DNA from: an uncultured Gemmatimonadales bacterium
GTDB taxonomy: Bacteria; Gemmatimonadota; Gemmatimonadetes; Gemmatimonadales; Gemmatimonadaceae
Reading direction: 5' to 3'
Assembly (NCBI GenBank): GCA_963850905.1
Contig: CAWKMU010000003.1
Location: forward strand, 1,952,001-2,016,000
DNA length: 64,000 nt
Positions within the stretch are counted from its first letter, which is position 1; every line of letters begins with the position of its first letter. Both the position numbers and the translations under genes were made by a program. This document shows, piece after piece, positions 1 to 64,000 of this stretch. The notes beneath the pieces are model-generated. The model was not told where the DNA came from. It saw only the letters and a program-made list of their open reading frames with translations, and searched no databases.

Positions 1-1063
1 AACCCGGCTTCGTCGTCGCCCGATATTGGTTCCGCCACACCCCAACCTTCTCCAACACATCCTCCACGCGAATCCGGCCCATACGCCCCGGCCGCAATTC
101 CATCGACACGGGATAGTCTTCGCCGGGGTCGCCGTACGCGTCGACTACAAGGTCCTGGAAGCGGCGGTAGGGTCCAGTGCGCTTTGGATTGGTGTAGCCG
201 TACAGTCCGATGACGGGTCGTCCGAGCGCCACGGCCATGTGTAATGGGCCGGTGTCGGGTGTCAGCACGAGCGCGGCGCCATCGAGCACGCCAACGAGCC
301 GCCGAAGGCCCAGGCCAAGCGCGGGAACGGCGCACGGCGCGAGACGCGTGATCGTCGCCGCAGCTGCCTGCTCGCGCGCCGAGGTGCCACCGACGAGCAC
401 GGGCGTGAGCCCTGCGTCACGATCCAGCGCGCGCGCAACCTCCGCCCATCGCTCGGACAACCAGTCTTTTTCCGGTTTGCTCGTGGCCACGACGATCGCG
501 GCCACCGGCCGGTCGAACTGCGCGTAGAACCGTCGCTGGTCCTCACGCTCGCCAGGCCAGGGACCCAGATCCCACTGCGGCTCGCCGTGCGGCACCCCTA
601 GCGCGTCGAGAAACTCGAAGTACTGATCCTGCACGTGCTGGCCTGTCGGGTGCGCCGGAATGCGATGCGTCGTGAAGAGCCAGTTCATGTCGCGCGCCCG
701 TGCCCGATCGAAGCCGAGCTTGACCGGTGCGCGCGTGAACCCCGTCACTATTCCTGCTTTGAGATAGACCTGGAGATCGAGCACGGCATCGAACGGGTGG
801 GCAGCCAGCGTCCGACGGACGTCGCGGAATGCGCGCCAGCCCGCCGCGCGCTCGAAGAGGATGATATCATCGACCGCCGGATGCCCTCGAACGAGCGATG
901 CCGGCGCGGGCTGCAACACCCACGTGATGTGGGGCGCGCGTTGGATTCGCTTCAGCGCGGTGATCACCGGCAGGACGTGCACGGCATCGCCCACCGCACT
1001 CATCATCACGATCCCAACGCGATCGAGTCGAGGAGGCCACGGGCCACTTCGACGGGCGCTCAT
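1..1063 (-). CDS. Glycosyltransferase family 9 (LPS heptosyltransferase-like), 3' end runs off the window
   Basis: Not in the ORF track. Manual translation from ATG 1063 gives MSARRSGPWPPRLDRVGIVMMSAVGDAVHVLPVITALKR, the GT9 N-terminal S-x-x-GD motif. ATGA overlap with the upstream kinase stop; the same frame is open at the window start (...VLEKVGVWRNQYRATTKPG). Confidence 0.85.
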   Translation of the reverse strand, partial: MSARRSGPWPPRLDRVGIVMMSAVGDAVHVLPVITALKRIQRAPHITWVLQPAPASLVRGHPAVDDIILFERAAGWRAFRDVRRTLAAHPFDAVLDLQVYLKAGIVTGFTRAPVKLGFDRARARDMNWLFTTHRIPAHPTGQHVQDQYFEFLDALGVPHGEPQWDLGPWPGEREDQRRFYAQFDRPVAAIVVATSKPEKDWLSERWAEVARALDRDAGLTPVLVGGTSAREQAAAATITRLAPCAVPALGLGLRRLVGVLDGAALVLTPDTGPLHMAVALGRPVIGLYGYTNPKRTGPYRRFQDLVVDAYGDPGEDYPVSMELRPGRMGRIRVEDVLEKVGVWRNQYRATTKPG

Positions 1064-1785
1064 CCGACTCCTGTCACGTGCGTCAAAGCAGGCGTGTTGA
1101 GTCCACGTTTCTTCGCGGACCGAATGAGCCGATGCCAATTGGCGTCCACTGCCTCGGTTGCACCAGGGCGGTCCCATCGCACGCGGTCGACGTCGAGAAC
1201 ATGCGCCACGGGAGACGTTGCGTTTGTTTGGTCGATGAGCATGTTCCGGACATTGAGGTCCTCGTGCACGGCACCGAGGCGTCCCAGATCATCGATCAGC
1301 ACGCGGACCGACTCCCACACCGGCGTCGCGTCAGCCTCTGCAGTCAGGTATCTGAGCGCAGTGTAGAGATCCTCCGCATCGGGAACCTCTTGGGTCAGGA
1401 CGTCTACCCGGCGCAGGCCCGGCGCGATGTGATAGCGCACATAAGCCAAAACGTGCGGTGTCGCCACACCGCCAGCCCGTAGACGCGTCGACACGTCGAG
1501 CTCGTATGGGGCGCGTGTCGATCCCCAAAAAATGTCACGAGTGATAGGGGCGAAGAGACCCCCGTGCCTCACCCGGCGCACCACGACCCTCGTATCATGG
1601 ATCGAAATTCCGTACGCGGGGCCGCGCCCCTGAAATTCGCGATGGTCTTTGCGCCCAGCTGCGTACTCGTAGATCGTGCCGTACGCCAACGCTGCCACGA
1701 GTGGCTCGACCAGCGGCTCCCACGCGACGCCGTCGACTCCAGCCAAGCGGATGCGCCGATAGCCTGGTGGTGTCTGCGCCATCAC
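1060..1785 (-). CDS. Lipopolysaccharide/Kdo kinase-like protein (Kdo/WaaP/InaA family)
   Basis: Catalytic-loop-like HEDLNVRNML, DVDR (DFD-like) and RRVRHGG motifs; translationally coupled to the GT9 gene. Confidence 0.75.
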   Translation of the reverse strand: MMAQTPPGYRRIRLAGVDGVAWEPLVEPLVAALAYGTIYEYAAGRKDHREFQGRGPAYGISIHDTRVVVRRVRHGGLFAPITRDIFWGSTRAPYELDVSTRLRAGGVATPHVLAYVRYHIAPGLRRVDVLTQEVPDAEDLYTALRYLTAEADATPVWESVRVLIDDLGRLGAVHEDLNVRNMLIDQTNATSPVAHVLDVDRVRWDRPGATEAVDANWHRLIRSAKKRGLNTPALTHVTGVG

Positions 1786-1879
1786 TCGAATTCGGGTGCG
1801 GACGGCAACAGGGGGCGACGCAATGCGTCGCCCCTACCTGCCACGTGGTTGACTGCGTGCGGACGGCACAGGAAGGCGA

Positions 1880-3625
1880 TTACCGGGCGACCAGATACAC
1901 CGGCACGGGGTGCGTCTTGCCCTTGAGTTCGAGCGGAGGACGTTCCTCGAGGGTCGGAGGCCGCCGCAGCGCACGGCGGATCTCATCGCTCAAGAGGATC
2001 TCACCCGCCTCGGCTGCGGCGCAAAGACGACTCGCGGTGTTGACGGTGTCACCGATGACGGTGAACTCGAGTCGGCGCTCAGAACCAATGTTGCCGGCAA
2101 ACGCCTCGCCGTAGCTGAGGCCAATGCCGATGCCCAGCTCGGGGCGGCCGGCGCCGCGCCACTTGGTATTCAGCGTGTCCAGCGCCCGCATCATCTCGAT
2201 CGCGGCCTGCACCGCACGATCCGCGTCCTCCGGCGTACCGATGGGCGCGCCCCACTGTGCCATGACCGCATCGCCCATGAACTTGTCGAGCGTCCCCCCG
2301 TGACGAAACACGCATTCCACCATCTCGGTGAAGTACTCCGTCAGCAGGCTGGCCATGTCATCGGGATTCATCGCCTCCGAGAGCGCCGTGAAGCCGCGGA
2401 TGTCGCTGAAGAGGACGGCGACCGGCCGCTTGTCGCCCCCAAGCCGCACGGCGCCTGGGGAATCGGCGATGCGTGCCGCGAGATTGGGCGCGAAGTACCG
2501 CTCGAAGTTGCTGCGGACGAGGAGCTCGTGCCGGATGCGCTCGGAGAACTGACCGTTCTCGATCGCGACCGCCGCGATGCTGGCGAACGCCGCCAGGAAC
2601 TCGAGGTCTTCTTCGTCGACCCGATGGGTCGATGTCACGTTGTCGACGTACAGCACCCCCAGGACGCGGCCATCGCTCCCGACCAGTGGCGCGCACATGG
2701 TGGATCGAACTCGCTGCATCAGGATCGATTCCCCGCCAAATCGCAGATCCTCCGGCGCGTTGTCCGACAGGATGGCGACCTTGTCCTGCACCGCCGTTCG
2801 CACGATCGACTGCGGGACCGACCGCTGCGGCGCTGCACCCTGCCGATCCCGCGCGACTTTGGGAACCTGCTCCCCGCGCTCATCGGCCAGCAGCACCGAG
2901 ACATAGTCCACGTCGAAGATCTGCAGACAGAAGCCGGCAATCTTGTCGAGCAGTGAGCCGATGTCGGCAACGCGAGTCAGTCCCTTCGAGACCTCGAGTA
3001 GCACGGCGAGCTTCTGGGCGTTGCGCTCCTGACTGGCACGATCGACGTCGCCGGGGGCCTGGAGAGAGCCCGTTGCTCGTGCCGCCGTCGTGCCCGACGC
3101 CGTCTGGCCACGCAGCGCGGCCGCGAGGCCCTGCGGTCCAGCATCAGGGACCCGCAGCTGTCGGACGATCGTGCCCTCGCTCCGAATGGCGATCGAACCG
3201 ATGGGGGTCGTGCGTGGGGTGGTGCGGGCTCCGGCGATCGGCCCCGTCACGGCGGGTGACTCCGTGGCCGTTCCGCCCGCGCCGGCACCGCGTGCGCTCC
3301 GGCCGCCGCTCGCGCGCGCGGCGACGGGCGTGGTCGTTGCCAACCGCTCGCTCAGGCGAAAGGACACCTTCCCGAATGTGATGACGTCGCCAACGTTGAG
3401 GTGCGATTCCGAAACTCTCGCCCCGTTGACGAAGGTGCCGTTGCTCGACCCGAGGTCGCGCACGTCGATACCATTCTCCTCGTGCGTCACCTGAGCGTGG
3501 CGTCGCGAGATCGTCGGATCGAAGACAGGAATGTCGCTCGTGAGGGCGCGACCGACCACGAGTGAGCTCCCCAACTTCAAGTCGAAGGTCTGTCCTCCCT
3601 CCACGCTCGTCAGCGTATACAGCAT
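1880..3625 (-). CDS. FHA-GAF-class III adenylate cyclase
   Basis: FHA motifs GR...SRRHA...DLGSSNGTFVNG; GAF-like segment STMCAPLVG...GVLYVD; cyclase motifs FSDIRGFT, DKFMGDA, FTVIGDTVNTASRL. Start moved to ATG 3625, just past the trpE stop. Confidence 0.9.
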   Translation of the reverse strand: MLYTLTSVEGGQTFDLKLGSSLVVGRALTSDIPVFDPTISRRHAQVTHEENGIDVRDLGSSNGTFVNGARVSESHLNVGDVITFGKVSFRLSERLATTTPVAARASGGRSARGAGAGGTATESPAVTGPIAGARTTPRTTPIGSIAIRSEGTIVRQLRVPDAGPQGLAAALRGQTASGTTAARATGSLQAPGDVDRASQERNAQKLAVLLEVSKGLTRVADIGSLLDKIAGFCLQIFDVDYVSVLLADERGEQVPKVARDRQGAAPQRSVPQSIVRTAVQDKVAILSDNAPEDLRFGGESILMQRVRSTMCAPLVGSDGRVLGVLYVDNVTSTHRVDEEDLEFLAAFASIAAVAIENGQFSERIRHELLVRSNFERYFAPNLAARIADSPGAVRLGGDKRPVAVLFSDIRGFTALSEAMNPDDMASLLTEYFTEMVECVFRHGGTLDKFMGDAVMAQWGAPIGTPEDADRAVQAAIEMMRALDTLNTKWRGAGRPELGIGIGLSYGEAFAGNIGSERRLEFTVIGDTVNTASRLCAAAEAGEILLSDEIRRALRRPPTLEERPPLELKGKTHPVPVYLVAR

Positions 3626-3630
3626 CGCGG

Positions 3631-5196
3631 TCAGAATATAGAGGCCGGTCTCGAAGACGGCGCCTCTGGCGCGGGGGATGGGCGCCGAGGCAGCAGGGCG
3701 TGCCGGACCTGGCCAATCGCCGCGAGCACCGCGCGCGCCTTGTTCTCGGTCTCTTGCCATTCACGTTCCGGCACCGAGTCGGCCACGATGCCAGCGCCAA
3801 CCCCGACCGAGGCTACGCCCTTGGCGATGACGCAGGTTCGAATCGTGATCGCCAGATCCATCCGTCGGTCCCCCGCGGCGATGTAGCCGACGGCGCCCGC
3901 GTAGGGCCCCCGCCGCTCCGGCTCCAGCCCATCGATGATCTCCATCGCTCGGACCTTGGGAGCACCGGTCATCGTGCCGGCCGGGAAAGTGGCGCGAAAC
4001 GCGTCGATAGCCGATCCATCTGGCGGAATCCGCCCCTCGACCTGACTGACAATGTGCAGGACGTGTGAGTAGCGCTCGACCAGCATCAGTTCGGTCACCG
4101 CCACCGTACCGAACTCCGCGACTCGACCCACATCGTTGCGCCCCAGATCCACCAGCATGACGTGCTCCGCGCGCTCCTTCTCGTCGGCAAGGAGTTCCGT
4201 CGCCAGCGCCTCATCCTCCTCGCGTGTGCGTCCGCGAGGTCGTGTGCCGGCGATCGGGCGGACCGTCACACGCTGGTTCGCGACGCGGACGAGAAGCTCC
4301 GGGGAGCTTCCGACGAGCTCCACGCCGTCGAGCATGAGGTGATACATGTAAGGTGACGGATTGATTGCCCGCAGCGCGCGATAGAGCGCGTCAGATGGAA
4401 AGTCGTGCGCCACGTCAATGCGACGCGCCAACAGCGTCTGGAAGCAGTCGCCCGCCATGATGTACTCGCGGATGCGCGTGACGTCGCGCATAAAGTGCTC
4501 ACGGGCATAATTCGAGTGCCCCTCGGCTGGCGGTGCATGCGGATCCAGGTCGAGTGCCGCCAGGGGTGCCGGCGCGCGCAAACGCGCGAGGGTGCGCTCG
4601 ATCTCGGCGATGGCGCTGTCATGCAGGCGCTCGAGCGCTGCATCGTCCGCACCCCGCGGCACCGCGACACCGACGACGACACGGGCTTGCGCGCGCAGAT
4701 TGTCGATGATGACGACCGCGCGAGTGAAAACGAATAGCGCGTCTGGCACGTCCAGTACCGCTCGCGGTGGCGACGGCAACCGCTCGATGTGCCGCACCAC
4801 GTCATAGGAGAAATAGCCCACGGCGCCGGCCCAAAACTCCCCGAGTTCGGGGACCGAGACCGGTGCGTCTCGGGCAATGAGGCCTTGCAGGTCGGCGAGT
4901 GGGTCGGCCGGCCGGCGATCGGCGTGCCACCCGCGATCGGCCGTCCAGTCCTGGACGGTCCCATCGCGCCGCAGTCGCCACGCCGCACGTGGCTCGGTGC
5001 CCATGAACGTGTAGCGCGACCATGTCTCGCTCCCCGCGGGCGCCGACTCGAGCAGAAACGCAAATGGCGCGCGGCGCAGCTTCGCGAACGCGGACACCGG
5101 CGTATCCGTGTCGAGCAGCGTGTCGCGCCACACGGGCACGAGTCCACCCTGCGCGCGGACGCGATCGGCAAGGGCACGGAAGGGCTCCAGGGTCAT
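3631..5196 (-). CDS. trpE: Anthranilate synthase component I
   Basis: FLLESA, NPSPYMY, RPIAGTRPRG, KERAEHVMLVDLGRND, FPAGTMTGAPKVRAM, YAGAVG, DLAITIRT motifs. Confidence 0.92.
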   Translation of the reverse strand: MTLEPFRALADRVRAQGGLVPVWRDTLLDTDTPVSAFAKLRRAPFAFLLESAPAGSETWSRYTFMGTEPRAAWRLRRDGTVQDWTADRGWHADRRPADPLADLQGLIARDAPVSVPELGEFWAGAVGYFSYDVVRHIERLPSPPRAVLDVPDALFVFTRAVVIIDNLRAQARVVVGVAVPRGADDAALERLHDSAIAEIERTLARLRAPAPLAALDLDPHAPPAEGHSNYAREHFMRDVTRIREYIMAGDCFQTLLARRIDVAHDFPSDALYRALRAINPSPYMYHLMLDGVELVGSSPELLVRVANQRVTVRPIAGTRPRGRTREEDEALATELLADEKERAEHVMLVDLGRNDVGRVAEFGTVAVTELMLVERYSHVLHIVSQVEGRIPPDGSAIDAFRATFPAGTMTGAPKVRAMEIIDGLEPERRGPYAGAVGYIAAGDRRMDLAITIRTCVIAKGVASVGVGAGIVADSVPEREWQETENKARAVLAAIGQVRHALLPRRPSPAPEAPSSRPASIF

Positions 5197-5211
5197 CTAT
5201 ATTTTGCCCTC

Positions 5212-7326
5212 ATGCGTCGCGGGCACTCGGTGTGGCGACAGGTGGCCGTCTGGCTTGCGGGAGGTGCGGCTGCATGGTCAACCTTCGCCCAGCCGGCTCG
5301 AGCCCAGGTAAGCCCCGACCGCTGGAACGACGTACCCGTCCGAGCGCTGGTGGCACTGGCAATCGGTCGCCGGAGCCAGCAGTTCGGCGACAGTGCCCTC
5401 ACCGACTATCAGGCGACGGCGCGCGGCTTCGTCACCTTTCTCGCGCAGGCCGGGCCCGGATTCCCCGATCCACCCAAGGCCGTCAGGGTCGACGAGTTGG
5501 CCGTGGAAGTTTACTGGCGCGCGCCCAACCTCAGCAAGCAGGTGGTGATCGGACGTCGCGACACGTTGCTCCTGCCTGCCGACATTGCCTACTACAGCGA
5601 CCGGTACGGGATCATTCAAAACAACTTCCCTGACTCCATTCGCCTGGGGGAGGGGAACGACGTGCACGATGTGCCGCATCCGTTGTCGAGTCGTGGACCC
5701 GAGGACTACGATTACGCGATCGTCGATTCGTTGCGCATCGGCATCTCCGGCCGTTCGATCGCAGTCTATGACGTCCGCGTGCGGCCGCGCGTGCCGACAG
5801 CGGCGCGCGTTGTCGGCGACCTGTACCTCGACCGCGCGACCGGCGCCCTCGTTCGGATGTCGATCACGTTCACGCGCGCGGCCATCCTCGACAAGCGCAT
5901 CGAGACCCTCGCGGTCACACTCGACAACGCGCTGGTCGATGGGCGGTTCTGGTTGCCGCTCCACCAGGAGCTCGAGGTCGCACGGACGACGACGTGGCTC
6001 GACTATCCCGTTCGGGGAATCATCCGCGGACGCTGGGACATTTGCTGCTATCGGATCAATCGCGGCGTCCCGTACGCGATCTTCGTAGGCCCTCCGATCG
6101 CGTTCGCGCCACCCAGCACGACCGCGCGGTATCCGTGGTCGGGCCGGATCCTCGACTCGCTCCCGAGCGATGTATCCCTCGCAACGCCTGGCGACGTGCG
6201 GCGTGTGGAAGCGGCCGCGCATCAAGTCCTGCGTGACGCGGCCCTCAACCGCGTGCGCGCGATCAGTCTGTCGACGCACAGTGTGTCGGACATCGTCCGG
6301 GTCAATCGCGTCGAGGGACTGGCAGTTGGCGCGGGTGTCACACAGGGCATTGGACCAGATTGGTCGGCCGGGCTGGGGGCTCGCTACGGTCTCTCCAACC
6401 GCCAGGCCAACGGACAAGCGACCCTCACGTGGTCGCCATTGGGCGATCTGAGTCTTGGGGTCCTGGCCTACCGGCAGTTTCGGGACGCTGGTGACGTCGC
6501 CGAGAGCTCGATCCTCGCCAACAGCATCGCGGCGCAAGAGTTCGGAGCGGATGACACGGATCCGTACGATGTTCGCGGGGCCGGCCTCCAGGCGTCCTTT
6601 CGCATCCCGCTCGAGCTACGCTGGCGCTTCGCGATCTCTCGCGAGTCGCAGCGCGCGCTGGCGGTCCACGCCACCCCGGTGTTCAACGCCTACGGTCCCA
6701 CGATCCCCGCACTCGCACTGCAAGCGACCCGCGCGGTGGTGACGGTCGACCGGTCCGACGCTCCGGGCCCGTGGGAGACGGTGTGGCGTGCGCGTCTCGA
6801 GGCCCGCGGCGAATGGTACACGGCGGCCGACACGGCGTTGCCGCGCGCAGTCACCGTGGCCCGGGGATTCCTGGGCATCGACGGAGACCGGCCGTTCGGC
6901 GATAGTCATCTCGTTGCGCGCGCCTCGATTGGAGCGGTAACCGCCGATGGGCCAATCCCCGCCCAGGAGTTCGTCTACGCGGGCGGTCCGACGAGCGGGC
7001 CGGGATACGCCTATCATGCCTTCGTCGGGCGTCTGACTGCCACGCTACGAGGCGAGTGGCAGATGCGCGTGCCCGCGCCGGCGATCCCCCTTGGAAGCCT
7101 CGGCAGCACCCCCCGTCATGTCACCCTTGCCCCCTTTGTGAGCGGCGCCTACGTAAACCAGGCCGCGGCATTTCGTCCGCTCCCGACGGGATGGTATCCG
7201 GCCGTGGGAATGAGCGCGCTCGGATTTTTCGACCTCTTGCAGGTCGAGGTCGGACGCGGCCTGCGGCGGCCGGGCGAATGGACCTTCTGGATCGATGTGA
7301 ACAGAGATTGGTGGGGCGTGCTCTAG
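5212..7326 (+). CDS. Secreted/outer-membrane hypothetical protein with probable C-terminal beta-barrel
   Basis: Signal-peptide-like N-terminus ending AQPARA; RVNRVEGL and alternating beta-strand pattern in the C-terminal half; aromatic C-terminus. Start taken at ATG 5212 to avoid overlap with trpE. Confidence 0.6.
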   Translation: MRRGHSVWRQVAVWLAGGAAAWSTFAQPARAQVSPDRWNDVPVRALVALAIGRRSQQFGDSALTDYQATARGFVTFLAQAGPGFPDPPKAVRVDELAVEVYWRAPNLSKQVVIGRRDTLLLPADIAYYSDRYGIIQNNFPDSIRLGEGNDVHDVPHPLSSRGPEDYDYAIVDSLRIGISGRSIAVYDVRVRPRVPTAARVVGDLYLDRATGALVRMSITFTRAAILDKRIETLAVTLDNALVDGRFWLPLHQELEVARTTTWLDYPVRGIIRGRWDICCYRINRGVPYAIFVGPPIAFAPPSTTARYPWSGRILDSLPSDVSLATPGDVRRVEAAAHQVLRDAALNRVRAISLSTHSVSDIVRVNRVEGLAVGAGVTQGIGPDWSAGLGARYGLSNRQANGQATLTWSPLGDLSLGVLAYRQFRDAGDVAESSILANSIAAQEFGADDTDPYDVRGAGLQASFRIPLELRWRFAISRESQRALAVHATPVFNAYGPTIPALALQATRAVVTVDRSDAPGPWETVWRARLEARGEWYTAADTALPRAVTVARGFLGIDGDRPFGDSHLVARASIGAVTADGPIPAQEFVYAGGPTSGPGYAYHAFVGRLTATLRGEWQMRVPAPAIPLGSLGSTPRHVTLAPFVSGAYVNQAAAFRPLPTGWYPAVGMSALGFFDLLQVEVGRGLRRPGEWTFWIDVNRDWWGVL

Positions 7327-7330
7327 AAGC

Positions 7331-7416
7331 CGGGGTCGGGGTCAGGGGTCGGGATACAAAACGCGGTGAGGGTCGCGGCGCGGCGTAGATGTCCCTGTCT
7401 CCGCGCACCCTCACGC
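7331..7416. repeat. Heptamer-arm hairpin element, one-armed remnant (GGGGTCR class)
   Basis: cggggtcggggtcaggggtcggga followed by imperfect inner stem gtgagggt...accctcac. Confidence 0.5.
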
Positions 7417-7517
7417 GCGATGGGTGTGAGAAGCAGATTGTGGCCTATGAGTATTGGGGGAGCGGGGCCGGCCGTGTCACGCCGGCGCGGGCGTCGTGAC
7501 GCTTGGCGAAGCGTTCG

Positions 7518-7982
7518 ATGACGCCCATCAACGCCGGCGTGGTCGACGTGTATGTCATCCGACCGTACCGGGCCGCTTGGCGGGTGCTCGTGCTGAAGCG
7601 AGCCAAGGACACCCGCTGCCCTGGCTCCTGGGAGACGGTCCATGGCCACATCGAGCCGGGTGAGACCCCCGAACGTGCGGCTATTCGCGAGGTGCGTGAA
7701 GAGACAGCCCTTGCGGTCGATCGCCTGTACAACGTCACGGTGCAACCGTTCTACCTGCACCGCCTCGATACCGTCGAGCTGGCTGTCGTGTTCGCTGCCT
7801 TCGTGCGCGAACCGGGTGCGGTGACGTTGGGTACCGAGCACGACGCGCACGAGTGGCTCCCCGTTGCGATGGCGCGCCGGCGGTTCGTGTGGCCACGGGC
7901 ACGCGCGGCCTTGGACGATATCGTCGAGCTCCTGAAGGGGGGCAATGCGGGGACGGTGGAGGATGTGTTGAGGGTGCTGTAA
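7518..7982 (+). CDS. NUDIX hydrolase (NudB/dATP pyrophosphohydrolase-like)
   Basis: Nudix box GHIEPGETPERAAIREVREET; C-terminal EHDAHEW. Confidence 0.85.
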   Translation: MTPINAGVVDVYVIRPYRAAWRVLVLKRAKDTRCPGSWETVHGHIEPGETPERAAIREVREETALAVDRLYNVTVQPFYLHRLDTVELAVVFAAFVREPGAVTLGTEHDAHEWLPVAMARRRFVWPRARAALDDIVELLKGGNAGTVEDVLRVL

Positions 7983-8105
7983 CGGCAGGGGCCAGGGGTC
8001 AGGGATCAGGGGTCAGGGGAACTAACCTGGGGCCGTTCGATTGTGCTGAGTAATGGGGGTGGTCAGTTTCTTCCTTAGCCCCAGACCCCAGACCCCAGAC
8101 CCCCG
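7980..8105. repeat. Heptamer-arm hairpin element (CAGGGGT)n...(CCCCAGA)n
   Basis: TAACGGC, then caggggc caggggt cagggat caggggt cagggga; right arm ccccagaccccagaccccagacccc. Confidence 0.8.
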
Positions 8106-8114
8106 TAGTTCTCC

Positions 8115-8945
8115 ATGCCTCATCTGCCGCTCAAGCAGTTACCCGACCCTCCGCGCAAAGCGATCGCGGACGAGTGGCTCGAGCGACTCGAGTCGGAGTT
8201 GCAGGATGCGTCCGTCGACCGCGCGACGCTGTGTCGTCGCGTGCTGGTGGACCTCACCTACCCGGAGTACGCGGCCAACTGGGAAACGGCGGTCGCTGAC
8301 CGGAAACTCTCGGCCGGGTTGCGCCTCGCGCTCGCCGCGCTCGATCCGCGCGAGATCACGCTGGAGCCGGAGTACTACGCCGAGTGTGATCAGACGCGGT
8401 TCCAGCGCGTCAAGCCGCTACTCTGGCTGTGGTACTCCTTTGATCGGACGCCGCTGGGAGGCCAGAACGTCGACCTCGGCGTGCGACTCCGTCGGGTGCT
8501 GGCGCCGCACATCTTCAAGCAATGTGGCGAGAAATTCAAGGCGTTTCAGCACGTCGAGTTCTCGTTCGGATACAACATGGATGTCGGCGATAACTGTGTC
8601 GTGCACCGTCACGTCTTGTTGGACGATCGCGGTGGGATCGTGATGGGCAACAACGTGTCGGTCAGCGACTTTGCGAACATCTACAGCCACACGCACAGCA
8701 TCGTCGATCAGCGGGACGTCACCGACGCGGTGACGGTGCTCGAGGACAATGTTCGAATCACGTATCACGCGACAGTGCTCGCCGGCGTGCGCGTGGGCTG
8801 CAACGGCATGGTGGGAGCCCTCGCTGTCGCGACCAAGGACGTACGGCCCTACCACGTGTATGTCGGCATTCCGGCGAAGAGCATTCGCGTGAAGCCAAAT
8901 GCGCCGCAAGACGCGCACAACCTGTGTCTGGACGCTAGACGCTAG
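8115..8945 (+). CDS. Hexapeptide-repeat (left-handed beta-helix) acyltransferase
   Basis: VGDNCVV, MGNNVSV, LEDNVRITYHATVLAGVRVG, VGIPAK. Confidence 0.85.
   Translation: MPHLPLKQLPDPPRKAIADEWLERLESELQDASVDRATLCRRVLVDLTYPEYAANWETAVADRKLSAGLRLALAALDPREITLEPEYYAECDQTRFQRVKPLLWLWYSFDRTPLGGQNVDLGVRLRRVLAPHIFKQCGEKFKAFQHVEFSFGYNMDVGDNCVVHRHVLLDDRGGIVMGNNVSVSDFANIYSHTHSIVDQRDVTDAVTVLEDNVRITYHATVLAGVRVGCNGMVGALAVATKDVRPYHVYVGIPAKSIRVKPNAPQDAHNLCLDARR
8929..8945. repeat. Short (TRGACGC)n heptamer tract supplying the stop codons of two convergent genes
   Basis: tggacgc tagacgc tag; TAG at 8943-8945 (+) and at 8935-8937 (-). Confidence 0.55.
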
Positions 8946-9558
8946 GCCCCTCTACCAGCCCCGCCACCGCACTTGCCAACTCGTCTCGCCCGAGGCCAGT
9001 CGTTGCGCTGAAGGCGATGACCTGGCTCGCGTCGAGGCCTAGTTCCGTGCGAAGCGCTTCGAGGCGCGCGGGCGCGGCCGTGGCCGACAGCTTGTCGACC
9101 TTCGTGAGCACCACGAGCGTCGGTATGGCGATCCCGGCCAGATAGTCCAACATGGCGCGGTCGTCTACGGTCGCCTCGTGGCGAGCATCGATGAGTTGCA
9201 CCACCCCGCGGAGGCTCGGACTGGAAGTGAGGTACGCTTCGATCAGCGGCCGCCACTGCTCGCGGCGCTCCTTGGACACGCGCGCATAACCGTAGCCGGG
9301 CAGGTCCACGAGCACAAACGCGTCATTGACGCGAAAGAAGTTGATCTCCTGCGTGCGGCCCGGTGTGCGGCTCACGCGTGCGAGCGCTCGTCGGCGGACG
9401 AGGCGGTTGAGCAGCGCGGACTTGCCGACATTCGATCGACCGGCAAACGCGACCTCGGGCAGTCCGCTCGGCGGGCGCCACCCTCCGGCCTGGGCCATGC
9501 CCCCCAGGAACTGTAGCGACCGAATGGGAAGGGGATCGATGGACGACACCGCATCCAC
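8935..9558 (-). CDS. engB: Ribosome biogenesis GTPase YihA/YsxC
   Basis: G1 GRSNVGKS, PGRT, G3 DLPGYG, G4 TKVDK; lies downstream of lon. Confidence 0.95.
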   Translation of the reverse strand: MDAVSSIDPLPIRSLQFLGGMAQAGGWRPPSGLPEVAFAGRSNVGKSALLNRLVRRRALARVSRTPGRTQEINFFRVNDAFVLVDLPGYGYARVSKERREQWRPLIEAYLTSSPSLRGVVQLIDARHEATVDDRAMLDYLAGIAIPTLVVLTKVDKLSATAAPARLEALRTELGLDASQVIAFSATTGLGRDELASAVAGLVEGPSV

Positions 9559-9561
9559 GGC

Positions 9562-12129
9562 CTAGTGCGTCACCGTGCTCACATCGGTCGCGTGCGGAGC
9601 CTGAGCGCCCGACCGGCGCCGGCGCGGACCCGGCGCCACCGGTGAGGCGGGGATGGGCACCTGGCGCAGGGCAAGAGCCAGCACCTCGTCCATTGTCCGC
9701 ACCGGGTGGAAGGTCACGGTCTCCCGCACTTCAGCTGGCAGGTCATCCAGTTCGCGTTCGTTGCCGGCGGGCATGATGACGTGCCGGATGCCGAGTCGTT
9801 GTGCCGCGACTGATTTCTCCTTGAGCCCGCCGATGGCCAGCACGCGCCCTCGCAGCGTGACCTCGCCGGTCATCGCGACATCGCCGCGCACCGGCACGCC
9901 GCTCACCGCGCTGACAATGGCTGTTGCGATCGCGATGCCAGCGCTCGGCCCGTCCTTCGGCGTGGCCCCGGCCGGGATGTGGACGTGCATGTCGCGTGTG
10001 TTGCCGCGCGCCAGCTCGTCCTCGATCCCCAGATCCCTGGCGCGGCGCCGCGCGTAACTCAGCGCCGCGGTCGCTGACTCCTTCATCACGTCGCCCAGGG
10101 TGCCCGTCAGCTGCAGTCGCCCACGTCCCCGCATCACGCTGACCTCGATGTCCAGGATCTCGCCCCCAGCCGCGGTATAGGCGAGTCCACGGGCGACTCC
10201 GACCGCGTCCTCTTGCGTCATGTCATCGGGATCGAATGGAGCCGGTCCGAGCATCTCGCGGAGCGTCGTGGCGCTGACCGTCGTCGCCGTCGTTGCGGGG
10301 ATAACGACATGCTCGGCTTTCTGGCGCGCAACCTTGCGCGCGACGCGCGCGATTCGGCGCTCCAGCTCACGCACGCCCGCCTCACGTGTGTACTGCCGGA
10401 GAATGGCGGGGAGTGCGTTGTCCTCCCATATCACGTCGGTCGACGTGAGGCCGTTGCGCTCGAGCTGTTTGGGGATGAGGAACTGCCGCGCGATCGCGAG
10501 CTTCTCGTGATCGAGATATCCGTTGAGGTGCAGGATCTCCATGCGGTCGCGCAGCGCCTCAGGCACGCCGCCGAGTGAGTTGGCGGTGGTGATGAAGAGC
10601 ACTTGCGACAGGTCGTAGTCCAACTCGAGGTAGTGATCGTTGAACGCGTTGTTCTGTTCAGGGTCGAGGACCTCGAGCAGGGCCGCGGCAGGATCGCCGC
10701 GATAGTCTTGTCCGAGCTTGTCGACCTCATCGAGCAGGATCACCGGATTGACCACTTCGGCGCGTCGCATCGCCTGGATGATCCGCCCGGGCAGGGCGCC
10801 AATGTACGTCCGACGGTGGCCGCGAATCTCGGCCTCGTCGCGGACACCGCCAAGCGCCATGCGAACGAACTTGCGGCCGAGCGCACGCGCGATCGACCGA
10901 CCCAGGGAGGTCTTTCCGACACCCGGCGGGCCGACGAAGCAGAGGAGGGGCCCATCGAGGCGTCCCACGAGCGCCAGCACCGCGATGTAGTCGAGGATGC
11001 GGTCTTTGACCTCCTCGAGGCCGTAGTGATCCTCATCCAGCACGCGGCGCGCGTGTTCGATGTCGAGGATGTCGTCAGTGCGCTCCGACCACGGTACCGC
11101 CAGCAGCCAATCGAGATAGTTGCGCCCGACGGTGCTCTCGGGCGACATCGGGGGTGTGCGCCGCAGCTTGCGCAACTCTCGTTTGGCGCGTGATTGCACG
11201 GGTTCGGGAAGCGCACGCCGCTCGATCTCCGCGTCGAGATCCGCGAGGTCGTCGCCGTCGTCCTGGCCCAGCTCCCGGTTGATCGCCCGCAGTTGCTCCT
11301 GGAGGTAAAACTCGCGCTGGTTCTGAAAGAGCGAGCCGCGGACGTCGTCATCGATCTTGCGCTCGAGCCGGAGAAGCTCGATCTCGCCGCTCAGGACCTT
11401 CCCCAGCGCCTCCCACAACGCCGGGATGTCTGCGGCTTCGAGCAGGTGTTGCCGGATCTCGTGCTTGACGGCAACATGCGCCGCAATGGCGATCGCTCGC
11501 CGCTCGTCGGCCTCGATCGCCTGTACGAAGGTCGCGACCTCGTCGGGGATGCGGCGGTGCAGGGAGACGTACTCCTCGAACCGGGACGTTACCTGCCGAC
11601 TGAGCACCGCCAGCGCACCGGCATCTGCGCCGACCGCGGAGCCCGCCGTCTCGGAGCCGCGTTCGGTGGTGTCGATCCCCTCGCGGTCGTCGCTCGCGAC
11701 CTCGACCTCGGATATCGCTTGGGGGGTGAACGGAGCTGGGGTCACCGTGGCTTGCAACCCGGCGCCGACCGCCGCGTAGCGCTTCACCCGCGCCCGCGCG
11801 ACGCCTTCGACCAACACCTTAACCGTGCCGTTCGGCAGTCGCGTGCGCTGCAGCAGTCGAGCGACGACCCCCACGCGGTATAGATCCGCGGCGGCCGGGT
11901 CCTGCACTTCGCCACTCCGCTGGGCAACGACCAGGAGGAATCGGTCCTCGCCTGGGGCCGCGGATGCGTCCGCGGCGTCGACCGCTGCCAGGGACGCTGG
12001 ACGTCCCACGAGCAACGGAATCACCACAAAGGGGAACACGACCACGTCGCGGAGCGGCAGCACCGGAAGGCGGTCGGGGACCGTGAACTGTTCGGAGTCG
12101 CGCGAGAGAAGCACCGGCGTCGGGACCAC
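9562..12129 (-). CDS. lon: ATP-dependent Lon protease (copy 1)
   Basis: LPVLPLRDVVVFP, Walker A GPPGVGKT, RGHRRTYIG, LLDEVDK, catalytic PKDGPSAG and IGGLKEK. Confidence 0.97.
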   Translation of the reverse strand: MVPTPVLLSRDSEQFTVPDRLPVLPLRDVVVFPFVVIPLLVGRPASLAAVDAADASAAPGEDRFLLVVAQRSGEVQDPAAADLYRVGVVARLLQRTRLPNGTVKVLVEGVARARVKRYAAVGAGLQATVTPAPFTPQAISEVEVASDDREGIDTTERGSETAGSAVGADAGALAVLSRQVTSRFEEYVSLHRRIPDEVATFVQAIEADERRAIAIAAHVAVKHEIRQHLLEAADIPALWEALGKVLSGEIELLRLERKIDDDVRGSLFQNQREFYLQEQLRAINRELGQDDGDDLADLDAEIERRALPEPVQSRAKRELRKLRRTPPMSPESTVGRNYLDWLLAVPWSERTDDILDIEHARRVLDEDHYGLEEVKDRILDYIAVLALVGRLDGPLLCFVGPPGVGKTSLGRSIARALGRKFVRMALGGVRDEAEIRGHRRTYIGALPGRIIQAMRRAEVVNPVILLDEVDKLGQDYRGDPAAALLEVLDPEQNNAFNDHYLELDYDLSQVLFITTANSLGGVPEALRDRMEILHLNGYLDHEKLAIARQFLIPKQLERNGLTSTDVIWEDNALPAILRQYTREAGVRELERRIARVARKVARQKAEHVVIPATTATTVSATTLREMLGPAPFDPDDMTQEDAVGVARGLAYTAAGGEILDIEVSVMRGRGRLQLTGTLGDVMKESATAALSYARRRARDLGIEDELARGNTRDMHVHIPAGATPKDGPSAGIAIATAIVSAVSGVPVRGDVAMTGEVTLRGRVLAIGGLKEKSVAAQRLGIRHVIMPAGNERELDDLPAEVRETVTFHPVRTMDEVLALALRQVPIPASPVAPGPRRRRSGAQAPHATDVSTVTH

Positions 12130-12220
12130 GGTGGAGGGGAGATGTGCAACGGGCGGGAGCCGTCAAGCCGCCCGCCCGCAATTTAAGTCCAATGCGCGGT
12201 TGGCCGCGCGTGTGCCGCGG

Positions 12221-13483
12221 TTACGCCTCTTTCTTCTGCCTCTTCGGCGAGATCTCGAGCAACGGAGCGGTCCGCTTCGTGACCGTGCCCTCGATGATCT
12301 TGACCTCGGTGACGTCGTCGCGTCCCGGCAGATCGAACATCACGTCGGTGAGAATTTCCTCGAGGATCGCGCGCAGCCCACGCGCGCCAGTCCCGCGCTT
12401 GAGCGCCTTGGCGGCGATGGCCCGCAGCGCGTGCTCATCAAAGGTGAGCTTCACCTCTTCGAGGTCGAAGAGCTTGGCGTATTGCTTGGTCAACGCGTTC
12501 TTCGGCTCCTTGAGGATCCGAACGAGCGCGTCTTCATCGAGCGCTTCGAGCGGAACACCCACCGGTAGTCGGCCGACGAGCTCGGGGATCAAACCATAGC
12601 GCAAGAGATCGTCGGGCTCGACGTCCGCGAACGGGTTCTTGGGCGGCTTGGCAATCGATCCGGCGACTGCGTCGCTCTCGACCTGTTCTTTGGTGAAGCC
12701 GATCTGCTTCCGGCCCGTGCGTGCCTCGATAATCTTCTCGAGCCCGTCGAAGGCGCCGCCACAGATGAACAGGATGTCCTTGGTGTTGATCTGGATGTAC
12801 TCTTGCTGAGGGTGTTTGCGACCGCCCTGTGGCGGGACTGACGCCACGGTCCCCTCGAGGATCTTCAGCAAGGCTTGCTGTACGCCTTCGCCGGAGACAT
12901 CGCGCGTAATGCTCGGGTTCTCCGACTTGCGCGCGATCTTGTCGATCTCGTCAATGTAGACGATGCCGCGCTCGCACTCGGCCACGTTGAAGTCGCCGGC
13001 TTGTAGCAGTCGAACCAGGATGTTCTCGACGTCTTCCCCGACATACCCCGCCTCGGTCAACGTCGTAGCGTCGGCGATCGTGAACGGCACGTCCAGGATC
13101 CTGGCCAGCGTCTGGGCGAGCAGCGTCTTGCCGACGCCCGTGGGCCCGATCAACAGGATGTTGGACTTGTCGAGCTCCACCTCGTCGTCGCGCAGCGAGG
13201 CGGAGTTGATGCGCTTGTAGTGGTTGTACACCGCGACCGCCAACGCCTTCTTGGCGCGCTCCTGGCCGATCACATACTGGTCAAGAACGTCCTTGATCTC
13301 CTGGGGCGACGGGACCTGTGTGATCGCTTCCGCAACTTCGCGCTCTTCGTCCTCTGCGAGGATCTCGTTGCAGAGCGCAATGCATTCGTTGCAAATGTAG
13401 ACCGACGGTCCCGAGATGAACTTCCTGACCGAGTCCTTGGACTTGCCACAGAACGAGCAGCGCAGGTGCTTATCGTGGGACAT
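12221..13483 (-). CDS. clpX: ATP-dependent Clp protease ATP-binding subunit ClpX
   Basis: C4 zinc finger CSFC...[26 protein letters not shown] loop, TGARGLR. Confidence 0.98.
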
Positions 13484-13788
13484 GTGGGTAGCGGCGGGCG
13501 GCGGAGGGGTCAGCGAGCCGGTCAGGGCGGAACGGAGTCACGAAACGGCGACCAAACGGCAACAACGGAGCGACTGCCGGAGAACTAACAGCCCCCCCGA
13601 GACCGGTCAAGCAGACTTGCGCGAACGCGCGCATAGGCACATTGCCTTGCGAAGCCTTGTGAAAACTTTCACGAGTTAACCCCGCTCCGAACCGGGTCAA
13701 CGGACGCCCCTGACCACTAAATGGGACGTCCAGAAGACCCGAAACGGGCTTCATTGTGTCGCTGTTCACCGCGCGAGGGCTCGGCCTC

Positions 13789-14421
13789 TTACGGCTTGGC
13801 AAGTTCGACCGCGTCGTTGCTGCGGTGCGGGAGTGTGTCCTGCGAGACGACGCGGTCGATAATGCCGTACGCGCGAGCCTCTTCGGCGGACATGTAGTAG
13901 TCGCGGTCGAAGTCGCGCTCGATCTGCTCGACCGGTCGGCCGGTGTGCTTGGACATGAGCTCGTGCATCTTGCTGCGCAGATACAGGATCTCTTTCGCCT
14001 GGATCTGAATGTCGGACGCGGTGCCTTGGGCACCGCCGGACGGCTGGTGCATCATCACGCGGGCGTGCGGCAACGCGGCCCGCCGTCCCTTGCGACCGCC
14101 GGCGAGCAGGAAGCAGCCCATGCTGGCGGCCATGCCCATGCAGGTGGTGTTCACGGGTGCGCGGAGGAACTGCATCGTGTCGTAGATCGCGAGTCCCGCC
14201 GACACACTCCCGCCGGGCGAGTTGACGTACAGATGAATGTCCCGCTCGGGATTGTCGGCATCGAGAAACAACAACTGCGCGATTACAATGTTCGCGACGT
14301 CGTCGGTGACCGGCGTGCCGAGAAACACGATCCGGTCCATCAGCAACCGCGAGAAGATGTCGTAGGTTCGCTCACCGCGGCTGGAGCGCTCAATGACGTA
14401 CGGAGGATAGATAGTCGACAT
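13789..14421 (-). CDS. clpP: ATP-dependent Clp protease proteolytic subunit
   Basis: [37 protein letters not shown]. Confidence 0.97.
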
Positions 14422-14445
14422 GGCAGGAAAGAAAAGGATGGGAGA

Positions 14446-15690
14446 CTATTGGAGTTCGACGGTATTTCGATCGAGCAGCCACTTGAACACTTTGTCTTCG
14501 GTCAGAGACCGCTCGATTTCTCGCAGCCGATCGGCCTTCTGGAGCGAGCTGTAGACTTCGGCGACCGGCGCATTGCGTCGTGCCGCCATATCGCTCACGC
14601 GCTCATCTACTTCCGCCTCGCTGGCGGCGAGCCCCTCGCGCTCGGCGATCGTCTCGATGATCAACTCACGGCGCACCTGGCTCTCGGCCACGGGGCGAAA
14701 CTCGTTGGCAAACCGCTGACGATCGGCCTCAGGGATCTGATACGCACCGGCGTAGCCGTCGATGAGGCGCTGTACCCAAGAGGGCGGCAGCTCGAAGGGA
14801 TTGGCGCCGGCGATATCGTCGAGCAGGCGGCGACGGACCTCGGCGTCCGCGTCGCGCACGGCACTGCGCGTGAGATCGTCGCGCACGGCTGCCACCAGCG
14901 CGTCCTTGCCGTCGAAGTCACCCACCTCGCGCGCAAATGCATCGTCCAGGGCTGGCAGCGCCTTCCGCTTGACGTCGCGCAGCGTCACCCGCACCAGCTT
15001 CGTCTTGCCGCGCTGTGATTCGTCCGGAAAATCGTCGGGCCATTTCACGGGCCGCTCGACGGTTTCGCCGGGCTTCGCTTCCATAATGATCTCTTCAATG
15101 CCGGCGATCGCCTGCCCGCCGCCGAGCACGAGTCGGCGTTCCTTGTCTTCCTGGAGCGTGCCGGTGTCGTCCGGCGTCGAGAGGACGACCGTGACCATGT
15201 CGCCGGGACCCGGGCGGCCATCCACGGGCGACCACGCCGCGCGCTGCTCACGTATGGCTTCGAGCTGCTCGGTAACCTGATCCTGCGTCACCGGACGTTC
15301 CGTTCGCTGGACGCGAAAGCCCTGTGTGCGAGCCAGCGCGATCTCCGGGCGAACCTCGAGATGCAGCTCGAACGTCAGCGGTTGACCTTGCTCGAACTTG
15401 AGGTCGTGCACGTGCGGCTGGCTGACCAGCTTGAGCTGCTCACGTCCGATCGCCTCCTCGTACGCCTCGCGCACCAGCGCCTCGACGGCCTGCTGGCGGA
15501 TCGCATCGGCGAACCGCTTGCGCACCACCGCGGGCGGTGCCTTACCCGGACGAAAGCCCGGGAGCCGCACCTTGGATGCATACCCACGGGCCGCCTGCTC
15601 TTCGGCGTCGCGCACCCGGTCGGCCGGCACCGAGACGGCGAGCCGGCGCTCGACGCCGCTCGACTCCTTCTGCGTGATCTCAATGGGCAT
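14446..15690 (-). CDS. tig: Trigger factor
   Basis: Signature PGFRPGKAP; position upstream of clpP-clpX-lon; start at ATG 15690. Confidence 0.93.
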   Translation of the reverse strand: MPIEITQKESSGVERRLAVSVPADRVRDAEEQAARGYASKVRLPGFRPGKAPPAVVRKRFADAIRQQAVEALVREAYEEAIGREQLKLVSQPHVHDLKFEQGQPLTFELHLEVRPEIALARTQGFRVQRTERPVTQDQVTEQLEAIREQRAAWSPVDGRPGPGDMVTVVLSTPDDTGTLQEDKERRLVLGGGQAIAGIEEIIMEAKPGETVERPVKWPDDFPDESQRGKTKLVRVTLRDVKRKALPALDDAFAREVGDFDGKDALVAAVRDDLTRSAVRDADAEVRRRLLDDIAGANPFELPPSWVQRLIDGYAGAYQIPEADRQRFANEFRPVAESQVRRELIIETIAEREGLAASEAEVDERVSDMAARRNAPVAEVYSSLQKADRLREIERSLTEDKVFKWLLDRNTVELQ

Positions 15691-15730
15691 TTGGGTGAAA
15701 TGTAACCGGGACGCCCGCCGTTGGCGGGCG

Positions 15731-15832
15731 TAGAGAGTAGCAAAGCAGAAAGCTGAAAGTAGACAACGACCCAGACTGGGGCGTGCCTTTTCGATCGTGT
15801 CCACTCTCTACGTTCGGTGGGTCTACTCTCTC
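15731..15832. repeat. Heptamer-arm hairpin element, degenerate (TAGAAAG)n class, on the 3' side of tRNA-Leu
   Basis: tagagagtagcaaagcagaaagctgaaagtagac ... gtccactctctac...gtctactctctc. Confidence 0.65.
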
Positions 15833-15848
15833 GGCGGCGAAGCCGCCG

Positions 15849-15930
15849 TGCCCGGGGCGGGGCTCGAACCCGCACGTCTTTCGACAAGGGCTTCTAAGGC
15901 CCTCGCGGCTACCAATTACGCCACCCGGGC
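15849..15930 (-). tRNA. tRNA-Leu (anticodon TAG), CCA not encoded
   Basis: GCCCGGGTGGCGTAATTGGTAGCCGCGAGGGCCTTAGAAGCCCTTGTCGAAAGACGTGCGGGTTCGAGCCCCGCCCCGGGCA folds as a cloverleaf with a long variable arm and TTCGA T-loop. Confidence 0.95.
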
Positions 15931-15951
15931 GGCGCGGCGCTTCGCGCGCGC

Positions 15952-16042
15952 AGAGAGTAGACCTTCAGAAAGTAGAAAGTAGACGAAACCCCGCCAAGCG
16001 GTTAGTAACGTCTACTTTCTACTTTCTACTTTCTACTCTCTA
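15952..16042. repeat. Heptamer-arm hairpin element (TAGAAAG)n...(CTTTCTA)n, on the 5' side of tRNA-Leu
   Basis: agagagtagaccttcagaaagtagaaagtagacg ... cgtctactttctactttctactttctactctcta. Confidence 0.85.
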
Positions 16043-16064
16043 TGGCCGTGATTAACGCTCTGCG

Positions 16065-17660
16065 TTAATCATGGCCATCGCCGCCGATGCGGAGGCTCAC
16101 GACTCGCTGCTGTCCAGTCGGCCCAGACTGCCCGCCGACCGGCGTGTAGACCAGCAGCGTCACGAAGTCGCCCATCTTCGAGCGCGCGAGCGCGTTCTGC
16201 AGATCGGCGATCTTGTGCACTTCGACGCGCGGCTCCGGGTAGAGCACGGCGACGATGATGTCGTGTTCTTGGAGCTTCCCGTGCGCGGGGCCCGATCCGC
16301 TCACATCGGTCACGAGGAGGCCGCGGTCCTGCTCGGGGATCTTCGCCTCGCTGGCAAGGTCAGACGATACGGGCTCGCCCGAGAGGCCGAGCTTCTCGAT
16401 GCTGATCCCCGCCGGCGACTCGTCGGATTCGTTATCGCGTTGAGCGACGGTCTCGTCGGTCGGAGCCTCGCTGAGCTTCAAGCTGAATGTCTTGCGCGAG
16501 CCGAAACGAACGACGTCGAGCGAAATCACCTGCCCGGGCTGGTGCAGGCGCACGATCCGCTGCAAGGTGCTCGTCCGGTCCACTGGCTTGCCGTCGGCCG
16601 ACACGATGATGTCGCCGGCCTCGAGACCGGCCTTCTCGGCCGGGCTGGACCCGTCGCCGGGTGTGAACCCGCTCACCTTCACGCCCTCGATGGTCTTCAG
16701 TCCCGCCGCGCCCGCGTCATCGGGATCGACGTCACTGATCGCGATCCCCAGCACGGCGCGCCGGACCTTGCCGTACTTGATGATGTCGTCCATCACGCTC
16801 TTTGCGAGCGTGATCGGAATCGCGAAACCGTAGCCTGAGTAATACCCCGTCGGACTGGCGATTGCGCTGTTGATGCCGACGACCTCGCCCTCGATGTTGA
16901 CGAGCGGACCACCCGAGTTCCCCGGGTTGATGGCTGCGTCGGTCTGGATGAAATCCGAAATCGCGTAGGGGTTGCGCATGAGACCGACCAGCTCGTGCGT
17001 GCCACGACCCTTGGCGCTCACAATGCCTGCCGTCACGGTGAAGTCGAGGCCGAGCGGATTGCCGAATGCCAGCACCCATTCGCCCACTCGCGTCTGCGAA
17101 TCATCACCCAGATTCACCGTCGGCAGATCCTGCGCGTCGATCTTGATCACCGCAACGTCCGTGGTCGGATCGTGGCCAATCACTTTCGCTTTGAAGACGC
17201 GGTGGTCCTTGAGCGCGACGGTGACGCGATCCGCGTCGACGACTACGTGGTTGTTGGTGAGGATGTAGCCGTCGGTAGTCACGATAAAGCCCGACCCGCT
17301 CGCCTCTTCAGGCTCGGGGCGTTGTGGCGGGAACTGATTGAAAAAGTCCTCGAGGCCCTGCGGGATGCGGCCGCGACTTCGCGGACTCCCTTCCGACTGC
17401 CGCGGATCTCTCGCTGTTTGGATCGATACCACCGCCGGCGTGACATGCTCGGCGATCGACACAAAGGCGTTGTTCTGCTCGGCCAGTGGCTTGATTTGCT
17501 GCGACGAAGGTTTGCTCGGCGTCGATCGGGTGGCTGAGCTCTGCGCAAACCCTTGATGAGTGAAGTCCAGCGAGGAGGCCACGAGCATGCCGCCGAAGAA
17601 CGCAGCGACAACGGCCGCTCCCACACGCGCACGAGACAGTGTCCAGGGCATAGGGCTCAT
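16065..17660 (-). CDS. degP: DegP/HtrA (Do family) periplasmic serine protease with two PDZ domains
   Basis: GSGFIV, TNNHVV, DVAVIK, QTDAAINPGNSGGPL; N-terminal membrane/signal segment. Confidence 0.93.
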   Translation of the reverse strand: MSPMPWTLSRARVGAAVVAAFFGGMLVASSLDFTHQGFAQSSATRSTPSKPSSQQIKPLAEQNNAFVSIAEHVTPAVVSIQTARDPRQSEGSPRSRGRIPQGLEDFFNQFPPQRPEPEEASGSGFIVTTDGYILTNNHVVVDADRVTVALKDHRVFKAKVIGHDPTTDVAVIKIDAQDLPTVNLGDDSQTRVGEWVLAFGNPLGLDFTVTAGIVSAKGRGTHELVGLMRNPYAISDFIQTDAAINPGNSGGPLVNIEGEVVGINSAIASPTGYYSGYGFAIPITLAKSVMDDIIKYGKVRRAVLGIAISDVDPDDAGAAGLKTIEGVKVSGFTPGDGSSPAEKAGLEAGDIIVSADGKPVDRTSTLQRIVRLHQPGQVISLDVVRFGSRKTFSLKLSEAPTDETVAQRDNESDESPAGISIEKLGLSGEPVSSDLASEAKIPEQDRGLLVTDVSGSGPAHGKLQEHDIIVAVLYPEPRVEVHKIADLQNALARSKMGDFVTLLVYTPVGGQSGPTGQQRVVSLRIGGDGHD

Positions 17661-17842
17661 CCAAGTGTCCGAGTTACGTGCAATGAGTACGCAGGGCCCA
17701 CCAGCGGGAACGCTGCGGCGCCATCCGCCGCGCCTCCTTTCTCTTCTCTTCCGGCGGCGCGAACGGCCGCCGCCATCAAATTTAGGGGGTGGCCTTGCCG
17801 CCGGGGGTTTCCTTTATCCCTTGTTTATCCGTTCATTGACGG

Positions 17843-17883
17843 GCAAAGGGCCGGCCACGGTACACCGTGACCGGCCCTTGACC
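17843..17883 (-). terminator. GC-rich hairpin downstream of dnaK, probable terminator
   Basis: aagggccggccacgg-ta-caccgtgaccggccctt inverted repeat about 60 nt after the dnaK stop; U-tail is short. Confidence 0.45.
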
Positions 17884-17945
17884 TCTTACGCCCTAAGTCT
17901 CACGGGCGTTTAGTCCCGCGGGGCGCGGTCGCGCCCCCTGCAGAT

Positions 17946-19892
17946 CTATTTCTTGTCGTCCACGATCTCGTAATCGGCCTCGACGACGTCATCGGGCTTG
18001 CCGCTCGGTCGCGCGCCGGCACCGGCCCCGGCGGGCTCGCCCTGTGCACCCGGGGTGCCGCCGGGAGCGCTTCCCGCCCCCTGCTGCTGGTACAGCGACT
18101 GTCCGGCCTCGCTGTACACGCGCGTCAACTCCTCCTGCGCCGATCGGATCTCACCCTGGTCATCGCCGCGCAGCGCCTTGCGAGCGCGCTCGACTGCTCC
18201 CTCGAGACGCGACTTGACCTCGGGTGACAAACGGTCCGACCACTCCTTCGAGTTCTTCTCGACTTCGTAGGTCATGCTGTCGAGTCGGTTCCGAGTGTCG
18301 ATCTCCTCGCGGCGCTTCTTGTCGTCACTGGCGTTCTTCTCCGCATCCTTGACCATGCGATCGATCTCGGCCTCGGACAGACCACTCGACGCCTCGATGC
18401 GGATCTTTTGCTCCTTGCCGGTCGTCTTGTCCTTTGCCGACACGTGCAGGATGCCGTTCGCGTCGATGTCGAACGTGACTTCGACCTGAGGCATGCCACG
18501 CGGCGCCGGCGGGATCCCCGTGAGCTGGAACTTGCCGATGGTCTTGTTGTAGACGGCTAGTTCGCGCTCCCCCTGGAGCACATGGATCTCGACCGTCGTC
18601 TGATTGTCGTCGGCCGTCGAGAACGTCTCGCTCTTCTTCGTCGGGATCGTCGTGTTCCGCGGAATGAGCACCGTCGTCACGCCGCCCAATGTCTCGATAC
18701 CGAGCGAAAGCGGTGTCACGTCGAGCAACAGCACGTCCTTCTGCTCGCCGGTCAACACCGCGCCCTGGACGGCGGCGCCGATCGCGACGACTTCGTCCGG
18801 GTTTACGCCCTTGTTGGGCTCTTTTCCGAAGAACTTCTTGACGATCTCCTGGACCTTCGGAATGCGCGTCGAGCCACCGACCAGCAACACCTCATCGATC
18901 TGATCCGGCTTGAGCCCGGCGTCCTTCAGCGCCTGCTCCATTGGCGGAATCGTCCGCTGAATGAGGTCGTCAACGAGCTGCTCGAACTTGGCGCGCGTCA
19001 ACGTGTAGTTCAGGTGCTTGGGCCCCGACTGATCCGCGGTGATGAAAGGCAGGTTGATGTCCGTCGACATCGTGCTCGACAGCTCCATCTTGGCCTTTTC
19101 AGCGGCCTCCTTGAGACGCTGCAGAGCCATCGGGTCCTTCGATAGATCGATTCCCTGATCGCGCTTGAACTCTGCGACCAGCCAATCGATGACACGCTGA
19201 TCGAGATCGTCGCCACCGAGGTGGGTGTCGCCGTTCGTCGACTTCACCTCGAATTGCCGCGAGCCCTCGACGTCGTACAGCTCGAGTACGGAGATGTCGT
19301 ACGTGCCACCGCCCAGGTCGAACACGGCGACCTTTTCGTCCTTCTTCTTGTCGAGTCCGTACGCCAACGCCGCAGCAGTCGGCTCGTTGATGATCCGGAG
19401 CACATCGAGCCCCGCGATCTTGCCGGCATCCTTGGTCGCCTGCCGCTGGGAATCGTTGAAGTACGCGGGCACCGTGACCACGGCCTTCTCGACCTTGTGT
19501 CCGAGGTAGTCCTCGGCCGTCTGCTTCATCTTTTGCAGGATCATCGCCGAGATCTCGGGCGGCGTATACCGCTTCCCCTGAACCTCGACCATCGCCATGC
19601 CGTTGTTGCCCGCCACCACCTTGTACGGGACGCGCTTCACCTCCTCCGGTACCTCGGAGAGCTTGCGCCCCATGAACCGCTTGATCGAGAAGATCGTATT
19701 CTGCGGATTCGTCACTGCCTGCCGCTTCGCGATCTGACCGACCAGCCGTTCGCCATCCTTCGTGAATCCGACGACAGATGGGGTCGTCCTTCCACCCTCG
19801 GCGTTGGGGATCACGACGGGGTCACCACCCTCCATGACCGACACGACGGAGTTCGTCGTCCCCAGATCAATGCCGATAACCTTGTCTGCCAT
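17946..19892 (-). CDS. dnaK: Molecular chaperone DnaK (Hsp70)
   Basis: [45 protein letters not shown]; start at ATG 19892 (MADKVIG). Confidence 0.98.
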
Positions 19893-20090
19893 GCTGCCCT
19901 CGTGAATGTTCCAATTGAGCGTTGAACTGCGACCCGAGCCGTTCCGAACGAATGCGTCTGCCCGCCAATGCGAGCCAAAGCCGGCGGAACACGTCGGGCC
20001 CTCGACTACGCGCTCCTGTAGCAATCGCGATACCCGGGAGACCAGTCATATTGGCAGGGATCTCGTGGTGGCGTCGGTGACCGAGGCAGC

Positions 20091-20834
20091 GTGATCCCTC
20101 TCGGCGACGACCTACCGACCCTCAGAAGACCCGTGATGACGTACTGCATCATCGCGGTGAACTTCGCTGTCTGGATCTTTGTTCAGGGCGCGGGCTTCGA
20201 CTCCCAACAACTTGCGAGGACGGTCTGCGACCTGGGGATGGTGCCCGGCGAGCTGACGCATTTGGCCCCCCTCGGACAGTCCGTGCCCATCGGGCCCGGG
20301 CTCGTCTGCGCGGTCGACAACGACGCCATCAACATCCTCACGCCGGTGATTTCGATGTTCTTGCACGGCGGCTGGATGCACATCCTCGGCAACATGATCT
20401 ATCTGGCCGTCTTCGGTCGGAACGTCGAGGACAGCATGGGGCGCCTGCGCTTCCTGTGCTTCTACCTGGTCTGCGGACTGATCGCGGCGGCCACGCACAT
20501 CCTGTTCAATCGGGCATCACCAGTCCCGACCGTCGGTGCATCAGGAGCGATTTCTGGCGTCCTGGGAGGGTTTCTTTTGTTATACCCCACCGTGCCGGTA
20601 CGGATGTTTGTCTTCGTGTTCGTCGTCAGGGTTCGAGCCTGGGTCGTGCTCGTTTACTGGTTCCTGCTGCAGGCTTTGACCGGCGTCTCGCAGCTCAACC
20701 AACTGCAACCCGACGTCACCAACGGCGTCGCCGTCTGGGCTCACGTCGGTGGGTTTCTCGCCGGCCTGTTCCTCACGCGGTTCTTCGTCAACCCGGACTT
20801 GCTCCATGCTCGCTACCAAACCCGCATGGCATGA
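20091..20834 (+). CDS. Rhomboid family intramembrane serine protease
   Basis: SMFLHGGWMHILGNM, GASGAI (catalytic Ser), AHVGGF (catalytic His). Confidence 0.93.
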   Translation: MIPLGDDLPTLRRPVMTYCIIAVNFAVWIFVQGAGFDSQQLARTVCDLGMVPGELTHLAPLGQSVPIGPGLVCAVDNDAINILTPVISMFLHGGWMHILGNMIYLAVFGRNVEDSMGRLRFLCFYLVCGLIAAATHILFNRASPVPTVGASGAISGVLGGFLLLYPTVPVRMFVFVFVVRVRAWVVLVYWFLLQALTGVSQLNQLQPDVTNGVAVWAHVGGFLAGLFLTRFFVNPDLLHARYQTRMA

Positions 20835-20868
20835 AGGCGCGCCTGCGCCCGCAGGGTATGTTGTAACG

Positions 20869-21603
20869 ATGTGCGCGGCGACGCGTCTGGCCCCGTTTGT
20901 GGACGAAACGTTGCTTGCCCCCGACGCCACCCATGCCGACATTGACGCGTTGTGCGACCGCGCCATCCGTCACGGTGTGGCTGCGGTGTGCGTCAATCCT
21001 GCGTGGGTGTATCGGTGTGCGTCGCACTTGGCGGGCTCCACCGTGGCGGTGGCGGCCGTCGTCGGTTTCCCTTTCGGGTCCCACGAAACTGCCATAAAGG
21101 CGGCCGAGGCAGCACTCGCGATGGAACGGGGAGCAAAAGAGCTCGACGTCGTGGCGGCACTTGGGCTCATGCGGGCGGGTCGGTGGCATGATGTGGAGCG
21201 CGACATTGCGGCGGTCGTTCGAGAGACGAAAGGGGCATTGGTGAAGGTCATCATCGAGTCCGGATTGTTCTCGCCGGTCGACATCGTCCGCGCCTGCCAG
21301 GCCGCGCAAGCCGCCGGCGCTGGCTTCGTGAAGACCAGCACGGGCTTCCACCCGAGCGGTGGCGCAACGCCAGCTGCGGTCTGGCTGATGCGCCGCACCG
21401 TCCGGGATGCGCTCGGGGTCAAGGCGGCCGGCGGCATCCGAGACTGTGCGACGGCCGAGGCGATGTTCGATGCGGGCGCCACGCGGCTGGGCTCCTCGCG
21501 CGGGGCCGAGTTGGCCGAGTGTGTCGGCAGAGGTCCGCGGACATGGAACGAGCTGGCGCCGACGGCCGGCGACGCGAGCGCACTGGAGGAGCGCGCCAGA
21601 TGA
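20869..21603 (+). CDS. deoC: Deoxyribose-phosphate aldolase
   Basis: AVCVNP, VVGFPFG, KVIIE, FVKTSTGF, GVKAAGGIR. Confidence 0.93.
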   Translation: MCAATRLAPFVDETLLAPDATHADIDALCDRAIRHGVAAVCVNPAWVYRCASHLAGSTVAVAAVVGFPFGSHETAIKAAEAALAMERGAKELDVVAALGLMRAGRWHDVERDIAAVVRETKGALVKVIIESGLFSPVDIVRACQAAQAAGAGFVKTSTGFHPSGGATPAAVWLMRRTVRDALGVKAAGGIRDCATAEAMFDAGATRLGSSRGAELAECVGRGPRTWNELAPTAGDASALEERAR

Positions 21604-23767
21604 CCACGGCGATCTACCCCGCACCAACGAATTACCTCAATCGCGAACTGAGCTGGCTCGCGTTCAACGAGCGGGTCTTGCGCGAGGCGTTCGACGAGCG
21701 GAACCCGTTGCTCGAGCGACTGAAGTTCCTCGCGATCCATTCCACCAACCTGGATGAGTTCTACATGGTGCGAGTGGCCGGGTTGCGCCGTCAGGTGCGC
21801 GGGGGCGTCGTGCAATCGCCTCCGGATGGACTGCCCCCGGCCGAGCAGCTGGCTGCGATCGGCCGGAGCGTGAGCGCGCAAATCGCCGATGTCCAGCACT
21901 GCCTGCACCATCGGCTCGTGCCCGCACTGGCCGCGCGCGGCGTGCGACTGGTGACGATGTCCGATCTCACGCCGACGGAATGGCTGGCGGTCGACAGCTT
22001 CTTCGAGTCGCAGGTCTTCCCGGTCCTCACGCCGCTCGCCGTCGATCCAGGGCATCCGTTCCCGTACATCTCGAGCCTGTCGCTGTCGCTGGCCGTCGAG
22101 ATTCGAGATCCCGTCAAGGGCGCCGACCACTTCGCCCGCGTCAAAGTCCCGAAGAGTCTTCCGCGGTGGGTTTCGTTCGGGCGCGCGAACCATTTCATCC
22201 CGCTCGAGCAGGTCATCGGTGCGAATCTGGGGGCGCTCTTCCCGGGGATGGAGGTCCTGGGATGGTACGCGTTTCGGGTGACGCGCTATTCGGACCTCGA
22301 CCTGGCAGCGACCGACGAGTCGGAGGATTTGCTCGAGGTCGTGGAGCAGCAGATGTTCGAGCGGCGCTTCAGCGAAGTCGTGCGCCTCGAGATACAAGAC
22401 ACGATGCCGGCGCATCTGCGCGCCCTGCTGCTCGAGGAACTGCGCGATGAGCAGACCGCGGAGCTGCCTGCCCTCACCGAGCACGACGTCCAGGATGCAG
22501 GGTCGCTGCTCGACCTGGGTGATCTCATGTCGCTCGCGACGCTCGACCTGCCGGAGATGCGGGACGAGCCGTTCACGCCGGTCGTTCCGGCGGAGTGGAG
22601 AGACTCTCGCCGCAACGTCTTCGACATCATTCGCGACCACGATATCCTCGTGCATCACCCGTTCGACTCTTTCACGGGCACGGTCGAACAGTTCTTGAGC
22701 ACGGCGGGCGCGGATCCGCAGGTGCTCGCGATCAAGCTGACGTTGTACCGGACGTCGGGTGATACGGCCATCGTCCGCGCGCTCATCGACGCCGCGCAGC
22801 GCGGCAAACAGGTCGCGGTGCTCGTCGAGCTGCAGGCGCGGGGCGACGAAGCGAACAACATCACGTGGGCGCGTACACTGGAAGATGCCGGCGTACACGT
22901 CGCCTATGGCCTGCCGGGTCTCAAGACGCACACCAAGGTCGCCCTTGTGGTCCGGCGAGAGCCTGATGCGATTCGCCGGTACGTGCACATCGGAACGGGC
23001 AACTACAATAGCAAGACGGCGCGTCTCTACACGGACTTCGGCCTGTTCACCGCCAGCCCGTCCATCGGCGCCGACGTGAGTGACTTGTTCAACTCACTGA
23101 CCGGCTACTCGCGACAGCGTCTGTATCGTAAGCTCCTCGTCGCGCCGACGACGATGCGCACGCGCGTGATCGAGCTGATCGACCGCGAAACGGCCCACGC
23201 CCGCGACGGCAACAGCGGCCGCATCACGGCAAAGATGAATGCGATCGTCGACCCCGACACGATCGAGGCGCTCTACCGGGCCTCGCGCGCCGGCGTCGAG
23301 ATCGATCTCATTGTGCGGGGCATTCTGTTGTCTGCGACCCGGGGTCGAGGAGGTCAGCGAGCGCATTCGGGTCAGCAGCATCATCGGCCGGTTCCTGGAG
23401 CACTCCCGTCTCTGGCGCTTTGCGAATGCGGGGACGCCGGAGTACTACATCGGATCGGCCGACTGGATGCCGCGAAACTTCGATCGTCGGGTCGAGGCGG
23501 CCGTGCCAGTCGATGATCCGACGCTTCACCCGCGACTGGATGCCCTGCTCGAGACCTGCCTCGCGGACAATCGCGGCGCGTGGGATCTGCGCTCGGACGG
23601 CACCTACCGCCAGCGCACTCCGGGCGCCGAACCCGTGCGATCCGCCCAGGTCATTCTGGCAACGCGACTCGTGGGGTCGTCCCACCGCTCCCGTCGAGCC
23701 GGCCCCGCCGGCGCCCAGCCTGGTCACACCGCCGGAAACGCGAGAGTCAGTGGCGGCGGATGACTGA
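21600..23767 (+). pseudogene. ppk1: Polyphosphate kinase 1, frameshifted as assembled (real lesion or sequencing error)
   Basis: NRELSWLAFN, NLDEFYMVRVAG, LVHHPFDSF, LKTHTK, HIGTGNYN. At 23323-23325 one extra base breaks VRGICCLRPG; the conserved SIIGRFLEHSR and GSADWMPRNFDRRVE continue in ORF 23239..23763. A second shift near 23655 is possible. Confidence 0.85.
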
Positions 23768-23772
23768 GAGGC

Positions 23773-23907
23773 AGGGTTTGGGGTCTGGGGTGTGGGGTTT
23801 GGGGTAACTCAAGACCCCAGGGGCTAGTCGCGATGCGTCGCAACTGGCCCCTCGGTGTTTTTGCTGTTACCCCAAACCCTAAACCCCAAACCCTAGACCC
23901 GCCGTTA
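23773..23907. repeat. Heptamer-arm hairpin element (TGGGGTT)n...(AACCCYA)n between convergent ppk1 and ppx
   Basis: agggtttggggtctggggtgtggggtttggggtaac ... gttaccccaaaccctaaaccccaaaccctagaccc followed by gccgtta. Confidence 0.85.
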
Positions 23908-25566
23908 TTCGATATCCCCATCCTCGCTATCCGCCACGAAGACCTGCCCGTCCGGGGCCACGACTTCGACGCTCACGCCGGCGACTTTCTCCAATAGCCG
24001 CGCCTTTCGGCTCGCGCCCCACAGCTCGAGCCGGAGGGTCAGGCCAGCTTTCGCCGGCACCGCCGTGAGGCGCATCGCGCGACCAAGCCACCGGACTTTG
24101 ACGCGCGCGACGGCTCCGGCATGTCCCCGGTCGAACCCGTCGGCGACGCGCAGGATCGCAGCCAGGCGTCGAACGCGCCGCCGAGCGGCCCGGTCGAGGT
24201 GCGCGAACTCCTCATGCGACTTCTTGGGGGCCGAGCCGCGGTGGTAGCGGGCCACGTTGGCGACTGCGACCTGCTCCTCAGGAGTGATGCCGAGCAAATC
24301 CGCATGCAGGATCAGGTGGTACGAGTGCTTGTGGTGCTTGTTGTAGTTGATGTGGTAGCCGATGTCATGCAGGAGCGCGGCATCCGCGAGAATCTCGCGA
24401 TCCCCGGGACCACAGCCAATGCGGTCGCCGATGGCGTCGAACAGCTGCAGGGCCAGTGACTGGACGTGCCGGGCGTGCGGCGCTTCGAAGCGCGTACGCT
24501 CAGCGAGCTCTCGCACCGATCGGGCACGTGCCTCTCCGGGATCGGCCACGGTCGGCCTGATGCGCGCGGTCTCCAGCAGGAGGCCTTCACGAATGCCGTA
24601 GGCTGATACGACGATCTCGCGGGCCTCGACTCGAGCAACCACCTCGGCCACGACGGCGAGGCCGGCCACGATGATGTCAGCGCGGGGCGCATTCAGTCCG
24701 GGTACTGCCGCCCGCTCAGCGATCGACAGGTCTTGTAGCGCGAAGAGCATGTGCTCGAGCTCCACGCGCGGGACCCGCGCAGCGTGGACGGTCCGCGCGG
24801 TCACCGCCTGACGGGCGAGGTACATCCCGCCCATGTTGGTGAACGTCCCGCCGGAACCGATGACTTGCGCGCCGCGCCAGTCTCGCACCGGCAGATGGCC
24901 GCGCAACGCGTCGCGCACGTGGCTGCGCAGGTCGCGCACACCCCGCCGGAGCGCGCGGCCCCCGTCGCGTACTCCAGCTCCAAGAAATTGCTCGGTCAGG
25001 CGAATCGCACCGAATGGGAGCGAAATCAGGCGGTCGAGCAGTCCATCGGCGCTCAACGCCAACTCGATCGACCCACCTCCAATGTCCATTACGACCCAGC
25101 GACCGACTCCCAGATCGAAGTGCGCGAGCGCGCTACGATAGGTCAGCCGGGCCTCGTCCTCGCCGCCCAATGTCCGCACCCGCAACCCGGTCTCGGCTCG
25201 CACCCGATCCAGAAACGCGCGACCATTGGTGGCCTCGCGAACCGCACTGGTCGCGACGGCTTCGATCCGTTCGGCACCGAGCTGCTTGGCGAGGGTCGCC
25301 ATGCGGACCAGTGTCTCCAGTGCTCCCTGCATCGAATCGGGACTCAACTGGCCGGTCGCGACGACACCCGTGCCAAGCCGCGGTTGCGCCTTCAGCTCGT
25401 CGACGACGCGGATCGACCCGTTGTTGGAGACGTCAGCAACGATCTGTCGAATCGAGTTCGACCCGATATCGATAGCGGCGACCCGGACTGCCCCGCCATC
25501 TCTGGCGTGCCGCGAGGAGGCCGGCGGCGGCCCACCCGCGTTGCGGAGAAGTGCCGACGCCGCCAT
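23905..25566 (-). CDS. ppx: Exopolyphosphatase / Ppx-GppA family phosphatase with HD domain
   Basis: AAIDIGSNSIR, ATSAVREA, GEDEARL, DIGGGSIE, GIREG, LHDIG...HHKHSY. Confidence 0.92.
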   Translation of the reverse strand: MAASALLRNAGGPPPASSRHARDGGAVRVAAIDIGSNSIRQIVADVSNNGSIRVVDELKAQPRLGTGVVATGQLSPDSMQGALETLVRMATLAKQLGAERIEAVATSAVREATNGRAFLDRVRAETGLRVRTLGGEDEARLTYRSALAHFDLGVGRWVVMDIGGGSIELALSADGLLDRLISLPFGAIRLTEQFLGAGVRDGGRALRRGVRDLRSHVRDALRGHLPVRDWRGAQVIGSGGTFTNMGGMYLARQAVTARTVHAARVPRVELEHMLFALQDLSIAERAAVPGLNAPRADIIVAGLAVVAEVVARVEAREIVVSAYGIREGLLLETARIRPTVADPGEARARSVRELAERTRFEAPHARHVQSLALQLFDAIGDRIGCGPGDREILADAALLHDIGYHINYNKHHKHSYHLILHADLLGITPEEQVAVANVARYHRGSAPKKSHEEFAHLDRAARRRVRRLAAILRVADGFDRGHAGAVARVKVRWLGRAMRLTAVPAKAGLTLRLELWGASRKARLLEKVAGVSVEVVAPDGQVFVADSEDGDIE

Positions 25567-25572
25567 CCCCTC

Positions 25573-26367
25573 TTAGTGTCCTCCGCCCGAGCTTCTGGGC
25601 GACGAGGGTGTCTCGCCGACCGTCCCGCTGTGCGCCCCCGGCGGCGGTCTTCGCGTCGGGTCGTCCAGGTGGTGCTTGATCTGCTTTCCCTCGGCCAGGA
25701 ACACGGCATCCTCGCCGATGTTCGTCGCCAGATCGGCGACCCGCTCGAGGTTGCGTCCCACGAGGATGAGCTCGAGCGACGGCGTGATGTTCCGGGCGTC
25801 CGCCATCATGTGGGTCAAGAGGATCCGGAAAAGGGAATTGAGCAGCGCGTCGACCGCGTCGTCTGCTTTACAGACTTCCCGACCCAGTGTTCCGTCAGCG
25901 CGAATGAATGCGTCCAGCGCGTCGCCCAGCATGCTGCGCGCGCGACGGGCCATGTCCTCGATCTCGGGCTCGGGCGTAATTGTGGACCGGATCGCGATGA
26001 GACGCTGGGCACACTGCGCGATGTTGACCGCGTGGTCTCCGACACGCTCCAGATCGCTCGAGATCTTGATCGCGCTCACAATGAAGCGGAGGTCTCGCGC
26101 CATAGGCTGTTGCAGCGCAAGTAGCTCGACGGCCAACCCCTCGACCTCGACCTCCAGGGCGTCGATCTCGCGGTCGCCGGTAATGACGGCGTCGGCCCGA
26201 TCCTGATCGTGTTTGAGCAATGCGTCGACCGCCAGGTCGACCAGCCCTTCGGCGCGGTCGGACATGGTCAAGAGCCGCTCCTTGAGGTTCGCCAGTTGGT
26301 CGTGAAAGTGGCGGAACCCCGACGGGGAGTCGGAGGTGACGACGGGAGAAGTGGCGGGAGGCATCAT
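25573..26367 (-). CDS. phoU: Phosphate signalling protein PhoU
   Basis: [36 protein letters not shown]. Confidence 0.95.
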
Positions 26368-27182
26368 CCGAACCTACCTGTAATGTACGAGTTCGTACGT
26401 TCTTCGCGTGGGGCTGTGAACATCCGCTCGGTCGGACCCACCTCGATCAGCCGGCCCAGGTAAAAGAACGCGGTAAAGTCGGAGGCACGCGCCGCCTGCT
26501 GGAGATTGTGGGTTACGATCACAATCGTCAACTCTCTTTTTAGCTCGAAGATCAACTCCTCGATCTTCTGCGTGGCGATCGGGTCGAGCGCGCTCGCCGG
26601 TTCGTCGAGGAGTAGCACCTCCGGGTCGTTCGCCAGCGTCCGGGCGATGCAGAGGCGTTGCTGCTGTCCGCCTGAGAGTCCGCTCGCCGGGTCGCGGAGC
26701 CGGTCCTTCACCTCGTCCCACAACACCGCGCGCCGGAGCGAGGACTCCACAATGCGGTCGAGTTCCGCGCGAGACGCAGTCGTGTTGATGCGCGGGCCGT
26801 AGGCGACGTTGTCGTAGATCGATTTCGGAAAGCAGTTCCACCGCTGGAAGACCATTCCGATCCGTCGGCGCAACGCGGTGGGGTCGAGCGCGGCCTCATA
26901 GACATCGCGTCCATCGAGCAGGACCTCACCCGTGTGGCGCGTCCCCGGCAACAGATCGTGCATCCGGTTGATCGACCGGAGAAAGGTCGACTTTCCGCAT
27001 CCCGATGGCCCGATCAGCGCAGTGATCGACCGCGGCGGCATGTCGACGGTGATGTCGAAGAGCGCCTGCTTCTCGCCGTACCAGAACGAAAAGTCGCGTG
27101 CCGCGAGCGACCCCCGCTGCGCTGCACCGGTCATCGGCGTCGCCGGAGGGGACGCGGACGGCGTGGCCATCGCCGGGCTCAT
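26364..27182 (-). CDS. pstB: Phosphate ABC transporter ATP-binding protein (distal copy)
   Basis: [47 protein letters not shown] overlap with the upstream copy. Confidence 0.93.
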
Positions 27183-28183
27183 CCGAATCGCCCTGTGATG
27201 TACGCCTCGGTGCGCGGGTCCCTCGGCGTCGTGAACAACTCGGCGGTTGGCGCGACCTCGACCAGATCTCCGTGCAGCATGAAGGCCGTGCGGTCCGAGA
27301 CGCGCGCTGCCTGTTGCATGTTGTGGGTCACGATCACGACGGTCATGTCTCGGCGCAGCTCGTAGACGAGCTCCTCGACCTTTTGCGTACTGAGCGGATC
27401 CAGGGACGCGGTGGGTTCGTCGAGCAGCAACACCTCCGGCTCGATGGCCAGCGCGCGGGCGATACACAGGCGCTGCTGCTGACCGCCGGAAAGGCCAACC
27501 GCACTATCGCGCAAGCGATCCTTCACCTCGTCCCACAACGCGGCGCGGTGGAGTGCCTTCTCGACGATCTCGTCCACCCGGCCGTGTGACGGCATCCGCC
27601 GCAGCGTCGACAATCCTGCCGCCACGTTGTCGTGGATGGACATCGTGGGGAAGGGGGTCGGCCGCTGAAAGACCATACCGATGTGCTGCCGGACCGCCGT
27701 GACGTTCACATCCCGATCGTAAATGTTCCGGCCATCGAGCATGACCTGCCCCGTCACCCGCGCGCGGGGCAGCGTCTCGTGCATGCGGTTCAGGCAACGA
27801 AGCATCGTCGACTTGCCGCAACCCGACGGACCGATGATGGCTGTGACGAAGCGGTCGGGGAGGTCGATCGAGATGTCCTTGACCGCGCGGTTCGCGCCGA
27901 AGAACGCATTCAACGCGGCGACGCGGAGCCGCATCGGCGCGCTGCCGGTCGACGCTGCGGCCCGCGCCGCCGCGGCGGCGGTGTCGATGGCGGGTGGCGC
28001 GGCGCGATGCGGCGTCTGCGTCCAACCCGACGCGGCCGAGGGCTCCGCAGGGCGACCGACGGGCCCATTGCCTGTCGGCCCGGGTACTGAGACGTGCGCT
28101 GCCGCAGCTGGTCGCGCGCCGGCGGGCGTGGGCCCCGACGGGTCGCTGCGGCTGGGCGGCATGGTGGACCGAGCCATGATCAT
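27179..28183 (-). CDS. pstB: Phosphate ABC transporter ATP-binding protein (proximal copy, Pro/Ala-rich N-terminal extension)
   Basis: [38 protein letters not shown]; exact start uncertain (28183 or 28177). Confidence 0.92.
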
Positions 28184-28197
28184 GACGCCCGCGCCGC

Positions 28198-29154
28198 TCA
28201 GTCTCCGCCCATCCCGGCAAAGCGGCGCCGGGTGGCGAGACGAGCGACGAGACTGATGATGAGGATCATCGCGATGAGCACGAGCGCGCCGGCCCACGCC
28301 TGCGCGTGCCAGTCGTCATAGGGGCTCACCGCGTAGTTGAAGATCTGCAGCGGGAGTGCCGCCATCGGCCGATTGAGCGACGTGGACCAGAACTGGTTCC
28401 CGAACGCCGTGAAGAGCAGTGGCGCGGTCTCTCCAGCGATACGAGCGATCGCGACCAGCACGCCGGTCACGATGCCGGCACTGGCAGTTCGCAGCACGAT
28501 CGACAGCGACGTCCGCCATCGCGCGTAGCCGAGGGCGAGCGCAGCTTCGCGGAGCGACACGGGCACCGTGCGGACGATCTCCTCCGTGGTTCGCGCGACT
28601 TGAGGAATCATCATCGCCGCGAGGGCGACACTCCCCGCCCAGGCCGAAAAATGACCGATCGGCCGAACGAGGAACTGCCACGCGAAAATCCCCATGACGA
28701 TCGACGGCAGTCCATTGAGCACGTCGGCCAGGAATCGCGTGATGTAAGCTAAACGGGTTTCGGAATGCTCCGCGAGATAGAGGCCGGCGCCGATTCCGAC
28801 CGGCAAGCCGATCCCGCTGGCGGCGGCGACGATGATCACCGTTCCGACAATCGCGTTGGCCATGCCGCCGCCTTCCTCTCCTACCGGCTTCGGCATGTTC
28901 GTGAAGAAGTGCCACCGCAGCGACGATCCGCCCAGCTCGATGAGGTGGAAGAGGATGAAGAGGAGCGGCAGTGTGGTGATCAACGCCGCCGCCGCGACGA
29001 GTCCCACCATGATGCCGTTGACGATATGACGCCGGCGCAGCTTGCTGCGCATCTCTACGGTGACGTGCGCATCAGTCCAGCGTGGCGGGCGAGGCGCACT
29101 GCCAGACCGCGTTGGGGCGGCGGCCGGGGCCGACTCCGCAACGGGTGCCGTCAT
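28198..29154 (-). CDS. pstA: Phosphate ABC transporter permease PstA
   Basis: GGMANAIVGT, LPSIVMG, REAALALG, RIAGETAPL; start ATG 29154 overlaps the pstC stop. Confidence 0.93.
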   Translation of the reverse strand: MTAPVAESAPAAAPTRSGSAPRPPRWTDAHVTVEMRSKLRRRHIVNGIMVGLVAAAALITTLPLLFILFHLIELGGSSLRWHFFTNMPKPVGEEGGGMANAIVGTVIIVAAASGIGLPVGIGAGLYLAEHSETRLAYITRFLADVLNGLPSIVMGIFAWQFLVRPIGHFSAWAGSVALAAMMIPQVARTTEEIVRTVPVSLREAALALGYARWRTSLSIVLRTASAGIVTGVLVAIARIAGETAPLLFTAFGNQFWSTSLNRPMAALPLQIFNYAVSPYDDWHAQAWAGALVLIAMILIISLVARLATRRRFAGMGGD

Positions 29155-30173
29155 ACGGCTTTCCCTCCCGCGCCCCGCGACACCTGCCACACGAGCCACC
29201 GGGCAACTGCGTTCACGATCACCGTAATGACAAACAACACGAACCCAACGGCCATGAGCGCGGACAGGTGGAGATCGCCCGACGCCTCTGAGAATTCATT
29301 CGCGATGAGCGAGGCCATTGTATAGCCGGGGGCAAAGAGCGATGCCGAGATCTCCGGGCGATTGCCGATGAGCATCGTCACCGCCATGGTCTCGCCCAGC
29401 GCACGGCCGAGGCCGAGAATAATGCCGCCGATGATGCCCGACTTCGCATACGGCACGACCGCGCCCGAGATCGTCTCCCACTTGGTAGCGCCCAATGCCA
29501 GCGCCGCTTCGCGCTGCGATCGCGGCACAGCCAACAACACCTCGCGCGACACCGACGAGATGTACGGCAGGATCATGATCGCGAGGATCAGCCCGGCCGC
29601 CAGCATACTCGGCCCGTAGGCCGGACCTTTGAACAGCGGGAGCACGCCCAAGTGCAACGTGTCGCGCAGGAAGGGCATAACGCCTGTGCGCAGCACCGGG
29701 AGCAGCACGAAGATGCCCCACAGCCCGTACACGACACTCGGGATCGCCGCCAACAGGTCAACGAGAAACGCAACCGGCTGTCGGATCTTGGGCGGAGCAA
29801 ACTCAGAGAGGAATACGGCCACGCCGAGCGCGAGCGGGGCAGCGATGATCAGCGCGACGATCGACGAGACGAGGGTGCCGTAGATCGCCGGCGCAGCGCC
29901 GAACACGCCTTTGACCGGGTCCCAGGAGCTCGAGGTCAAAAAGGACCACCCGAACTTGTGGAACGTCGGCCACCCGGCGACCGCGATTTCGACCGCGATT
30001 ACGACCAGGAGCGCCGGGACGCAGAACGCAAAAAAGGCGACGAGGACGCTGTAGATCCGGTCGCCTATAACGGACCCCTCGATGCGAACGCGAAAGCCGT
30101 CGCGCACCGCGCGTGGTGGACGTCCGCCGGCCGCGACCGCGCCTGGGCCCTCGTCGATAGTCCCGCTCGTCAT
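29151..30173 (-). CDS. pstC: Phosphate ABC transporter permease PstC
   Basis: LLAAIPSVVYGLWG, REAALALGATKWE, GRALGETMAV, IANEFSEA. Confidence 0.95.
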   Translation of the reverse strand: MTSGTIDEGPGAVAAGGRPPRAVRDGFRVRIEGSVIGDRIYSVLVAFFAFCVPALLVVIAVEIAVAGWPTFHKFGWSFLTSSSWDPVKGVFGAAPAIYGTLVSSIVALIIAAPLALGVAVFLSEFAPPKIRQPVAFLVDLLAAIPSVVYGLWGIFVLLPVLRTGVMPFLRDTLHLGVLPLFKGPAYGPSMLAAGLILAIMILPYISSVSREVLLAVPRSQREAALALGATKWETISGAVVPYAKSGIIGGIILGLGRALGETMAVTMLIGNRPEISASLFAPGYTMASLIANEFSEASGDLHLSALMAVGFVLFVITVIVNAVARWLVWQVSRGAGGKAV

Positions 30174-30249
30174 GACGACATCCGATTACGCGCGATCGAC
30201 ATGCATCGCTAACGTAGGGCTGCCGGACCCCGTTTTTGCCGCGGGTTGG

Positions 30250-30270
30250 GTAACGAACGTGTCACGTGCA
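30250..30270. promoter_or_regulatory. Candidate Pho-box-like direct repeat upstream of pstC
   Basis: GTAAC-N6-GTCAC with an 11-bp period; shares GTGTCACGTGC with the site upstream of pstS. Confidence 0.4.
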
Positions 30271-30281
30271 AGGGCGAAGCA

Positions 30282-30394
30282 AGACGCTGGACGCTGGACG
30301 CCAGAAAACAAGCCTGAGGGCCAGCTGGGTACGTGGTGGCTGACCCTCAGGTTTTGTCCAGCGTCTAGCGCCTAGCGTCTAGCGTCCGCCGTTA
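30282..30394. repeat. Heptamer-arm hairpin element (TGGACGC)n...(GCGTCTA)n
   Basis: agacgctggacgctggacgccag, inner stem cctgagggccagc...gctgaccctcagg, then ccagcgtctagcgcctagcgtctagcgtcc and gccgtta. Confidence 0.85.
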
Positions 30395-31915
30395 CGGCAG
30401 ATAATACCGGAACGAGAAGAAGCCCATCGGATCGACCGCGGTCGGCTGGATGCCCGGGCCAAGCGGGTTCGAGGCCGCTGGCAGGCCAGACCAGGTCTCC
30501 TTCTGCAGATACGAGTATTGCATGCCGAACTGGAATCGTCCGTATGGGCCCTGATAGAAGCGGTACCAGAACCCGCCGACGCCCATCCACAGCGCGCGAG
30601 TGTCGGCGTTGCAGGTGCCGGAAGCGGGAACGTACTGGCTGGTGGGCGGCAACTCGGTCTCGCAGCCCGCATTGCTCAGCAGTGGCGAACCATAGCCTGA
30701 ACCCTTCACACCCGTCACGAAGGCGTTGCGGTTGTTGTACTCACCGCCGCCATACAAGTAAATGTCCAGTCGGGGCGTCGCATGGATCTCGAGGGAGGCC
30801 AATGCCTGGCCCTGAAGAATCGGAGCCAGCTGGCCGTTGGGACGGATCGTCACGTCCGCAAGCTGCCCGGTGCCGTAACGGCCGATACCGCGGCCATACA
30901 GCGCCGAGACGCCGAAGTCCACGACATCACGTTTGGAACCGTTGGACCGAGTTTCGTAGAACGGGAACACGGTACCAATCCCCACTCCACCGCCGAACAC
31001 GTGGCTGTTATAGGAGGTGCCGACGGTTGACGTGTCGGCGTAGACGATGCGGGATCGGAACACGCTCCCCACCGCCTTGATTTCCCAGTGTCCGAATCCG
31101 GGCTCAAAAACGAATTTTCCTATGATGTCGGGCGCGAGGTCGGTCGAGTAGTTGGCGGTGGAGTTGAGCAGGCTACCGCCGACCTGACCCAGCACCACGT
31201 TGGCCGGTGGGCCGTGCGCCGTGACCGTGGTCTGTGTTCCTTCGACGGCCCCGACCAACCAGGCGTGATTGTTACTACCCAGGTCGGTCGAGATGCGCAG
31301 CTGCCACTGCCGGGCCCAGTTGAAGCCGGTGACGTACTGCGCGTCGATCGTTTGGGGAACGAATTCCTGCAGCGGAGCGACGCCTTTCTTCTCGGTGGTA
31401 ATGGTGCTCCACGCCTGGCCGGCTACGAACCCAAACCCACCAGAGTTTATCTGCCCCCAGAACTGACGGAGCCGCATCGTGTAGCTATTGCTCTCGGTCG
31501 AGTTGGAGGTGACGCCGGCAGACAGGAAGTCCGACTCCCAGTAGCCGGAGAGCTTGACGTTCGCGTCGGGAGTGCCGGCAGCCAGCAGCGACAGTCGGGA
31601 CTGACGGGCAGACCCGCGCCATTCCGACAGATAGTACGGCGACGTGCCGGTGAACGGGATTCCGTTATAGCTCGTGCCCATGTCCGCTTCGGTGCTGTGC
31701 GTTCGATAGAGACCTTCTGCGGCGAAAAAACCGCCAGGCGTTAGAGTGACGCCCTTGAAGTGAATGACTTGGTTGGGCAGCGTGTCCTGGGCGAGCGCTC
31801 GGGACGAAGAGATGAAGGCGACAGCGGCAAGAGTAGTCAGAGCCGAGCACATCGTGGCGCCACGCCATCGACGGGCGCGGGCAGAGGGGAATGAGGTGTC
31901 GACCGAACAGGGCAT
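30392..31915 (-). CDS. Putative outer-membrane porin/beta-barrel within the pst operon
   Basis: Signal peptide ending ALA-Q; Gly/aromatic-rich beta-strand pattern, RQSRLS, LRQFWGQ, GQAWS; C-terminal FSFRYYLP. GGAG precedes ATG 31915. Confidence 0.6.
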   Translation of the reverse strand: MPCSVDTSFPSARARRWRGATMCSALTTLAAVAFISSSRALAQDTLPNQVIHFKGVTLTPGGFFAAEGLYRTHSTEADMGTSYNGIPFTGTSPYYLSEWRGSARQSRLSLLAAGTPDANVKLSGYWESDFLSAGVTSNSTESNSYTMRLRQFWGQINSGGFGFVAGQAWSTITTEKKGVAPLQEFVPQTIDAQYVTGFNWARQWQLRISTDLGSNNHAWLVGAVEGTQTTVTAHGPPANVVLGQVGGSLLNSTANYSTDLAPDIIGKFVFEPGFGHWEIKAVGSVFRSRIVYADTSTVGTSYNSHVFGGGVGIGTVFPFYETRSNGSKRDVVDFGVSALYGRGIGRYGTGQLADVTIRPNGQLAPILQGQALASLEIHATPRLDIYLYGGGEYNNRNAFVTGVKGSGYGSPLLSNAGCETELPPTSQYVPASGTCNADTRALWMGVGGFWYRFYQGPYGRFQFGMQYSYLQKETWSGLPAASNPLGPGIQPTAVDPMGFFSFRYYLP

Positions 31916-32239
31916 TCGTACTCCGGTTGAGAGGTTCAGGATACAGCGCCCTGAACTCTCTTCCGCCTCGTAAACTCGGGCCCGCCATCCTGTATCGGCC
32001 ATGTAACGAAAGTCCCTGGTCCTAGGGGGTCGGACGGGACGCGGCGGCGGGGGTGCGTGGCCCGTGGTTATTGGGATGCGGGATTTGTGATTTTGGCGGT
32101 ATGGTGGTGGACCAAGGCTGCGGCGTGCAGCTCGATTCTGAAGAAAGTAGGAGGGCCAGTGGGGGATCGCCGCCACTGGCCCTCGCTAATCAAGGGCGAG
32201 ACCGGGAAACCAGGCCCCTGCCGCGTTATGGTGCCGACG

Positions 32240-33301
32240 CTATTGCGAGGCGCTCATCGTCCCGACTTTGATCTGTTTGATGTAGGTGTCAAGACGCTTA
32301 ACCATCGCCGTTGGCAGTGGTGCGTAGTCCAGGGCGGCGACCTCCTGTTGGCCGCTGTGCAGCATCCATGTAAGGAAGTCAACGAGCTGCTTCCCCTTGG
32401 TCGCGTTCGTCTGATTCTTGTACACGAGCAACCAGGTGAAGGAGGAAATGGGATACGCATCGGCGCCGGGTCCGTTCACGATTGAGATGCGGTAGTCGGT
32501 GTTAGCAGGCAACGTGGCCGCCACGCCTGCTGCCGCGGCAGTCACCGACTCGATCGTGGGCTCCACGAACTTCCCGGCCGCATTCTTGACCGCAGCGTAC
32601 GGGAGCTTGTTTTGCCTCGCGTAGGCCAGCTCGACGTACCCAATTGCATACGGGGTCTGCTTGACCTGGCCCGCGACTCCCTCGTTCCCTTTGCCGCCAA
32701 GCCCGACCGGCCACTGGACGTCTTTCCCCTTGCCCGGCCCCTTCGCCCATTCGGGACTGACGCTCGAGAGGTAGTCGGTCCAGATATAGGTGGTCCCGCT
32801 GCCGTCCGATCAATGCACCACCAATATGTCCTGGTCCGGCAGTTTGACACCGGGATTGAGCGCCACGACCTGGGGATCATTCCATTTCGTGATCTTGCCT
32901 AGAAAGATCCCGGCGATGGCCTCGGGCGAGAACCGAAGCGACTGAGTAATCCCGGGAAGGTTGTAGGTCAGGACGTCTGCTCCTAACACCGTTGGAATGT
33001 GGAGGATGGGCCCACCCTTGACCTTGGCGATCTCCGCGTCGCTCATGGGCCCGTCGGAGGCACCGAAGTCCACCGTCATGTCCGAGATCTGGCGCACGCC
33101 GCCGCCAGAGCCGATGGACTGATAGTTGATCTCGACATGCGTCTGAGCGGCATAATCGGAGAACCACTTGGAATAGATCGGGTACGGGAACGTAGCGCCG
33201 GCGCCCGTCAGGGCCTGGCCCGAAGCCACGACCGGCATTCCGACTATCATTGCAGTGGCGAGGGTGCGCCAGAGCACGCCTGGTGCGCGGTTGCTGATCA
33301 T
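32240..33301 (-). pseudogene. pstS: Phosphate-binding protein PstS with one in-frame TGA
   Basis: GAGATFPYP, SIGSGGG, DFGASD, then VVH*SDGSGTT (TGA at 32810-32812 where Arg is conserved). The frame stays open through GKGNEGV, IGYVELAYA and YPISSFTW to the stop at 32240. Confidence 0.9.
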
Positions 33302-33509
33302 CAGGATGTCCTCGGAAGGGAAAGAGTTCTCGATCGACCGGCATCGATCCGGACGGAATTGCTTTCAAAACGGCCGGGCAGACAACTGAAGCAACGATTC
33401 GGTCGCGTAACGGATGATCGCCGCTCCCTCGCTCAACAGTCTGGTGCCCTAGAGACGTTTGGCTCCCCTTAACGCTGTCCGTCCCTCGTAACGCGTCGAC
33501 GCGCGGATT

Positions 33510-33530
33510 GTATCGGATGTGTCACGTGCG
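33510..33530. promoter_or_regulatory. Candidate Pho-box-like direct repeat upstream of pstS
   Basis: GTATC-N6-GTCAC-GTGC with the same 11-bp period and orientation as the pstC site. Confidence 0.4.
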
Positions 33531-33599
33531 CTAAGAAGCGGACTCGACCGTTTGGCGTCCCGCGTGTTCCCGACCAATGATCGGGGTGGTTGGAAGGCT

Positions 33600-35039
33600 C
33601 TAGGGAGCTCGGTCCGGGAAGAATGCTGCGACAGCTGTCCCCCGACCTGGTTGGCTGTCCGCGCGGACACGACCCCCGTGCGCCTCCACCAGATGCCGGA
33701 CGATGGCGAGTCCGAGCCCAGTCCCGCCCGCCTCGCGCGCGCGGGCCCGATCCACCCGGTAAAATCGCTCGAAGATGCGCGGCAGGTGCTCCGCCGCGAT
33801 CCCGACACCAGTGTCTCGAACGGTCAGCCAAACACCGTGTTCGGCCAGGTCCGGGTTCGCACCCAATGCGTCCCCGTCGTGCCCAGCCAACGCGCCGTTG
33901 TCGCGATGGGCTGTCACCGTCACCGACCCTGCCGGCGTGTGGCGCACCGCGTTCTCGACAAGGTTCGTCAGGACCTGTCGCAGCGCGGTCGGGTCCGCTA
34001 GCACGGTCCGCGCATCGTCCGGGATGAAGAGCTCGAGGGCAACGCCTTTCTCTTCCGCCAAAGCTTTCGACGGGAGGACGGCGTCGGTTGCGGCTGCGCG
34101 CGTGTCCACGACGATGGGCTTCGGCACCCAGCCGCCGGACTCGATCCGGCTGAGGTCGAGCAGATCATCCACGATGCGCTGCATGCGTCGGGTGTTCGCG
34201 AGTATCGTCTCCGCGAATTGGCGGCGTCGCTCTGGCGGCAGATCTTCGTCGGTCAGCGTCTCGGCAAATCCGCCCACGACCGTGAGCGGTGTCTTGAGCT
34301 CGTGCGAGACGTTGGCGACGAAATCGCGTCGCACGGCCTCGAGTCGTCTCGACGCCGTGAGGTCCAGCAACGCCACGACAGCACCCCCGCCCGCCAGCGG
34401 CCGCGCAGTCAGCGCGAGCGATCGGCCCTCCACGGTCGTCTCCGCGCCTTCGGTCACCGTGCCCGCAAGCGCCGCGGTCACCGACTGGCGAAAGACGCGC
34501 TCTCGCGGCAGGTAGTCGAGCGGGAACGGTACTGGCGTCGCCGCCCGCAACAGTTTGCGGCCGGTCGCGTTGATGCGTACGACGCGTTGCCGCACGTCGA
34601 CGGCAAGCACTCCCTCGTGCAGCGAATCGAACAGCGCCGTCAACAGGGAGTCCTCCTCTTCGAGCGCGAGCAGACGAGCGCCCAGCTGCTCGCCGAGACG
34701 GTGGATCGCTATCGCCAAGTCGCCGACTTCACCCGGTGCCGTGAGCGATGGTCGGCGGCTGAGGTCCCCAGCCGCCAGCCCTCGCGCGACGTCGCGGAGC
34801 TCCTCGACCGGGCGGGAGACGGCGCGCGCAAACAGAAACGCGATCACCGAGGACAGGGCCAACGCAATGCAGCCCGTGAGAACGACGTCGCGCTTGGCGG
34901 CGCGCAGCAGATCTGGCGTCGGCGCGGCGGCGCCGGAGATGCCCGGGTCGAGTCGATAGTTGATCACGCCGACGACGCACACGACGATCACGCTCACGAC
35001 GATGAGCGAGCCTAGGAGCAATCGCTGTGTGAGTCTCAC
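33600..35039 (-). CDS. phoR: PhoR-like sensor histidine kinase (HAMP-PAS-HisKA-HATPase)
   Basis: RRDFVANVSHELKTPLT, NLVENAVRH, DTGVGI, FERFYRVD, GTGLGL; pst operon context. Confidence 0.88.
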   Translation of the reverse strand: MRLTQRLLLGSLIVVSVIVVCVVGVINYRLDPGISGAAAPTPDLLRAAKRDVVLTGCIALALSSVIAFLFARAVSRPVEELRDVARGLAAGDLSRRPSLTAPGEVGDLAIAIHRLGEQLGARLLALEEEDSLLTALFDSLHEGVLAVDVRQRVVRINATGRKLLRAATPVPFPLDYLPRERVFRQSVTAALAGTVTEGAETTVEGRSLALTARPLAGGGAVVALLDLTASRRLEAVRRDFVANVSHELKTPLTVVGGFAETLTDEDLPPERRRQFAETILANTRRMQRIVDDLLDLSRIESGGWVPKPIVVDTRAAATDAVLPSKALAEEKGVALELFIPDDARTVLADPTALRQVLTNLVENAVRHTPAGSVTVTAHRDNGALAGHDGDALGANPDLAEHGVWLTVRDTGVGIAAEHLPRIFERFYRVDRARAREAGGTGLGLAIVRHLVEAHGGRVRADSQPGRGTAVAAFFPDRAP

Positions 35040-35130
35040 GCCGCCGCCCTCCGCACCGCAGCCTCAGATAGCCGCGATGCATACCCCGCTCGATACGGGG
35101 CGCCGCCGGCCGAGCGTGCACCCGGGCGCG

Positions 35131-35847
35131 TTATGCGCCGCGTGCGTGCCCTGCGCGCAACCGGTAGCCGAATCCTCGCACGGTCTCGATCAGATCGCCA
35201 GCCGGTCCCAGCTTCGTGCGTAATCGTTGAATATGCATATCGACCGTGCGGGTCTGGATATCGGGGGCCGCCTCCCACACGGTTTCGAGCAGATGTCCGC
35301 GCGCCTGTACGCGCCCGCGGCGCTCGGCGAGAGTCAGCAAGAGCTTGAACTCCGTCGGCGTCAGCTCCACTTCCGCGGTGTCGACACTGACACGGTGCGC
35401 GGCGCGGTCGATGCGGATCGGACCGATCGCGAGCACGTCGGTCGCCGTGTGAGCGGACGCGCCGACGCGCCGCAGAATCGCGCTCACGCGGAGAACCAGC
35501 TCTTGAGGACTGAACGGCTTTGTGAGATAGTCGTCGGCGCCGAGCGACAAGCCACGAATCCGATCCGGTTCCTCGCGACGTGCGGTCAGCATGAGGACCG
35601 CCACATCGCGCGTGCTATCATCCGAGCGCAGTTGCTCCAACACGTCGAACCCTGACAGCCCGGGCAGCATGAGATCGAGCACGACCAGGGACGGCCGCTC
35701 CTGGCGAGCGAGCGTGAGCGCGTCTTGTCCGTTAGAGGCAGTGGAGACCCGGTAGCCCGACTTGGCCAAGTGATAAGCGACAAGGGCTACGATGTCCGGC
35801 TCGTCATCGACGACTAGCACGCGTTCCGTAGTGACCGGTGCGGTCAT
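35131..35847 (-). CDS. phoB: PhoB-like OmpR-family response regulator
   Basis: VVDDE, LDLMLPG, GADDYLTKPF, TRTVDMHIQRLRTKL, IETVRGFGY; start at ATG 35847. Confidence 0.9.
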   Translation of the reverse strand: MTAPVTTERVLVVDDEPDIVALVAYHLAKSGYRVSTASNGQDALTLARQERPSLVVLDLMLPGLSGFDVLEQLRSDDSTRDVAVLMLTARREEPDRIRGLSLGADDYLTKPFSPQELVLRVSAILRRVGASAHTATDVLAIGPIRIDRAAHRVSVDTAEVELTPTEFKLLLTLAERRGRVQARGHLLETVWEAAPDIQTRTVDMHIQRLRTKLGPAGDLIETVRGFGYRLRAGHARGA

Positions 35848-35922
35848 CGGTTTTCCAGAGTTGGGTCGTACCATTATCGAGGCGGCGCCGGGCACGCCAA
35901 GAATATGCGCAGCTAACGAAAC

Positions 35923-36786
35923 ATGAGCAAAGGGGAAGAGTTCGCCACGAGTCACGGTTTGGTATCGACGCACGAGCTCGTCGCGCGCGCGGCCGACCTC
36001 GTCGCAGCCCGGTGTCGCATCACTCGCCCACGCACGGCGCTCATTCTCGGGTCGGGGCTGGGCGACTTCGCGCGACATATCGAGGGTGCTACCAGGCTCT
36101 CCTTCACAGAGATCCCTGGCTTTCCGGCGCCCTCAGTCCAGGGACACGCCGGCGACGTCGTTCACGGCCGCGTCCACGGCCGCGAGGTCATCGCCATCTC
36201 CGGGCGCATCCATTTATACGAGGGGCATCGGGCCCCGGTCGTCGCGCTTCCCGTCCGTCTCGTGCACGCACTCGGGGTGCGCACGCTCCTCATCTCCAAC
36301 GCGGCAGGCGCAATACGTCAGGGGTTCCAGGCGGGATCCCTCATGGTCGTGCGGGACCATATCAATATGAGTTGGCACAACCCGCTGATTGGCCCTTCGT
36401 CTCCCGGCGATCTGCGGTTCCCGGACATGTCGGCCCCTTACGACGCCGCACTCGGCACAACGTTCGAAACCGCGGCCATCGCGAGCGGGCTCACGGTCGT
36501 GAGTGGCGTCTATGCCGGCGTGTTGGGTCCGTCATACGAGACTCCAGCCGAAGTGCGCATGCTCGCGCGCATGGGAGCGGACGCGGTGGGCATGTCCACC
36601 GTCCCCGAAGTACTGGTTGCTCGGGCGCTCGGCATGCGCGTCGTGGCCATCAGTTGTCTCACCAATGCCGCCGCAGGCATCGCCGCGCACCCGCTCTCTC
36701 ACGCCGATGTCCTCAGGGTGGTCGCACGGGTGGCGCCCGCGTTCGAACAGACGGTAGCCGTCTGGCTCGACCAGGCAGCGAGATAG
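35923..36786 (+). CDS. Purine-nucleoside phosphorylase (trimeric, inosine/guanosine type)
   Basis: ILGSGLG, GHAG, GRIHLYEG, GPSYETPAE, GADAVGMSTVPE, TNAAAG. Confidence 0.92.
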   Translation: MSKGEEFATSHGLVSTHELVARAADLVAARCRITRPRTALILGSGLGDFARHIEGATRLSFTEIPGFPAPSVQGHAGDVVHGRVHGREVIAISGRIHLYEGHRAPVVALPVRLVHALGVRTLLISNAAGAIRQGFQAGSLMVVRDHINMSWHNPLIGPSSPGDLRFPDMSAPYDAALGTTFETAAIASGLTVVSGVYAGVLGPSYETPAEVRMLARMGADAVGMSTVPEVLVARALGMRVVAISCLTNAAAGIAAHPLSHADVLRVVARVAPAFEQTVAVWLDQAAR

Positions 36787-36811
36787 GTTCGACGCTATGT
36801 CGCGCGTCGTA

Positions 36812-37597
36812 TCACGCGACAGGGCCTTGGCCGCGACCAACACGAGGGGGACGTAACAGCGCGCGGTGCACATAGGCCATCCCGGCGCGAACGGCGCGGT
36901 TCAACGACGCGCCCTTGGCGAGATGGGCGGTGATCGCCGCCGAGAGGACGCACCCAGTTCCGTGGGTATGGCGAGTCGCGACTCGTCGATGGCGAAAGAA
37001 CCGCGGAGCGGTCGATCCGTCGTAAAAGACGTCGATAGCCGTCGGGCCATCGAGGTGTCCGCCGGTCACCAAGGCCGCGCCCGCACCGCCGCGCTCGACG
37101 AGCCACCGTGCCGCTCTCGCCATGGATGCCAGGTCGGTCACCGGCTCGCCCCCGAGTGCCGCGGCCTCCGCCAGGTTGGGCGTAATGAGCGCGGCGAGCG
37201 GCACGAGCTCGCGACGCAGGACAGCGACAGCCGCTCGGTCGAGCAATGCGCGGCCTGTAGAGGCGCGCATGACAGGGTCCAACACGTACGGAGCGAGCGC
37301 ATGGTATCGCAATGCCGCAGCGACCGCCCGCGCCACTCCGGCTGTCGCTAGCATCCCGCTCTTCACGGCGGCGGGCCGGAGGTCGGTGGCGACGGCGTCG
37401 ACCTGCGCGCGCACCAGCCGCGGGGCGATGGGCGCCGACCGCACGACGGCGAGCGAGTTCTGCGCGGTAACGGCGGTGATCGCCGTGGTGCCGAACACGC
37501 CAAGCCGCGCGAACACGCGCAGGTCGGCTTGGACACCTGCCCCGCCGCCCGAATCCGATCCGGCGATCGTCAGTGCGATGGGGGCGCGTGAGGGCAT
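36812..37597 (-). CDS. thiD: Hydroxymethylpyrimidine/phosphomethylpyrimidine kinase
   Basis: LTIAGSDSGGGAGVQADL, TAQNS, VKSGML, ITPNLAEA, HGTGCVLSAA. Confidence 0.93.
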   Translation of the reverse strand: MPSRAPIALTIAGSDSGGGAGVQADLRVFARLGVFGTTAITAVTAQNSLAVVRSAPIAPRLVRAQVDAVATDLRPAAVKSGMLATAGVARAVAAALRYHALAPYVLDPVMRASTGRALLDRAAVAVLRRELVPLAALITPNLAEAAALGGEPVTDLASMARAARWLVERGGAGAALVTGGHLDGPTAIDVFYDGSTAPRFFRHRRVATRHTHGTGCVLSAAITAHLAKGASLNRAVRAGMAYVHRALLRPPRVGRGQGPVA

Positions 37598-37669
37598 GAC
37601 GGGTGGTGGCGGCGAACCGGAGGAGAGGCGATCATCGATGGACAGGTCACCCCATCTACCTTCGATTCC

Positions 37670-38432
37670 GTGCGACTTCTAACCCTAGCGCGCGACCTCA
37701 AGCGTCGAAAGGCGCGCGAGCGGACGCAATACTTTGTTGCCGAAGGCGTGCGGACCGTCGAAGAGCTGCTGGGATCAGGGCTCGCGATCCGGGGGGCGCT
37801 GGTCGCGCCCCAACTCGCGACAACCCCTCGTGGCGACTCGCTCCGAGCCACGCTCGAGGGGCATCAGATCGAAATTGAACGGGTTAGCGACGCCGATTTC
37901 GCGACCGGATCCCAGACCGACTCTCCCCAAGGGGTGCTGGCGATCGCAGAAGTCCCGCCGCGTTCGCTGGCGGACCTTGATCCGGGCTCGCGATGTCGCA
38001 TGCTCGTCCTGGATGCGGTCCAGGATCCCGGCAACGTGGGCACAATGGTGCGGGCCGCGGGGGCACTTGGCGTGGCTGCCACCTTGGCACTACCCGGCAC
38101 GGTTGACCTGTGGAACGCGAAAGTCGTCCGTAGCGCGATGGGTGCGCTCTTCTCTCACACGGCAATCATGGCGACTTGGGCGGAGTTCGACGATTGGCGG
38201 GCGGCCCATCGTGTGGCGCTGTGGGGAGCGGATGCGCGTGGCGAGCCCATTGAGCGGGCGCACACCGACGCGCCCCCGCGGCTCGCCCTTATGGTCGGCA
38301 ACGAGGGCAGCGGCCTGACCCCACTCGCCCGTACGCGATCCGAGCGGCTCGTCGGGCTCCCGATCGCGGGCGTGGAATCTCTCAACGTTGCGGTGGCTGC
38401 GGGCATTCTTGTTGTACGAGTTGCGACAGTGA
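37670..38432 (+). CDS. TrmH/SpoU family RNA methyltransferase; one extra base near its 3' end fuses it to pilD as assembled
   Basis: QDPGNVGTMVR, VGNEGSGL, ESLNVAVAAGIL. Removing one base at 38408-38411 restores the typical end AAGILLYELRQ* (TGA 38430-38432). Confidence 0.8.
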
Positions 38433-39325
38433 CGCTCGCGCCGACTGGACTGGTCGCGACCCTGGGCATCGTCTTTGCCGGCGGCGCGCCGACTGGCATC
38501 CCGCCGTGGTTGTGGTGGGGCACCGTCGGCGTGTGGGGCGCGCTCATTGGCTCTTTCCTCAACGTGTGTATCGCCCGCTGGCCGATGGAGCTGTCCGTCG
38601 TCGCCCCTCGATCGCGGTGCCCGCGCTGCCAGCGCCAGATCGCCTGGTACGAGAATGTGCCGGTCCTGAGCTGGGTTGCCCTGCGCGGCCAATGCCGCGG
38701 CTGCCGCCTCCCGATCTCGGTCCAGTACCCGATCGTGGAGATCGCGATCGCGCTCGCGTGGATCGGTGCTTTTGCGGTCTACCACTCGCCATTTGCCGCG
38801 CTGCGCGTCGCCGTTTTCGTCACGCTGTTGGCCGGCGTCGCCGTCACCGACCTGCTCTACTATCTCATCCCCGACGGGTTCACCGTGTTTGGCCTCGTGT
38901 GGCTCTTCGCGGCGTCCGTGATAGGTGTGTTCATCGGCGACAGCGGGGGATTCGCCTTGCCGTACGACGCGTTGATCGGTGCGTGCGTCGGGGCGGGGGC
39001 GATCTCGATCGTCGGCTGGCTGGGGGAGGTCGCGCTCCGGAGAGAAGCGATGGGCTTTGGCGATGTCACGCTCATGGCCGTCGTCGGAACCGCACTGGGC
39101 GCGCCCCGCACCCTCCTCACGATCTTCCTGGGCGCGACCGTCGGTGCCGTCGTGTTCCTGGTCGCAGTCATGCCCGTTGCCTGGGTCCGCTGCCGGCGGG
39201 CTGGGGTACCTTTTGAGGCGCCGCTAGTGCCCTTCGGGGTCTTCCTTGCGCCTGCCGCCATCCTCACCTTCCTTTGGGGAGACCGCCTGCTCGCGTGGTA
39301 CCTGGCGCGACTCGGGCTGGCGTGA
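38429..39325 (+). CDS. pilD: Prepilin peptidase / N-methyltransferase (A24A)
   Basis: GSFLNVCIARWP, RSRCPRC, WYENVPVLSW..LRGQCRGC, TD..LIPD, MGFGDV, VPFGVFL; GTGA overlap with the restored trmH stop. Confidence 0.88.
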   Translation: MTLAPTGLVATLGIVFAGGAPTGIPPWLWWGTVGVWGALIGSFLNVCIARWPMELSVVAPRSRCPRCQRQIAWYENVPVLSWVALRGQCRGCRLPISVQYPIVEIAIALAWIGAFAVYHSPFAALRVAVFVTLLAGVAVTDLLYYLIPDGFTVFGLVWLFAASVIGVFIGDSGGFALPYDALIGACVGAGAISIVGWLGEVALRREAMGFGDVTLMAVVGTALGAPRTLLTIFLGATVGAVVFLVAVMPVAWVRCRRAGVPFEAPLVPFGVFLAPAAILTFLWGDRLLAWYLARLGLA

Positions 39326-39507
39326 GCGCCGGGATCGTCGGCGCGGATGCACGGCACGGAAACTCCGGCACATAATCAACGGTAGGGAGAGACGGCACCG
39401 GTCGAGTACCCTTCCGGCGACCGATTCTGGCATGCGAATCTTGGTGAAGGTGACGATGACGGACCTGATGGATTACAACGGGCGGCCGATGGATCGCGGA
39501 CGAGCCG

Positions 39508-40692
39508 ATGCGTGACTCGGCGTTGGGCCGCTTCACGCGCAATCTCACCGATGAGGCCCACCGGGGTCGTTTGGACCCCGTCCGCTGTCGGGACGCGGAG
39601 ATCGCGCGCGTCATCGACATTCTCCTGCGCTATGGCAAGAACAACCCCGCCCTGGTCGGGCCGGCGGGCGTGGGGAAGACAGCGATCGTCGAAGGCCTCG
39701 CCCAGCGGGTCGCGGCCGCGGAAGTACCGCTCGCGCTGCGCGACGTTCGTGTACTCTCGCTCGACCACGTGGCCCTCCTGGGCGGTACGACGTACCGCGG
39801 CCAGTATGAGTCTCGTATCACCGCGCTGGTCGATGAGGTGACGGAGGCAGGTGATGTCGTGCTCTTCGTCGATGAGCTCCACAACCTGATCGGTCAAGGC
39901 ACCGCGATGGGCGTCGCGATGGATGCGGGCAACATGCTCAAGCCGGCGCTGGTGCAAGGCGAGTTTCGAGTCATCGGTGCCACGACGAGCGACGAGTACG
40001 ATCGGTGGATTTGTGGCGACCCGGCTCTGGAACGGCGCTTTCAGCGCGTCGACGTTCGCGAGCTATCCGCATCCGACACGTTGGCTGTGTTGCGCGCGAG
40101 AGTACTCCGCCTGGAGCGACATCACGGCGTCGTCATCGCGGATGATGCGATCGACGCCGCGGTCCAGCTGACGGATGAGTATGTGCACGATCGCGCCCGG
40201 CCGGACCGGGCGATCAATGCGCTGGATGAGGCGTGCGCGCACACCCAGGCGCGGGCCGTCTACCGGCCTGCCGTCGCGATGCTGATCGCTGAGCGTCGCG
40301 GATTGCTGCGGAGTGGTGCGGCGGCCATCGAGCCGCCCCCGGCTGGCGAGGCCGCCACGACTGAGGACCCCGATCCCCTCGAGCGGTTCGCGCGCTCGGG
40401 ATTCAACGCGCTCGAGCGGTTCGGCGCCGAGCTCGAGGCGGCAATCGCCGAACGTCTGGGAGATCCGATCGACCGGCCGGCCGATCGGCCGCGGAGACCC
40501 GGATCGGGTGGCCAAAGCGGAGCTCGGCCGGCAGATGCGCCGGCGGCGCGAACGGCACAAACGCCCCTCGCCGAACTGGATGAATCGATCAGACGGCAGT
40601 TGATCGAGGACGGGGTCGTCGTCCGCGGGCACGATGTCGCGCGAGCCGTAGCGGTGGCCACGGGCACCGACGTCATCTGGCGCGCGCCGTGA
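39508..40692 (+). CDS. Stand-alone ClpA/ClpB NBD1-type AAA+ ATPase (no N-domain, no NBD2)
   Basis: LDPVRCRDAEI, KNNPALVGPAGVGKTAIVEGLA, YRGQYE pore loop, LFVDELH, DPALERRFQ, PDRAINALDEA; ends at 394 aa. Confidence 0.85.
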   Translation: MRDSALGRFTRNLTDEAHRGRLDPVRCRDAEIARVIDILLRYGKNNPALVGPAGVGKTAIVEGLAQRVAAAEVPLALRDVRVLSLDHVALLGGTTYRGQYESRITALVDEVTEAGDVVLFVDELHNLIGQGTAMGVAMDAGNMLKPALVQGEFRVIGATTSDEYDRWICGDPALERRFQRVDVRELSASDTLAVLRARVLRLERHHGVVIADDAIDAAVQLTDEYVHDRARPDRAINALDEACAHTQARAVYRPAVAMLIAERRGLLRSGAAAIEPPPAGEAATTEDPDPLERFARSGFNALERFGAELEAAIAERLGDPIDRPADRPRRPGSGGQSGARPADAPAARTAQTPLAELDESIRRQLIEDGVVVRGHDVARAVAVATGTDVIWRAP

Positions 40693-40759
40693 GGGGACCC
40701 ACTGCCCATCGGGCGACAGCTGCCTCGTTCCCTCGACCGACCTTTTTCCTCGTGGCGCG

Positions 40760-42019
40760 ATGAGCCTTCTCGATTGCCTGGCGCATGTCTGGCCGACCGG
40801 CGCCGTGTGGGTCGTCCTCAGCGGGACGCTGGCATGCGGGGCGGGTGATCGAACGGCAGGGCATGGCGGACCCTCTGCGTCCCAGGTCGCCGACGCCGCG
40901 AAGCGGGTCGAACACGCGGTTGGCCTCACGTTCAAACGGCCGCCGCGGGTCGAGACCCGGACGAAGGCGGAGGTTCGTGCCTTCCTCGATCAGCAGTTTG
41001 CCACGAGTCACGCGACGCGGGACATCGCCGGAACCGAGGCCGCGTACAAACTGCTCGGCATGATTCCGGACACGTTGAATCTCACGGACGAGATGAAGGC
41101 GCTGCTCGCCGAGCAGGTCATCGGCTTCTATGACCCGAAAACCAAGGTCCTGTACGTGGTGGACAGCGCGCCCCAGGCCGCGGTGGATATGGTGCTCACG
41201 CACGAGCTGGTGCACGCGCTGCAGGACCAGTACATGAATCTCGACTCCGTACAGAGCGCCGAGGGTGACAACGATCGCTCCGCCGCGGCCGACGCGATCA
41301 TCGAAGGTCAGGCGTTCTACGATCAGATGATCGCGGTAGCAGGGAATCGAGGCCTCGTCGCGGCCATGCCTGGCGGGTGGGACGCGGTGCGCGAGACGAT
41401 CCGAGAGAACAAGACGGCGATGCCTGCGATAGCCAACGCCCCAATGGTGCTGCAGGAGACGCTGCTCTTCCCGTATCTGAGCGGCGCCGAGTTCATGCGC
41501 GACTTCAATGCGCGCGAGCCCGGCAAGCAGCCGTACGCCGACATGCCAGTCTCGACGACACAGATTCTGCATCCGCTCACTGCCTATTTCGGCAAACGCG
41601 ATTGGCCGGTGCGCGTGGCGCTCCCGCCGCCGCCACACGGCCTCCATGTCCAGTACGACGACAACCTGGGCGAATTCGAGACGCGACTCTTTCTCTTCCA
41701 GCACCTGGATGACCAGGCCGCGGCCATTCGCGGGGCGAGCGGATGGGCAGGCGACCGTTACGAGGTGGTCCAGATGCCCGAAGGACCGGGCCTCGCGTGG
41801 GTGACCGTCTGGGAGTCAGCGGTGAGCGCGGGACAGTTTCGCGATTTGTTGCAGCAAGCGATCGCCCATCGGTATGGGCCGCATCCTACGCGCTCGGTCT
41901 CGGTCACGGCGGTTGATATCGCCGGGCGCCCAGCCGTCATCTACGAGGACAAGCCGCACGGCGTGACGACACGGCTGGTGGACCCGGCAGGGGTGAAGGT
42001 GGAGACGACTGGACGTTAG
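40760..42019 (+). CDS. Putative lipoprotein with zincin-like HEXXH motif
   Basis: Lipobox-like TLAC; IGFYDP, HELVHALQDQ, downstream IEGQA, FPYLSG, GWAGDRY. Confidence 0.6.
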   Translation: MSLLDCLAHVWPTGAVWVVLSGTLACGAGDRTAGHGGPSASQVADAAKRVEHAVGLTFKRPPRVETRTKAEVRAFLDQQFATSHATRDIAGTEAAYKLLGMIPDTLNLTDEMKALLAEQVIGFYDPKTKVLYVVDSAPQAAVDMVLTHELVHALQDQYMNLDSVQSAEGDNDRSAAADAIIEGQAFYDQMIAVAGNRGLVAAMPGGWDAVRETIRENKTAMPAIANAPMVLQETLLFPYLSGAEFMRDFNAREPGKQPYADMPVSTTQILHPLTAYFGKRDWPVRVALPPPPHGLHVQYDDNLGEFETRLFLFQHLDDQAAAIRGASGWAGDRYEVVQMPEGPGLAWVTVWESAVSAGQFRDLLQQAIAHRYGPHPTRSVSVTAVDIAGRPAVIYEDKPHGVTTRLVDPAGVKVETTGR

Positions 42020-42118
42020 ACGCTGGACGCTAGATGACAAACCTCGGGGCCAGCGAAGCGCACTGCTCCTGGCCCCGAGGTTTTTTCAGCGTCCAGCGTC
42101 CAGCGTCCAACGTCTAGC
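42009..42118. repeat. Heptamer-arm hairpin element (TRGACGY)n...(GCGTCCA)n between convergent genes; also terminator-like
   Basis: tggacgttagacgctggacgctag, inner stem AACCTCGGGGCCAG...CTGGCCCCGAGGTT with a T6 run, then cagcgtccagcgtccagcgtccaacgtctag. Confidence 0.88.
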
Positions 42119-42121
42119 CTT

Positions 42122-42883
42122 TCAAATCCCAATCAACTTCGTCAGCCCGAACAGCACGACCGCGATGAGGCCGCCGAGGAGATAACCGGTCCGAATGATT
42201 AGCCGTAGCTCGCGATCGATCACGCCTCGAATCAGCTCTTCGATGCGATCCGGGCTGAAGGCCAGCACTTTGCGCTCGACCATCTCCTGGATGCGGAATC
42301 GCTCGACCAGGGCCGGGATGTGCTGTTCGATCCAGGACCAGATCGCCGGAGCGAGCACGCGCGCCAGGCGCTCGGCCGCGTCGGGGGGAAGCCAGCGTCC
42401 CGGACGCCCGATCGGTTTCTCGAGCGCTTCCACGATCCTGTCGACCGTGCGGTCGGTCAGCACGAGACGAGCGACCATCCGCTCGCGAAAGGGCAAGTCG
42501 TTGACGAAACGCGTCAAGAAATCCTGGATCGCGTGCTCGACGGCGGGGAGAATCTCGGACGGGATGATGGTCGCGAGCGAGCCGTGCTCCGTGTCGAGTG
42601 TGTCGGTCAGCAGGACGGCCAGCTGCCGCTCGAGGGCATCGCGCAGCCCGGAGCGGGCGATTTCCTCCATGAGATCGTGCGGCGTCAGGAGGCGTTCGCC
42701 GACTGTGCGGCCAATGCTCTTCGCGAGGCGCGGCTGGTTCTTGGGGATGGCGCCCTGAAAACCGAACCGCCGCTGCCGCGGTCGAAACAACATCCAGACA
42801 GCGACCGTGTCGGAGAATCCGCCGGCGATCGTACCGATCGCAACCTGCACGGCGAAGTTTATCCAGGGATTCTGTATCGCCAC
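42122..42883 (-). CDS. DUF445-family membrane protein
   Basis: N-terminal IAGGFSDTVAVWMLFRP...QGAIPKNQ and C-terminal RELRLIIRTGYLLGGLI. Confidence 0.75.
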   Translation of the reverse strand: MAIQNPWINFAVQVAIGTIAGGFSDTVAVWMLFRPRQRRFGFQGAIPKNQPRLAKSIGRTVGERLLTPHDLMEEIARSGLRDALERQLAVLLTDTLDTEHGSLATIIPSEILPAVEHAIQDFLTRFVNDLPFRERMVARLVLTDRTVDRIVEALEKPIGRPGRWLPPDAAERLARVLAPAIWSWIEQHIPALVERFRIQEMVERKVLAFSPDRIEELIRGVIDRELRLIIRTGYLLGGLIAVVLFGLTKLIGI

Positions 42884-42945
42884 GGGCCCGTTGGCGAAGA
42901 GCGGCGACTGGCGCTATCAGCTGGCGACGCGCGGCCGCTCATTCG

Positions 42946-45486
42946 TTACCGCAGTGTGTCGGCCGGAAGGTTCGGTGCGACGGGGGCAATCGGAGCCGGC
43001 GGCGATCGGACTCCGCCGTTCGGCGAGGGCACGCCAACGGACCCATCCCCCGATGCTGCGGTCGAATCGTCGACAGGCGGATGGTCCGCCAGCACTGCCG
43101 CCGACGAAGCGGCGCCAGCGCCCGCGGCGGGGAGCAGCGCGATCCGGAAGACATCATCCATCGTCCCGACGAACGTGAACACCATGTTCGCCCGGACCTC
43201 GTCGGGCACGTCGCGAAGGTCCTTCTCATTTGACCGAGGGAGGACGACCTCGCGGAGGCCGGCCCGGTACGCTGCGAGGACCTTCTCCTTGACGCCGCCG
43301 ATCTCGAGTGCCTTCCCTCGGAGCGTCACTTCGCCCGTCATCGCGACATCGCGCCGCACGGCGCGGCGGGACAGCGCGCTCGCGATCGCCAGGGTGACGG
43401 CGATGCCGGCACTGGGTCCGTCTTTCGGGACGGCACCGGCAGGGAAGTGGATGTGGAGGTCAGTTTCCTTGAACTCCTTGTCCTCGATGCCCAGCACGCC
43501 GGCCCGCGAGCGCACGTACGAATGCGCGGCATCGACGGATTCGCGCATGACGTCGCCCAGCTGTCCAGTCACGGTGAGCCGTCCGGTACCCGGCATCCGC
43601 AACGCTTCGATCACCATCAAGTCTCCGCCGGTCGCGGTCCATGCCAGACCGGTCACGGCGCCGACTTCGGGCTCCTTCTCCGCTTCCTCGAACGGGTAGC
43701 GCGGCACACCCAGGATCTCCTCGACCCGCGCGAGGTCGATCACCCACGCGCCTTCCTCGCCCTCGGCCTTCTTGCGAGCACGCTTGCGCATGATGGCGGC
43801 CAAGTTGCGCTCGAAGTTTCGGAGCCCCGCCTCGCGCGAGTATCGGCTCGAGATGAAACCAAGGACCTCGTCGGTGAATTGCAGGTCCTTATCGGTGATG
43901 CCGTGCTCCTCGAACAACCGGGGCAGCATGTATCGCCACGCGATCTCGACCTTCTCCTCGACCGTGTAGCCGGCGATGCGAATCACCTCCATGCGGTCGC
44001 GGAGGGGCGCGGGGATGTCGAAGAGATTGTTGGCCGTGCAGATGAAGAGACAGGCCGACAGATCGAAGGGGAGATTCAGGTAGTGGTCGACGAACGAGTT
44101 GTTCTGCGAGGGATCGAGCACTTCCAGCATCGCGGCCGTCGGGTCACCAGACGGCCCGCCGCCCGTCATCTTGTCGATCTCGTCGATCATCAGCACCGGG
44201 TCCTTCACCTGCACTCGCCGCAGCGATTGCAGGATGAGACCGGGCATCGAGCCCACGTAGGTGCGACGGTGGCCGCGGATTTCCGCTTCATCGCGGACGC
44301 CACCTACCGAGATACGATAGAACTCCCGGCCGATCGCGGCGGCGATCGCCTCGCCCAGCGATGTCTTGCCCGTGCCCGGTGGACCGACGAAGCAGAGAAT
44401 GGGGCCGTGCGGATCACCGCCGCGCAGCTTGCGGACGGCGAGAAACTCGAGGATGCGCTCCTTCGCTTCGCGCAACCCGTAGTGGCGGCCATCGAGGGCA
44501 CTCTCGACCTTCGCGAGCGCGATCTCCTCATCGCCCGAGCGCTTGTGCCAGGGCAACGCGAGGATCCAATCGAGATACGTCCGAATGACCTGATACTCGC
44601 TCGACGCTGGCGAGAGCATGCGCATCCGCTCGGTTTCGCGGCGCGCCTCCTGTCCCACTTTTTCCGGCAGATTCGCCTCGTCGATCTTCTTGAGCGTGTC
44701 GATCGTCTCCTTCTCGCCGGGGTCGGTTTCACCGAGCTCCGTCTGGATGGCTCGCAGCTGCTGGCGGAGATAGAACTCGCGCTGATGCTGCTCGATCTTG
44801 ATTTCCGTCTGCCGCTTGACGTCCTCCATGACACGCGCGCGGGCGACTTCGCGCTCGAGCCGCGTGAGGATGAACCGCAGCCGCTGTCCGACGTCGAGCC
44901 GCTGCAGCACCTCGTCCTTGTCGGAGATGCGGAAGTTCATGTTGGTGGATGCGAGATCGGCAAAGCGTCCCGGGTCGGACACGTTCATCTTGAGGATGGC
45001 GGGGACCTCGTCCGGAATGCGGTCGATGAGGTCCGCCAGCGTCTCGGCGGCGGACGCGACGCGCGTCACGAGCTCCTCGATCTCCTTCGGGTCCGAGATC
45101 GTTTCCTTGGCGGGCTTGACGGCCGCGACGACGAAGGGCTGGGTCTGTCGGATCTCGTCGACGACGATCCGCCGCAGGCCTTGCAGCGTGATCTGCACGG
45201 TGTCGCCCGGCAGGTTGATGCGCTCATGCACGCGGGCCGCTACGCCGACCCGCCCGATGAACTGCTTGGCGTCGATCGGCTCATCGTGATCCCCACTCGC
45301 GACGACGAGCGCCACGATGAGGCCCGGCTCCTCGTTGGCCCGCAGCAGCGCGAGATTCTCCGGCGCCCCCATCTGCACGGCGATGGTGCCCAGCGGATAG
45401 ACGATGGTCGACCGCAGCGCCATGAGCGGTAGCGCGGGCGGCAACTCGGACTTGAGGATCTCTTCTTTCCGCTGCGGTCGGGGCAT
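42946..45486 (-). CDS. lon: ATP-dependent Lon protease (copy 2)
   Basis: LPLMALRSTIVYP, GPPGTGKT, RGHRRTYVG, MIDEIDK, PKDGPSAG, IGGVKEK. Confidence 0.96.
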   Translation of the reverse strand: MPRPQRKEEILKSELPPALPLMALRSTIVYPLGTIAVQMGAPENLALLRANEEPGLIVALVVASGDHDEPIDAKQFIGRVGVAARVHERINLPGDTVQITLQGLRRIVVDEIRQTQPFVVAAVKPAKETISDPKEIEELVTRVASAAETLADLIDRIPDEVPAILKMNVSDPGRFADLASTNMNFRISDKDEVLQRLDVGQRLRFILTRLEREVARARVMEDVKRQTEIKIEQHQREFYLRQQLRAIQTELGETDPGEKETIDTLKKIDEANLPEKVGQEARRETERMRMLSPASSEYQVIRTYLDWILALPWHKRSGDEEIALAKVESALDGRHYGLREAKERILEFLAVRKLRGGDPHGPILCFVGPPGTGKTSLGEAIAAAIGREFYRISVGGVRDEAEIRGHRRTYVGSMPGLILQSLRRVQVKDPVLMIDEIDKMTGGGPSGDPTAAMLEVLDPSQNNSFVDHYLNLPFDLSACLFICTANNLFDIPAPLRDRMEVIRIAGYTVEEKVEIAWRYMLPRLFEEHGITDKDLQFTDEVLGFISSRYSREAGLRNFERNLAAIMRKRARKKAEGEEGAWVIDLARVEEILGVPRYPFEEAEKEPEVGAVTGLAWTATGGDLMVIEALRMPGTGRLTVTGQLGDVMRESVDAAHSYVRSRAGVLGIEDKEFKETDLHIHFPAGAVPKDGPSAGIAVTLAIASALSRRAVRRDVAMTGEVTLRGKALEIGGVKEKVLAAYRAGLREVVLPRSNEKDLRDVPDEVRANMVFTFVGTMDDVFRIALLPAAGAGAASSAAVLADHPPVDDSTAASGDGSVGVPSPNGGVRSPPAPIAPVAPNLPADTLR

Positions 45487-45524
45487 GGGGGGCGGTGAAG
45501 GCTGTGGGGAAGAGACGAAAAGAC

Positions 45525-45631
45525 GGGGTCAGGGATCAGGGGTCAGGGACAAACTGCGAAGCCATTCACGCTCGCGGGGATTCGCGTTCGCCGTTGGTTC
45601 CCTAACCCCTGATCCCCGACCCCTGATCCCT
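45525..45631. repeat. Heptamer-arm hairpin element (CAGGGRT)n...(AYCCCTG)n between divergent lon2 and ffh
   Basis: ggggtcagggatcaggggtcaggga ... tccctaacccctgatccccgacccctgatccct. Confidence 0.85.
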
Positions 45632-45678
45632 ATCTTCTTCCTTGTCGCAAATCATAATCTGGTCTACGTTTAAAGGCT

Positions 45679-47019
45679 ATGTTCGATGAGCTGAGCGAGA
45701 AGCTCGAAGCCACGTTTGCGCGGCTGCGCGGCCGAGGCGTCCTGACGCCGGCCGATATCAAGGAGGGCCTGCGCGAAGTGCGTCGGGTCCTCCTCGAGGC
45801 CGATGTCAACTTTCAATTGACGCGCGAGTTCCTCGAGCGTGTCGAGAAGGCCGCGGGGGGCGTCAACGCCCTCCGGTCCGTTTCGCCGGCGCAGCAGCTG
45901 GTCAAGATCGTCCACGATGAGCTCGTGGCGATGCTGGGCGAGCGCCGCGAGGGATTGCGTCTCAGCTCGGTACCGCCGACGGTTGTCATGCTCGTGGGGT
46001 TGCAGGGGTCTGGCAAGACGACCACGGCTGCGAAGCTCGCGCGCAAGCTCGCCGCCGAAGGCCGGCCGACGCGGCTGATTGCAGCGGACGTGTATCGTCC
46101 CGCCGCGATCGATCAGCTGGAGACGCTGGGTGCGGAGCTGGACATTCCAGTCTACGCCGACCGCGGCACGCAGGACGTCGTGCGCATCGCGAAGCACGGG
46201 ATCGAGCAGTCTCGCAAGGCTCGGGACCGAGTCACCATCATCGACACGGCAGGCCGGCTGCAGATCGATGAGGAGATGATGCGTGAGCTCGCACATCTCA
46301 AGGACGCCGTCCATCCGGACGAGATCCTCCTCGTCGCCGACGGGATGACCGGACAGGATGCCGTGCGCATCGCGCAGGGCTTCGATCAGGCCCTGGGCGT
46401 GACGGGAGTGATTCTCACGAAGATGGATGGCGATGCGCGGGGTGGCGCGGCGCTCTCGATCTACGGCGTGCTGAAGAAGCCGATCAAGTACATCGGTGTC
46501 GGTGAGAAGTCCGATGCGCTGGAGGATTTCCACCCGGACCGGCTCGCGAGTCGGATCCTCCAAATGGGTGACGTGCTCACGCTCGTCGAGAAGGCGCAAT
46601 CCGCGTTCGATGAGGAAGAAGCGCGCAAGCTGGAAAAGAAAGTGCGCAAGGAGGGCCTCGACCTGCAGGACTTTCTGTCTGCGATGCGGCAGATGCAGAA
46701 ACTGGGTCCGCTCGAGGGCGTGCTCAAGATGTTGCCGGGTGTGAATGCGAAGATGTTGAAGCAGGCGAATCTCGACCCCAAACGACTGAAGCATCTCGAG
46801 GCGATCGTGCTGTCGATGACGCCGGAGGAGCGGGCCAATCCGTCCCTGATCAACGGCTCGCGGCGCGCCCGGGTGGCCAAGGGCGCGGGGCGGCCCATCA
46901 GCGAGGTCAATCGTTTGCTCGAGCAGTTCCGCGACATGCAGCGGATGATGAAGAAGGCCGGTAGTGGTGGCATGCGCGGCATGCGCGGTCTGCCGCCCGG
47001 CATGATGGGAATGCGATAG
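45679..47019 (+). CDS. ffh: Signal recognition particle protein
   Basis: LLEADV, GLQGSGKTT, DVYRPAA, DTAGR, TKMDGDARGG, Met-rich M domain. Confidence 0.98.
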   Translation: MFDELSEKLEATFARLRGRGVLTPADIKEGLREVRRVLLEADVNFQLTREFLERVEKAAGGVNALRSVSPAQQLVKIVHDELVAMLGERREGLRLSSVPPTVVMLVGLQGSGKTTTAAKLARKLAAEGRPTRLIAADVYRPAAIDQLETLGAELDIPVYADRGTQDVVRIAKHGIEQSRKARDRVTIIDTAGRLQIDEEMMRELAHLKDAVHPDEILLVADGMTGQDAVRIAQGFDQALGVTGVILTKMDGDARGGAALSIYGVLKKPIKYIGVGEKSDALEDFHPDRLASRILQMGDVLTLVEKAQSAFDEEEARKLEKKVRKEGLDLQDFLSAMRQMQKLGPLEGVLKMLPGVNAKMLKQANLDPKRLKHLEAIVLSMTPEERANPSLINGSRRARVAKGAGRPISEVNRLLEQFRDMQRMMKKAGSGGMRGMRGLPPGMMGMR

Positions 47020-47114
47020 GGCGGTTTCCAGGCGCGACCCGGAGAGACCGGAATACGCGAGGAGCCTGGGTGTACCCGGCGCGTGCACGCACGCGCGATC
47101 AAGGAGATTGAACA

Positions 47115-47465
47115 ATGGTTCGGATTCGTTTACGCCGTGTTGGTCGGAAGAACGCCCCCGTGTTTCGGATCGTGGTCGCGGATTCCGAGAGTCCGCGCGA
47201 TGGGCGGTTCATCGAGGTGATCGGGCAGTACGCGCCGAGGGAAGCGGCAGCCGACGGGAGCAAGAAAGGCCGCCTTTCGCTGCAGGTGGATCGTGCCAAC
47301 CATTGGCTTGATGTCGGGGCGCAGCCCAGCGACACCGTTCGGTCGCTGCTCCGGCGGGCGGGTCTCCTGACGGCACGCCACGAGACACGCATTGGCCGCC
47401 AGCGGGCCGCGACGGCCGTGCCGCTGGGCGACGAGGCGGGCGGGAGCGCCGCAGCCGAGCGTTGA
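47115..47465 (+). CDS. rpsP: 30S ribosomal protein S16
   Basis: MVRIRLRRVGRK, RIVVADSESPRDGRFIE, GAQPSDTV. Confidence 0.97.
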   Translation: MVRIRLRRVGRKNAPVFRIVVADSESPRDGRFIEVIGQYAPREAAADGSKKGRLSLQVDRANHWLDVGAQPSDTVRSLLRRAGLLTARHETRIGRQRAATAVPLGDEAGGSAAAER

Positions 47466-47466
47466 C

Positions 47467-48021
47467 GTGTCGGTGCCCGCGCACCTGATCGTTGGGCGCG
47501 TCCGTCGGGCACACGGGATCAGAGGCGAGGTGGTGGTCGAGGCGCTGACGGACGACGCGGAGGTGTGCTTCGCGGTCGGTGGGCGGCTCCTCGTTGGTAC
47601 GATGACTGGCGAGCTGCCACCTCCTGATGCACCTGGGCCGCGCGAGCTGACGATCCGCCGCGCGGCTCCGTTCAAGGGCGCATGGATCCTGCGCTTTGCG
47701 GAGATCGCTGATCGCAGCGCGGCGGAGCAGTGGCGCGACCGCTACCTGCTCGTGCCCGCAGACGAAGTCGCTCCGCCCTCCGCCGATCAGATCTTCTTCC
47801 ATGACCTCATCGGTATGCGCGTGGAGCGCCCCGACGGACGCGAAGTCGGCCATATCGCGGCGCTGTACGACCTGCCGCAGGGTGTGCTCCTCGACATCCA
47901 GACCCCGCGAGGCGGCACGATGCTGCCGTATGGCCCGCCAATGGTCGTGCGAGTCGATCTGGAACGCAGAACGGTGATCGTGGACCCACCCGCCGGACTG
48001 CTGGACGACGACGAATCCTAG
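47467..48021 (+). CDS. rimM: Ribosome maturation factor RimM
   Basis: VGRVRRAHGIRGEV, FFHDLIG, VDPPAGLLD; operon position. Confidence 0.9.
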   Translation: MSVPAHLIVGRVRRAHGIRGEVVVEALTDDAEVCFAVGGRLLVGTMTGELPPPDAPGPRELTIRRAAPFKGAWILRFAEIADRSAAEQWRDRYLLVPADEVAPPSADQIFFHDLIGMRVERPDGREVGHIAALYDLPQGVLLDIQTPRGGTMLPYGPPMVVRVDLERRTVIVDPPAGLLDDDES

Positions 48022-48031
48022 GGGGTCCCCC

Positions 48032-48739
48032 GTGCTGCGCATCACGGTCGTCACCATCTTCCCTGAGTTCTTTCACGGACCGCTCGCGGTCAGTATTCCC
48101 GCGCGAGCCGCAGCTGCCGGCGCGGTCAGCTATCGGATCGTGGACCTGCGGGAGTACACACACGACCGCCATCGCACGGTCGACGACTCCCCCTACGGGG
48201 GTGGGTCGGGGATGGTGATGAAGCCGGCGCCGTTCTTCGAAGCGATCGATGCGCTGGGGGCCGGGCCGCCCGTCGTGCTCCTCTCGGCCCGGGGGGAGCA
48301 CTTCGCTCACGCGGATGCGGTGCGTTATGCCTCGGCCGAGGAACTGACTCTGCTCTGCGGTCACTACAAGGACGTGGACCAGCGGGTCGCCGACTTTCTC
48401 GCGACGGAAGAACGGTCGATCGGGGACGTTGTCCTGAGCGGCGGCGAACCGGCGGCACTCGCCGTGATCGACGCCACGGTGCGTCTGCTCCCCGGTGCGA
48501 TCTCCGATCCCGAAAGCGCGCGCGGCGACTCGTTCTACGAGCGGGGGCTGAGCGCCCCGAGCTACACACGGCCCCCGGAGTACCGCGGGCATAGGGTGCC
48601 GGAGGTGCTGCTATCGGGCGATCACCAGCGGATTGCGGAGTGGCGAAGGGCTGAAGGTGAGAAACGGGACGCTGAACGACTGAGGGGTAGGGCAGAAATG
48701 CGGGGTCAAGGGCCAGGGGCCAGGGGCCAGGGGAGCTAA
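48032..48739 (+). CDS. trmD: tRNA (guanine-N1)-methyltransferase
   Basis: VDDSPYGGGSGMV, SIGDVVLSGGE, YTRPPEYRG, VPEVLLSGDH. Confidence 0.96.
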   Translation: MLRITVVTIFPEFFHGPLAVSIPARAAAAGAVSYRIVDLREYTHDRHRTVDDSPYGGGSGMVMKPAPFFEAIDALGAGPPVVLLSARGEHFAHADAVRYASAEELTLLCGHYKDVDQRVADFLATEERSIGDVVLSGGEPAALAVIDATVRLLPGAISDPESARGDSFYERGLSAPSYTRPPEYRGHRVPEVLLSGDHQRIAEWRRAEGEKRDAERLRGRAEMRGQGPGARGQGS

Positions 48740-48826
48740 CCACCACGGCCAGTCGCGTCGCGTTGGACGGTGACGTTTGTTCCCTGGCCCCCGATCCCCG
48801 ATCCCCGATCCCCGACCCCTGACCCG
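48701..48826. repeat. Heptamer-arm hairpin element (CAGGGGC)n...(ATCCCCG)n overlapping the trmD 3' end
   Basis: cggggtcaagggccaggggccaggggccagggga ... tccctggcccccgatccccgatccccgatccccgacccctgacccg. Confidence 0.85.
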
Positions 48827-48905
48827 CAGTTCGCCGTTTCCCTGTCATCTCGCGTCTCGCCTCGCTAAATTCTTCAGTCTGTCGTCTATCACCAGAGAGC
48901 ATCCT

Positions 48906-49283
48906 ATGCACGAATTCAGCGAGACTGAGAAGACGTGGTTGCGCGCTGACATCCCCGTGTTTCGCGCGGGAGACACGTTGCGCGTGAACGTGCGCGTCGT
49001 TGAGGGAGAGAAGGAGCGGCTGCAGGCGTTCGAGGGCGTGTGCATTGCGCGGCGCGGCGGGGGCGTGAGCGAGACGTTCACGGTGCGCAAGGTCTCCAAC
49101 GGCGTCGGCGTCGAGCGGATCTTCCCCGTGCATAGCCCCATGATCGGTGAGATCACGGTAGTCCGGCGCGGTCGAGTCCGTCGGGCCAAGTTGTACTATC
49201 TCCGCCACCTGACCGGAAAGGCGACTCGCATCCGGGAGAAGAAGACCAAGGTCACCGTCCCGACCACCGGGACCCCGGAGTGA
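48906..49283 (+). CDS. rplS: 50S ribosomal protein L19
   Basis: [45 protein letters not shown]. Confidence 0.97.
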
Positions 49284-49315
49284 TCGCCCGCTAGGCGCAG
49301 CGACCACGACGGCGC

Positions 49316-50197
49316 GTGGGAGCGGGTACGTCCTCCCACATTGACGAGCCGAGCGGCGACGAACGGAAGCCGAGCCCCCGCGCTGAGCGGGATCGGTCGC
49401 CTGGGCGACCTGTCAAAGTGCGTCGCTGGAGCGGGATCGAGCGCCAGTTGCGGCAGGAGTACGGGCCGCTGTTGGCCGGCGTCGATGAAGTGGGGCGGGG
49501 TCCGCTGGCCGGCCCCGTCGTGGCCTGCGCGGTGGTCATGCCGCCTGACGCGCGAGCAATTCGGGGCGTCGACGATTCGAAACAGCTGACCAGAGCACAG
49601 CGCGAGCGATTGGCGTGCGTGATTCGCGCGCGAGCGCTGGCCGTGGGCCTCGGCGCGGCGTCCCGCCGGGAGATCGATCGGCTCAACGTCTTTCAGGCGA
49701 CGGTGCTCGCGATGCGACGCGCGCTCTCGCGCCTGGCGGTGACGCCGCATCACGTCGTCGTCGACGGCCTGCCGCTGCGGACCTTGGGCGTCGCGCATCG
49801 CTCGGTCGTCGGGGGCGACGCGCGATGCTACTCGATCGCCTGCGCGTCCATCGTGGCCAAGGTCACACGGGACCGCGTGATGCGTGCGCTGGGATCGCGC
49901 CACCCGGAGTATCACTGGTCGCACAACGTCGGCTACGCCACGCCCGCGCACCTGGCGGGGATCGATCGGCACGGGATCTCGGCGCACCACCGCCGGCGGT
50001 TCTGGCGGGTCGCCCAGACGATGCTCGCCCTGGGGGACGCGGTGGTCGACCTCGCGACGGAGGTGGACGCGGAGGTCGCGCTGGCCGACGCCGCGCTCGC
50101 GGACGGCGCGCTCGACGACGGTCTGCTCACCGACTCGAGCGTCCTCGAGATCGAGGACGAGGGAGACGGCTCGCGCGAGGTCGTTGCCGGTGCCTGA
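49316..50197 (+). CDS. rnhB: Ribonuclease HII with acidic C-terminal tail (start uncertain)
   Basis: AGVDEVGRGPLAGPV, DDSKQL, VDG, GDARCYSIACASIVAKVTRD, GYATPAH. Confidence 0.93.
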   Translation: MGAGTSSHIDEPSGDERKPSPRAERDRSPGRPVKVRRWSGIERQLRQEYGPLLAGVDEVGRGPLAGPVVACAVVMPPDARAIRGVDDSKQLTRAQRERLACVIRARALAVGLGAASRREIDRLNVFQATVLAMRRALSRLAVTPHHVVVDGLPLRTLGVAHRSVVGGDARCYSIACASIVAKVTRDRVMRALGSRHPEYHWSHNVGYATPAHLAGIDRHGISAHHRRRFWRVAQTMLALGDAVVDLATEVDAEVALADAALADGALDDGLLTDSSVLEIEDEGDGSREVVAGA

Positions 50198-51146
50198 CCA
50201 GGATGCTGCTGGCGGTGCCGGCGCTGCGTCAGCGGCACGCGCGGCCGAGGAAAGTCCCACTTCGGTGTTCCGACCGGGCCTGTTGGCGGGGCACGTCGCC
50301 CTCATCACCGGTGGCGGAAGCGGCATCGGATTTGGCATCAGCGAGCTGCTGGCTGCGCTGGGCGCGCATGTCGTCCTGGCGAGCCGGAAACAGGAGAACC
50401 TGGAAGCTGCGGCGGGGCGGATTCGCGCCCGAGGAGGTCAGGCGAGTGTCGTGGCGGTCGACGTGCGAGACGCCGATGCGGTGAAGCGCATGGTGGCGCA
50501 GGTCGCGGACGCGCGCGGACGCATCGACGCCCTCATCAACTGCGCGGCCGGGAACTTCTACGCGCCGTCGGCGACGTTGAGCGTCAACGCTTGGCGATCC
50601 GTCGTCGAGATCGATTTGTACGGCACGTTCTTCGTCTCGCAGGCCGTGGCCCCCGTCATGCGCGAGCAGGGAGGGGGACGGATCATCAACATCTCCATGA
50701 CGCTGCACTACCGCGGGTGGCCGCAGATGGCGCACGCGACCGCCGCGAAAGCCGGCATCGATGCGCTGACGCGGACCCTCGCCGTCGAATGGGCGCCCTG
50801 GGGGATTCGCGTCAACGCGATCGCCCCGGGGCCCATCCCGACGGAGGGCGTGCGCAAGGCGTTCGCGTTGCAGCGCGGGCCGTTGCCCCGCGGCAGTGGA
50901 GCGGACGTGCCACCCGGGGGCGGTGGCGAGTCGCCGACAGCGGCGACCGGTCCTGCCGACGTGTTTGTGCTGGACGCCGCGCTCGCGGATTACGCGAAGC
51001 GCGCGATTCCGGCCGGCCGGTGGGGCACGCCGCGCGACATTGCGAACATGGTGGCCTTCCTCGCGTCGTCCGCGGGCGACTGGATCACAGGCGCGATTCT
51101 TGTTGTTGATGGCGGCGAGTGGCTGCAGCGCACCCCGATCGGCTGA
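50190..51146 (+). CDS. SDR oxidoreductase, 2,4-dienoyl-CoA reductase-like
   Basis: TGGGSGIG, NCAAGNF, HATAAKAG, RVNAIAPGPI, VVDGG; start GTG 50190 inferred. Confidence 0.82.
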   Translation: MPDQDAAGGAGAASAARAAEESPTSVFRPGLLAGHVALITGGGSGIGFGISELLAALGAHVVLASRKQENLEAAAGRIRARGGQASVVAVDVRDADAVKRMVAQVADARGRIDALINCAAGNFYAPSATLSVNAWRSVVEIDLYGTFFVSQAVAPVMREQGGGRIINISMTLHYRGWPQMAHATAAKAGIDALTRTLAVEWAPWGIRVNAIAPGPIPTEGVRKAFALQRGPLPRGSGADVPPGGGGESPTAATGPADVFVLDAALADYAKRAIPAGRWGTPRDIANMVAFLASSAGDWITGAILVVDGGEWLQRTPIG

Positions 51147-51153
51147 TGGCCGT

Positions 51154-51261
51154 GGTGATGTAGGTCACAATTGAGCGTGATGTGAATGCTTTCGCGCGGG
51201 GGCGCGAGGCTGCGCATCACAAAGTTCTCAAAAAATCCTGCCGGATGTGACACGCGTCACA
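51154..51261. promoter_or_regulatory. CRP/FNR-family operator-like palindromes upstream of the OmpA-family gene
   Basis: Perfect TGTGA-N6-TCACA at 51246-51261; GGTGA-N6-TCACA at 51154-51169; weaker TGTGA-N6-TCGCG at 51181-51196. Confidence 0.55.
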
Positions 51262-51377
51262 ACCGGGAATGTGATGGTTGGTGTACATTTTGTACTTGTG
51301 ACCGGTTAAGGTTGCGCAACAGCTATCACAATGCGCGGTTGGGTCGTCACGGTGTAACACGAGGGGGAGATTTCACT

Positions 51378-52076
51378 ATGGGTATCTCGGTCAAGCAGGT
51401 CGTCGTCCTCGGGCTCGCGGCGCCGCTCATGGCAGCGTGCGTCAAAACCAGCACCTACCACAAGGATCTCGCGCAGACTCGCGCACAGCTGGCGTCGGAG
51501 CAGCAGGCCCGTGCCGCCGCCGACAGTGCGCAGAACGCCGACATCTCGGGCGTGAAGACGGACGTGCAGGGATTGAAGACGGACGTGCAAGGGCTGCACA
51601 ACGATCTGCAGAACCTCCGCACGGAGTTCGGCGCGAAGATCACGGCGCTCGAGTCCGCGATCCAGTTCGATGTACCGGTGAACTTCGCGTTCAATGACGC
51701 GACGGTGCGGGACCAGGATCGCGCCGCACTCGACCGGTTCGCGGGTGTCGTCGAGAAGTACTATCCGAACTCGAAGATCACGATCGAGGGCTTCGCGGAT
51801 CCAGCGGGCACGATGCACTACAATCGTGTGTTGTCGGAACGCCGCGCGACGTCCGTACGCGACTATCTCGTGACCAAGGGTGTCGCCACGAACGACCTCA
51901 AGACGATCGGCTACGGGAAGACGCGGCTCGTCGTTCCCAACGCGTCGCGCGACGATCCGGGCGCGGAGCAGAATCGTCGTGTCACTTTCGTGATCGAGAC
52001 CAGGAGCGACAACGCGGCCACCGCGGGCAACCCGACCGCGAGCGTCACGACGTCGGCCCCGGCGGCTGGGCAATAA
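51378..52076 (+). CDS. OmpA-like peptidoglycan-binding lipoprotein with coiled-coil stalk
   Basis: Lipobox LMAAC; heptads VKTDVQG/LKTDVQG/LHNDLQN; OmpA C-domain IEGFAD, YNRVLSERRA, GYGK, QNRRV; GGGGAG RBS. Confidence 0.88.
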   Translation: MGISVKQVVVLGLAAPLMAACVKTSTYHKDLAQTRAQLASEQQARAAADSAQNADISGVKTDVQGLKTDVQGLHNDLQNLRTEFGAKITALESAIQFDVPVNFAFNDATVRDQDRAALDRFAGVVEKYYPNSKITIEGFADPAGTMHYNRVLSERRATSVRDYLVTKGVATNDLKTIGYGKTRLVVPNASRDDPGAEQNRRVTFVIETRSDNAATAGNPTASVTTSAPAAGQ

Positions 52077-52094
52077 CTCGCCTGCGGCTCGTTA

Positions 52095-52250
52095 TAGAGA
52101 GTAGACGGACAGAAAGTAGAAAGTAGACGAACGACAACAGGGGCGGCCAACCAGGCCGCCCCTGTTCCATTCTGGGACGGGATGCCCCAGGCTGGGTGGC
52201 ACTGAGCACCGCTCGCGTCTACTTTCTACTTTCAGAAGTTCTACTTTCTC
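52095..52250. repeat. Heptamer-arm hairpin element (TAGAAAG)n...(CTTTCTA)n on the 5' side of tRNA-Lys
   Basis: tagagagtagacggacagaaagtagaaagtagacg ... cgtctactttctactttcagaagttctactttctc; internal stem aacaggggcggcc...ggccgcccctgtt. Confidence 0.85.
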
Positions 52251-52270
52251 GGGCGCCGAAAGGCGCCCGC

Positions 52271-52575
52271 GGGCCGGTAGCTCAACAGGTAGAGCAGCGG
52301 ACTTCGAGAAAAATTGGAGCACCGCGCTGGAAACGGCGCGCGTGAATGCGCTCAACGTCGGCGAACGGTGTGAGATCCCAACGCCGAGCCAAGCCGGGAA
52401 GCCGTGTGCGAATCCCGGAAGGTGTAGAGACTCGACGGGCGCCACCTGACCGCGAGAGGCGCAGGTGAAGACAGAGTCCGGACCACGAACGCGCGGAGCT
52501 CGTTGTCTGCGCGGCGGCGAAAGCCGAAGTGGTGTGTTAATCCGCAGGTCGTGGGTTCGAGTCCCACCCGGCCTA
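52271..52575 (+). tRNA. tRNA-Lys (anticodon UUU) interrupted by a group I intron; exons 52271-52304 and 52537-52575; CCA not encoded
   Basis: Joined exons GGGCCGGTAGCTCAACAGGTAGAGCAGCGGACTT|TTAATCCGCAGGTCGTGGGTTCGAGTCCCACCCGGCCTA form a cloverleaf with anticodon arm GCGGA-CTTTTAA-TCCGC and discriminator A. Confidence 0.92.
52305..52536 (+). ncRNA. Group I self-splicing intron (IC3-like), 232 nt, no homing endonuclease ORF
   Basis: P1 CUU^CGA/UUGGAG with U-G wobble at the splice site; P2 cgcgctg-GAAA-cggcgcg; P3 gcgctc/gggcgc; P4 tcggcg/cgccga; R element GAAGGTGTAGAGACTCGACGGG; P8 cacctg/caggtg; S element AAGACAGAGTCC; P7 gactc/gagtc; terminal G at 52536. Confidence 0.9.
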
Positions 52576-52592
52576 TGCGCGCTTCGCGCGCA

Positions 52593-52747
52593 TAGGGAAG
52601 AGCGATTCAGAAAGGAGAAAGGAGATACCGAGCATAGGCGGCCTGGACGGTGTGTGCGCCACGAGGCCGCGTTCCTCGGTCTCCTTTCTCCTTTCTCCTC
52701 TCGGTCCGTCAGCGTTCTCCCTCTGTCCTTGCTCCTCTCTCCTTTCC
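52593..52747. repeat. Heptamer-arm hairpin element (GAGAAAG)n...(CTCCTTT)n on the 3' side of tRNA-Lys
   Basis: cagaaaggagaaaggagataccgag ... ctcggtctcctttctcctttctcctctc ... ctcctctctcctttcc. Confidence 0.8.
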
Positions 52748-53084
52748 GCCGGCGCCCGAGCACGCGCTGCGTGCGCTCCCGTTCTCACGCGAATGTGCGG
52801 CAGCGTTCATTGCGGGAGCGCCATTATACGCGGACGTAGCAAACGATGCGCGCCAGGGACAGCGTGTCCGAAAATGTCGGGCGCGCGCGAGAATGTTTGC
52901 AAAATCTCTCTGGCTTTTTTTTCCAGGAGTCGCTACGTTGCGCGCCGTCGGAGCGGCGGGGTGGGCGGCGGTGTGGCGCTGGGCGGTGTGTATGCTCCGA
53001 CGGCAAGGACCGGAGCGGCCTACACTAAGGTGGGCCGTAGAGTGGATCACACCGGCATGATCGCTCGCCCCTCCTGAGGGGCTG

Positions 53085-53177
53085 CGACAAAGGCAAACCC
53101 GGCGAAAGCCGGCGACGCAAAGCTACGAGGCTTCGCCCCGCATCAAAGCCAGCGGGGCATGCCAGTCGAGCCGCCGA
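53085..53177 (+). promoter_or_regulatory. c-di-GMP-I (GEMM) riboswitch
   Basis: AAAGGCAAAC-CCGGC-GAAA-GCCGG-CGACGCAAAGCTACGAGGC...ATGCCAGTCGAGCCGCC matches the GEMM-I layout (GGCAAAC, GNRA-capped P2, GACGCAAAG, P3). It ends about 10 nt before the AGGAGG RBS of the downstream gene. Confidence 0.82.
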
Positions 53178-53196
53178 ACAGACAACAGGAGGTTGA

Positions 53197-54840
53197 ATGT
53201 CGCGGACGATTCGTCGCCCCGCGCGGGTGTGGGCATGCGTGCCCCCGACCTGTGCCGCTGTTGTGGCTTGCCTAGCGGCCGCCTGCTCGGACCCTGCTGG
53301 ACCTCATCTGCAATCGCCCGCGTCGCCGGCCACGACGCCCCGCACCTTCGTAGTCGCCCCCGAAGGCCGCATCGACGCGCCGGGCACCAGCACCGCGCCG
53401 ATCTCCCTCGGCCGCGCGATCGCGATGGCGCCCACCGGCTCGACGATCCAGCTCGCGGCCGGCACGTACTCGACGCCAGGACTCACGATCGATCGGTCGC
53501 TCACGCTGCAGGCGGCGCCAGGCGCGACCGTGCAGCTCGAGGGCAGCACGCTGATCCCCGCCGATCAGTGGGAGCCTGCCGCACACGGATGGCGCACACC
53601 CTGGACGGCTGCCGCCCTCGTGCCGGCCGCCACTCCATCCATGCGAACGTCGGCGCGGGCGGCCGTCTCGCAGCAACGACTGCTCGCCGACGGGCGCGTG
53701 CTCACGCCCGCGAGCTCGGCCGCCGCCGTGGGTGTCACCAGCTTCTACGTCGACACCACCGACAAATGGCTCTACGTCGGACAGGACCCGGCGCTCCACC
53801 CGGTGCAAACCGGATCGGCTGACATCGGCCTGCTCGTGAAGGCGCCGAACGTCACACTCATCGGCGTCAGCGTCCACGCGTTCGCCTCGATCGGACTCAG
53901 AGTCTCCAGTGAACACACCACGATCTCTGGCGGCACCTACTCGTACAACGGCCTCATTGGGCTCGACGTCAACGGGGCGAGCTACCTCACTGTCCAGAAC
54001 GCGAGGATGACCTACAATGGCCAGGTGGGGGTCGAGGCCAGCCACTCGAGCAACATCACCATCCTGGACAATGACATCAGCAACAACAACACCGGCAACT
54101 ATAGCGTCTCGCAGGAAGCTGCCGGGTTGAAGGGCACGAACATCAGCAACATCACGGTGCGCGGAAACTGGGTGGCGGACAACGCCTCGAACGCGATCTG
54201 GTTCGACGAAAACTCGACCGGCGTCGTCGTGGCGGCCAATCAGGTGCTGCGCAACAAGTGCTACGCCATCTATTTCGAGCTGAACACCGGGCCGCTCATC
54301 GTCGGCAACCTGGTCTACGACAACGTTCAAGCCGGCATCGGCGTGCACTTCACGACGTACGCGGGAATCTACAACAACACGTTGGTGAACAACGGCACGA
54401 ATCTCGACGTCAGCGCATCGTACGATCGGTTACCGTACGACACGTACCAGGCGACCATTGTCAACAACATCTTCTGGAACGCGGGGTCGCTCCTGGTCAA
54501 CCTCTATCGCTACAACGGGTGCAACAGCTGGGTGTACAAGCAGGTCGATTACAATGCGTATTATCGTAGCAACGGGAGCTCGCCCAAGTACGTCGTGAAC
54601 TGGTGCAACGCGTGGTATAGCAACGTCTCGGCGTTCCACAGCGGTACCGGCTACGAAGCCCACGGGATCGAGTATGACAATGGGAGTGATCCCTACTTCG
54701 TGAACGCCGCCGCCGGGGATTACCACCTCCGCTCGGGGAGCCCGGCTTATCATCGCGGCGTGGGTCTTCCCAGCGCCGCCGCCGCTGCACTCGGCGTTAC
54801 GCCCGGGGTGACCGTGTCGATGGGCGCGTTGCAGAACTGA
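53197..54840 (+). CDS. Secreted right-handed parallel beta-helix repeat lipoprotein (pectin-lyase-like fold)
   Basis: Lipobox LAAAC; Asn-rich PbH-like repeats (NITILDNDISNN, NITVRGNWVADN, AIWFDENS, IYNNTLVNN, IVNNIFWN); DPYFVNAAAGDYHLRSGSPA; AGGAGG RBS. Confidence 0.8.
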   Translation: MSRTIRRPARVWACVPPTCAAVVACLAAACSDPAGPHLQSPASPATTPRTFVVAPEGRIDAPGTSTAPISLGRAIAMAPTGSTIQLAAGTYSTPGLTIDRSLTLQAAPGATVQLEGSTLIPADQWEPAAHGWRTPWTAAALVPAATPSMRTSARAAVSQQRLLADGRVLTPASSAAAVGVTSFYVDTTDKWLYVGQDPALHPVQTGSADIGLLVKAPNVTLIGVSVHAFASIGLRVSSEHTTISGGTYSYNGLIGLDVNGASYLTVQNARMTYNGQVGVEASHSSNITILDNDISNNNTGNYSVSQEAAGLKGTNISNITVRGNWVADNASNAIWFDENSTGVVVAANQVLRNKCYAIYFELNTGPLIVGNLVYDNVQAGIGVHFTTYAGIYNNTLVNNGTNLDVSASYDRLPYDTYQATIVNNIFWNAGSLLVNLYRYNGCNSWVYKQVDYNAYYRSNGSSPKYVVNWCNAWYSNVSAFHSGTGYEAHGIEYDNGSDPYFVNAAAGDYHLRSGSPAYHRGVGLPSAAAAALGVTPGVTVSMGALQN

Positions 54841-54848
54841 TCACTACG

Positions 54849-54968
54849 AGGGATCAGGGGTCAGGGGTTGGGGTCGGGGACGGACCGCAAGGCCAGTGGC
54901 GGCGCGACGTCACCGACCTCGAAGGTTGTTCCCTCACCCCTGATACCTGACCCCTGACACCGCCGTTA
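54849..54968. repeat. Heptamer-arm hairpin element (CAGGGGT)n...(ACCCCTG)n between convergent genes
   Basis: agggatcaggggtcaggggttggggtcgggga ... tccctcacccctgatacctgacccctgacac followed by gccgtta. Confidence 0.82.
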
Positions 54969-54974
54969 TCGCAC

Positions 54975-57275
54975 TTACCGACTCCCCGCCGAGTGTTCAT
55001 TCCATCGGCCGTCGACCGCCAGATAGTCGCCCGACGTCGCAACGTTTTCCGTCTCGGGGGGCGTCGCAACCCGGAACGGCAAAGCGACGGTGAACGTCGT
55101 CCCAAGGCCGAACTGGCTCCGGACATCGATCCGTCCGCCGAGCTGTTGCACGAGGCGACGGGTGATGCTCAGGCCCAGCCCGGTCCCGCCGAACTCGCGC
55201 GTGCGCGACTGGTCGAGCTGCCGGAAGTCTTCCCAGATCGACGCCAGGTCCTGTGCACGGATCCCGATGCCGGTATCGGTGACCTCGAACAGCACGCAGT
55301 CAGTCCGGGTCGTGCTCGTGAGCGTCACATGACCGGTCTGCGTGAATTTCACGGCGTTGGAGAGGAGGTTGAGCAGGATCTGGCGAACCTTGATGCCGTC
55401 CGTGTACATGATGGGCGGTTCGCCGACGACTTTGCTGTCGAACGCCAGTCCCTTCTTGCGTACCATCGGCTCGATCTGCCGCGCCACCTCGCCAAGCACA
55501 TCCCGCAACGTCACATCGCTCAGATGGATCGGCATCTTGCCCGCTTCGATCCGAGCGAGATCAAGGATGTCGCTGATCAACTCGAGCAAGTGACGCGCCG
55601 ACGAGCGGATGCGATTGAGACCATCCTCCTGCCCCGGCGTCAGCTCACCGTAGATGCGATCGAGCATGAGCGACGTGTAGCCCAACAAGGCGTTGATTGG
55701 CGTGCGGAGCTCGTGGGACATGCTCGCCAGGAAGTCGGACTTGAGCTTGTTGGCCTTCTCCACCTCCTGCGACTGCCACTGCAAGCGCGCGTTCTGCGCC
55801 GCCAGGTCTGCCGTCGCCGCCGCGACCCGCTGTTCGAGCTCGCTGTTCAGTTGCTTGAGGGCTTCGTAGAGGCGCTCGTTGTCCGCCTGCTTCGTGAGAT
55901 CGTGCAGCACCGACACGATCGCCATGGACTCGCCCCGCTCATTGAGGATCTTGCCCGAAACGACCTCCATCGGGATGTCCACATTGGAGTCCGGATGTGT
56001 GAGCCGCATCTGCGCCCGCAACGCCCGGCTCTTGTCAATGGTGAAATCCGAGATGAAGCTCGTGAATTTGGTGTCGTTCTCCCGAACGGCAATGTGTCGC
56101 GCGCTGCCAATCGGCTCGTCGCCGCCAATGGCAAAAAGCCGCGCGGCCTGGTCGTTCATCAGGATGATGTCCGATCGATCGTCGGTCACGAGGATCGGAT
56201 CGGCCACGTTCGCAAGAATGAGGTTCAAGCGGTCGCGCTCGCGCGTGGCGTCCATCTCGGCAAGCCGGCCTCGCTGCACCTGCCGCTCCAGCTCGTGCGC
56301 CGCGCGACGCAAGTCGGTGACGTTGCGGAGCACGGACAGCACTCGACCCCCGTGCGGCCCGGTCTCGCTCAAGGGGTGCGTCAGCACCTCGAGGAGCAGA
56401 TCCGTGCCCTCGTCCGGATCGACCAGATTGAGCTCGCGCGCACTGGCCGGCGTACCGCCCGTCATGACCGATCGGGCGAGAAACGATGTGAAGAGCAGAT
56501 TGTTGATTTCCACCGCGTGGCGGCGGCCGCCCGAATCCGACTCTCCGGCAATCAGCAGGTGCTCCGCTTGATGATTCTGTACGACGATGTCGTTGTCGGG
56601 ATCAGTGATGACGATCGGATCGGGAAGTGCATCGACGATTGTCTGCACCAGTTGCACCCTGGCGTCGAGGCGCTCGGCTGCACACCGGAAGGACTCCTCC
56701 GAGGCCAACCGAGCCAGGATGGGGCCGGCCAGCGTCACCACACGATCGATGGCATCGATCACCTCGGGGGCCGAGCCTCGCGTCTCGAGCACCACCACCC
56801 CAGCTGGTGCCCGGCCCAATCGTTGTGGTCGATCCGTAGCCGGCGGATGGAGGCAACAGCCCGGCGGCACATCGCGGCTCATGTGTTCGGCGATGAACCC
56901 GACCATGCCGCGGCGCTGCGGCTGGGCGAATGGCAACGCGACCCAGGGCGAAGCGGGAGGGTCCTGCCGAAAATTGAATCGCCCGTCCGAGCTGACGGGG
57001 CGCAGCGACAGCGCAGACATCACGATCGGGTGGCTGGCATCATCGGTGGCAAACGTCAGCCGCGGTGTTCCGTTCCGCTCGGCGCCCGACCGCACGACCT
57101 CTACCAGTTGCTCCCCCGCCAACACGAAGAGGGCGCCCCCGGTGCACCCGAGCACCTCGCCCACCTGCTCGAGAAGGAACTCACCCGCCGACGCGAGATC
57201 GGGTGCCTCGGCAAGGGAGGACAGGAACTCCGGCAACCGCTCCACCGCGATCAATCCAGTGGCCGGCGCAGCCAT
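54975..57275 (-). CDS. Soluble PAS-PAS sensor histidine kinase with GAF-like N-terminus
   Basis: PAS starts IVDALPDPIVITD and ILANVADPILVTD; H-box SMSHELRTP, N-box NLLSNAVKF, DTGIGI, GTGLGL; no receiver domain and no obvious TM helix. Confidence 0.88.
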   Translation of the reverse strand: MAAPATGLIAVERLPEFLSSLAEAPDLASAGEFLLEQVGEVLGCTGGALFVLAGEQLVEVVRSGAERNGTPRLTFATDDASHPIVMSALSLRPVSSDGRFNFRQDPPASPWVALPFAQPQRRGMVGFIAEHMSRDVPPGCCLHPPATDRPQRLGRAPAGVVVLETRGSAPEVIDAIDRVVTLAGPILARLASEESFRCAAERLDARVQLVQTIVDALPDPIVITDPDNDIVVQNHQAEHLLIAGESDSGGRRHAVEINNLLFTSFLARSVMTGGTPASARELNLVDPDEGTDLLLEVLTHPLSETGPHGGRVLSVLRNVTDLRRAAHELERQVQRGRLAEMDATRERDRLNLILANVADPILVTDDRSDIILMNDQAARLFAIGGDEPIGSARHIAVRENDTKFTSFISDFTIDKSRALRAQMRLTHPDSNVDIPMEVVSGKILNERGESMAIVSVLHDLTKQADNERLYEALKQLNSELEQRVAAATADLAAQNARLQWQSQEVEKANKLKSDFLASMSHELRTPINALLGYTSLMLDRIYGELTPGQEDGLNRIRSSARHLLELISDILDLARIEAGKMPIHLSDVTLRDVLGEVARQIEPMVRKKGLAFDSKVVGEPPIMYTDGIKVRQILLNLLSNAVKFTQTGHVTLTSTTRTDCVLFEVTDTGIGIRAQDLASIWEDFRQLDQSRTREFGGTGLGLSITRRLVQQLGGRIDVRSQFGLGTTFTVALPFRVATPPETENVATSGDYLAVDGRWNEHSAGSR

Positions 57276-57302
57276 ACCGGGATCGCCCGCATCTCTAGCG
57301 CG

Positions 57303-57608
57303 CTAAGTCGCCGCGAGTTGCTCGATCCGCCGACGCAACTCGTGGTTCTCGCGCTGCACCCGCTCCAGCTCCGAATCCGCTCCGGTGCCAAGTTCGCGCG
57401 GCCGGGCCGACGGCGACGTGATACCAACGGCTTCCGAGTACTTCAGGTACGTGTCGATCGACGCGACGACGATACGGGCCTCCACGGTCACCAGATCAAT
57501 GCCGACGAGCGAGACTCGAACCCACGCGTCGATCACGATGCCTTTGTCGAGTACCCGGTCCAGGACATCGATCAGTGAACTGCCACTCGGCGTACGTTCT
57601 ACCGCCAT
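57303..57608 (-). CDS. gvpA: Gas vesicle structural protein GvpA with coiled-coil C-terminal extension
   Basis: [60 protein letters not shown]. Confidence 0.93.
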
Positions 57609-57635
57609 ACTCGATTCTCCCGGTGTAACGAGGGC

Positions 57636-58049
57636 TTATGGCCGCCCGTGCGGATGAGGGGACTGGGGATGGACGTGATGCGACGAGGATGTGGAATCGG
57701 TCAAGCTCCCAACCGGCGTCGATGACTCTGTCGCGGCCGGTCGGGCGACAAGCAACTCGAGCTGCCGCTCAATGCGCGCCAGCCGGTGCTCGACGTCAGC
57801 AGACGGAAGCCCATCGGCCGGTCTCGCGCTCGCTGGAAGCGAAAGTCGCGGGTCCGCACGCCACCAATTGAGGCCGATTTGCTCGGCCTTGTCTATCGAA
57901 CAGACGAGCAGGCGCACCTGCACCGTCAGCAACTCGACGTTCGCAAGATTGATCTTGATGTCGCCGGCGATGACCAAGCCCTTGTCCAGGACGCGATCGA
58001 GGACATCGACGAGGCCGTGCGTTCGTGTTGGTGAGACGAGCTCGGGCAC
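57636..58049 (-). CDS. gvpJ: Gas vesicle protein GvpJ
   Basis: [51 protein letters not shown]. Confidence 0.85.
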   Translation of the reverse strand: MPELVSPTRTHGLVDVLDRVLDKGLVIAGDIKINLANVELLTVQVRLLVCSIDKAEQIGLNWWRADPRLSLPASARPADGLPSADVEHRLARIERQLELLVARPAATESSTPVGSLTDSTSSSHHVHPQSPHPHGRP

Positions 58050-58121
58050 GCTAGTGCTCTCCTCGTGACAGGGTCGTGGATGCGATCACGGCCGGCTCGG
58101 GAACGTGTCGCTGCGCCGCGT

Positions 58122-58484
58122 TCACGCCAATCTCCCCAGGGGACCCAGGTCGATCTCGAGATCCTTGTCGGTCAAGCCGAAGGCTCCCTTCAACTCGCCC
58201 ATCTTGTCATTCAACCGCATCAACGCCACCCCCAGCCGCTCGATCTCCTCGTCCGACAATCGTCCGCCATCCATCCGGCGCACCGCCTGATGTTCGAGCA
58301 CCTTCCGGATCACGTCTACAAGAGCGAGTACGAGGCGCGCGAGCCCTTGCTCCGCACCTTCTGGATCCGCATTGATGCGTTGTGGAAGGGTGCGCGAGAC
58401 CGCGCGCACGGCGTCCTGGAGCGCCTCGAGGTCGGCGTCGTCCGTGTCGACCTCACCGCGCTGCACAGTCACCGTTGTCGTCAC
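58122..58484 (-). CDS. gvpK: Gas vesicle protein GvpK
   Basis: GLARLVLALVDVIRKVLEHQAVRRMDGGRLSDEEIERLG...LEIDLGPLG. Confidence 0.9.
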   Translation of the reverse strand: MTTTVTVQRGEVDTDDADLEALQDAVRAVSRTLPQRINADPEGAEQGLARLVLALVDVIRKVLEHQAVRRMDGGRLSDEEIERLGVALMRLNDKMGELKGAFGLTDKDLEIDLGPLGRLA

Positions 58485-58519
58485 TCAGACGGAGATACCC
58501 CACAGCACGACATTCGGCC

Positions 58520-59326
58520 TCACGGCGCGCTTCCGCCGCCAGCATCGGACGCCGGCGGCCCGGGCATTGGAGAAACGAACGAGTAGGGCGCATGAGGTCC
58601 TAAAAGAAGCACTCGGATCAATGAGTGTGCAATCTCGACCCGAGAAACGCTGCTGCGGTAGATGGAAACCGTGTCCCTGGCGACGAGATGAGAAAGTACG
58701 GTGGCGGACGGAGCGCGCTGCGAGTAGACCGCTTCCTCGCGGATCAGCGCACCGGCAGCCTCGCGCAACTGCATGCGAAACGGCTCGATCAGCTCACGCA
58801 GTCGACGGCGCGCGCGGATCGGGCCTGCCAAGCCTGACAAATATGCATATCCCATGCCGGTCGAGCTCGCTGGCGGGCTCGCGTGTCCGGCATCCGCCGT
58901 CGGTGGATGGTCGGCCGCCGCGTCGGCGTGCGCCTCGCCATCCCTTGAAGTCAGTACCAACGACATCTCCAACGCGTCCCTGATCCGACGCCACACAGGT
59001 CGCAGCGACACCAGCCGGCTGCGGTAATCGGCTTCCAATGCGACGTCGTCCTCGAAGAGCTGTCCGAACCGAGCGGGAAGCACGTCGTCACCCATCGAGA
59101 GTATGGTGTCGCACACGTGATCGTGCTCGCTCACGTGTGCGGCCGTGACCGAGGGCGGTGCCTCCACGGTGCTCACCCACGCCACCGGTGGTCTGTCCTC
59201 GAGCGCGCCATCGCCTGGCAGCGGGACTTTGCGAATCGGAATACCCCCGAGCCCCAGGGGAACGTCGGAATCCTGCGCGGCGTGGTCCTGGCTCGACCGG
59301 CTAAGACAGTAGAGATAGATCGCCAC
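58520..59326 (-). CDS. GvpL/GvpF-family gas vesicle protein (divergent)
   Basis: IYLYCL, EHDHV, VLPARFG, GYAYL, GPHAPYSFV; start GTG 59326 inferred. Confidence 0.72.
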   Translation of the reverse strand: MAIYLYCLSRSSQDHAAQDSDVPLGLGGIPIRKVPLPGDGALEDRPPVAWVSTVEAPPSVTAAHVSEHDHVCDTILSMGDDVLPARFGQLFEDDVALEADYRSRLVSLRPVWRRIRDALEMSLVLTSRDGEAHADAAADHPPTADAGHASPPASSTGMGYAYLSGLAGPIRARRRLRELIEPFRMQLREAAGALIREEAVYSQRAPSATVLSHLVARDTVSIYRSSVSRVEIAHSLIRVLLLGPHAPYSFVSPMPGPPASDAGGGSAP

Positions 59327-59387
59327 GCTGAGTCCTGCGCCTGATCGCGGTGCTTCGACGCCGACAGCGGCGCCTGGGCCGCGCGGG

Positions 59388-59684
59388 CTATTGCCCGTCG
59401 GGGTCGCGACCGCGCCGCCCCATCGCACTCTCGACGGCGCTGAGGACGAGTCGCAGATCGAGCTGCACCAGGTCAATGTCGGCAACGGCGAGCGTCACCG
59501 ATCCGGTGACCACCAAGCCCTGATCCAGCACGCGGTTGAGCAGATCACTCAGTACGAGGCGGCGGTCGTCGCCGGAGAACTCATCGAGCGTCGCTCCCTG
59601 ACCGGCAGATTGGACCACCGGGGATGCCATCGAGTCCGGGGCATCGAGGCGCGGCGTGCCGAGACCTCGCGTCGTCCCCGTCAC
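59388..59684 (-). CDS. GvpA-like gas vesicle protein (GvpS/GvpJ type)
   Basis: LSDLLNRVLDQGLVVTGSVTLAVADIDLVQLDLRLVLSAVE; GTGA overlap with the upstream stop. Confidence 0.8.
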   Translation of the reverse strand: MTGTTRGLGTPRLDAPDSMASPVVQSAGQGATLDEFSGDDRRLVLSDLLNRVLDQGLVVTGSVTLAVADIDLVQLDLRLVLSAVESAMGRRGRDPDGQ

Positions 59685-60520
59685 ATCGATCCCGGGTTCC
59701 GCGGCGTGATGGCCGCAGTTGGCGCGGCGGAACCGTCGTCCGACGCGCCCACGAAGTGGTAGGGCGCCCAAGGCCCGGTGAACTCGAAACGAAAGCCTCG
59801 CGGGCCGAAGTCCGCAACTAGTCCGGTGACCGCCAGGCGGAATGCCTCGACCTGCGGCCCGGCGATAAGGAACGAAGCGTTCAGCACCGCGTGTCCCGGC
59901 GCCGCCGGTTGGGACGCCACCGCGTCGCGAACAGAGCTGCGGGCGATTGCAGCGAGCACGGTGAACGCCGCTTTCGCGACCTCGTAGCCGACCCGCTCGA
60001 TCTCAGCACGTCGGGCTTGTTCGAGCTTCCGATCCAGCAAGTAGCGCTGGCCAGGTGACGCCTGGGCGGCGCGCGACTCGAGATCCGCAATCTCGTGGCT
60101 GTGCGTGGACAGCAATGCGAGGAGCGCCTGATCCAGTCGATAGACTCGGACCGTGTACTCGCGCGCGTCGCCAAGCCATTGCAGCGTTTCATCGAGCTCG
60201 ACGCGACGCCGAGCGAGCATCTGCTGCACGCCAGCGGCATCGTGAAACAGCGAAAACAGCGGCAACGGGATGACCGCGGCGTGATCCACCGCCCACGTCA
60301 TCACCCGGTCGTGAGCGCTCGCGCGGTCCCCGAGCCACTCCAGGTCCTGACTCTGTTCCGCGACAAGAGCGGGATCGTATTTCGTCTCGTCGATTGGCGT
60401 CACGATCGCCGCGATATCACCACTTCGCACCACGGCAACGGGTCCGTCGTCGACGCCACTCGGCGCGCCTTCGGGGTCGAACGACCCCCGCACGATGGCA
60501 TACGCGTAGAAGGCAGTCAC
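59681..60520 (-). CDS. GvpL/GvpF-family gas vesicle protein
   Basis: FYAYAI, ASAHDRV, SPGQRYLL, VLNASFLI, TGPWAPYHFV. Confidence 0.85.
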   Translation of the reverse strand: MTAFYAYAIVRGSFDPEGAPSGVDDGPVAVVRSGDIAAIVTPIDETKYDPALVAEQSQDLEWLGDRASAHDRVMTWAVDHAAVIPLPLFSLFHDAAGVQQMLARRRVELDETLQWLGDAREYTVRVYRLDQALLALLSTHSHEIADLESRAAQASPGQRYLLDRKLEQARRAEIERVGYEVAKAAFTVLAAIARSSVRDAVASQPAAPGHAVLNASFLIAGPQVEAFRLAVTGLVADFGPRGFRFEFTGPWAPYHFVGASDDGSAAPTAAITPRNPGSM

Positions 60521-60873
60521 TCCGTGCCGGAACTGTCCGTGGAAGGCAATTGCCCTGCTTCACCGGCCTGCTCGCCCTCAACGCCAGTCCGCGACACGCG
60601 CACAGGTCCACCACTCGTCTCGCGCCCGAGTTTCTCCCGCCACGCCCGGACCTCACGGAGTCGAGCCATGAGATCCGCCTCGCCGTTGCGATACTGGGCA
60701 TCGTCGATCTCGCCCAATTCGAGGCGCATCTCGAGCTCCATGAGCTCCTGTTTGATCGGCGTGTCGTCCGTCAGCTCCTCGTCGACGACGCGTTGGACCT
60801 GCCGCAGGGACCATTGGATCCCGGCGACGGGTCCGGACACAGGAAAGGTGAGGAGCGAGGTGAGAAGGCCCAC
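60517..60873 (-). CDS. gvpG: Gas vesicle protein GvpG
   Basis: LLTFPVSGPVAGIQW...ELELGEIDDAQY...EADLMARL. Confidence 0.82.
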   Translation of the reverse strand: MGLLTSLLTFPVSGPVAGIQWSLRQVQRVVDEELTDDTPIKQELMELEMRLELGEIDDAQYRNGEADLMARLREVRAWREKLGRETSGGPVRVSRTGVEGEQAGEAGQLPSTDSSGTE

Positions 60874-60928
60874 GCGATGGTCCCTGCCGGTACGAATGGG
60901 AGTGCGCCGCGCGCCCAGCGCGCGACTG

Positions 60929-61735
60929 TCAGTTCGCCTTTTCTAGCTTGAGCTTGATGTTGACGAAGTTGTATGGCGGCCATGGCCCCGTGTACTTGAA
61001 CGTCAGCAAGTCCTCATAGCGACGACTGACCTCGCGCACCTTCTCGTCAAAATCCCGCTCCTCGGCTCGATCGACGAGGAAGGCCGCGTTCATGATCATG
61101 CGGTCACCGATCGGCTTGTTGCTCCGGCTCGCGACGGCTAGCGACTTGAGGCCATCGTGGATGTCGGCGACATAGCGGTTGCCCATCTCTTCGAGCGCGC
61201 TCTCGACCAGGCGCCCAAGCTGCATCCGTGCGAAATAAGTCGACGAGGCGGCGTTGCGCGTAATCTCGTCCTTCAGCCGCCGAATCTCGTCGTTTTCGCG
61301 TTCGATGTTCGCGACGACCTTGTCGCGATCCCACAACACCTTGACCCCGAACTCGATCTTGTCCTGCATCTTCTCGAGCACATCACTGAATGCCTGGTAC
61401 GTCGATCGCAGCAGCTCAGAGACGTCATTTTCCGAACGGAACACCGTTCCGAAGGACATTGGGATGACCGTGAACTCTCGCATGACCATCTCGTTCACGA
61501 ACTCATGCGCGAGGACATTGTCACGCGTGGGATCGTAGATCACGATCGGTGTGTCGCTCACCACCGCTGCCAGGTCGTTGAACGGCACTGTATAAACGCG
61601 GGTGCCTCCGCCGATCCCGATCTGGCCGAACTCGCGCGGGCGGTCCAGCTGAATGATGCAGTACACGTATTTCCCGCCCTCAACGGCAACGGTCAGAGGT
61701 GCGGTCGGACTTGGTTCGGCGACCGGAAGCGTCAT
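60929..61735 (-). CDS. gvpF: GvpF/GvpL-family gas vesicle protein
   Basis: KYVYCII, LAHEFVNE, VIPMSFGTVF, MIMNAAFLV, YTGPWPPYNFV; GAGG RBS before ATG 61735. Confidence 0.88.
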   Translation of the reverse strand: MTLPVAEPSPTAPLTVAVEGGKYVYCIIQLDRPREFGQIGIGGGTRVYTVPFNDLAAVVSDTPIVIYDPTRDNVLAHEFVNEMVMREFTVIPMSFGTVFRSENDVSELLRSTYQAFSDVLEKMQDKIEFGVKVLWDRDKVVANIERENDEIRRLKDEITRNAASSTYFARMQLGRLVESALEEMGNRYVADIHDGLKSLAVASRSNKPIGDRMIMNAAFLVDRAEERDFDEKVREVSRRYEDLLTFKYTGPWPPYNFVNIKLKLEKAN

Positions 61736-61765
61736 GCGTGTGACCTCGAGGTACAAGGGCCCTGG

Positions 61766-63754
61766 TCACGACGCGGTGGTGCGCGCCGTGCCCCGCTTTG
61801 GATATTCAGTGCCGGAATCAGCTCTCGCAAGACCCTCGCCGCTCTCCTGCTCTTCGATTTCCCGGTCGTGGTCCAAAAGGTCCCTAATTCGGTGCGCCGC
61901 ACCGAGATGGAAGGCGACACTGGTCACGACAATCCGGGGGCGAAACAAGAAGGCCGTCCGGATGTAGAGCGCGGTCTTGTTGTGGAGCAGGTGTTCCCAC
62001 CAGTGCTTCGGCACGATCTCCGGGACCACGACGGTTACCAGATCGCCGGGACCGGCGTTCTCCAGTGCAGTCACGTAGTCCACCAGAGGCCTGATGAGCG
62101 ATCGGTAGGGCGAGGGGAGTACGGTCAGGTCGACGCCGGTGTCCCAGGCGTCCCACTCGAGCTTGAGGGCTGCGGTCTTCTCGGGTTCGACTTCCACGTA
62201 AACGGCGCGCACGTCGTCTGAGATGGCCGTGGCGTAAATGAGCGCGTTCGCCACCGCCTTATGCACGCCAGAGACGGGCACGACCACGAGGTGATGCATC
62301 CCCAGCATCTCCGTCCTGCCATCCAGCTGGATCTCTCGGGCGAAGTGTACGTAGTGCCGTCGGATGCTACGCAGAAGTAGGATGAACAAGGGAATGATCA
62401 CGACGACGATCCACGCGCCATGCGTGAACTTCGTAAAGATCTGGATTACGGTCACGACGCCGGTGGCGACCGCGCCGATCCCGTTGAGCAGTGCCTTCCA
62501 GCGCCAGCCCGTTGCCCGGGTCTTGAGCCAGCGACGCACCATGCCGGCCTGCGAGAGGGTGAAACAGAGGAAGACACCGATGGCGTATAGGGGAATGAGT
62601 GCCGTGGTGTCGCCATGGAAGGCCCAGACCAGCAGCATTGCGACCACTGCGAGCGCGACAATGCCGTTCGAGAACGCGAGCCGGTCGCCGCGGGCCGAGA
62701 GTTGCCGCGGGAGATAGCGCTGATTGGCGAGGATGCTGCCCAGGCGGGGGAAGTCCGCGAAGGACGTATTGGCGGCGAGCACGAGCACCGCGAAGGTCGA
62801 GTACTGCAGCGCGAAGTACAGGGGACTCGTGCCGAAGATTCGGTGTCCCAGTTGGGACAACACGGTCTCGCCGGCGACGGGCAGGATGCGCATGTGCTGG
62901 GTGAGAAAGCTGATCCCCAGGAAAAACACGCCCAGGATCGTGGCCATCCAAGCGAGCGTCGCGGCGGCGTTGCGCGAGCTCGGTCGCTTGAAGGCGCCGA
63001 CGCCGTTGGAGATCGCTTCGGTGCCCGTCATGGCAACGCATCCGCCTGAGAAGGCGCGGAGCAGGAGATAGGTGAAGGCGAAGCCCGAGGGGAAACTGGC
63101 CGCCGCCACCACGGCCGGCGCAGCGACCGGCGTGGTCGTCGCGGACGCGATCAGCGGATGTCCGAGGAAGAATTGCGTGCACCCCGTCGCGATGAGGGCG
63201 AGCATGGCGACGATGAAGGCGTAAGTCGGCACGCTGAATGCGGCACCCGATTCCCGCACGCCGCGCAGGTTCACGAGCATGAGGACCACGATGGCGCCTA
63301 CGCAGAGCGGGACTGTTCGCGGCGCCAACGACGGGTAGGCGGACGTGATGGCCGCAACGCCGCTCGAAATGGAGACCGATACCGTGAGGATGTAGTCGGT
63401 GAGCAGCGCGGCCGCCGCGACCAAGCCGGGCATGACACCCAGGTTCTGGTAGGCGACGGTAAAGGATCCGCCGCCACCCGGGTATGCGAAAATGGTTTGT
63501 CGGTAGGAAAGCGCGACGAGGGCGAGCAGGCCGACGATGACGGCCGAGATTGGAAAGACGTGGGTCAGTGCGGCGGCGCCGAGCGGCGCGAGCACGTACA
63601 AGATCTCATCCGTGGCGTATGCGACAGACGAGATCGCGTCGGATGAGAGAACAGCCAACGCGGTGGTCTTGGTGAGTCGCTCAGTCTCGAGCCGTTCCGT
63701 CGCAAGCGGCCGTCCGACCAACAGGCGCTTGGCACGTCTAAGAGGGTTGGCCAT
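61766..63754 (-). CDS. APC-superfamily permease, YdaO/KimA-like K+ transporter
   Basis: LSSDAISSVAYA, SYRQTIFAYPGGGGS, DYILTVSVS, TGTEAISNGV, AANTSFADFPRL, LIPLYAIGVF, SPYRSL, WWEHLLHN. Confidence 0.85.
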   Translation of the reverse strand: MANPLRRAKRLLVGRPLATERLETERLTKTTALAVLSSDAISSVAYATDEILYVLAPLGAAALTHVFPISAVIVGLLALVALSYRQTIFAYPGGGGSFTVAYQNLGVMPGLVAAAALLTDYILTVSVSISSGVAAITSAYPSLAPRTVPLCVGAIVVLMLVNLRGVRESGAAFSVPTYAFIVAMLALIATGCTQFFLGHPLIASATTTPVAAPAVVAAASFPSGFAFTYLLLRAFSGGCVAMTGTEAISNGVGAFKRPSSRNAAATLAWMATILGVFFLGISFLTQHMRILPVAGETVLSQLGHRIFGTSPLYFALQYSTFAVLVLAANTSFADFPRLGSILANQRYLPRQLSARGDRLAFSNGIVALAVVAMLLVWAFHGDTTALIPLYAIGVFLCFTLSQAGMVRRWLKTRATGWRWKALLNGIGAVATGVVTVIQIFTKFTHGAWIVVVIIPLFILLLRSIRRHYVHFAREIQLDGRTEMLGMHHLVVVPVSGVHKAVANALIYATAISDDVRAVYVEVEPEKTAALKLEWDAWDTGVDLTVLPSPYRSLIRPLVDYVTALENAGPGDLVTVVVPEIVPKHWWEHLLHNKTALYIRTAFLFRPRIVVTSVAFHLGAAHRIRDLLDHDREIEEQESGEGLARADSGTEYPKRGTARTTAS

Positions 63755-64000
63755 CGCGTGATCGGCGTAAGATGCGCGGAGAGTAGCCCTCGCGGCAGCG
63801 GTCCGTTGGATTATTGGCGGGCCGCCAGCAGCGTGTAGCCGGAAGAAGACGTTTCGGGGGGTGGTTGGTTGCTAGATTGGTCGCGGGGCCCGAGAGGAGT
63901 CACACCGGCGTATGGCAACGAGAGTAGTCGACCGGGAAGGCCAGGCGAGCCAGCCTGGACAATTCGAAGGCCGAGGGCGGGGTGAGGCAACGCCCTCCTC

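What the first reader, a model, noticed from the sequence alone, without database searches (positions are those of the whole stretch)
52271..52575. Group I self-splicing intron in tRNA-Lys(UUU), inserted after wobble U34
Seen: two tRNA halves are separated by 232 nt carrying the group I core (P1 with U-G wobble at the 5' splice site, P3, P4, P7 gactc/gagtc, R and S elements, terminal G). Only splicing after U34 gives both a 7-nt anticodon loop (CUUUUAA) and an intron ending in G. Established: the classic bacterial tRNA group I introns are in tRNA-Leu(UAA), fMet/Ile(CAU) and Arg(CCU), and the R/S elements here resemble those IC3 introns. The familiar tRNA-Lys(UUU) intron in plastids is group II. 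Inference: this is an uncommon host tRNA and lineage, standard annotation could miss the gene, and AAA decoding may depend on splicing. I cannot confirm novelty without a search.
Basis: partly seen in the sequence, partly recalled or inferred. Interest (0 to 1): 0.85.

Follow-up and report, generated by a model that had tools for sequence, protein, structure and literature searches.

The report
Self-splicing-type intron splitting lysine tRNA
The only gene found in this soil bacterium for the lysine tRNA that reads AAA codons is interrupted in its anticodon by a small ribozyme-type (group I) intron of the family long known in bacterial tRNA genes; it is real, but it is one more example of a known kind.

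Summary
Confirmed. Window 52271-52575 (+) is a 73-nt tRNA-Lys(UUU) gene split after U34 by a 232-nt ORF-less group I intron (52305-52536; "Lys.3Ug" in Williams' 2020 nomenclature).

- **Detection:** default ARAGORN and Rfam at its gathering score miss it. RF00028 gives 24.9 bits against a cut-off of 50.
- **Structure:** P1-P9 is supported on 34 related introns. 93.4% of cells pair, 36 of 58 pairs change on both sides, and the splice-site U·G is kept in 34 of 34.
- **Exons:** they match intronless tRNA-Lys(UUU) genes of congeners at a syntenic locus.
- **Copy number:** no intronless Lys(UUU) gene was found in G000 or, among the best matches, in four other carriers of the genus. AAA is about 23% of Lys codons.
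- **Relatives:** a sister intron sits in tRNA-Gln(CUG) of the same genome, and the two form one clade. In a 301-genome sample of the family, 16 genomes carry a Lys(UUU) intron. Others carry one in Gln, Asn or Leu tRNAs.
- **Other lineages:** Lys hosts also occur in a Sphingomonas and a Pyrinomonadaceae genome.

Williams (bioRxiv 2020) already raised the known tRNA settings from 4 to 21; I could not see the table that lists them. This scan has noted tRNA-Lys(UUU) group I introns before on other DNA, and the Gln intron in this genome.

Verdict: a new member of a known kind. Splicing itself is untested.

The parts
52271..52304 (+). 5' exon of tRNA-Lys(UUU), tRNA positions 1-34 (acceptor and D arms, anticodon stem 5' strand, C32 U33 U34)
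   Evidence: ARAGORN -i. Matches intronless tRNA-Lys(UUU) 5' halves of congeners at 91-97%; alignment.
52305..52536 (+). Group I intron, 232 nt, IC3-like, with no Pfam-supported ORF; ends in omegaG at 52536
   Evidence: RF00028 at 24.9 bits, E = 2.8e-4. Only U-1/omegaG split. Covariation across 34 introns. The antisense ORF 52092-52763 has no Pfam hit.
52537..52575 (+). 3' exon of tRNA-Lys(UUU), positions 35-73 (U35 U36 A37 A38, anticodon stem 3' strand, variable loop, T arm, acceptor, A73; no encoded CCA)
   Evidence: ARAGORN. 92-95% identical to 3' halves of congeners' intronless genes.
52302..52319 (+). P1: exon C32-U33-U34 plus intron CGA (52302-52307) paired with the guide UUGGAG (52314-52319); splice-site wobble U34(52304)·G(52317)
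   Evidence: mapping. In one search helix 1, the U·G pair is kept in 34 of 34 and 5 of 6 pairs change on both sides.
52323..52340 (+). P2 (7 bp) closed by a GAAA tetraloop (52330-52333)
   Evidence: all 7 pairs change on both sides, 88.7% of cells paired.
52348..52353 (+). P3 5' strand; pairs with 52437-52442
   Evidence: helix 3: 98.8% paired, 4 of 5 pairs change on both sides.
52358..52387 (+). P4 (52358-52363 / 52382-52387) enclosing a short P5 (52367-52368 / 52377-52378)
   Evidence: helices 4 and 5: 99.5% and 100% paired. P5 switches among GG/CC, GC/GC and CC/GG.
52388..52423 (+). P6 (52388-52389 / 52422-52423) and P6a (52394-52398 / 52414-52418)
   Evidence: helices 6 and 7.
52429..52433 (+). 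P7 5' strand (GACUC); pairs with 52474-52478 (GAGUC) and forms a pseudoknot with P3
   Evidence: helix 8: 100% paired. The fifth pair occurs as GC 13, CG 10, AU 8, UA 3.
52437..52442 (+). P3 3' strand
52443..52467 (+). P8 (52443-52448 / 52462-52467)
   Evidence: helix 9: 81.4% paired, 3 pairs change on both sides.
52474..52478 (+). P7 3' strand
52482..52533 (+). P9 domain: P9 (52482-52486 / 52529-52533), P9a (52490-52494 / 52509-52513) and P9b (52515-52518 / 52523-52526) with a GAAA tetraloop at 52519-52522
   Evidence: helices 10-13: 93-98% paired.

Best explanation
The locus is the gene for tRNA-Lys(UUU), interrupted between U34 and U35 by a 232-nt, ORF-less group I intron of the IC3 type that bacteria carry in tRNA anticodon loops.

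Proposed mechanism:
1. The precursor is transcribed as one RNA.
2. The intron folds into the P1-P9 core.
3. Exon C32-U33-U34 pairs with the internal guide GAG, giving the U34·G wobble.
4. An external guanosine attacks after U34.
5. The terminal G (52536) then occupies the G site, and U34 is joined to U35. This restores the loop CUUUUAA.

The anticodon-stem pairing of the two exons probably does the work of a strong P10.

Because no other tRNA-Lys(UUU) gene was found, reading of AAA codons should depend on this splicing.

What is shown: the anatomy, the conservation of the structure, the exact insertion site, and the apparently single-copy status.

What is inferred: self-splicing, its dependence on guanosine and Mg2+, and the dependence of AAA decoding on it.
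For: - **Split tRNA.** A 73-nt cloverleaf carries a 232-nt insert.
- **Splice rule.** Among splits that keep a tRNA, the only one with U at -1 and G at the intron end gives Lys(UUU).
- **Rfam.** RF00028 hit at E = 2.8e-4. Relatives score 34.9-44.4 bits.
- **Covariation.** On 34 introns and 58 pairs: 93.4% of cells pair, 36 pairs change on both sides, 0 of 500 shuffles reach the observed values, and slid controls give 32-42%. The splice-site U·G is kept in 34 of 34.
- **Homology to the classical intron.** The core aligns with tRNA-Leu(UAA) introns.
- **Insertion site.** Intronless tRNA-Lys(UUU) genes of congeners match query positions 3-34 and 267-305 contiguously and carry the same loop. They lie beside the same upstream gene in 3 of the 4 intronless loci compared.
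- **Orthologues.** The orthologous introns of G002 and G003 are called Lys(UUU) unambiguously. P1 shows a compensatory A-U to U-A change in G003.
- **Only copy found.** None of the 47 intronless tRNAs in G000 is Lys(UUU). None of the 20 best loci in G001-G005 holds one; this includes G003 (96% complete) and G004 (93%).
- **AAA is in use.** It makes up 4378 of 18784 Lys codons and occurs in 1753 of 2245 long ORFs, in a crude gene set.
Against: - No experiment or clean RNA read shows the ligated product.
- RF00028 stays below its curated cut-off (24.9 against 50 bits).
- The thermodynamic fold is only modestly better than shuffles (z = -1.73, 15 of 200 shuffles as good).
- P10 is weak (my inspection).
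- G000 is only 82% complete, and its rpoB is not one open frame. A second tRNA gene, or sequence errors, cannot be excluded for this assembly alone.
- The alignment was anchored on splice sites that I chose, so U at -1 is there by construction. Its G partner is not.
Confidence: 0.9

Rival explanations
1. The host is tRNA-Asn(GUU). The intron would be cut after C32 and before UGUUAA, as ARAGORN placed it, or after U33 in some relatives.
For: ARAGORN's own call for G000, G004 and G001 is Asn(gtt). The intron would still end in G. Williams 2020 reports one tRNA intron class with C at -1. In G001, G263 and G034 a U-1/omegaG split that gives Asn is also possible.
Against: - The -1 base would be C in G000.
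- In G002 and G003 no Asn reading passed the U-1/omegaG filter.
- The exons are 91-97% identical to intronless Lys(UUU) genes of congeners.
- They are unlike the genome's own tRNA-Asn(GUU), which has a U1-A72 end.
- The guide pairs with C32-U33-U34, with U34·G kept in all 34 introns.
Confidence: 0.02
2. It is a dead or non-splicing copy. The intron no longer excises, the tRNA is a pseudogene, and the working tRNA-Lys(UUU) lies in unassembled sequence.
For: G000 is 82% complete. No splicing evidence was obtained. In another genome (L081) a related intron sits next to what looks like a broken 5' half.
Against: - Five genomes of the genus keep both exons intact and the intron core with compensatory changes.
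- No intronless copy was found among the best matches in G003 (96% complete) or G004 (93%).
- The tRNA inventory of G000 lacks only this anticodon.
Confidence: 0.05
3. It is a genuine group I intron, but in the cell it needs a host protein or chaperone, or its splicing is used as a control point for AAA (and CAG) decoding rather than being neutral.
For: It interrupts the only copy found of a needed tRNA, and a sister intron interrupts tRNA-Gln(CUG) in the same genome. Metatranscriptome contigs of close relatives still contain exon plus intron. Protein helpers are known for other group I introns (Hausner 2014, passages read).
Against: There is no evidence here for any partner or any regulation. 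Small IC3 tRNA introns such as that of Azoarcus self-splice efficiently in vitro (recalled). The RNA contigs may be DNA carry-over, and they come from relatives.
Confidence: 0.1

Closest known systems
[quoted passage not shown]
   Same: Same insertion point in the anticodon loop (after U34, loop position 3). Same U-1/omegaG rule, the same core sequence blocks, and GAAA loops on P2 and P9b. It aligns directly with Leu(UAA) introns from the same bacterial family and from other phyla.
   Different: The host tRNA is Lys(UUU), so the 3' exon starts UUAA rather than AAAA, and the guide sequence is adapted to it. In the tree, the family's Lys, Gln and Asn introns group apart from the Leu, Arg and Thr introns, with weak support (70/90).
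The enlarged set of tRNA group I intron settings in Williams, bioRxiv 2020 (10.1101/2020.01.27.920355): 4 classical plus 17 new, 5292 introns
   Same: Same kind of element, and the same mapping logic (eight loop positions, U-1/omegaG score, ARAGORN with introns allowed). The preprint makes the same observation that Rfam's model scores these introns below threshold (whole text read).
   Different: The list of the 17 new settings is in Table 1 and Fig. 3, which are images and are not held. I could not see whether Lys at position 3 is among them. The preprint used 2017 GenBank genomes.
Azoarcus tRNA-Ile(CAU) and alphaproteobacterial tRNA-Arg(CCU) introns (Reinhold-Hurek and Shub 1992; Ile2.5Ug, Arg.5Ug)
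   Same: Small ORF-less IC3 introns in the anticodon loop. The shared block GAAGGUGUAGAGACU was found by exact match in Arg(CCU) and Ile/Met(CAU) hosts. P1 has only three exon base pairs.
   Different: Those introns sit after position 36 (loop position 5). This one sits after position 34. The P9 domain here has an extra arm (P9a).
tRNA-Lys introns in other lineages seen here: Sphingomonas cremea Lys(UUU) (L028) and a Pyrinomonadaceae MAG Lys(CUU) (L059)
   Same: The host is a lysine tRNA, the core is IC3-like, and the introns are ORF-less and about 220 nt long.
   Different: They are inserted one base further 3' (after U35, '4Ug'). Their introns group with the Leu and Thr introns, not with this one (94/91 for the pair).
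Plastid trnK(UUU) intron
   Same: Same host tRNA species.
   Different: It is unrelated in structure and mechanism.

Membership tests
Group I intron (Rfam RF00028) | Match to the family covariance model at the curated gathering score | tested here: not met
   24.9 bits against a cut-off of 50, E = 2.8e-4 on 551 nt; nothing at gathering on the window. Relatives score 34.9-44.4 bits. Williams 2020 states that none of the 12 Rfam seed sequences was bacterial and used 18-20 bit thresholds.
Group I intron | P1 helix in which the last exon base is U, in a U·G wobble with the internal guide | tested here: met
   U34(52304)·G(52317). U·G is kept in 34 of 34 aligned introns, and the flanking P1 pairs covary. 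The U is there by my choice of splice site; the G is not.
Group I intron | Terminal guanosine (omegaG) before the 3' splice site | tested here: met
   G at 52536. It is the only split with U-1 and omegaG that leaves a valid tRNA.
Group I intron | Conserved core P3-P4-P6 and P7-P8 with the P3/P7 pseudoknot, supported by covariation | tested here: met
   Paired cells: P3 98.8%, P4 99.5%, P5 100%, P6 98.5%, P7 100%, P8 81.4%. 36 of 58 pairs change on both sides, and 0 of 500 shuffles reach the observed values.
Group I intron | Guanosine-dependent self-splicing with exon ligation | not testable with these tools
   Needs in vitro transcription with GTP and Mg2+, or tRNA sequencing. The RNA contigs laid do not show it.
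Subgroup IC3 (bacterial tRNA introns) | Location in a tRNA anticodon loop, small size, no P5abc extension, and sequence homology to Leu(UAA), Arg(CCU) and Ile(CAU) introns | tested here: met
   Located in the anticodon loop. 232 nt with a 2-bp P5. Aligns with Leu, Arg and Thr introns. BLAST finds the Leu(UAA) intron of G036 at E = 1.6e-9. The formal subgroup definition is recalled, not tested feature by feature.
tRNA-Lys(UUU) | After intron removal: a cloverleaf with a 7-nt loop and anticodon UUU | tested here: met
   ARAGORN on the computed spliced product calls tRNA-Lys(ttt), loop CTTTTAA.
tRNA-Lys(UUU) | Orthology with uninterrupted tRNA-Lys(UUU) genes | tested here: met
   The halves are 91-97% identical to intronless genes in G007-G009, contiguous at 34|267. 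The same upstream gene lies beside them in G007, G008 and G009. Alignment.
tRNA-Lys(UUU) | Aminoacylation with lysine and decoding of AAA/AAG | not testable with these tools
   U35, U36 and A73 are present in the sequence. Their role as LysRS identity elements is recalled.

The most novel reading that the evidence does not exclude
In this bacterial family (probably Gemmatimonadota), one clade of ORF-less IC3 introns has spread among several tRNA genes: Lys(UUU) at two different loop positions, Gln(CUG) and Asn(GUU). This includes a recent jump between tRNA-Lys(UUU) and tRNA-Gln(CUG) inside one genus, with the guide sequence re-tailored. That would be a natural example of intron transposition to new RNA sites, for instance by reverse splicing, with no homing endonuclease. 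The Lys setting after U34 may also not be among the 21 settings already catalogued.
Probability: 0.3. Interest if true: 0.55.

Novelty: new member of a known kind. Interest (0 to 1): 0.33.

Why it matters
- **Annotation.** Standard tRNA finders and Rfam thresholds miss the gene, so these genomes would appear to lack the tRNA that reads AAA.
- **Biology.** The locus offers a within-genus pair of alleles, with and without the intron, at one syntenic site. It also offers two sister introns in different tRNAs of one genome. Together these make a tidy natural system for asking how endonuclease-free group I introns are gained, lost and moved between tRNA genes.
- **Limit.** It does not reveal a new mechanism.

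Tried and rejected
**RNA evidence for splicing.** Four metatranscriptome runs were laid as contigs at 90% likeness or more.
- One contig in X17 (record 16, 169 nt, depth 3.5) joins 52304 directly to 52537, which is exactly the predicted junction. However, only 27 letters lie on the shorter side, it differs at 4 places, and only 56 of its 169 letters lay on the stretch. The tool warns about such joints. It is most likely an intronless tRNA-Lys from another organism, so I do not count it as splicing evidence.
- Contigs 95-96% alike cover exon plus intron: X15 record 1 at 52269-52565, X16 at 52286-52495, X17 at 52257-52483, X18 at 52256-52481. They show that relatives' sequence is present in RNA libraries, but DNA carry-over is not excluded. 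No DNA run was laid for comparison.

**Thermodynamic folding.** z = -1.73, too weak to use as an argument.

**A protein-coding reading.** The antisense ORF 52092-52763 (223 aa) has no Pfam hit. I treat it as a chance ORF in 66% G+C DNA.

**Promoter scan.** No sigma-70-like site was found, so the scan says nothing about how the gene is transcribed.

**Literature.**
- Searches found no paper describing a group I intron in a bacterial tRNA-Lys(UUU).
- The only apparent claim is Mohanta 2017 (PMC5733544, passages read). [quoted passage not shown]
- The Hausner 2014 review (PMC3984707, term search of the text) has no occurrence of Lys, Gln or Asn.

**Taxonomy.** It rests only on a 542-aa RpoB fragment: 69% identical to a MAG titled Gemmatimonadales, against 55% to a Pyrinomonadaceae and 53% to a Sphingomonas genome. 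The phylum is therefore probable, not proven.

**Left open.**
- L164 and L165 (family f2 hits): no split tRNA was found in either, and L164 gave no Rfam hit. L165 was not searched against Rfam.
- G005 (66% complete): neither a split nor an intact Lys(UUU) was found.
- G006: only 3'-half matches. One is a truncated copy; the other was not examined.

Full report
**Observation.**
The sequence at 52271-52575 holds two tRNA halves, 34 and 39 nt long, separated by 232 nt. ARAGORN in default mode reports only one tRNA in the whole window, a tRNA-Leu at 15848-15930. With introns allowed it finds a 73-nt cloverleaf at exactly 52271-52575 with a 232-nt insert in the anticodon loop.

Rfam at gathering thresholds reports only that tRNA-Leu and a c-di-GMP riboswitch. 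With permissive thresholds on 551 nt, RF00028 (group I intron) matches 52295-52495 at 24.9 bits, E = 2.8e-4, below its cut-off of 50. So the object is there, and standard settings miss it.

**Which tRNA, and where is the splice site?**
ARAGORN placed the intron after C32 and called the product Asn(GUU). I enumerated all splits that leave a valid tRNA and required U before the 5' splice site and G as the last intron base. Only one remains for G000: CUU/c...g/UUAA, which is tRNA-Lys(UUU) with the intron at 52305-52536.

Independent support:
- The orthologous genes of G002 and G003 are called Lys(UUU) without ambiguity.
- Intronless tRNA-Lys(UUU) genes of congeners match query positions 3-34 and 267-305 back to back. 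They have the same loop.
- These intronless genes lie beside the same upstream gene in G007, G008 and G009 (74-77% identity over about 770-850 nt).
- The genome has its own, quite different tRNA-Asn(GUU).

The C32 split also does, but it has C at -1.

**Is it a group I intron?**
I aligned 34 introns with 6 nt of 5' exon (A2). They comprised 27 from the window's bacterial family and 7 from named genomes, in Lys, Gln, Asn, Leu, Arg and Thr tRNAs. I wrote the P1-P9 structure onto the G000 row and counted pairs.
- 93.4% of 1945 cells form standard pairs, against 74.2% in shuffles.
- 36 of 58 pairs change on both sides.
- 0 of 500 shuffles reach any of the five observed measures.
- Sliding the 3' partners by 1-3 columns drops pairing to 32-42%.
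- P3, P4, P5 and P7 are 99-100% paired.
- The fifth pair of P7 occurs as GC, CG, AU and UA.
- The splice-site U·G is present in 34 of 34.

P2 and P9b end in GAAA tetraloops. The core aligns with classical tRNA-Leu(UAA) introns.

Caveats: the structure was derived from one of the sequences, and the alignment was anchored on splice sites that I chose. The minimum-free-energy fold alone is unremarkable (z = -1.73). No ORF with Pfam support lies in or across the intron.

**Is it the only tRNA-Lys(UUU)?**
G000 is 4.49 Mb in 6 contigs, 66% G+C and 82% complete. It has 47 intronless tRNA genes. They include Lys(CUU), but none is Lys(UUU).

I searched G001-G005 with an intronless congener tRNA. The only matches of 91% or more were the split halves. 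The 20 best loci contained Arg, Met, Lys(CUU), Asn and other tRNAs, but no intact Lys(UUU). This includes G003 (96% complete) and G004 (93%).

In a crude set of 2245 long ORFs, AAA is 4378 of 18784 Lys codons and occurs in 1753 ORFs. That AAA decoding depends on splicing is an inference from established decoding rules, under which tRNA-Lys(CUU) reads AAG only (recalled).

**Relatives and distribution.**
- **Within the genus** (10 genomes including G000). The split gene is present in G000-G004, at 81-98% identity. Intact intronless genes are present in G007, G008 and G009. G006 gave only 3'-half matches. G005 gave nothing.
- **Second intron in G000.** A second, 79%-identical intron lies at C3:520738-521032 in a tRNA with a U1-A72 end. 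Its best split is CUCU/u...g/GGA, tRNA-Gln(CUG). This scan had already noted it (e1-7820548).
- **Within the family** (301-genome sample, BLAST with the intron alone, at most two candidates scored per genome). 20 genomes in 10 of 77 genera have a match. By host:

| Host and loop position | Genomes |
|---|---|
| Lys(UUU), position 3 | 14 |
| Lys(UUU), position 4 | 2 |
| Gln(CUG), position 4 | 6 |
| Asn(GUU), position 4 | 1 |
| Leu(UAA), position 3 | 2 |

  Some genomes carry two.
- **Within the phylum** (401-genome sample). Only 7 genomes match. One of them, G364, is unpublished. G016 is likewise unpublished. Both enter only these tallies.
- **Across bacteria.** Hosts are mostly Leu(UAA), Arg(CCU) and Met/Ile(CAU). 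The scan also turned up Lys(UUU) in Sphingomonas cremea, Lys(CUU) in a Pyrinomonadaceae MAG, Thr(GGU), Arg(UCU) and Asn(GUU).
- **Tree**. The genus's Lys and Gln introns form one clade (99/99). It is separate from the Gln introns of other genera (100/99). This fits a move between the two tRNA genes within the lineage, or gene conversion between the two introns.

The lineage is probably Gemmatimonadota. This rests on an RpoB fragment (69% identical to a MAG titled Gemmatimonadales, against 53-55% to two other phyla) and on that same MAG holding the closest named intron.

**Known or new?**
[quoted passage not shown] The preprint raised the known settings from four (Leu.3Ug, Arg.5Ug, fMet.2Ug, Ile2.5Ug) to 21, and noted that Rfam's model underperforms on them.
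- The table and figure naming the 17 new settings are images, and bioRxiv supplements are closed. I therefore cannot say whether Lys at position 3 is listed.
- The 2014 review by Hausner et al. (term search of the text) has no occurrence of Lys, Gln or Asn.
- My searches found no paper on a bacterial tRNA-Lys(UUU) group I intron.
- Earlier notes of this scan report such introns on other DNA, in phages, Poribacteria, Omnitrophota and others. Those are unchecked AI notes, but they agree with what I found myself.
- The tRNAscan-SE 2.0 preprint states that the program was not designed to detect these introns (passage read).

**RNA data.**
Contigs from four soil or rhizosphere metatranscriptomes, 95-96% alike, cover exon plus intron. 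That is compatible with unspliced precursors of close relatives or with DNA carry-over. The single contig that joins 52304 to 52537 is best read as an intronless gene of another organism. Splicing therefore remains untested.

**Verdict.**
The finding is a real, correctly read group I intron in the only tRNA-Lys(UUU) gene found in this genome. It is a new member of a known and already much enlarged class. The points of moderate added interest are the with/without-intron polymorphism at one locus within a genus, and the sister intron in tRNA-Gln(CUG).

Noticed in passing
G000:C3:520738-521032 (outside the window, about 1.43 Mb upstream): A second intron-split tRNA in the same genome. It has a U1-A72 end and its best split is CUCU/u..g/GGA, i.e. 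tRNA-Gln(CUG). The intron is 79% identical to the Lys intron and forms one clade with it (99/99). This scan had already noted it (e1-7820548).
   Followed up: partly
window 52096-52129 / 52216-52249 and 52609-52625 / 52680-52696: The tRNA gene is bracketed by long inverted repeats whose arms are purine-rich and pyrimidine-rich short tandem units (34-nt arms at 82%, 17-nt arms at 100%). A similar GGGGTCA-repeat hairpin lies upstream of the Gln intron-tRNA. Their function is unknown. They may be a genome-wide repeat class or terminators.
   Followed up: no
window 53083-53179 (+): A c-di-GMP-I-GGC riboswitch (RF03167, 62 bits, above its gathering score) lies just upstream of a 547-aa beta-helix/NosD-like protein gene at 53197-54840.
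   Followed up: no
L163 (G000:C3:204340-208602): rpoB does not read as one open frame: the match lies in a 780-aa open frame, and a stop was met. The assembly may therefore carry indel errors.
   Followed up: no
L081:300-620 (MAG titled uncultured Gemmatimonadales): A related intron is followed by an intact tRNA-Gln 3' half. The sequence before it does not form the matching 5' half, so this may be a broken or rearranged gene.
   Followed up: no
L011:1480-1560 (G006:C108): Only the 3' part (about 45 nt) of tRNA-Lys(UUU) is present. This resembles the partial duplicate that a genomic island leaves when it integrates in a tRNA gene.
   Followed up: no
G000:C3:1716143-1716231 (-): ARAGORN calls an 89-nt 'tRNA-Gln(ctg)' here. 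The length is odd for a tRNA-Gln, and the call may be spurious, given that the intron-split gene also encodes Gln(CUG).
   Followed up: no
window 52256-52257 (5' ends of RNA contigs): Metatranscriptome contigs from two studies (X17, X18) both begin 14-15 nt upstream of the tRNA 5' end. One X15 contig spans just 52269-52565. This is a weak hint of transcript ends in close relatives. No DNA run was laid for comparison.
   Followed up: no
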